A DNA stretch of 63,994 nt, filler included, from Olpidium bornovanus S191 (lineage: Eukaryota; Fungi; Olpidiomycota), in NCBI GenBank assembly GCA_017911155.1. It is 33 parts of 33 records of this genome, joined end to end, with 100 filler letters (N's around TTAATTAATTAA, not from the genome) between each part and the next. Parts side by side here need not be neighbours in the genome. Positions count along the whole stretch, not along the records: positions 8,223 to 10,300 come from JAEFCI010001410.1; 32 more parts are not named here. One strand, given 5' to 3'. Made by a program: the position numbers and the translations under genes. Positions 1-63,994 of the stretch are shown in pieces (positions within the stretch are counted from its first letter, which is position 1; every line of letters starts with the position of its first letter). A model generated the notes under the pieces. That model saw only the letters and a list, made by a program, of their open reading frames with translations, was not told the origin of the DNA and made no database searches.

Positions 1-1871
1 AACCCCCCCCCCCCCCCCCCCCACAGCTGAGGGCCGTTTTTGCCGGTGCACGAAAACGGAGAAACGCCCTTCTTTCCTTACTCGTCGTCAATTCTTTTTA
101 ACTCAACTCGGCTCTAAAATGACGACGGGCTTGCTCCGCGGGGCAAGACCGCCGCGCAAGCGGTCGTGAGCGGGCTCCTCGTTTACGCGAGGAGCGGAGG
201 GATCCCCCGTCAAAACGCTTCTCTGTTTCGGAACGGCCGGGGGCAAGCCCAACAAAGGCGCCCGGAATGTTCCGACATCACCTGCATTCTGCGGCCGTAA
301 CTTGCGCGCGCGGGGTCGCAGTGCCGAAGGTTCTACACGGAAGCTGTCCTCCCGGGATCTTTTAGCACGACTCGGCCGCGGCCCCCGCGCAGTGATATCC
401 CCAAAGAAGAATCAAAACCCGGCACAGACGACGGCGGATCTGCACATCGCCGCCCGAGTGGTTTATACGTCCTTCGTCCAGCGAGCTGAAAAAGCTCAAG
501 AGCGCGAGATCCGTTTCGCGGGCGCCGGCGATTTTTTCGCGCCGGAAACTCCGCGTGAGGAAATGGGAGGGTGAGGTCTGTGCTTATCCCCTGGGTTTCA
601 AACGGGGGCGGCCCTCCACCCGTCTGACGCCCGCTACCGCGCGCGCCGGCACCGTCGAATTTTCGGAGGGCCGGGATTCACCGGCCCACCGTCGCCCCGA
701 CCAAAACGGGAGCGCAGAATGTCCCTGCTTGCGGCTTTCTCTCGGGCGCACCCGAAACGCCGAAAACAATGGGCCAAGAAACAATTTATTCTCTGCGCCC
801 CATCTTCCCCCCCCCCACCCCGGCCCTTCTTCCCCCGCCCTTCATTCCCCGCCCAGGCCCCCCCAGCCTTCCCCCAGGCCCCCCGATCGTCAGAAAAGAA
901 AAAAAGCTTTTGAGCGGGACCGGCAGAGCGAGCCGGGCGATATGCTGACCCCCGACACAGCCGACGCGCGCGGGGCCGTCGAAGAGCAACGCGGCGGAGG
1001 CCGCAGGAGCGCCGCGAAGACCGCGCCCGCGCGCCACGAACGCTCCGGCAATCCGCTGCAGGACGTTGCGCGACGGCCAGCAAGCGCGGCCGCCGCGCCG
1101 GCAGCACCGGAAATGGGAAGCGACGGCGAAGCGGACGCGGAGGACCGGGACTGGAGAGGGGCACGCTCAACGGTCGCGGGCCTCGGCTTGCAGCCGCATG
1201 ACAAAACGGTGTCGCGGCACCTCGCCGGCTCGCCCGGCTATACCGCAGCGTGCTCCACCCGCACCGCCGCGCTCTGTGAGTTTGTCCCCCCGCGGCGTGT
1301 CCGCGTCATTTAAAGACGAACACGATCAAACGGGTTCGCTGCCGCGGTTGCGGTGATCGCCCGTCCGGGACGACGAGGGATAAAAAAAAATAATAAAAAT
1401 GAAAAATTAAAACTAAAGAAACCAAAAAAAACAAAACCGCCGGGCTTTTTGGAAACCCACACGTTTCGCCGGCCGGTTGCGAGTCGTTTTCGATCAGGCG
1501 GCAACGCACAGTCCCCTCCCCCAAAAAGGAGATAAGACTAACACATTCGCCCCGGCCTCCTCTGCCTTAAAGCGAGGTGCGGCCCGCTACTACCGCCCCA
1601 CATGCGCACCCCGGAACGCGAGCTGGTTGTCGCCGATCACAGTGTGGGCCAGGGGGAGGAGGCGCGATTGTCCCGCAAGGTCGAAACTCCCACCCGACCA
1701 GAGTGGAACTCTGATTTCGCCTCTAAGCCGAGCGACGAGTTCTCACGCAAGCTGTGCGTCACCGGCTTCCGTCCCGCGGAAAGTTTCCCGCCGCGCCGTC
1801 GCCTGCCACCTCGAAATCCCTCCGCGAGACCTTGCGATTAAAATTCGGATCTTGTTTCCCCTCCCGTTGTC

Positions 1872-2768
1872 AGGACGGATCGTAAGGTTGTCGCCGGCAC
1901 TCTCGGATCGCCGTCGTCCACGCCGCACACGTCTCGCGTCACCGGCGAGGTCAACCAGCTTCGCGGGACCACCTCGAAGCCAGTTTATCATCCCAAGCGA
2001 AATCTGAACGTCTGTGCCAGGGTCGACAGCGGGATTCGACAAAGCGGCTCGCCCTCGCCGGTATCCTCGACACCTACGTCCAGTATAAAGGGCAGTCGAG
2101 CGAAGAACGCCGCTGCAGGCTCCGGCGAGAAGAAGTTCACGATGACACCGGGAGGAACCTACTATAGGGTTCCGATGCTGCCGGCGCGTCGCTCAGGAGG
2201 AAAAGTCGTGTACGTTGGGCATATTTCCGGGGACGATGAAGTTCGGGATTGTGGCGGAAATTTCGGTCGGCAGATGTGACGGGCGAGCAGTACCCCGAGA
2301 TTTAGCAACTGTCATTGTCTTACCGTCGTTTTTTCCGCTGGGGTCAGGGAGCCGCCTCCTTTTGCGAACAGGAGCCCCAGAGGTTAGTTTTTTTTTAAAC
2401 AACCGTGGTCTTCTCCGCTTTTCCCCGTCCTCATTTGACTGAGGGTAGAACTGGCGGCCCTGACGTCGTTTTCTTTCCTGGATTCGGTCGCAACGGCTTG
2501 AAACCGTGCTTTGCAATTTCAGCCTGCGCCAAATGCGAGACGCTCACCGGCATGGTCTCGGCGCTTGGTAAGAGATCTGTCTGGCCGCTGGTGTCCCCCC
2601 TTGTCTGGCCTCTACTGAATCTGCAGAGGCGGGGCAATAATTGCGTGTCGGCACGTTGCGCGGGGCCCACACAGAAGCGACGTTGGAATGCGAACGCGCA
2701 GCTCATCGGAAGGCGCTGGAGGAGAAGGAGCGGGCAGAAACGATGTATAAGTCCGAAAGGGAAATTCG
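1872..2768 (+). CDS. Hypothetical multi-exon gene fragment (Ser/Pro-rich, then coiled-coil)
   Basis: Candidate exons bounded by AG/GT: ~1872-2208 (TDRKVVAGTLGSPSSTPH...GGTYYRVPML), ~2523-2567 (CAKCETLTGMVSAL, donor GTAAG) and ~2676-2768 (ATLECERAAHRKALEEKERAETMYKSEREIR, donor GTGAGG). No family recognised. Confidence 0.4.
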
Positions 2769-3101
2769 GTGAGGGCCTGTCAGAGTCCCATTTGTCGCAT
2801 TAAGGATTTATCTGCCTTGGCCTGCTTATTGATAACAATTCGCGGTGTCTTTGTGTGGGAAATTGCTGGTACCGCTAGTCTCCGTATGGAGAATGTCGCA
2901 TACGCGGCGAGAAAAGACCGTCCCCCATCCTTCCCCGCCCTCGAGAGCGAGCTTGATAAACTGCACGTGACCGGCGACGACATGCCTCTGACGCTGTTTT
3001 ATCCTTGGCTTGTCGTTGGCGCCACTGTCCAGCAGGTGCCTGTCAGACCTCCAGGCCAGCTCGCAAACTCAGCAGGATACCTCAGCAGCTCCTGCAACTT
3101 G

Positions 3102-3201
3102 NNNNNNNNNNNNNNNNNNNNNNNNNNNNNNNNNNNNNNNNNNNNTTAATTAATTAANNNNNNNNNNNNNNNNNNNNNNNNNNNNNNNNNNNNNNNNNNN
3201 N
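3102..3201. other. Artificial contig-joining spacer (44 N + TTAATTAATTAA + 44 N); representative of 32 copies
   Basis: The same 100-nt block recurs starting at 3102, 4297, 6086, 8123, 10301, 11896, 14584, 16495, 20913, 23783, 26595, 28879, 30125, 32163, 33627, 35855, 38339, 41012, 42463, 44680, 46532, 47793, 50348, 51506, 53034, 54156, 55660, 56788, 58253, 59475, 60704 and 62892. The core has stop codons in all six frames. Confidence 0.99.
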
Positions 3202-4432
3202 AAAAAAAAAAAAAAAGAAAAAGGAAAAACGAAAAAAAAAGTAAAAAAAAAAGAAAGAAAAAGGAAAAACGAAAAAAAAAAAAAGTAAAAAAAAAAAAGG
3301 TGGCAAGCGACGTGGCCAAATCCAGCAGACCGGAACATACCAAGCAGGCACTGCGCACGCTCGCTCGGCTTGTCGCAGGTGCTGCCCGCTTCGCCGAAGT
3401 CTTCGATGAACGATCAAATGACAAGAGGTGGCTGAAGACGAAGATCCTGAAGCAGAAAAGGTGAAGAGAAAGGGGGGCGGGGGGATCAGTGTCGTCGATC
3501 TGTCGTTCGCTTTGGCATCACAGGAGCGGATGCAGTACCGGGGGGGGGGGGAAAGTATTGTTCCAGTATATATGGCCGATGGACGGCTGATAAAATATAA
3601 AATGTACGGCACAGGGATGGACTGAGGTTGTGGACCGAGGATGCACGAGGTTTGCCCTCGGTTTTACAGGTGTAAACTAGCGACGGTTTTTAAGAACTCC
3701 TCGTGAAACCTTCGGTTTTCTGCGGCCTTGAAAAGTTTAAGGATATTTTAGTACGGCTCACCGTGCTATATAGTATACAACTTCGTGAATCCCCCCGTGC
3801 ATCGGAGGGTGCACTCGTCCCTGAGCTCGTGGTGGGGCGGACGAAACGAAAAAAAAAAAAATTCTGCCGCCTGGGTGGGGAAAAGTCGCCCGCGAAGACT
3901 GAAAATGACATGCCCTCGCCGGGGGGTCTCCGACGGGGGTGACCGCGAAGTAAGGGTGCGGCCCTCTTGGAGACTGACGACCACACCCCCCCAAACGTCC
4001 GCCTCCTCCTCCTCCTCCTCCTCCTCCTCCTCCTCTTCCTCCTCCTCCTTCTCCTTCCGCAAAAACCCGCCGCTCGGAAAAAGTTTTTACGTTTTGCTAT
4101 TCTTATTTCCCATCCCACCACCACCCCCCCCCCACCCCCCACCGGTTTTCCCCTCTCTTCCCCACCGGTTCTCCTCCGCTCCGCTCACCTGGCAAATTAT
4201 GAAGCGCGGGGTGGTCGACGCGGCAGTGGTGGTGGCGTGTAAAGAAGGGGGGGGGGGAAGGGGCGCGGAGGGGAGGGGGGCGGGGAGGGGAGGGGGNNNN
4301 NNNNNNNNNNNNNNNNNNNNNNNNNNNNNNNNNNNNNNNNTTAATTAATTAANNNNNNNNNNNNNNNNNNNNNNNNNNNNNNNNNNNNNNNNNNNNCATG
4401 CGACCCCCGGCTCTCACGAAGAAAATGGTACA

Positions 4433-6085
4433 TTGAACATTTTGGACGCCGATATTCATTCGAGTGTGTTCCATTTATCGCCTGCCTCTCGTGGAATTGG
4501 CTGCTCGGTGCCGGAATGGCGATCCCGGGCGGATCAAGGGCCCTTTCCGCTGGTGACGGTTCGAGTGCTGGACACTCGGCAGAAAACCGACGAGGAGGCG
4601 GGACACGCGGCGTGGTACCTATGGTCAATACCGGAATTCACCTCCCGGCTATACCGGATGAGGAGGCTGTACAACTTTGTCGACCGGCCGCTGATGCTAC
4701 AGCACTTCAACGTTGAAGACCCGTTTTTCGTTAACCCGCGGCCGCTGTACACGCCGGTGGGCCAGGCCAAAGTGCCACTGAAGAGCTTGGTGTATGGAGT
4801 TCCCCTCACGAGCGCGCGGTGTCCACTTATCTCTATCTCATCTGGGGAAATCATGGGACATGTCTGCCTGAGCATTGTGGGCAACGGGGCCTCCGGCCTG
4901 ATCACGAAGTGGTGGGCAAGAAAGCGCGAGTCCGATATTCGTTCATCTGGACATCAAGTGCTGCTGCCACCGAGCGTCGATACGCCGTCGAGACATAAGA
5001 GCTCATTTTCCGCGGCCTCTTTCTCAACGCCACATGAGCTATCAGAAGCTCCTTCCCGCAGTCGGCCTGGCGAATGGCTCTCAGTGGATGTCCAAGTCCA
5101 CTACATTGATGGACTAGACCGGAACCAATATGCCGACCTTCACGCTCAAGTGCGCCTGTCGTGTTTCGGGGCAGTGGGCCTTGGCGCACCTGGCGACATG
5201 CTGTTCGCAACAACCCCTTCTGGTACGGAAAGGAGCAGCAAGGCGTGGGACAGCAAAGTCTCTACGAAGTGCATGCAAGTTATGAGCTGCACGTCTGGAG
5301 AGGCACGCCGGACGCTGACTGTACCTGCTACAGAGGAGGTGTTGGACATCTTGGATAAGGGAGAACTTACACTGGAGGTGTTTGGCCGGCTTACAATTGC
5401 AGAAGCTCGGCGATTTGCGGAGCTGGACGGGCGAACAAGCAGTTCTTCGTCTGTGGGAAGGACGCTTACAAACGGTACAGCGCCCCATCCTGCATCTGAC
5501 GTCGACACGGTGCCTTCGCCGTTGTTGCCTTTGAGGAGACAGAATTTCGAACGCAGGCCGGAGGCTGAGATGATCGCGGAGACAAAGCACGACGTGGTCG
5601 CGTGGATTCAAATACGCGAGCTGGTCTCGTCTGGTCAGTACCAACCGGTATCGTGGTCTGTGGAAACTGGGACATTCACCCTCAGGCAGGGCCTGCAACG
5701 GCGCCTGGTCCTGACAGTCTCCCACAACTCCGGGTACCAGTTCCCATGGCGCTCCGTAACGCGGATGTCATTGGGCAACCTTCGCGTTGGCTCACGGGGT
5801 GCAACCATTCATCACCATCACCACCACAAGCATCATCTCGACAACCATGGCGTTCCAGATACTGCGGGGCCCGACCACGAAACGGACCTGCCGCTCCTTC
5901 CAAACCAAAAAGTCACTTACCGCCGAGACGGGACGTGCGTTCTGCGGGCGGAGGCCTTCTTGCTGCATGACTGCACCCACCTCAACCGCATCACGAAGCA
6001 ATCGACTCGGGTCCTGGGGACCCTGTCGTGGACGATAGAGACGAATGGTTTGTGCGCGCCGCTCGTTTTCTCCGCGGACCTCGCC
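4433..6085 (+). CDS. Kinesin-3 family (Unc104/KIF1/KIF13-like) stalk-tail region, partial
   Basis: Uninterrupted ORF of ~550 codons with WSIPEFTSRLYRMRRLY...EDPFF (KIF1B-like segment) and VVAWIQIRELVSSGQYQPV...GTFTLRQGLQRRLVLTVSHNSG (DUF3694-like). Truncated at the contig end. Confidence 0.88.
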
Positions 6086-6530
6086 NNNNNNNNNNNNNNN
6101 NNNNNNNNNNNNNNNNNNNNNNNNNNNNNTTAATTAATTAANNNNNNNNNNNNNNNNNNNNNNNNNNNNNNNNNNNNNNNNNNNNGAGGTGTGCGCAGTG
6201 AGGCGGGGTGCTGAAACGAGACCTGAAACAAAGGGGGTTCAGGGGGGAGATAGTGCACCGCGCCCACCCGGGTTTTCCCCTGAAATCCTCTCTATAAAAT
6301 AGGGTAAATTCCCGGAATAGAGCAGCTCCCGCGAGCTCCTTTCGAACGCAGAATTCAACACCTCCCCTCCCCCTCCCCCCCCCCTCTCCCACCCCCCAAA
6401 AAAGAAAAAATTCCGTGAAGAACGGCGAAAAGATCAAACCGCAAAATCTAAAACCAAAAAAGGAAGTAAGGCCGCGCCCGTTCGTTTCCTTTTTTTTTTT
6501 CTTTTTTTTTTTTCCTTTTCTTTTTTTCTT

Positions 6531-6795
6531 TTAACCGGGAATTGCCAGCACGGTGCAGCGAACCCTGAACACCGCCCGGACGAACACGACGACCACCCAG
6601 ATGGGCCAGGACGGAGGCGCCGCGGTGTGAAAAAAAAACGTATTCGAGAACAAAAAAAAAAAAAAGAATTGACGCCCGCGAGAGGTCGTTTCCTATTTTT
6701 TTTTTTTATTAACCCGGAATGGCCAGCACAGCGCAGCGAACCCTGAACACCGCCCGGACGAATGCGGCGACCACCCAAACGGGCCAGGATGGAAC
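6531..6795. repeat. Diverged direct repeat of ~85 bp (copies at ~6531-6615 and ~6709-6795)
   Basis: Both copies share the core GCAGCGAACCCTGAACACCGCCCGGACGAA exactly, with scattered substitutions on either side. Confidence 0.9.
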
Positions 6796-8058
6796 CGCCT
6801 CATCGCCCGCGCCGCCGGACCCGCCGTCCTCCCGCTCGGGCCCGGCGTGCTTGAGGACCTTGCCGGCCGCAACGAGAATCTTTCTTCTGACCGCCGCCGC
6901 GACGACGAGGAGGAGCGCCACGACGCCGGGAGGGTCGACGTAAACGGCCCGCGGAAAGATGGCGGGGACGCCCGGCACGAGGCACAACGGGGCGGCGCGG
7001 CCCCGGTCCGCCGGCGCGCCGGCGCGCAGGCCACCCGGCTTTCCGATCTCGCCGTCGGAGTCGCCGTACCCGCTGTCGAACCGGGACTCCAAAGCGGCGC
7101 GCCGCTCGTCGATCGAGTCCACCGCAGCAGCCGGCGTCGTGTGAATGCCGCGGTCGTTCGGCCGTGATCCGTTCGTCTCGGCCGGCGGACGCTGCCGGGG
7201 CGGCCGGTGGTCCTCCCATATCGCCGTGTTTAAAGTGGGATAATCCAGCAGGCTGCCCGTACAAAACGACGGCGCCTCCGCGGTCTCCTGCGAGCGATCC
7301 GGCGCGGATCCCCATAACAACTTCCCGATCGCGTTGACGACCGAGTTTGCCCCGCTCGTCGCCACCGTCTTCTTGCTGCCCGTCTTCCCGGGGAACGGCG
7401 GCTCGCAAATGCCGTCGTTGGTGCTATTAATCTCGTCGCGGAAACCGGGGACCTCGACCGCCCGCGGCACAATCGCAGAACGGCCGGCCGATCTTCCGCG
7501 CACCTCAGCGGGCCTGCCGCGGGGTCTGGCGCCTGCGCCGACCTCCGCCAGAGGGTACGTTTCGCAGCCCGATCGTGAGCTCCGCGGCCGCCGTGTCGAC
7601 GACCGCCAGCGCCGCACGTTTGTTTCCGAATGGATCCGCCTGCGGCAGGTGCGCCGGGAAGTGGGACCGCGTCCCTGCGAGGACGACCGAGACAGACGCG
7701 TCTCGCGGGCCTCGTGCTCGTCGACCGCCGAGAAATATTCGCTCTCCTCGTCGCTGTCGCGGCACTCGCAGGCGCCGACGGCGACATCGTCCCTCTCTTC
7801 CGCCATTTCCAGCCCATCCGAACAATCCTGAAACATCTCGACCGATTGTCCGCCCGACCCTCGCCGGAACGGCAAGGGCGGAACCTGCGAGACAGGCGTG
7901 GTTGGCCGGGATACGAAGTCAGCGGCCGGACAAGTTCCATCCGACGCAGATGCAGGCGCGCCGTTCCCTGTGCCGGTGCACCACGCGTGCTGGCAGTCGC
8001 TCATGCTCGGAAGGGCGAACAATGCGTAGACGTCGTTGCTTTCCGGTCCCTCATACAT
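6709..8058 (-). CDS. Hypothetical low-complexity protein with hydrophobic C-terminal segments
   Basis: 449-codon ORF, acidic and Ser/Arg-rich, ending ...VPSWPVWVVAAFVRAVFRVRCAVLAIPG*. No family recognised. Confidence 0.5.
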   Translation of the reverse strand: MYEGPESNDVYALFALPSMSDCQHAWCTGTGNGAPASASDGTCPAADFVSRPTTPVSQVPPLPFRRGSGGQSVEMFQDCSDGLEMAEERDDVAVGACECRDSDEESEYFSAVDEHEARETRLSRSSSQGRGPTSRRTCRRRIHSETNVRRWRSSTRRPRSSRSGCETYPLAEVGAGARPRGRPAEVRGRSAGRSAIVPRAVEVPGFRDEINSTNDGICEPPFPGKTGSKKTVATSGANSVVNAIGKLLWGSAPDRSQETAEAPSFCTGSLLDYPTLNTAIWEDHRPPRQRPPAETNGSRPNDRGIHTTPAAAVDSIDERRAALESRFDSGYGDSDGEIGKPGGLRAGAPADRGRAAPLCLVPGVPAIFPRAVYVDPPGVVALLLVVAAAVRRKILVAAGKVLKHAGPEREDGGSGGAGDEAVPSWPVWVVAAFVRAVFRVRCAVLAIPG

Positions 8059-9433
8059 ATAGGTACTGTATCCACCCTGGTCTGGGTGGTACGGGAAAAG
8101 TTTTAAAGGGACCGGTAGAAACNNNNNNNNNNNNNNNNNNNNNNNNNNNNNNNNNNNNNNNNNNNNTTAATTAATTAANNNNNNNNNNNNNNNNNNNNNN
8201 NNNNNNNNNNNNNNNNNNNNNNGAGAGAAACTGATGAGAGAGAGAGAGGCTGAGGAGATAGAAAGAGAGAGTGAGAGTTCAGGATTATTACCGTTTTGCG
8301 AACCGCGCTCGCCTCCGAATTTCAAGCCATCATTGTTACTGGAAAACAGTGTGCCCAAACATGAACAACGCCGGCGCGGTACGCAAACCGCGCAAACGCG
8401 CCACAACATATCCCCCGCTCGCCTTCCCTTTCCTTCCTGTCCTTCCTCCGTTGGGCCATGGCCGCTTCAGCATATATTTCCCGGATAACACAGTTTCTGA
8501 CTTGCGGGGCTTGGATCAATCGAAATCAACCGAAAATTGAAGCTATTGATTAAATTTTTTGGAGGCGAAAGGCGGGAAGAAACGCCCACGACATACAAGG
8601 ACGCCGAGGGCAGTTCAGCGATCGTCTAACTCCCCTACCTCTTTCCCAAAAAAAAAAAAAAAAAAAAAAAAATTAAAAAAAGTACTTTTTTGGAAAACAG
8701 TTTGATCAGCGTCGATCGGCCGGGGTTTCGTTGCCAGGGAGATCATCTCGGGATACCGGCTGGTTCGGATGTGCCAAATCAGTTTCAGCAGCGCGAGGGA
8801 AGAGAACCACTTGCCCTCCGTTTCCCATTCCCTCCGCCGCCACCAAAAAAATATGCACCGGGAGATGAACGATCTTTGCATTGACCTGAAGTGCAAGGCC
8901 AACCTAAAACGTAACCCCCGGACGGGGACGGCCTGTCCAAGGCTTCCATCCGCTCCGAGGGGAGGGTCTCGTCCCGAGTCTACCTCGAAACCGCCGAAAC
9001 CCGCCAAAGTCCCGCCGGCTTTCCCTCTCGCGGCGCAGCGCTCGAGGCCGAACGGAGCGGAAGGAGACGCCGCCGGACGTCCGGGGTCGTCCAGCGCCGG
9101 TGCGGCAAGCTGCCGCTTTTCGGAAACCCGGTGCCGTGACCGAGATCCGCCGAAAAGGAGGAAGAAGGTCCAGCCGCATTTTTTTTTCTTCTTCTTTTTT
9201 TTTTTCTTTATTTACTTTCCTTTTTTTTTTGCGAGCTTCTCAACACCGCTTGGGGGAGACTTCCATTTTGACTGAATTCAGTTCGGTCGCGGTTCGGGCA
9301 GAACGGAAAAACAAAGCTGCCAAGTTGGAAGCTGCCGAACACTCGGCGCCAAGGTGGTGAGGGCCGGTGCGAAGCCCTCGGACCGTAGGTCTCCGGCGAC
9401 ACTGACCGGGCCGCACCGAACCCGCCCCTGCAG

Positions 9434-9657
9434 TTTTGTCACACTGGGCTACCGAGCCGGCGCGGCCGCCGCGGTATCAAAAGAGGCCGCCGACCGGCAG
9501 CGCCGAAGCGAACCGGTTGCAAGAAAGCGTGACCTGGGAACAGCGGAGGGCGGAAATCTACGCTCTGAACGCCGTGTTCCGCGCCATAGAGGAGAAGCGG
9601 TTCCGGGCCTACGACGCCATGCGACGGTCCGAGGTGCGCACGGCGCCCGCGGAATAG
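9434..9657 (+). CDS. SVBP: Terminal exon of an SVBP (small vasohibin-binding protein/CCDC23)-like protein
   Basis: Acceptor CTGCAG ends at 9433. The exon encodes [29 protein letters not shown], which aligns to human SVBP [30 protein letters not shown] (recalled from memory) with 8/8 identity over RAEIYALN. Confidence 0.7.
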
Positions 9658-10487
9658 AAATTTTCCGTCCCACGGAGCGTTTGGGGGGTCAACCCGGAAG
9701 ATTTCGCCGCTACCGCGTCTTCCGGGAGGGCTACCTCACCGGGCAAAAGGGAACCGGGACTCGGGAAGAGGGAAGTCTCCCGCTGTACTTTTTATCGCGC
9801 CTTCGTTGGGCCGCTTCGCCGGGGGGCGCTAGGTACGGTTTCTGGGGCACAAAGGCGGAACGTCCGTGTTACACTGAACTAGGCGGCGGGGAAAATCCCT
9901 TTCTGGGTTCAGACGCCGTTTTATTCTTTAACCCGGGGGGGAGGGGAGGCCGCCGCGGCCCAAAACGGAGGACTACTTTGTACCGGATCTTTCAGACCGG
10001 TTCGGGCCTTCGCGGTCCGGCTGCGGTGCGCATTTTAAACCGCGGGGAGCGGGCGTAAAGTAACACACGCGAGCACGCACAACGGTTTTTTTTCTCCTGG
10101 TTCACGCATGCGAAGGGGATGCGGCAATTTGTCGACATCCCGCTTGCTTGCTTTCTGCGCTGGTTCGCCCGGCCGCGCGCGGGCACCCGTTGCGGAGAAA
10201 GGCCCCCCCCCCCCCCCCCCCCCCCCCCACCCCCGCCCGCCCCTCCCTTCCCCCCCCCCTCCCCCTCCCCGCCCCCCCCCCCCCCCCGCACCCCCCGCGC
10301 NNNNNNNNNNNNNNNNNNNNNNNNNNNNNNNNNNNNNNNNNNNNTTAATTAATTAANNNNNNNNNNNNNNNNNNNNNNNNNNNNNNNNNNNNNNNNNNNN
10401 CGAAAACGAAAAAAGCCCAGCAGCGTGATTTTGTTGAGAACCTATGCAAATGACATGGACGATCGCCGCCGCGCCCAAACGCACACA

Positions 10488-11778
10488 CGCTTACGGTGCA
10501 GAACCATCATGTTCGTGCAGACGTTGTTCAGGAAGTCTTGCGAGTGCGAAATCAGCACAAGGATACGGTCATAGGTCTTGAGGTACTCTTCCAACCACAC
10601 GCACGCTTCGAAGTCGAGGTGGTTTGCTATCGTGAAGAGTTTGACACCGGACGGAACGCCAGTGAGTCGCAGTTGATCGGTACCGCCAACCAATCCCACC
10701 CGGTGCGCTATCCGGCGTTGATCGCGGGACAAAAAAAACTCACTCGGCTCGTCCAGCAAAAGCAGCGTGGGCTTCACGAACAGGGCGCGAGCCAGGGCGA
10801 CGCGCATTCTCCAACCTCCGGAGAGGTCTTTCGTCGGCTTGGTGATCAACGACTTGGTGAAGCCCAGGCCGTTCAGGAGGGTCGCAGCTCTGGACTCGAA
10901 GGTGTTGGGATCTAGCGACTCGATACGGTCGTATATATCGTGCAGAAGCGGGTTCTCTGCGCCGTCCTCCTGCTCCAGGATCTGCTCGACCTCGTGCTCC
11001 AAACGCTTGACCTCCAGCTCGGCTTCGGAGACGACATAGGAAACCGCGTCCAGGTCGGACGGCGGAGCTTCCTCGGACAGGAGGTAAATCTGAAGGGCGG
11101 CCGGGCTGTCTTTAGTGCAGGCAATCGGACGGCGAGTTCCACGCCAGCGCGCTTCCCGGGGCTCGGCCGCACGTACGTCTGTGTGCTCTGGAATCGGGAC
11201 ATCCCTGGCAGCCAGGCACTGCAGGAACGTCGACTTGCCACTGCCGTTGGCGCCCAGGAGGCCATACCTGCGGCCAAAATTGAGCTCGATGGTCGCATCC
11301 TGAATGAGCAGGCGTCCATGGAACCTGCAAGACACAACACGAGGCGCAAATACAATGAGCTCTCGAGAGAGGCGGGCAAAGAAGGGGAAATAAAATAAAA
11401 CAGAAATGAAAAACAGAATAAACAGCAGAACAGATAGGCAGCCCGTACGAAAGCGTAAACGACTCGATTTTGATGTCTCTTGATTTGGGGTCGGAAGTCA
11501 GCACGCCGACGCAAGAGCGGTCGGCAACGCCGTCCTTCGAGTTAGCGTCGCCGAGCTGTAGCCCAGAAACGTCTAAGGAGTCGGCCGAGGTGTTTTTCTT
11601 GGCACCACTGCGCACAAGGGCGGCGGACAGTCGCGCAGTTGCCGAAGATAAAAATAAAAAATGAGCACGGCAAAACGCGAGAGGAATTGCACCCAGCCTG
11701 CTCTCTAAGCGAACTCCGAATGCCCCCGGCTCACGCTTCTTTCGGTGCTCTCTTTGACTTCTCGGCCTTCGCGGCCAT
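10488..11778 (-). CDS. ARB1: ABCF-family ribosome-associated ATPase (Arb1/ABCF2), 5' part, multi-exon
   Basis: RSCVGVLTSDPKSRDIKIESFTLS|FHGRLLIQDATIELNFGRRYGLLGANGSGKST (Walker A), LSGGWRMRVALARALF (ABC signature), LLLLDEP|TNHLD (Walker B/D-loop) and LVLISHSQDFLN (H-loop). GT-AG introns. Confidence 0.93.
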
Positions 11779-11995
11779 GCTCTCACACTTGAGGAGATCG
11801 TCGATGCTGATCCGCAGCTCGACATCTGTGGCACGAAAACGAGCGGCGCGATGCGAGGATCGACGGGAAGACGGCGTCGACGAAGCGGGCAGTCGNNNNN
11901 NNNNNNNNNNNNNNNNNNNNNNNNNNNNNNNNNNNNNNNTTAATTAATTAANNNNNNNNNNNNNNNNNNNNNNNNNNNNNNNNNNNNNNNNNNNN

Positions 11996-35384: not shown

Positions 35385-35764
35385 TTTTTGGGGGGGGGGG
35401 GGGGGGGGGGGGGGGGGTTGGGCGAGAGAGGGTGGGGTGGCGGAAAGTCGGTGCGTTTTTTTCGCGGGTCAATCGGAATGCCCTTTCTCGCCGCGGGCAA
35501 ATTATTCTTTCTTTTCTTCTTTTCTTTTTTTTTCCTTCGGAGAAGTGTCGCTCTCGGGGGGGGGAGGAGGAAAAAAAAAAAATAAAGGGATCGGCGGCCG
35601 TCTTCCCCGCCCTCCCCCGGCCCGCCCGCCCGCGGCCTCACTCCTCCTCGTCCTCCTCCTCCCCCGCCCGCCCATCGCCCGCCCTCCGCCGATTGATTGC
35701 CCGCTCCTCTCGACGCCGATCCCCTCTCTCTCTCCTCGCGCAGCCCGACCAACCGCCGCGCCTT

Positions 35765-35810
<46 letters not shown>

Positions 35811-35814
35811 ACAC

Positions 35815-35854
<40 letters not shown>

Positions 35855-36273
35855 NNNNNNNNNNNNNNNNNNNNNNNNNNNNNNNNNNNNNNNNNNNNTT
35901 AATTAATTAANNNNNNNNNNNNNNNNNNNNNNNNNNNNNNNNNNNNNNNNNNNNCCCCCCCCCCTCCCCAACGCCCAATCCTACCCCTTTCCCTCCGTTT
36001 TTGTGTCCCCAAGCGTCTGGACGCCATCCGCTGCGCGAACGCCAACGACATCCGGTCGTGTTACGAGTTGATGCGGAAGGCCTGGGGACGTGAAGGCGCT
36101 GTCCGCGAACGCCTGATCCAAGTGGGTTCACGCCGTCGTCGTCCTCCGCAAATCGTTCGCAACGTTTGCGTCTAATTGATTTCGTTTTCGAACAAACTCT
36201 CCCCCACCCCACCACCATCACCACCACCAACCTCCATCGCGTTTTCGCCGGCCTCGCGGCTTCCTTCCCAACA

Positions 36274-37217
36274 GCCGGTGCGAGATCACGGCGGCCTTCC
36301 GTTGCAAAAGCTGATCGAGGCCCAGTTCCTGCCGCGACACCGCGAGTTCCAACCTGAACCGAACGTGGAATACTCTCCGCGCAAACTGCAGTCGGCGCGG
36401 ATAAAGCACCGGCTGAAACTGCTGAGTGATCTGCTGCCGCCCGTGCCTTACGCATGGCGGGCGCAGCTGGAGAGGCTGGCGGCCCGCGGCCCTCCGGACG
36501 CGGGGTCGGTGCACCCCCGCGCAACGCAGCTGAGGAAAGAAGTGTACAGGAAATTGCTGGATGAAACGCCGGTGTTCATGACTGTCTCCGACGCCAATGA
36601 TTCTGACAAGCGGGAAGAAGTGCCGGACGGTGGCGGCGTCGGTGTGTGCACGCGCGAGATGTTTCTCCCTTTTGCTTGGCGTCCTTCAATTTTTTTTCTC
36701 CGCATTCGCACGTCGCCTGACGCCCGCCGCCTCGCGGCGGCCACTTTTTGCTCTCCCAGCCGCCTCGCCGGCTAGATGCGGCGGATTGGGTGAACCAGCA
36801 GAGGCCGCACCGCGTCCGCGTGCACCCGAACGCGAACCCGCCCCCGATGTTGCCGTCAAACCCAACTTTATGTTTAACTTCTCTAAAAAATGGAACGTCT
36901 TTCCCCTGGACGTCGCGCCGTTCATTCCCGGGCGGCCGCGAGGGAAGCCTCTCCCGCCGGGCGAAGCCGTCCTGCAAGAGGCGCTGGCCATGGGCTTGCA
37001 ACTTGCCGTCGGGAGGTCGCGGCTGTCCGTCACAGCCTTTGCCATGAAGGGCAAACCGCAAATTCGACCCGTGCACCTTTGGGGCTTCGACCCGGACTAC
37101 GAAGAGGGGGACGACGCAGGGCCGAGAAGAAGGAGGAAAGTCAGGCAACGGAGAAAGCGGGTCAGACGCGGAAGGTTCACGCAAGCAGAGGGTCTAGCTT
37201 TCGCCGAGAGGGCCTTG
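36274..37217 (+). CDS. Hypothetical protein, two large exons
   Basis: Exon ~36274-36629 (PVRDHGGLPLQKLIEAQFLP...RKLLDETPVFM) and exon ~36760-37217 (KPNFMFNFSKKWNVFPLDVAPFIPG...VHLWGFDPDY) with plausible GT-AG boundaries. Family not recognised. Confidence 0.55.
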
Positions 37218-37851
37218 CTGTATGCTCCTTCCCACACACACACACACACCCCTCCCCAGAGCACGTAGACGTCTTCCTGCCGGGCGTACCTTCTCGGAGC
37301 CATATCGCGCAAAAGTTGGGAAGGCCAGCTGTCCGGCGGGTGCGACGATAGAATAAACCGTGGGGCACGAGCAAGCGCTCTCCACGCGGCACCCGATCGG
37401 TTTGCAATTCCTCCACTGGATTTGAAGCCACCGCATTTTTGTACCGGCAGTAATTCGATAGAAATAAACCTCGCTTTCGAATAATTTTGGAACCGGTGGC
37501 TGGCGAGTCTGGTTGTCGACAAGGCCACGAGAAAAGGATGGTGGGCTCACGAAGAGAGGCAATTGTCCGACCTTTTGACAGACAATCCAATCTAGAAGGT
37601 GTGTGCGTGCGTGTGTTTTTGAATTGGAGGTGGGGAAACGTGGAGGAATAAAAGAGTTTCCTGCTTTCTGAATACAGCGGCACGGAGGCGCCCGCAGACT
37701 CTGCCAAAATCCACTTTAAAAAAGGAAGAAAAAACTTTCCGCTGTGTGGGAGGGAGTGGGGGAGATCGGGGGAGGAGGGGGGGGGGGGACCGGAGTTCGG
37801 TTTTTTATTTTTTAATCTTTTTCCCGTTCTTCGAATTCACCGGGCCCCCTC

Positions 37852-38270
37852 TCAGGCCGGCACGGCGGAGTTCGGCGCGGCGGCGGTGTACTCGAGGCGC
37901 TGCAAGGAAAGAAGAACGAGGGGGGCAGGGGGGGAAATGTTAGGGACAGAACAAAAAAAAAAGTAAAAAACTGAAGCCGGGGAGAAAGAGATTTTCCGTG
38001 TTTTTTTTTTTTTTTTTTTGAGCGGCGGCTCCGCCTCCTTTTGTTCCCCTTCCCCTCGTCCGGGCGGTAAAGGAAGAGAGGGGCGGTGCCCGGGGAAACG
38101 GGAACAAAAGAACAAAAAAAAAAAGAAAAGAAAGAAACCGCCCCGCTAAAGTTCAAGAGAGCTGCGGGGCGCACCTGGGTCGGCAGAGCGTAGTGGATCT
38201 CGAGGTCTTCCATGGCCCGCTTGAGCGCGTACATGAACTTGTTCCTGCGCTCGGCGCGCTTTTGCCCGTC
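37852..38270 (-). CDS. MscS-like mechanosensitive channel (Msy-type), last two exons
   Basis: Exon 38270-38175 encodes DGQKRAERRNKFMYALKRAMEDLEIHYALPTQ and exon 37899-37852 encodes RLEYTAAAPNSAVPA*. RRNKFMxALKx(4)LxIxYxLP is the eukaryotic MscS C-terminal motif. Confidence 0.78.
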
Positions 38271-40341
38271 CTGGGAAGCGGTGTCGGGGGGGGGGGGGGG
38301 GGGGGGAAAAAAGGGGGTGGGGGGGGAAAGGGGGGGGGNNNNNNNNNNNNNNNNNNNNNNNNNNNNNNNNNNNNNNNNNNNNTTAATTAATTAANNNNNN
38401 NNNNNNNNNNNNNNNNNNNNNNNNNNNNNNNNNNNNNNCCTGCTAGCGCGGCGCACCCCCCCGCGCGGGGTGTCGGGCCGGGGAGGCCGCGTTTTAAAGG
38501 AAACCCCGCGGCTCCCTTTTTCTCCCCCGCCCCTCCCCCCCCCCCCCCCCCCTCCCACCACCCGGCAAAGCCCTTCGGCAGGTTTCTCGCGTTGAGCCGT
38601 GGATTTTCGGACGCGGGCGCGTCCGAAAAAAAAACCCTCCTTTCTGGTTTCACCTCCGGCGTCCGAGCGAGAGGAGGTAAGTCGTTCCGTGGCTTTTTTT
38701 TTTTTTTACAAGTCGGGGAAAGGGCGCGGAGCAGAGTTTCGGACGCTTTTGCGCCGCGTTCCTTTCCGGGCCCGGGCGGTGGGTGACGCGACGGCCGCGC
38801 TTCGCGCCCGGCAAGCCGGCAGATCCCCCCCCCCTTCCCCCTTCCCCCGTAGTGCCCTTTCCGCGAGGGAGGAGTAGCGGGGCGATCTTCGCGTCAGAAT
38901 CGCTTGGCGGGGTGCGTGTAGACCTTAGCTCCTGGAGTAAAGCAGCTTGACCTTGTTTGTTGGAAGGGCCGTCGCTTCCAGCGCGGAAGCCAACAGGGAC
39001 CCCTCATCCTCTTCCCTCTTAAAAAGCGCGGAGCAAAGACGGCGGAGACAACGTTCAGTAGAAAAACATCGCAGCTCCCAGAATAAAATTCTCACCGTTG
39101 TCTCAAACCAAGAACCAGCGCAAGCGTAGCGTTGAACACACTCGCACGCACAGACATGTCACGTCGTGGCGACGCGCACAACGCTTGAGATTGCTCACAG
39201 AGGTTTGAAAAAGATTCATGATACCAATTTGAGATGCACGTATGGACATGATATGCATGCGCACATTACATTTTGGCGCTTTCTGTCAACTGTGCGGCAT
39301 ACCGAAACACAAAAAAAGAAAAAGAAAAAAAAGAAAATGTATGGCTTTGGCCAACTCCCCATGTCAGGACCTAGTGCAAACAGCAACATTTCATCCGGCC
39401 TTTCTCGACAGGGCAAGTAAGTGAGGACAAAGGGAGGCCAGCGCGCGGCAGAGCGATGCGAGAAAGGGCGATCTGGAACGCTAACATAACGGTGGCCCGT
39501 GTCATCCTCGTCCGGGCTGCCGGGCCGTAACCCCGCCCGCGGAAGCAGCGGCCGCGGCCGCACCGTCGCCGCGGGCCGCAATCGGCCCGCGAGCCGACGG
39601 AGTTTGGCGGGGCGACGGGGACATCCCCCCGTTTACCAATCTCCAGGCGCAGTCGCACAAGCGCGGGCAGCCGCGGCGACGGCGCGGAACTTTCGACGGG
39701 GGCCGGGCGCAGAAGACGAGGACCCGCGCGGACAGCGCTGCATATAAAAATGCCGGCACTTGGAGTCGGCGTGGGGTGTCCGGAGAGGAGGGCCGAGTGT
39801 CTGGACGCGCCCTTATCACGTTCTATTTTCTCTGAACTTCTTTTTGCGGGAAGGAGATGCGATTTTCGTGGGGAAGTGTCGCCCGGCGGCTTTGACCGGT
39901 CTCGCGGCGACCGTGTCCTCGACGTCGCCGAAGGGCTCAAAGGCGAAACGCCAGCGACGCGGAGTTGGGGCTCCAGGCTAGCGATGAAGACCTTGGCGGG
40001 GCACTTCGAGACAAAAAAAGGGGAAGTGGGGGGGGGGGGGGGGGGGGGAAGGAAAAACCCCGCGCTCCCGATTTCTGAAATCAACCCGCCGGCACAACTG
40101 CATAAATAAGTCGAAATTTACTTAGAAAAAAAAATGAAATAAAAAACGGCGGAAATAAAAAACAACTTTTGGGCAGTTTCCGTGGCAGAAAACAACGACC
40201 GGTCTGGCGCGGTGTAATTGATAATAAAGAATTGTTTAAGAGATTTCTATCAAACGGGTAACGACGGGGCGGCTTGCGCCGGAGCGCGGCGGGGAGGAGG
40301 GGGGGGGGGGGGGGAAAGGGGGGGGGGGGGGGGGGGTTGGG

Positions 40342-40374
<33 letters not shown>

Positions 40375-40829
40375 GTGAAAGGGGATAGGGTGGAGCGGCT
40401 TAGTCAATTAGTACGACGGAGATCGAAGACGGGAGCCGACTGGTTGGAAAACCCGCCTCGCCGAAAAAAAAAAAAGGCCAGCCGGCTGGAGGTTCAGGGC
40501 ATAAATACGACAGATATCGAAAACGGGGCGACCGGCGTCCCCCCACCCCCCTTTTCCCCGTCAACCCCCCCCCCAAGCCATCTTCCTGCCTTTCCTTTTT
40601 TTTTTTTTTTTTCGGCGACGGCAGATGGGGCGGTGGGGGAAAATTCCGGCCGGGGGGGGGGGGGCGAGAAACTTCCTCGCCGGCCGTCGACCCGCAAATA
40701 TTCTTGTTTCTTGTTTTTGCTGTTCTAGGTCCGCGAAGTGCTGGCCACGAAATATAGCGGGAGGTGACCGTAGACTTCGTCGAAGACCGCGCGGTTGTTC
40801 TCGCGCCGTTTGCCGCTGTGGACTCTTTT

Positions 40830-41011
40830 GAGTTCGCCGGCCGGCCGCTTGCCGCTGTAGGCCATTTTGGCTTCGCCGGCCGGCTGCTTACCGCTGAAGG
40901 CTCTTTTGGGTTCGCCGGCCGGCCGCTTGCCGCTGTAGGCCCTTTTGGCTTCGCCGGCCGGCCGCTTGCCGCTAAAGGCTCTTTTGGGTTTGCCGGCCGG
41001 CCACTTGCCGC
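40830..41011. repeat. 39-bp (13-codon) tandem repeat, about 4.7 visible copies
   Basis: The + frame reads (FAGRPLAAxGxFG)n and the - frame reads (AASGRPAxPKxPx)n. Truncated at the contig end. Confidence 0.92.
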
Positions 41012-41277
41012 NNNNNNNNNNNNNNNNNNNNNNNNNNNNNNNNNNNNNNNNNNNNTTAATTAATTAANNNNNNNNNNNNNNNNNNNNNNNNNNNNNNNNN
41101 NNNNNNNNNNNAAAACAGACGACCGGGGGGGGGGGGGGGGAAGAGGAAGGGGGGGGGGGGGGGGGGGGGGGGGGGAAAGGGGGGGGGGGGGGGGGGGGGG
41201 GGGGGAACGCGGTGAGGTACGCCGGGGGACCAGCGGCGGCACGCCGCGCCTGCCCGCGCTCGCCTTTCCGCTGTTAC

Positions 41278-41900
41278 CTCTCCAAGGAACCACGCCACAA
41301 GGTAGCCGAAAACGACCGCGTCGTTTGTTTCCGGGTCGGGGGGAAGCGGGACATGGCAGTCCCGGTAGAATTCGCCTTTCCAGGCGTCAAGCCGGTTGTA
41401 AGCAGACGCCAGATCGAACAGTACGACCTGCGGGGCGCCGTCGATGAGCCATCGGCCGTAGACGACGTTGACGCCTTGGGACGACATGGCGCTGATGGAC
41501 TCCTTCAGAGCGTGCTGTCTGACGTCCGTCAGGACCTCGACTTCTGCGCTGGCACACTTGTGGTTCAGCGGTCCGAGCAGGACGTAGCGGTTCCCAAACT
41601 CGGCGGCCGTGACGGGGACCTTGGATTTGATCACGGTGTATATCCCGCCAACTGGAATTTCGCGCGGTAAAACGAAGATCCCGTCAGACTGGAGAGGAAG
41701 ATGTACCGGTACCAAGGCACCCCAAAGCACCTTTGTTGGCCACCTCCCAGGCTATCTCGAAATTCACTGGGTGAACGACATCCCGGACCTGGTGGGTTTT
41801 TTCCGCGGCCGGTGCGGTTCCGTAAATCTCGTCACCCGGCAGGAAGAAGCCTCAGCAACCCGCTCTCCAAACGCCTGTTTCGGGGACAAACCTCGTCCAT
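41278..41900 (-). CDS. GSY1: Glycogen synthase (GT3), 5' exons
   Basis: MDE|VRDVVHPVNFEIAWEVANK|VGGIYTVIKSK...RYVLLGP...YGRWLIDGAPQVVLFD...ETNDAVVFGYLVAWFLGE. Confidence 0.95.
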
Positions 41901-42402
41901 TTTGTCCGGATCGTCCACTTTTTCAGGTTTCGATTGAGCTGGGGTTCGGGGGGGGGGGGGGGGGAAGGGGGTTGGACGAGGTGACGGGGCGTCGAGCGGT
42001 CGAAAGCGAAGAGGAAGAGGGGGAAGAGGGGGAAGCCGACCGGGAAAAACAAAACGCCAAGACCGGAAGCCGGGCGGGGCGAGGCAGACGTCAGCCGGTG
42101 CAAAATCCGCTCTGCCCGCGTGCAAGTTTTTTTCTTCTTTTTTTTCTAATTTGTTTATGACGATCTACGCCCACCACCGAGCAGGAACGCACGGCGGACA
42201 TAGGAAAAACGCAACCCTCCCGGCCGCCCGCGGCCGCGAGCACCCACGCACACCCTGCAGGGAAGGTTTTCGGCGGGGGGACGAGAGGCGCCGAAGCGCA
42301 GGCTGCTGCGTCTTTCTTCTTCTGAGTGGAGTGTGTGGTTGGGACAGCAGGAGTTCGCCGGGGGGGGGGGGGCGCGTTTGGGGGTTTTCTGCTTTTTTCC
42401 TT

Positions 42403-42456
<54 letters not shown>

Positions 42457-44104
42457 GGGGGGNNNNNNNNNNNNNNNNNNNNNNNNNNNNNNNNNNNNNN
42501 NNNNNNTTAATTAATTAANNNNNNNNNNNNNNNNNNNNNNNNNNNNNNNNNNNNNNNNNNNNAAGGAAAACCCAACACAAAAGCTAGAATAGCAAGCGCC
42601 AAGTCGCGAATACTTTTTCCCTGTTCTTGTACTTCTACTTCTTTAATAAAAGCAAAAAGAAAGACAAAGACTCCTAAAAGCTGTCTACTTGCAATTGAGC
42701 AGATCGATTAAAACGAAATTACCGCTTACTGCAATCAAGATATATAATAAATGGATCCAAGCATTCTGTGCTTTATATTATGTTACTCCATAATATGAAA
42801 TGGTGCATTACTGATGGGCATTCAAGACGAAAGGTCACCGCAGATGGTCCCGTCGACAGGCCGCCGCAAGGCTGGTCTGGTCGGAAGGATCCCCCCAAAT
42901 CCCAGGCGTCGATTCCGACGGCGCGTTTGCACCCCGTCACGAGGATGGCCCACCCGCCGCGTCAGGTTCGCGTTAAGCAGCGACGAGCAGCCGGCATAAT
43001 GTCTGTATAACCGAAAGTTGTCTTGGACAATGAAGTTTACATGGAAAGCCCGCAAAGCGCAGCCATCGACGCCCGCGCATGGAGGTGGACTCTTAAGAAA
43101 ACGCCGTGAATTGAGAATCCGTTTTCAGACGCTTTCTTGCACGCACGCGGAGAGTAGCCAAATATAAAAAAGTAATTATTGCTTTTCAGCGGTGTGAACA
43201 GACACTTTTCGAGGAGACAAGCGCTGTTTTTATACATTGGCGCTCTACAGGTGGTTTTCATTAGGAGGGAATCCGAAAACAAAAAAAGTCCCGCTTTAGG
43301 AAAACAAGCGGGCGCGTTGTATGCGGGTCTGCGTTGATAGGGAATGCAAAGAATCCAATGACAAAGAAGCAGGATCTACATGTCCGAGGCAAGTGCTCCC
43401 GGCCTAGTCCGAATACGAATGTAAAGTTACTTTTTCGATCACTTTGAGCCCAATCAAATTAAGGCCGCCTTAATCTATTAAAGGAGCATCGTTGTCCAAT
43501 TACTACATGTGCTTCCCTCTTCGGCTTGTAAGCGCTGGATACCGTCCGTTTTGGCATGGGCAGAGGGCGTCAGTATTGCAAACAATCCAGAGAACGAAGG
43601 GGCAAAAGAAAACATTTTGCAAAAGTGCGGATTTACTTTTTTTTTTTACCACGCGGGATAATGGAATCTTTGAGGCAACCCAACGCCCATAAACCGAGGC
43701 CGCCCGCAACCCTCCTCGGCACCTTACGCAGCGGCGAAGCATACGCGAAGGCTGGACACCGCCTCGAAACCCTGATCTTGCGGAGGCTAACCACATCGTC
43801 CATATTCGCCGAGGTCGCCGACCCTCTCCTCGGCACCCCGCGCAGCATCAAAGATTGTGCTAGGCTGGACACCGCCGCCTACGGGACCGGTGAGGGTCAG
43901 TGTTGCAAAACTCAAGCAAAACAAAAAACAGAAAAGAAAAAAAACTCTTAATCAACGCGTGTGCACTTCCCATTGGGAGGATCTTGAGAAAGATGATCCT
44001 GAGGGTGACCTAGACAGCGCGGGAAGATGTTAGTGTCGGGTGAACGACAAATAAAATACGGCGACGCACCGCCCCATTCCCACGACGCCCGCCCAAGCTG
44101 GAAC

Positions 44105-44310
44105 CGGTCTGCATGAACTATGTTATCATGCTCCCGCCGGGCAGCATGTGCCATGTTACTATGCCCCCTCTTATTCGGTCTGCATGTGCCATGTTACGAT
44201 GCTCCCGCTTTTCGGTCTGCATGAACATATGTTACCATGCTCCCGCTTATTATTTATTCCGAGCGGCATGTGCCATGTTACCTTTCCCCCCCCGGCCTGC
44301 ATGTACCTTT
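44105..44310. repeat. Degenerate ~35-50-bp minisatellite with (T)GCATG...ATGTTA cores, about 6 units
   Basis: Units start near 44105, 44144, 44176, 44213, 44264 and 44292, e.g. CGGTCTGCATGTGCCATGTTACGATGCTCCCGCT. Confidence 0.85.
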
Positions 44311-44419
44311 TCTGTTACACGCATCCGACCTCGCCCGCCATCCACACCCCAAGCCATCGTGTGTCCGCAGCGAGGTCCAAGTCCTGGAGAATACTTGGCG
44401 AAGGGCCTAACAAATGGAG

Positions 44420-44562
44420 GCGGAGGCACGAAACGAAGAAACGCGGAGGCACGAAAAGAACAGAAGCGGAGGAGCGAAACGAACGAACAGAGGCGGAGGG
44501 CGCGTAACGAGCAGAGGCGGAGGCGCGGAACGAAGAGGCGGCGGCGCGTAACGAACAGAGGC
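44420..44562. repeat. Purine-rich ~20-25-bp degenerate tandem repeat (GCGGAGGC..AACGAACAGA)
   Basis: About 6 imperfect units read directly from the sequence. Confidence 0.75.
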
Positions 44563-45119
44563 AAGGGCCGAAGTCAGCGCCCGGTGAGTTTCGCTTGAAG
44601 GAGAGGAGAGCGCTCCGCGCAGAACGGAAGAAAAAAAAAAAAGAGCAAGACTCACCCCCCTCCCCCCGCGTCCCCTTCTNNNNNNNNNNNNNNNNNNNNN
44701 NNNNNNNNNNNNNNNNNNNNNNNTTAATTAATTAANNNNNNNNNNNNNNNNNNNNNNNNNNNNNNNNNNNNNNNNNNNNCATGCGGTCCGTGACTCCGTC
44801 GACTTTGCGTCCGGCCCTTGCTTACCTGGCTGCGGTTGCTAGTCAGGATTCAGGGTGATCCGGGCCACCAACTTTGGCGCAAAGACCGACGAGCTGCTGG
44901 TGTCCGGTCCTACGGCATCGTCTTCGGCATCTTCTTTTTCCGCCAGGTCCGGCAGCGGGGCGGTCAAGTCCGGCGACGCCCACCAAACATTGGCGGACGG
45001 ATTCTTTGCCGGCAGGATTGGAAACTCGCCCTGGACGGTTTTCTGGCGAGCGCGGATTTTACCGGGGACAAAGTGATAAGCGGACCTTTCGTGTGGGCCG
45101 TATTACGCCGTGTACGGGC

Positions 45120-46187
45120 GGCCTCGGTGGAACGCGAGGCCGGAGCACCCACCACAGCCATCAGCAAGGCGTCGGTCGGCAGCGTCGCCGTGGCCAGAAG
45201 GAACTCTTCTGAGACCGACTTGGAAAAATTGGTTCCTGGGTTTGCGGAACGATGTGGGGGGCGGTGTGGGCGGCGGGAGGTGTGGGTGGGTTGAGGCGGA
45301 GTTGAAACACAACGGAACATTCCGGCCGGTTATTAAGGGGGATTGGAAAACGCCTTTTTCTTTCACCTTCGAAGCCGCTCTTTCCTTTCCTCTTGTTTGC
45401 CGCCGACCCCTTGGCGCCGCCGCCCCCGCCCTTGTACAGGTCCCGGGTGCTGCCTTTGACGTTCAGCTTGTTCGTGCTCCCCTTGTCCCTGCCGGTGCTC
45501 ACGTTCAGCTTGTTCGTGCTGCCCTTGTCCTTGCTGCCGGTGCTGCCGCTCAGCTTGTTCGAGCTGCCCTTTTCCCTTTCGCTTTTGCTGAGCACGCTCC
45601 CGCTCCTCTCCAGCTTGCTCTGGCTGGCCCTCGCAGACCGGCTGAGGGGCAACGCCTGGTTTCCCTTCTCCGAATCCGCGGCCCCGCCCGCGACGCCGGC
45701 GCCCGCTCCCGTTGCCGGGCCCGCAGCGGCGTCCGCCGGCTTCGGCTGCGAGTAAGTGTACCTCTTTCCGACGAGGCTGACATGCAGCGACCCTGTTGCG
45801 CGTCGCGTCGCGTCGCGTCGCGTCGTGCGTGCCGTGTGAGATGATGTTGTAATAGAAAATTTTCGTCGCGCGCGCGTCCGAAGCGCGCGCTTTCTCTCTC
45901 AACCACCCCCTTCTCCTCCACACACCCCCCCCCCAATAAAGTGGGCAGCCGGTCCCCGGGCGGACAAAGCGCCGCCGGGCCCTCCCACGCGCAACGGCCC
46001 CTCCTCGCCTACCGGCGATGGCGTCCCGCGTCTGCGCGTCGCACCGGATTTTCAGGCGCTGGCGGTAATCGAACTCGATGGTCGGGTCCAGCGGCTTTTC
46101 CTGCGAAGCTATCTGGTGCATCGCCGCCTCCGCCGCCGGGGCGCCGAACGCCGCCGTGATCGTACACGTGAACCTGGGGCGACGGCC

Positions 46188-46230
<43 letters not shown>

Positions 46231-46457
46231 AAAAAAAAAAAATTTTTGGGAGAAAGCCGCAAAACGCTCGTTTTAAGCATTTTTTTCATTTTGATTTTTA
46301 CCCCCGACGTAAGAACAACCGGGGTGAAGTGGGTGGCGAAAAAAAAAAGAAATTTTTTTTTACTCGTCGGGCGGCTTCTTCCCGTCGTCTGCGGAGCTTG
46401 GCCGTATGAGCATGTTCTCAATTCTCTCGAAGCACACTTCGATCAGGGCTTTGTCGT
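45120..46457 (-). CDS. Hypothetical multi-exon protein with a beta-rich region and a KGS(S/T)NKL repeat insert
   Basis: Spliceable exons: DKALIEVCFERIENMLI..; FTCTITAAFG...EFDYRQRLKIRCDAQTRDAIA|GSLHVSLVGKRYTYSQPKP...(KGSTNKL)x3...GFE|GTNFSKSVSEEFLLATATLPTDALL. Family not established. Confidence 0.55.
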
Positions 46458-47023
46458 CTGCCACAAAAAAAAAATCAAGGGTAATTGTAGTTCCGAGATA
46501 GAGGGCGGAAGCAATTGCCGGGGTCCAAAAANNNNNNNNNNNNNNNNNNNNNNNNNNNNNNNNNNNNNNNNNNNNTTAATTAATTAANNNNNNNNNNNNN
46601 NNNNNNNNNNNNNNNNNNNNNNNNNNNNNNNCATGAAACAGAGTTTCCTTGTATCTCCTACCTGCAAACACACAGCAAACCTACTTAGACAGCCTTTTCT
46701 AGAGGTTGGGTGTGGGCAAGAATGGGGTGGTGAGTGGAAGTTCTGGTCCTGGGGGTTTCTGCTTTTTGTTTTTTTTTTTTTTTGGTTTGGTTGGTTTGGT
46801 GGTTGGTTGGTTGGGTGGAGAGGCACTCAAATTTTCGCATTTTCGATTTTTTTTATTAATTGATTTTCCTCTAGTTTATACCTCCGGTACCTTTTCGGAT
46901 TCGCCTGCAACCGAGGCTATAAAGTTTCGGAGGGCTGTACTCTCCAGGCTCGGGGCGCGGCTGCTGCTGCAAAGGGGAAATCCGTCAGCTCCGCGCGGGC
47001 TCTGTGCTGGCTGAGAGGGGCGT

Positions 47024-47621
47024 TTGGTCGTCGAAAATTCTGTCAGAGACCGGCTCCCCCACTTCCTTCTCCTGGCCAAGCACGCAGACACGGCCCGCTC
47101 GACTGTTATGGGCGCCGTTGGCGAGGTAGATGAGACGGCGGACGTAGCGGACCTGCGGCAGGCCGTCCTCCGCACAGCGCCACGGCTCAAACAGTGCGGC
47201 TTCTCGGGAGACGGCGCGTCTGCGCTTGTTGGTAGCGGTTGGGGCGGTAACCACCCCGGACCCCATGAAACCGCCCGCACCGGAGACGATGGCACGAACA
47301 CTGCTGTTCGGACTCACGGGCACCTTGCCGCCCACGACGTGTCAGGACTGGGTTCTGTTGCGGATTACGAAAACTTGTTGCCGGAGTGGAAAGATATAAC
47401 GTGTTTTCTCGACCACGCAACTCGAGGTGAGGCAGGTTTCTCTCTTCTTCTCATTCTCCCTCTTCTCACGGCCCGACGGCGGCACGTGGTCCAGAGCTCT
47501 CTCGCCAACGCCGTTCCGCCGCTCGACCATGCCAGTCTTCTACACCTTGGCCGTTTCAAGAATAAACACGACTGATTCCGTGGCTGTTCGAAACTTGCAG
47601 ATATGGGGGCGGGGCAACTAG
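47024..47621 (+). CDS. Hypothetical protein fragment
   Basis: Open frame ENSVRDRLPHFLLLAKH...DYENLLPEWKDITCFLDHATR with a GTGAGG donor at ~47427. The possible last exon ends ...SVAVRNLQIWGRGN*. Confidence 0.4.
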
Positions 47622-48089
47622 TCCAACTCGAATCGTTCACGCTGTGGGAGGCGATGGGCGCGACAGAGGTACGACGGGCTCCAATTCGTTCGCGTGCATC
47701 CTTACGGATCGGCGAGAGCCTCACCGGACGCCCTGCTCATTCGTTGCAGATTATGGACCCAAAGATGGATAGCGGATTGAATCTTGACAAAGNNNNNNNN
47801 NNNNNNNNNNNNNNNNNNNNNNNNNNNNNNNNNNNNTTAATTAATTAANNNNNNNNNNNNNNNNNNNNNNNNNNNNNNNNNNNNNNNNNNNNCATGCGCA
47901 TTGTCGTCGAGGTTGAGATGCCGGACAAAACCCGAAACCCGCGGCACAGGAAAAAAAAAAATAATAATAATAATAAAATGAAATAAAAAGCCTTCCGGAC
48001 CGCATTTTGGAGACGGCGGAAAAACGCAACGGTTCGACTCGAATTGATTTGCCCTCTTCCCTTCGCCGCCGCCGCTCCCTTTTCCGCAG

Positions 48090-49527
48090 GCGCAAAATGG
48101 GAGTACAACCCGGAAGTAAGGGACTCTACCCTCTCCACCCCCATTTCCCAGTCGGACGGCGGCGGCCCCTGCAAAAAAAAAAAAAAAAAAAAAAAAAAGG
48201 AAGGACAACTCCGTGGTGACGCCGGTCGCGTTTCCGGGGCCGCTGCAGACCCAAACCATCAAGCTGCAGGGCTCGAAGAAGTCGATCCGAAAGTCGCTGA
48301 GGCTGATGGAAAAACGTGCCAACCTGAGCGCGGAGCCGGACGCCGGCGCGGACGCGCAGCCCGCGGGGCAGCCGGCGCCCCCCGGGTTCAGGATCATCCA
48401 GGCGGGGGTGAAGTCCGTGGGCTTGAAAGGCCTGAAGACGTCGACGCTGTCGGAGACCATCGAAGACCGCGAGCGGGCCAGCCGCATCGCGCAGCGGCCG
48501 GTGCAGGGCTACTTCGTGTGCCGCGACGTCGCCTTCCTGCCCGACGACTACATGCACTTCGATCCCGTCGTCACGCACGACGGCAAGAGGTCGGCGTACG
48601 GGACGTTGAAGAGGATCCCGGAGAAAGCGGGCTTCACGCGGGGGCCCGCGGCGCTCGTCCGCGAGACTCCCGACATGCTGAAGCAGCTCTCGCTGTTCAA
48701 CCACGAGGAGAAGGCGGAGCTCGTCCTGAGGACGTTCATGATGCTCGCCACCACCTCGGCTTTCACGAAACCCAAGGTCCGTGCGCTGAGGCCTGGGGGC
48801 CCGATCTCGACGTCCGCCTGTGACGGTTCGCGCGCGTTTTTGAAGTCTCCGAGCGGGGTTTGCTGCCAATCTCCGCCTCACTCCTTCCCTCCAAAAAAAA
48901 AAAAAAAAAAAATCACAACAACAACAAAAAAATGATTTCCGGTTCGCGCCGCGCGCTCGCGGAGGTGTGTGTGTGTGTGTGGGCGGGAACCAAGAGCAGG
49001 CGTCCGTGCGGTTCGTCGTCGGGAAGCAGCTGTTCACGCGGTCCCGCACGCGGGAGCTGCCGCCGCCGGATGCCGTTCTCACCTTCCCGGCCATGAGGCC
49101 GTTCACCGACGGGAACGAGGGGACGGTGAAGTCCGTGTTCAACTCTCAGCTGACGAAAGCCTGCGCCTTGCGGCTCGAGAACGCCGTGCGCGGCGGGTTC
49201 GGCTTCCGGTACCGGGGCGAGCGCTGCGAGGTCAAGGCCAGGGTGCTGGACCTGATAAACGAGACGCGCCACGACGTCGTGTTCGACCTCGACCCGTCCG
49301 ACCCCAGGCTCGTCCCGGTGAAGGTTTCGAAGGCGAATTGCCACGTCGACCACGCCACGTTTCTCAGCGTGGCCGGGAGGCTGGATTTCAGACTCCGGGT
49401 GGTGGCGAAGGAAGAAATACCGAAGCCCGCGGCAGCCCTCCGCCGGCAGGCGGGCCCCGCCCCGGCGGCCGCCGGCAAAGACGCGGGAAGGTCGGAGGCG
49501 GAGGGCGGAGGGGCGGGAGGGGAGGAG

Positions 49528-49563
<36 letters not shown>

Positions 49564-49989
49564 AAGGCGGAGAACGACCTGGAGACCGAGGAGCGCCGGC
49601 GGGGGCGGACGGCGCAGGACGAGACGGCGGACGCGCTGTGGAGATTCGCGCAGAGCTTCACGTGGGCGCGGGCGCCCGCCGAGGCGCAGCGCCCGGCCAT
49701 AACGATCGAGTACCCCACGGCGGGCACGCAGTTCGTCGTGGGGACGTGGCAGCGGGTCCGGAAGCGGGTCTTCGAAGGCGCACACCCCCGGCCGGCCGCG
49801 TCCGGCGGCGCGGACGAGTACCGCGTGAAGATATCCCGGGTCGAGCCCTCGGACGGCGCCAGGTACTACGGGGCGACGGGCTCGAGCCTGACGATCAACC
49901 GGGACGTCACGAAGAGCAGCTACGAGCGGCTGCTCAACCTGACGCAGTTCGCGAAGCTGATCAGCGATCCCGGCGTCGCGAGCTGCTGA
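48090..49989 (+). CDS. Hypothetical multi-exon protein (>550 aa visible), possibly with a CYTH/TTM-like beta fold
   Basis: Exons ~48090-48115, ~48204-48777 and ~49000-49989 have strongly G/C-ending codons. Motifs VRFVVGKQLF, LDFRLRVVAKEEI, RVRKRVFE and YRVKISRVE. Confidence 0.7.
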
Positions 49990-51269
49990 AGGAAGGGGGC
50001 GGCCCTTTCCTCCTGCATTTGGCTCTTTTTCCTCTCCCTTTTTTTTTTTTTTTTTTGCTGGGATGCCGTCGTTTTTCCTCTCGGGTTTTGCGTTCGGGAT
50101 CCTGCGCGCCCCTTCCCAATTCTTCTTTGCGCGCATCCCGGCCTCCCGCTCCCCCCACCAACCCGCGTGCGGCTCGCCAATCGCCAGCACGTACTGTATA
50201 CCCCAAAATTTCTGCCGCTCGATCAAAACGGAAAAATCGTCCCGTGGTGTAAGCGCAGCCGGGCCCGTTTCGCGCCTGCGCAAGATGCTCGCGATTGGAG
50301 GGTGTGGTTCGTTCAGACTTGCCTCGCAGCAAGGGGAAAAAAAAAAANNNNNNNNNNNNNNNNNNNNNNNNNNNNNNNNNNNNNNNNNNNNTTAATTAAT
50401 TAANNNNNNNNNNNNNNNNNNNNNNNNNNNNNNNNNNNNNNNNNNNNCATGTAATTCTGAGCACCCCCGCGTTTTTACCGAACTTCGACACGCGATTTCG
50501 CGGGCCCCACCACACCAATTCCCACGATATTTGGCGGAAACCACCGCCTCACTCGCGCGCACCTCTCCGCAAAGTTATAGACCGATCGGCGGCCAGACTG
50601 CAGAGAACGCAAAAAAAAACATCTTAAAACAGAGCACTTTTGGCCTTCTGTTGACGACTGCAAAGTGGGGACACGTTCAATCGGCGAACGTCAACACAGG
50701 CAAACTCTCCTCCCCGAGGCGCATCCGCTGCAGCAAATAGATCAGGAATTGGAGGCTTCTCCGCTCAGAACAAGACCTCCGAAGTTTGAGAAAACTGCAC
50801 CCCCTTCTCTTTTTCAAGAGAAATGTATTTGGCCATCTCTACCATCCTCCCTGCCCATTTGCAAAAGATTTTCCTCTCCCTTTTTTTTTTCTCTTTTTCG
50901 TTTTCCTGCCGTCTACGTAAAAAAATTCCACGTTCAAAAAAAACCCTGTCATCGAAATAAAAGGGAAACGGGGTCGAAGCCGAGATTGCCGTCGGGCTGT
51001 TGCCAGGTCGAAGTCGAGAGGAGCTAAGGTTTGAGCCCCCACTGTGCCGCCGGCCCAGGAGCGGGAGCGCCCGTCTGCGCGACGACTTCGCGATCGTTTT
51101 TTCCCGCGTCTCTGTGGGAGCGTCCTGCCTCTTTTCGGTCTCGTTCGCCCTCTTCTTTGCGAACCCCTCCCTGGATCGCGAGCCCCCGACGGGCACGGGT
51201 CCGCTACCTGCCATCTGCCATCCTATCCTTTGTCTCATCGAGCGCCGCGTAAACCTGTCCCCCTCGACA

Positions 51270-51505
51270 TCGAGAGCGCTCCAAGGCGTCCCGACCTTGA
51301 CAGCGGTCTATTCCCATGGTCGCTGGTTGGTCTCTTCCGTCTCGCTCGCCTCCGCCCGGGGTCCGTTGCGGAGTGCGTTGGCGGACGGCTTGTGCATGCA
51401 CCATCCCGGTGCGGCGCGTCTGATCGGCTCCCTCTCCAAAAAGTACTTCTGGCCAAGTCTCGCCAAGGACGCCCGCGCCTGGTGCGCATCGTGCGATACC
51501 TGCCA
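51270..51505 (+). mobile_element. Ty3/Gypsy LTR-retrotransposon integrase Zn-binding (H2C2) fragment
   Basis: MHHPGAARLIGSLSKKYFWPSLAKDARAWCASCDTC matches the HxG...YxWPxL...CxxC signature. Cut by the contig end. Confidence 0.88.
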
Positions 51506-51821
51506 NNNNNNNNNNNNNNNNNNNNNNNNNNNNNNNNNNNNNNNNNNNNTTAATTAATTAANNNNNNNNNNNNNNNNNNNNNNNNNNNNNNNNNNNNNNN
51601 NNNNNCCTCTGGGCTCTGGGTAATGTACCGCTTCCCGTGGCGCACTGTCTGAAAAGTCGGAGCGGCCTATATGCAGCCGGGGCGCGTTATGACGACGACG
51701 ACGACGACGCCTGATGACGAATCATGAGCTGCTGACTGTGTTGCGAACGCGCCGCCCGTACCTTTTTGTTTCCTGTCGCACCCGCGTTGCCGCCTCGCCC
51801 TTTTGTTCGCCGGGCGCGCAG

Positions 51822-52940
51822 GCTCGCTGGGCGAGTCCGTCGTCTACACGCACGTGTTCTTAACGCGCATGTTCCCCAGCACCAGGACCCATGAAACGGT
51901 GGCGATGGCATGCTCGTGGTTCGGTTTCGTGGCCGGGTACGCCGCGTACTCTATGATGCTTCTTCGATGGGTCAAGATATCCAGGGGAATTTTCATGGGC
52001 ACAAAGCTTATCGAGTACATGCGGAACTATTACGAGGTAGCAGGATAGGCGGAATTGGGGAAGTCGTCGGCCAATTTCTCTTTCCTCGCCTTCCGCGACA
52101 CCCGGATTCAAATTTCCTTCCGCGATGACCTATTTTTGATCCGATTGCCCATCTTCGGCGCCCCCCGGCTCCTCCCCCTCCTCCCAAAAAAAAGGTGTTC
52201 TGCGTTGCCTCCGTCGTCTACGTCTTCATAAACGCCACGGTGCTGGTCGTCGCGCTGCAGGTGGAGAACATGGCCTTCCGTTTTGCGATTATTGTCACGG
52301 CGTCCAACGTCCTCGGGATCACTCTTCTCGTCCAGTCGGCGGGGATGATCTACTACGGGGCCTGGCTGCTTCGCGCATTTCGCCGGGCGAAATACTCAGA
52401 GGTGTTGTACGGGCAGCACGTGCTCGCGAAGAAGGTGGGCGGATCGCCGCTTGCGATCAGGGGCGTATTGCTTCGCCGGGGCGGACTTGGAGTACGCAGA
52501 AAACCGCGAGGCCGGAACTGGGGATTTCGGGGGGGGGTGGGGGGGGGGGGGGGAGAAGGGGTAATGAGGGGAATTAGCCAAAAAAAGTTTTTATTTGTTT
52601 CCCCCTTTTAACGGCTTAGCCTTTTGCGGGCAAAACGTTTTCGAACCAGATCACGATCCTCGGGCTGACGGGCGTGGTGGGCTTCGTCGTGATCGCGTTC
52701 TCGGTGACGGGGCTAGCGTACAACGCGTTCTTCAGCCCGACGGCCTTCTTCCTCCACCTGCTCGTGCGCCCGGGGACTACGCTCCTAATGCTCTCGCTGA
52801 CGCTCTACACCTTGCGCCTGCACGGCGTCTCGGTCGCCGCGGCCGACTCGCCCAACAGTACACTCGTCGACGGCGGGACGACCGACAACTCCTCCGCGGT
52901 CGATTCGCCGGGCATGACCGTTTCCCGACCGCCGGTGTGA
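51822..52940 (+). CDS. Multi-pass membrane protein, THH1/TOM1/TOM3 (GPR137-like) family candidate, 3' exons
   Basis: Exons 51822-52036, 52195-52434 and 52650-52940 splice in frame and give ~5 hydrophobic helices. AYSMMLLRW and AGMIYYGAWLLRAFRR resemble family motifs. Confidence 0.55.
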
Positions 52941-53134
52941 AGGGCAAAAAAAAATAAGGGGCCGCGGTCGCGACGCCCGCCCGCACGCGCATGCTCCGCG
53001 CTCCGCGTCTGCCGAAGCCGGTGGGGGAGGGAGNNNNNNNNNNNNNNNNNNNNNNNNNNNNNNNNNNNNNNNNNNNNTTAATTAATTAANNNNNNNNNNN
53101 NNNNNNNNNNNNNNNNNNNNNNNNNNNNNNNNNC

Positions 53135-54155
53135 ATGGAATTTGGCGGGAGCGGTGACTTCCTGAGCTCGTCGAGGAAGGAAACGCGAAATACGTACATC
53201 GACCTCGCGTCCGGCCAGCGGAGGGGCAGCCTGACCAGAACCAAAGACCGGCATTATTACGGTACGAAAATATACTACGAGGGCATCAAAATTCCAATAC
53301 GAGTTCCCATGGCGCTCTTTCCTGAAGAAGTCGGCGACGTGAGTGATTTGGGGGCGCGGTCGGAGGGTGGAGGTTGGGGGGTGGGGGGGAGGGGGGGGGA
53401 GGACGATACTTTTTGTTGGTATGTGGGTCGGTGCGCAAATCAGAAAAATGATCGACGTTCTTGGTTTGCACATTGGCCTGACTTTATTCACCCGTTCCAA
53501 CAGTTCTCACTCATCAAGCTCGTCAGTATTTTCACGCCATCGTCGCCGCACATTTTCTCCCACCCGTACCATCCACATTTGGATTCCTGCGGGCCCAACA
53601 CCCCGCCAATTATATTGCTCCTGAATGCGATGCTCACGATGAAGAGGATTATTTTTCTGGGCCACGGCCGCACGTCTGGGGAGGTGTGCAATTGCGTCCT
53701 TGCTGCGTGCGCTATGGCCAGCGGCGGCGGTGCCATCCTCCGTGGGTTCGCAGAGAGGGCTTTCCCGTACACCAACTTGACCCAGGTCGACACACTGCTG
53801 CAGTTGTGAGTTTTTCCGTTCTCTATTTCCCCACAGCACACCTTGGTACACGAGCGGCTCTCGGGCGTGGTGGATTTTGTTTGTGCGCCATTCTGCTGCA
53901 CACCTCGCGACGGAATGTGTTGTCGGACATCAGCTTACGCTCTGCTTCTGCGGATCACCTCGGGATTTTCCAGTCCGGGGTTCATTGCAGGAGTCACTAA
54001 CCCGAATTTTGAGGAGCACCCAAATTGGTGGGACGTGTGCTGCAACTTGACCACAGGGAAGATCACCGTCAGCCCGAACATTGCGCCCGCGCAAATAAAA
54101 GCACCTGCGTTCGCAGGCGCGGCAGGCGCAGACGGGGATGACATCGAATTCATGA
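53135..54155 (+). CDS. AFI1: Afi1/MesA polarity-axis stabilisation (DENN-like SPA domain) protein, internal fragment
   Basis: IPIRVPMALFPEEVGD|FSLIKLV...HPHL...TPPIILLLNAMLTMKRIIFLGH...VCNCVLAACAMASGG...RAFPYTNL...PGFIAGVTNP.FE....WWDVCCNLTTGKITVS. Confidence 0.9.
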
Positions 54156-54422
54156 NNNNNNNNNNNNNNNNNNNNNNNNNNNNNNNNNNNNNNNNNNNNT
54201 TAATTAATTAANNNNNNNNNNNNNNNNNNNNNNNNNNNNNNNNNNNNNNNNNNNNCATGTCAACCATCCGTGCGGTTATCTTTTTGCGTGAAAGAGTGTT
54301 TCGGTGCGCCACAGGCGTGTTTAGTTTTTCGGCCTTCTTTACGCCCTTCGATACATACGAACCGCTGCGACCACGACCGGAAAAAAAAACAACAAAATTC
54401 CAAATGTGATTGATCCCTGCAG

Positions 54423-54740
54423 GAATTTGCGGTAATGTGTCTTTCTTTTTCTTTTCTGCGACGGTGGGGCCGTCGCGGAGGGAAGCGGCCAGCGTCTCGG
54501 ACGACTCGGTTGATGACCAACATCCGCAGGAAACCATCCCGCACCTGCTTTTTCCAGTCAAAGGCTTTCCTCGACGTCTACCGGGAGCTTTGCCTGCGGC
54601 ACGGGGTTGTCCCGATCGGCCTGCTTCGGGCTCCCGACGCAGCAATGGGCAACAAACTGCCGTTCGTGTACACCAACCCGCTCCCGTCACTTATTGTAAA
54701 GTCGACGGATCTGATCTACGTGCTGAAGAGCGGCAGCTGA
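54423..54740 (+). CDS. Calcium-activated (BK/Slo-type) potassium channel, C-terminal RCK2 exons
   Basis: EFA|SKAFLDVYRELCLRHGVVPIGLLRAPD..GNKLPFVYTNPLPSLIVKSTDLIYVL* matches the BK tail motif IGLxR...V.TNP......DxIYVL. Confidence 0.78.
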   Translation, partial: EFAVMCLSFSFLRRWGRRGGKRPASRTTRLMTNIRRKPSRTCFFQSKAFLDVYRELCLRHGVVPIGLLRAPDAAMGNKLPFVYTNPLPSLIVKSTDLIYVLKSGS

Positions 54741-55877
54741 GCGTCGGGCTCGAGTCGTTTTATATATATTCCACGCTTATTAAACGGAAAAATAAAAAAA
54801 GGGAGGGAGAAATTATGTGTCGTGGAAGAGAAAAAAACGCCGATAATTTTACTTCATTCTTCAAAGTTGAAGAAAGGGGCGGTGGTGGTGGGGCGGGCAG
54901 GAGGGGGAAAGGGGGGGGGGGGGGGGGTGGGGGGGGAACACTCGACGAGCAGGCGCTGCAGGGTCGAAAGGCGCCCGACAAAGGGCGAGGCGAGACAGCG
55001 CCGACGCGTCGGTCGGCGGAATCATCGACAGTACGAGTCTGAATTGGCGTGCGCGGTGACGGGTGCTCCAGCAGTTTGCCCCCGGCAAGCGCCCATCCTA
55101 TCCCTACGGAGACTATTTCCCTCCCGCGGGCCTCCGCAGCGCAGCGTTTGGGATCTGTTTAGTTGCTGGCGAAGTCATTTTTGTCTCCATCTCCCGTTTG
55201 CCACGTTCCAGTGCGCCAAGGACGACAAGGGATCACCAATGGTCCTCTTCGTTCCTCCGCAACTCCCTGATTCAGCCTAAAATGACTTCTACAAGGCGGG
55301 GCGAGGAGGACTGGCGACGTTTTCGCAAAATACGAATCCACGGAACGCCCCTCCAAAGCCCTGCGATGCCGGCAGGGAGGCTGCCCCGCGCTACTTTGCA
55401 GGTGTGGCAATATCAAAAAAGAAAAACAACTCCGGTGCCGCTGCACGGCGCCAACAGGGATATCGCGAGGTCGCTCGCGCGAAAATCTCATTGTACCGTA
55501 CAGCATCGACAGTAAGTGAAGGGCGACCGAATGAACGGACCCAGAAATGGTTTTTTTTTTTTTTTTTTTTTTTTTTCTTTTTTGTTTTTTTACCGTTTTC
55601 CGCGCTTTGCCGTTTGGTTGTGCGCTGTCGAAAGGCAGATTTGGGCGCCTTCGCGGGCANNNNNNNNNNNNNNNNNNNNNNNNNNNNNNNNNNNNNNNNN
55701 NNNTTAATTAATTAANNNNNNNNNNNNNNNNNNNNNNNNNNNNNNNNNNNNNNNNNNNNAAGCCGCCGCTCTCGATAAATCAATCCGAAATGCGGTCGAC
55801 GCGATGTCGGCGGCGAAGGTGCGGCCTTTCGTTCGGTCCGGACGTGCCGACCATCCCGCTGACCCCTCTACGCTGAC

Positions 55878-56787
55878 ATGATCTCGGTCCATCGGAATCG
55901 GGGTGTCTTGCGTACGTCCCAGCTGCGACTTACGGCACACCTTCTTAGTCAGCTTGCTAGCGTGTCCGACCTCTCGTCGCACGTTGCCGCCATACCGCTG
56001 GCGTTGAAGCAGCTGGAGGAAGTCATCGAGGAGCAGGTTGCGGACTTCCGGCAGCTCGTCCACGTCAACCGGATTCCTGCGGCATACGTACGTGACCTTC
56101 ATTTCAAGAGACGCGAAGCTCGGGTGTCGAAGTCGTGAACAGGCTAACGCCCGGCGCTGTGAAGGCCGCGTGCCTGGTTGAGATCTGCAGAAGACAGCAG
56201 TACAAAACGGTAGGATTTTTGCCGCCGTCTCCATCTTTTTCTGCTTCCGTTGATTTTCCAAACGTCGATTATGACGTCCCTCAGTTGTTCCGTTTGCATG
56301 TTTATCTGTCTGTTTATTTGCTTAGTTTTTTTCTTGAGATCGTTTCTTGGTTTATTTGCTTGCGTGTTTGCCTGCTTGCGTTCTTCTCGTCTGCTTTGAT
56401 TTGCTGAATTGCACGAAGCGGACGTTAGCTCAGCGCTTCCCACCGCTCGTCTTATTTTGACTGCGTATATGGAATTCACGTTGACATGTTATAGTTTTCT
56501 AGGTCCTTCTCGACCAGGCGGAACGCCTGGCCGACGGGATGAGTAAAATCCGTGGCCAGGAACAACGACGGCGCGAATACTTCGCCCAGGCCATTAGCAG
56601 ATACCTCCCGTTTTCCGTCCCTGGTGAAGTACGCGTGATGAGGCGGTCATCTCGGTTGCCGGGTTTCATGCTCAACTGATGCCGGACGACCGCCTGACGA
56701 CAGGCTTGAACGAACCAACCCCCGACTGCAAAATCAGCGTTGACGACTTGCGGGACAGCCTGCCGGAGGTGTCCGAGAACGACGTGA
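55878..56787 (+). CDS. ATG11: Atg11 selective-autophagy scaffold, internal exons
   Basis: FRQLVHVNRIPAAY|AACLVEICRRQQYKT|VLLDQAERLADGMSKIRGQEQRRREYF...LPFSVP|GLNEPTP...LPEVSENDV. Exon ends and starts at 56087, 56165-56209, 56503-56623 and 56704 splice in frame. Confidence 0.85.
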
Positions 56788-57311
56788 NNNNNNNNNNNNN
56801 NNNNNNNNNNNNNNNNNNNNNNNNNNNNNNNTTAATTAATTAANNNNNNNNNNNNNNNNNNNNNNNNNNNNNNNNNNNNNNNNNNNNGGTGCCGAAGTCG
56901 GGACCGGGGGCTCTGTGTGTGTGGGGGGGGTAGGAGGGAACGCCACCAGGTATCAGTTTGTCTTATCACGGGGTGCAAAACTTTGAACTGCCTGTGAGAG
57001 GAACATGCAAAGCAGTACCGTCGGTACGGTCAGGTAGACGGAGAGCCCGGCGGAGGAGGGAAGCCCCGTGGGAGTTGAATTCCATGAAGTGATTGCTGTT
57101 TGTGCCGGGGAAAGGGAGGGGAGGGGGGAAGGGGAAGAGGAGGGGTGGGAAGGGAGAGAACCCGAATGTTTGTCAGGAAAAAAAAAACACCAAAAGAATC
57201 GCCCCACCCAACGCGACTCCGCGTCTCCGAAGCTTCGGGGCCCTCGGCGCGCCACGCCGAGAAAAAAGAATAAAAACTTTCTTCTTCCCCCACAACCCAA
57301 AAAAAACTTTA

Positions 57312-58100
57312 CATGAGATTCTCCTGCTTCGCGGACTGCTTGGGCTTCGCGCCTTTCGCCTCGGCGCCAGCGGCGGCGGCGGTGCCGACCACGAGGTTCT
57401 CGTCCAAGATGTAGCTGCCTTGGCTCGCGATGGCGTCGGGCAGCGGCCGGCTCCCGCGACGGGTGCTCGCGTCGCCCGCGAAGCTTTTCCGTGTGGCGCT
57501 CGTACAGGGGTCGCCCGGCGCGGACCGTGATGTTCTGCGGGGGGGCACCCGAAAAACCAAAAAACAAAAAAAAATTATAATAAAAAATATAAAAAATAAA
57601 ACAAAGAACCGCCCCGCGAAGCACCTTGTATCAGGCGTCAAAATACAGGGCCGCAAGGGGACGTACCGGCCCTTCCGCCGTCCCCTCCTCGTTTCCCCTC
57701 TTTTCCTCTCCTCCTCCCCACCTTTCTTCTTCCCGACGCACTATCTCCCCGACTTACCCTGTTGCCAGCTCCATCCTCCGCGCTTTCGTGCGCAGGTAAT
57801 CCTGCGCGATGTGAAAGTCACAATACTTGCCGAAACGGCTGAAGAAAGGGGCGGGGTTGGGGGGGGGGGGAAGCAAGCAACGAGGCGTTGTAAGGAGAAG
57901 GGATTGATATAAACCGCTCGCGAAAAATAATATCCCCCCTTCCCGCCCACACCCCCCGCCCCCTCCCTCGCGCGCGCGCGCACCTGTCGATGGCGGTGTT
58001 GCAAACCGATCCGTTTCGGCCGACGCCGGCGCAAGAGGCCAGGTCGAGCGAGGCGCCCGTTTTGAGAACCTTGGCGCCGCAGCTGACGCGCAGGCCCAGG
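57312..58100 (-). CDS. MCM10: Mcm10 replication factor, zinc-finger region, internal exons
   Basis: KVLKTGASLDLASCAGVGRNGSVCNTAID|SRFGKYCDFHIAQDYLRTKARRMELAT|G matches the Mcm10 CCCH finger (G.S.DLG.C...K.G..C...YC..H...R.EL). Confidence 0.85.
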
Positions 58101-58170
58101 CAACTCGGCAGCTTCGCCGGGTGTTTTTTATTTTTATTTTTATTTTTGGTTTGGAAAGGGTGTTATTCTT

Positions 58171-58236
<66 letters not shown>

Positions 58237-58642
58237 CCCCCCAAAAAAAAAANNNNNNNNNNNNNNNNNNNNNNNNNNNNNNNNNNNNNNNNNNNNTTAA
58301 TTAATTAANNNNNNNNNNNNNNNNNNNNNNNNNNNNNNNNNNNNNNNNNNNNGCGGGCGGGGGCGGGGGGGGGGGGGGGGTGGGGGGGGGGGGGGGGGGG
58401 GGGGGGGCCCGGGGGCGGGGGGGGGGGGGGGGGTTTCCGTTTTTTTTTTTTTTTTTTTTTTTTGATCTCCGCCTCTGCGGGGGAATCCGCGGCGGGGACT
58501 TTCCTCACACCCGCCGCCGCCGAGCACTAAGTCGCTTCAGATTTCGTCATTCCTCTCTCAAAGAGCATTATCCCGGGAGAAAAACGAGCCCGTTTCCCCC
58601 ACGCCCCTCTCGCGCCGCCGCCGCCACCGCCGCCGCGGAATT

Positions 58643-59194
58643 ATGGCCGCCGCGGGCGCCGCCAAGCAAGGGTTTTTCCGCTGGGCCAACGGGGCCTACC
58701 AGCGCTCCATGCAGCGCCGGCCGATGGCCACCCTGTGCGCCGTGAACGGCGCCCTGGCCTGCGTTTCGGACTGCCTGGCCCAGAACCTCAACGCCGTGCT
58801 GGGCGAGACGGAGGCCCGCCGGAAGTCCGAGGAGCAGCTCAAGCGCTCGCCCAGCCACAAGGCGCTCGAGCGGGAGTTCGGGCCCGGCCACCGCGCCGCC
58901 CACGGCCGCGACCCCCCCGCCGCCGCCGGCACCACCGCCGCCGGGTACGACCCCGTGCGCACCCTCCGCCTGGGCGCCTACGGCGTCGGCGTCGCCCCCG
59001 TCGTCCAGACCTGGTTCCTCGTCTTGGACAGGTGGTTCCCTCTCCCTTCCGGCGCTTCCGCGGGCGTCGTCGCGAAGGCGGTGGCGAAAAGGGTTCTCGC
59101 CGACCAGACCCTGTTCGCCCCCGTCGGCCTCGCCGCGTTCTTCTCCGTCATGGCCGTCCTGGAGGGCAAGGACGTCAAGCAGCGTTTCCAGGAC
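58643..59194 (+). CDS. Mpv17/PMP22 (Sym1-like) membrane protein, first exon
   Basis: YQRSMQRRPMATLCAVNGALACVSDCLAQ, YDPVRTLRLGAYG, WFLVLDRWFP and KRVLADQTLFAPVGLAAFF. Donor GTGAGG at 59195. Confidence 0.92.
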
Positions 59195-59391
59195 GTGAGG
59201 GCAATTTTTTTTTTCTCCGCAAAACTCTCGGCGCTGGGCAAAGAAAAGGGGAGAGGGGGCGTCCGGCTCCTCGTAATGCCGGCGTTCCAACTTCGCGATC
59301 GGCGTCTTCGATCTCACAGTTTTTCGTTGTCGGCCCCCCCCCCCCCTTCTCCCGAATTTTCCCCCAATCCGCTCCCTTCCACTCCTCCCCA

Positions 59392-59453
<62 letters not shown>

Positions 59454-62400
59454 CGCCCCCCCCCGCCCCCCCCCNNNNNNNNNNNNNNNNNNNNNNNNNN
59501 NNNNNNNNNNNNNNNNNNTTAATTAATTAANNNNNNNNNNNNNNNNNNNNNNNNNNNNNNNNNNNNNNNNNNNNAAAAATGCGACCATGGAACCAAGATT
59601 ACTATGCCAGCGATGAGAGGCTCCCAGAAAGTCAAACTGCCATGCAGCTCTTTGTCACAGTATATATGGAAACGGATAATTGAACAGGAAAGGGCGAAAT
59701 TTAGGGAACGGTTACACGACGCGGCTGGATAAAACACAGAACCATCACAAAGTGAGCGGGGGCGGGAAAAAGAAGAGGGGGTGGGGTGGTGAGGAAAACG
59801 TTACTCCCAAATAAAGAATGAATAAGCAAAACCAGTCGTGGACCCGCGTAATTCTTGTGCGGACGGGCCAGTGCGTAGCGGGTGGAAAGCAGATTCGACA
59901 CAGAGATAATGCCGCATTAGCCGGCGATCACGTAGCGGTTAACAGAGCCGACAAGAAAACCCCAATACAAAGGTTTATCGATACGGCCGAAACCGGTATA
60001 TGCTATTTTCAGCAAAAAACAAGTAGCCAAAAAACAGGTCAGGGGATGCGTGGATGCGTTATTCAACCTTTGCTGATTGATGGGAACTGCAACAATCGCA
60101 ACTCTTCCCGGAATCGTCGTGCAACCAAAAAATGTTCCCAAAACACTGGGTCGCGTTGAAGTTGGTTCTATAGCCGGACAAGATATCAGGGGATTATCAT
60201 AATCATAGGAAAAAAAGTCCCATTTTTTCGTATTCCTCCGCTAAGCCGTCGGCCTCTGCGACGTAATCGCCGTCGCATTCGTCCTCGGCCCCGCGGGATA
60301 GTCGCTCGAAACAGAATTTGCCGCAAGGTGAGCCCGGTGGGGAGGCCGGCGGCCGCGCCAAGCTGTTGCGGTCGGCGGCGGGGCCGCCCGGACCTTCCAC
60401 CGGGCCGTCCAGTTAGTCACGTCGCGCAGAAGCGCGGGTCGTTTGGGCCCCAACCGCATATATCGCGGCGGGAAAACCTTTTCTGCGCCGGCGGCCGCGC
60501 CGGCGTCTCCCGATCGCGGCTTGTGGCGGCGGCGAACTCCGGGCCGGGCGCGTATTGCGACCTCCTCGTTGCGCTCTTCGTGAGCATGCATGGATTTCCC
60601 GCGTCGCCCGGGCAGGGTTAGGTATGCAGCACTCCTGAGGCTCCGCGGTCTCTGAGAGTTGGCCTCTGGTACGGTTATATCTGGGTTTATTATAGCGCAC
60701 ATTGNNNNNNNNNNNNNNNNNNNNNNNNNNNNNNNNNNNNNNNNNNNNTTAATTAATTAANNNNNNNNNNNNNNNNNNNNNNNNNNNNNNNNNNNNNNNN
60801 NNNNGGACCTGGCTGCCAGCCGTTTTTATACTGTGGCTTTATCAGCGAGTGACCCGAGATCTCCGTCCCGCTCAGGAGGCCTGCCGACCGGCGGACGACG
60901 GGACTCTAGGATACCTGCTGGCGGGTACGGCGGGGTGGGGTTCGGAGTCCGAGGCGCAGAGAACGACGCGGATACTGGTTAGGACGACGGAGACCGGGCA
61001 TGGGGGAACAGGGTGGTCCGTCACCCGGTGCTTGCTGTCCTGCTTGGTCGCGGACGGATGCGGTGATCGCCTGGGAAACATCAAGCGCGTCGTGCCACCC
61101 TGCACACGCCTCCTTGCATCCTTCACCACCCATGTCCTCCGGGAGAGGGTACGCCGCGAACAAGCCCCTCCGGGAGGTGACGCGCGGGGTGATGTCAGGG
61201 GCGCGATCCCGGTCGCGGTCGTTCGTGCGCTGTCCGAGCGCCGGCGACACGGCGGACCGGTCACCGAAGTACTGGAGGGCTTGGCGCCGATCATGGATAG
61301 TCTCGAGGTTATGGACGATGCGATGGCCGGCTCGCCCGGCTCATGAAAAAAGAGTTTTGTAGAATTTACACCATTGTAAAGCAGGTTGCGCTGCCGCAGA
61401 TGCTTAGCGGCCGTAACACATCTTACGTTTCGGAACTTGTTGGGGGTTGTAGGGGGGAAAAAAAAAAAGACCCGAATTACGGAGACGCCCGCCCTTTGCA
61501 ACGGAGACAACCGGGGTGGATATCAGGTCGGGTTGATATCAGGATGCGGATGCCGTGGCGAGGCTGTACACAGGAATGCGATTCGCGGGACACTCTTCCG
61601 GTTACTTATTCCAGCCTTTGGCAGTGTACTGCTGCGTGTAGAGCCGGACCCTCGGGAACTGATCAATTTTCTTTTTTTTTTTGCTGGGAGCCCAACAAAC
61701 AACCGCGAGGTTATAAGCGCGAAAGCCGCACTAGCTTCTGACCCAGCACGGACACATCGCTTCGAATCAGTGTGGGATGTCTTTTCACCTGTGTTGCCCA
61801 AGGCTGCCAGAGGAAGACTCACGCAGGCGGGAAGGGCAAGGCGAACTGCCAAAGTCAACAAGCAAAAGTTGATCAGACGAAGGAAGTATTATAATCCCGG
61901 CAGCTGGAACATCACTAACAAACACGCGCCGGGAGTTCGAAAACCGCCGGCGCAGCCCAGATCAGGTGGAGGGCGGGGCGGCGGGTTTGGGGGAGGTTGC
62001 ATCCGCGTTTCCGGGAAGGCAACGGGGGCGGGGAGGGTAGCGCCCGCTTCGCGGTGCGCCGACGGACTAAAGGGAGGCGCAGGGCGTCCCGCCGAAAGCA
62101 CGACAGTTTTTACAACCACGGGAAAAAGCGTGGGGTCTCGGTTTGGAAAAGGCCCGAACCCCGCGCGGTTCCGGAAACGAGCGGCTGAGCCGACTGCGCG
62201 GCGAACGCGAACTTCCCCCACACAGCACCGCTCGCCCTTCTTCCCCCCGAGCTAGCCAAAAAGCGCGACCGAATCCTGCGCGGCATTCGGCGTGACAGTG
62301 TGACAGCCGCACAGACGATTCTCTCCAAAAAAAAAAAAAATAAAATAAAATAAAAACAACCACATCCCCGCCCCCCCCCATCTCCCAAATTCCAATCCTC

Positions 62401-62635
62401 TACATCGATCGGGGACTTTGCCTTCGTTGGCATGAATTATTAACTGGCGGCTAGTTATGCGAACAACCGGAGGACGGTTTAACGGGTTCGATTGGGCGGC
62501 GGTGCGGTGACTTCAAAGAGTCTACCGAATTTTCGGTGGATTCAGCGCCAAGAGTGAAGAAGCCAGATTCTGCTATGGGACCCCTGTCAGGGGGGGGAGG
62601 CGACTCGGAGCGGAGGCCGTTTTCATGATGTAACC

Positions 62636-62891
62636 TTAACTGGTAATGCGGACGGCGCCCACGTCGACGGGGTGGTTGTTCACGGAAATGTCGGTATCGA
62701 CGTTCGCCTGGACGACGGCGATCCTGTTCTGGCGTGCCTGGCAGTCCGCCAGGGACGGATAGAGCACGGCCATGATGTTCTGCCGCGCGCTGGCGCCCGG
62801 GCTGAGGAAGGCGTGGTCGGCCGAGCCGAAGCTGATGCTGTCGCACACGTCCATCGGGTGGGGGAGGTTCTGCGCGGTGTTTTCGGCGCGA
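62636..62891 (-). CDS. Hypothetical protein, C-terminal exon
   Basis: Open frame from the contig edge with strongly G/C-ending codons (..HPMDVCDSISFGSADHAFLSPG...VGAVRITS*). Family unknown. Confidence 0.5.
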
Positions 62892-63126
62892 NNNNNNNNN
62901 NNNNNNNNNNNNNNNNNNNNNNNNNNNNNNNNNNNTTAATTAATTAANNNNNNNNNNNNNNNNNNNNNNNNNNNNNNNNNNNNNNNNNNNNAGGTACTTT
63001 TTTTTTTTCTTTGTTTGAGGAGGGGCCCCCCGGGGGGGGGGGGGGGGGGGGGAGGGAAGTTTGGTGGGGAGGGAGGGAGGCTGCCGGAGGAGTTAAAGGG
63101 GAGACGGAGTAAGCAGGATGGGGGAG

Positions 63127-63180
63127 GGGCGGCGGGCGGCGGGCGGCGGGCGGCGGGCGGCGGGCGGCGGGCGGCGGGCG
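63127..63180. repeat. (GGGCGGC)n heptamer tandem repeat, about 7 copies
   Basis: Read directly from the sequence. Confidence 0.9.
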
Positions 63181-63530
63181 GCTGGCGGCGGGGCGGGGGC
63201 CAACAAAGAGCGGCGAGGGGTGCGGAAGTCCGAAAGTCGGGAATTTTCGGCGTTTTGCCGCCTCTCCCCAACCCGGGGGAAGGGGGGGGGGGGCGGCGAG
63301 TCAAAATCTGCCCTTGATTTAACTGTAGAGGACTTTTTTTGTTCGATTGTCGGGCGACACGGGCCGGGGATCGCGCGCGGGGAGGCGCTGGAGTGAGACT
63401 CCGGGCTCAAACACAGGCACCCGGTTGCCTTCCCTGCGCAGGGAAAAGAAAAAAAAAACCACCATGTTAAAGGAAAAAGAAAAAAAAAATACAATGTTAA
63501 AGGAAAAAAAAAAAAAAAAAAAGAAAAACA

Positions 63531-63783
63531 AAACCTCGGGGACGATCGACCGTAGTGCTGTCACTGAAAATATTGTTAGACCGACATGAGGGAAAAATAC
63601 AAAGGAGCACATTGAAAGTACTTCCAAACAGGTCTACGGTGCAAAAAGGAATACGAAACTAAACCTCGGGGACGATCGATCGCAGTGCTGTTGCTGAATA
63701 TATTATTAGACCGACATGAGGGAAAAAATAAAGGGGTATATTAAAATTATTTCTAAACAGTTCTAGAGTGCAAAAAAAGGAAT
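63531..63783. repeat. 130-bp-period tandem duplication, 2 diverged copies
   Basis: Copies start at 63531 and 63661 (AAACCTCGGGGACGATCGA...TTAGACCGACATGAGGGAAAAA). My manual alignment gives 16 substitutions plus small indels. Confidence 0.95.
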
Positions 63784-63994
63784 CCTTCTAAAGTGTGGAG
63801 TGCGCCGCAGAAAAAATAAAGCGAGCGCAGGTTTAAAATAAATTTAAATGCGTGTGAAGAACCGCGCATGCGACATGCGACGGCGACAGATGCGATGCTG
63901 TGGGCGCGCGCGACCGCTGGGTGGCAGGCCGGGCATTATCCGCGTGTCAATTCGAAAAGAGAAAACACCCCGGGTTTGCTCTGGCCCGTCACCG

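Follow-up and report, generated by a model that had tools for sequence, protein, structure and literature searches.

The window analysed here is a stretch of 63,994 nucleotides, filler included, from the genome assembly of Olpidium bornovanus S191 (GCA_017911155.1). Within it, a 2,078-base piece (8223-10300) carries a reading frame which appears to be the last exon of an SVBP/CCDC23-family gene. The features at this locus are as follows.

9434-9657, plus strand: putative terminal coding exon of an SVBP/CCDC23-family gene, open from 9436 to the TAG at 9655-9657, supported by the match to PF15674, GC3, and phase periodicity
9538-9603, plus strand: conserved core of 22 residues, the predicted vasohibin-binding face, which aligns with residues 33-54 of human SVBP
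9493-9642, plus strand: predicted single long alpha-helix, residues 20-69, from AlphaFold2 with the 18-sequence alignment A3 (mean pLDDT 85.9)
9357-9433, plus strand: candidate 77-nt intron from a pattern scan, with donor GTGAGG (9357), branch site CTGAC (9402-9406), and acceptor CAG (9431-9433)
9272-9356, plus strand: candidate upstream exon segment in frame mod3=2, which joins the terminal exon in phase and is open after a stop codon at 9269-9271
8703-8942, plus strand: block in which GC varies with codon phase in frame mod3=0, with a GC spread of 0.27-0.37
9179-9235, plus strand: T-rich tract of about 55 nt, identified from the sequence and a repeat scan and lying just 5' of the candidate gene, which may be either a dA:dT tract of promoter type or the pyrimidine tract of an intron

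The CAG acceptor places the start of the exon at 9434, and translation from 9436 gives 73 codons that are open as far as the TAG. In the exon frame GC3 is 0.82, whereas the two alternative frames have 0.64 and 0.56, and a sliding-window analysis shows strong GC-phase periodicity across 9453-9662 that is lost right after the stop codon. A 234-aa ORF (9354-10058), which overlaps the exon but is read in a different frame, was rejected as an artefact of the GC-rich sequence, having neither a codon-phase signal nor a Pfam match. The initial annotation had described a spliceable terminal exon at this position, and the peptide at 9538-9603, the acceptor, and the stop codon are all in place, but three-frame translation and a list of the ATG codons showed that neither the exon nor the in-phase segment at 9272-9356 has an in-frame ATG, which means that the gene model is partial.

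The 77-nt intron is plausible, judging by the pattern of its splice signals. Read directly upstream, the exon frame meets a stop codon at 9403-9405, with no in-frame ATG between this and the core. The sole upstream ATG codons, at 8769, 8853, and 8865, are in frame mod3=0 and more than 500 nt from the exon, within the periodic block at 8703-8942. This block gave no Pfam or ESM Atlas match, and it might supply a 5' exon to the SVBP-like gene or be a small gene in its own right. Speculatively, a donor-like GTAACC at 8911, whose phase would suit an acceptor at 9281, might connect the block to the sequence downstream. The missing start may lie in further 5' exons, may have been lost to an assembly indel in a homopolymer, or may reflect a gene that has decayed. 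Another upstream frame, mod3=1 (…ERKNKAAKLEAAEHSAPR, 9304-9354), has an SVBP-like look, but no GT…YAG pair joins it to 9434 in phase and its GC3 is 0.58 against 0.71 in frame mod3=2, and it was not adopted.

An A run of about 30 (8648-8681) and the T-rich tract at 9179-9235 flank a 500-bp GC-rich block at 8682-9178. An Rfam match in the T-rich tract to the plastid psbA 3'UTR was rejected, at 23.7 bits where 55.8 are needed. Eight other ORFs of the piece have no Pfam match at E<=1; among the ORFs present, that of 168 aa at 8769-9275 has neither a Pfam nor an ESM Atlas match, and one of 130 aa on the minus strand has no Pfam match. A pattern scan found no polyadenylation consensus downstream of the exon. 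The piece starts with a GA-rich repeat (8223-8280) and its last 100 nt or so are C-rich, with C runs of up to 26 (10203-10300), and it looks like a short contig that was broken where the sequence is of low complexity. Indel errors in the homopolymers could alter the reading frames.

For the direct exon searches, the query was the terminal exon by itself. The sole Pfam family matched at E<=10 is PF15674 (CCDC23/SVBP), with E=2e-5, and since 24,736 models were compared this corresponds to a per-model probability of about 1e-9. This profile had been proposed in the initial annotation as a check on its reading; it returned the expected family and no other, but the score of 24.9 bits is under the gathering cut-off of 27. 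The non-animal members of the family mostly score 15-24 bits against PF15674, with only one of them, P0016 (28.7 bits), passing the cut-off, and the exon scores higher than most. The alignment runs from residue 31 to residue 59 of the 73 in the exon and from position 25 to position 54 of the 63 in the profile, and the distance from the core to the C-terminus is the same in the exon and in human SVBP.

Other searches lead to the same family. All 10 of the matches to PDB sequences in a phmmer search with the single exon are SVBP, the best at E=0.02, and the top three clusters in the ESM Atlas are CCDC23, at 0.92, 0.90, and 0.88. A profile made from four sequences, the exon and three marine cores, finds human and mouse SVBP in the PDB at 3.4e-7, with the next match, which is not SVBP, at 0.91, while with alignment A3, which contains the exon and 17 relatives, 13 out of 13 PDB matches are SVBP and the best has E=1.8e-12. 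Each of the 18 members of A3 also matches PF15674 individually at E<=0.01. The similarity between the exon and SVBP is confined to about 30 residues of one helix. Despite the missed Pfam cut-off, it is well supported that the exon encodes a relative of SVBP/CCDC23, and the suggestion in the initial annotation of an SVBP-like exon is borne out by the E=2e-5 match to PF15674, by profiles that lead to SVBP only, and by the retention of the VASH1-contact residues that are described below.

The core motif alone is not diagnostic of the family, because nine of its residues are shared by unrelated proteins. Four bacterial proteins of 86 aa (P0019, P0021, P0022, and P0024) carry QRRAEIYAL, identical over nine residues to the SVBP core, and these belong to PF07704 (Rv0623-like, antitoxin-like) with 65 bits and have no CCDC23 match. 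The case for SVBP rests instead upon the longer pattern, with N43, V45, a hydrophobic residue at 49, and F54, upon the distance to the stop codon, and upon the profile results.

In the crystal structure of human VASH1-SVBP, SVBP is one extended helix that is wrapped by alpha1-alpha5 of VASH1 (PMC6937246). The SVBP residues in contact with VASH1 are Q35, R36, E38, I39, Y40, A41, L42, N43, V45, and L49, and activity is lost in the Q35A/R36A and V45A/L49A mutants (PMC6937246). At these ten positions the exon has R, R, E, I, Y, A, L, N, V, and I, of which eight are identical to the human residues. The change of L49 to I is conservative and that of Q35 to R brings in the residue that is the family consensus at this position outside the animals. 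Across the 18 members, R38, A39, E40, I41, Y42, and N45 (exon numbering) are invariant and R37, A43, and L44 are nearly so. The invariant R38, E40, I41, Y42, and N45 are the human contact residues R36, E38, I39, Y40, and N43, and because the family-invariant columns coincide in this way with contact residues, the simplest explanation would be that an interface with vasohibin has been conserved.

In the AlphaFold2 model made with A3, the pLDDT is 97-99 over the core, while the N-terminal proline-rich stretch is disordered. A Foldseek search of the helix model against the PDB gave no match, as is expected for a lone helix, and is uninformative. By analogy with human VASH1-SVBP, the helix would lie in the alpha1-alpha5 groove of a vasohibin-type transglutaminase-like cysteine protease, where its invariant R-AEIYALN-V face would stabilise and activate the enzyme, and the activated vasohibin would remove the terminal tyrosine of alpha-tubulin. 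Taken together, the best explanation for the locus is that it is probably the terminal exon of an SVBP/CCDC23-family gene, encoding a helix that would act on an enzyme of the vasohibin type.

A scan of metagenome contigs identified a 266-aa intronless ORF with an SVBP-like core on MDSY01104851.1 (L001), and relatives of this ORF (P0001-P0003) are present in Tara Oceans and other marine assemblies. Among the sequences found, the closest core to that of the exon is that of the long-form marine proteins, with 13 identical residues in P0001 and a best identity of 57% over 30 residues. A search with the four-sequence profile gave further relatives (P0004-P0018, P0020, and P0023), and the marine proteins come in short (70-88 aa), mid-size (117-166 aa), and long (225-270 aa) forms, the non-animal relatives overall having 54-270 aa. 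Two are from Albugo, an oomycete and thus a stramenopile: P0038 is A0A024G5T9 of Albugo candida, for which the name in UniRef is "Small vasohibin-binding protein", and P0015 is F0WCY0 of Albugo laibachii.

In the long forms P0001-P0003 (L001:1742-2542 (+), L002:2357-3169 (+)) there is a conserved N-terminal block, …DRKSRFVEVD-EAMRKLAEERAQ…, and the C-terminal sequence RRRRMGDPP. On two contigs the intronless long-form gene is head-to-head with a homologue of LIS1 (LisH_PAC1 + WD40). P0012, a 170-aa protein from an ENA metagenome, has ankyrin repeats (PF12796, PF00023) followed by an SVBP core at its C-terminus, and the vasohibin-binding helix may here have been fused to another domain. When all of the relatives were compared with the piece by tblastn, the N-terminal domains of the long forms were absent and only 9499-9621 was matched.

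No near relative of the exon was found by phmmer at E<=0.001 among 1.84 billion representative proteins, a library for which animal SVBPs, at about 18 bits, are under the threshold. A word search with the exon likewise gave no match, this search being incomplete, as vertebrate SVBPs were also missed. With neither a phmmer nor a word match, the gene would appear to be unannotated in the collections searched, from which it does not follow that it is unique.

The relatives also bear upon the origin of the contig. The initial annotation allowed that the contig might be contamination from an animal, but the core belongs to the non-animal type: it agrees with P0001 over 13 residues and with human SVBP at only 11 of the 24 aligned positions, and an animal origin of the piece is unlikely. 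Were the SVBP real but the 2-kb contig a contaminant from another microbial eukaryote, it would be silent on fungi. The piece is short and isolated, with its GA repeat at the start and its C-rich end of about 100 nt, and the closest relatives are protist proteins from marine metagenomes and Albugo, with no fungal relative in any of the searches. Set against this, the best relative has only 57% identity over 30 residues, so that no known source organism is indicated, the short intron with its CTGAC branch site suits fungi as well as it does many protists, and the lack of a fungal match means little when the word search is incomplete. Such a contaminant is rather unlikely.

The missing start codon raises a different explanation, in which the exon is a decayed or unexpressed relic, derived from an SVBP gene that has lost any usable start and goes untranslated. 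No ATG lies in frame from 9403-9405 to the core or within 9272-9356, the nearest ATG codons are far upstream and in another frame, and the pattern scan for a downstream polyadenylation consensus was negative. However, the 73 codons are intact, the strong GC3 bias stops exactly at the stop codon, and every one of the family-invariant contact residues has been kept, while another exon on the 5' side, or an indel introduced by the assembly close to the long homopolymer runs, would explain the missing start equally well. That the exon is a relic is distinctly improbable.

Finally, a chance resemblance, in which an unrelated R/E-rich helix or a spurious GC-rich ORF happens to contain RAEIYALN, would suit a match that is short and below the Pfam cut-off, in a candidate picked from a very large scan, given that the PF07704 proteins show that identities of nine residues arise independently, but it is very improbable indeed, considering the per-model probability, a match that reaches V45, L49 (as I), and F54, a core that is correctly placed relative to the stop codon, a coding-phase signal that coincides with the ORF and is lacking, like any family match, from the overlapping 234-aa ORF, and profiles that link the exon to SVBP only while the bacterial control has no CCDC23 match.

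With the exon read as part of an SVBP/CCDC23-family gene, it is, on its sequence, an additional member of an old and widespread family. The presence of the same core in Albugo and in marine-metagenome eukaryotes shows that the SVBP family is older than the opisthokonts, regardless of the nature of this locus. In the initial annotation, the origin of SVBP would be pushed back to at least the opisthokont ancestor; this understates the age, given the Albugo and marine members. The accompanying statement that SVBP is mainly described in animals is true of the papers, in which it is described together with the mammalian vasohibins (PMC11761321, PMC13406575), but the databases hold relatives from oomycetes and marine samples.

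Vasohibin was reported in 2016 to be widespread in eukaryotes "with the exception of fungi" (PMC4866520). The literature searches found no paper linking vasohibin to chytrids, none on SVBP in oomycetes, where the matches were to Pseudomonas strain SVBP6, and none stating a pre-opisthokont distribution of SVBP. A two-component detyrosinase in a fungus is plausible as a reading of this locus. More broadly, and tentatively, since it falls a little short of being probable, the two-part detyrosinase may not have arisen in animals but may go back to the ancestor shared by opisthokonts and stramenopiles, and may have been kept mainly by flagellated lineages, with the trypanosomatid vasohibin secondarily simplified and the long or fused forms of SVBP being lineage-specific. 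The flagellated keepers would then be the organism of the window, which is said to be a zoosporic fungus, the oomycetes, and marine picoeukaryotes.

A conserved SVBP helix in a non-animal genome, with relatives in Albugo and in marine samples, means that the cofactor is ancient, and the timing of the dependence of vasohibin upon its cofactor, or of its independence, becomes testable. If the contig is fungal and there is a vasohibin in the same genome, zoosporic fungi would be a simple, transformable system in which to study the tyrosination cycle of cilia and centrioles. If the contig is not fungal, or there is no vasohibin in that genome, the exon would be part of one more unannotated small gene.

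Animal SVBP is a small complete protein of about 55-90 aa with a start codon. Human and mouse SVBP (6J4O, 6NVQ, 6OCF) resemble the product of the exon in having a single long helix towards the C-terminus, with an identical RAEIYALN-V core, F54 retained, and a core equally far from the stop codon. They differ from it in that only 11 of the 24 core-aligned residues of human SVBP are identical, with Q35 replaced by R, R44 by A, and M46 by F in the exon, and in that the exon has a proline-rich stretch where human SVBP has a lysine-rich N-terminal part.

The Albugo proteins A0A024G5T9 and F0WCY0 are, like the exon, non-animal sequences that share the core and have sub-threshold matches to CCDC23 (19.3 and 23.0 bits), but they are about 150 aa in length, have unrelated N-terminal parts, and continue with TILRQLQQEKI after the core. 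The marine proteins P0001-P0003 (225-270 aa) and P0009 (166 aa), from Tara Oceans contigs, have the closest core that was found, while they differ from the exon in having intronless genes, long conserved N-terminal regions, and a charged helix before the core.

TbVASH and LmVASH of the trypanosomatids represent the same pathway, the detyrosination of tubulin in a flagellated microbe. No SVBP homologue is found in these genomes and their vasohibin works alone (PMC11761321), whereas the organism carrying the exon would keep at least the SVBP half. Because the trypanosomatid vasohibins are independent of SVBP, finding one of the partners is no assurance that the enzyme has two parts. In Chlamydomonas, the VashL locus (Cre05.g241751) has been described loosely, both as the counterpart of "the SVBP peptide" in the human complex and as a "Vash2-SVBP homologue" (PMC11770126).
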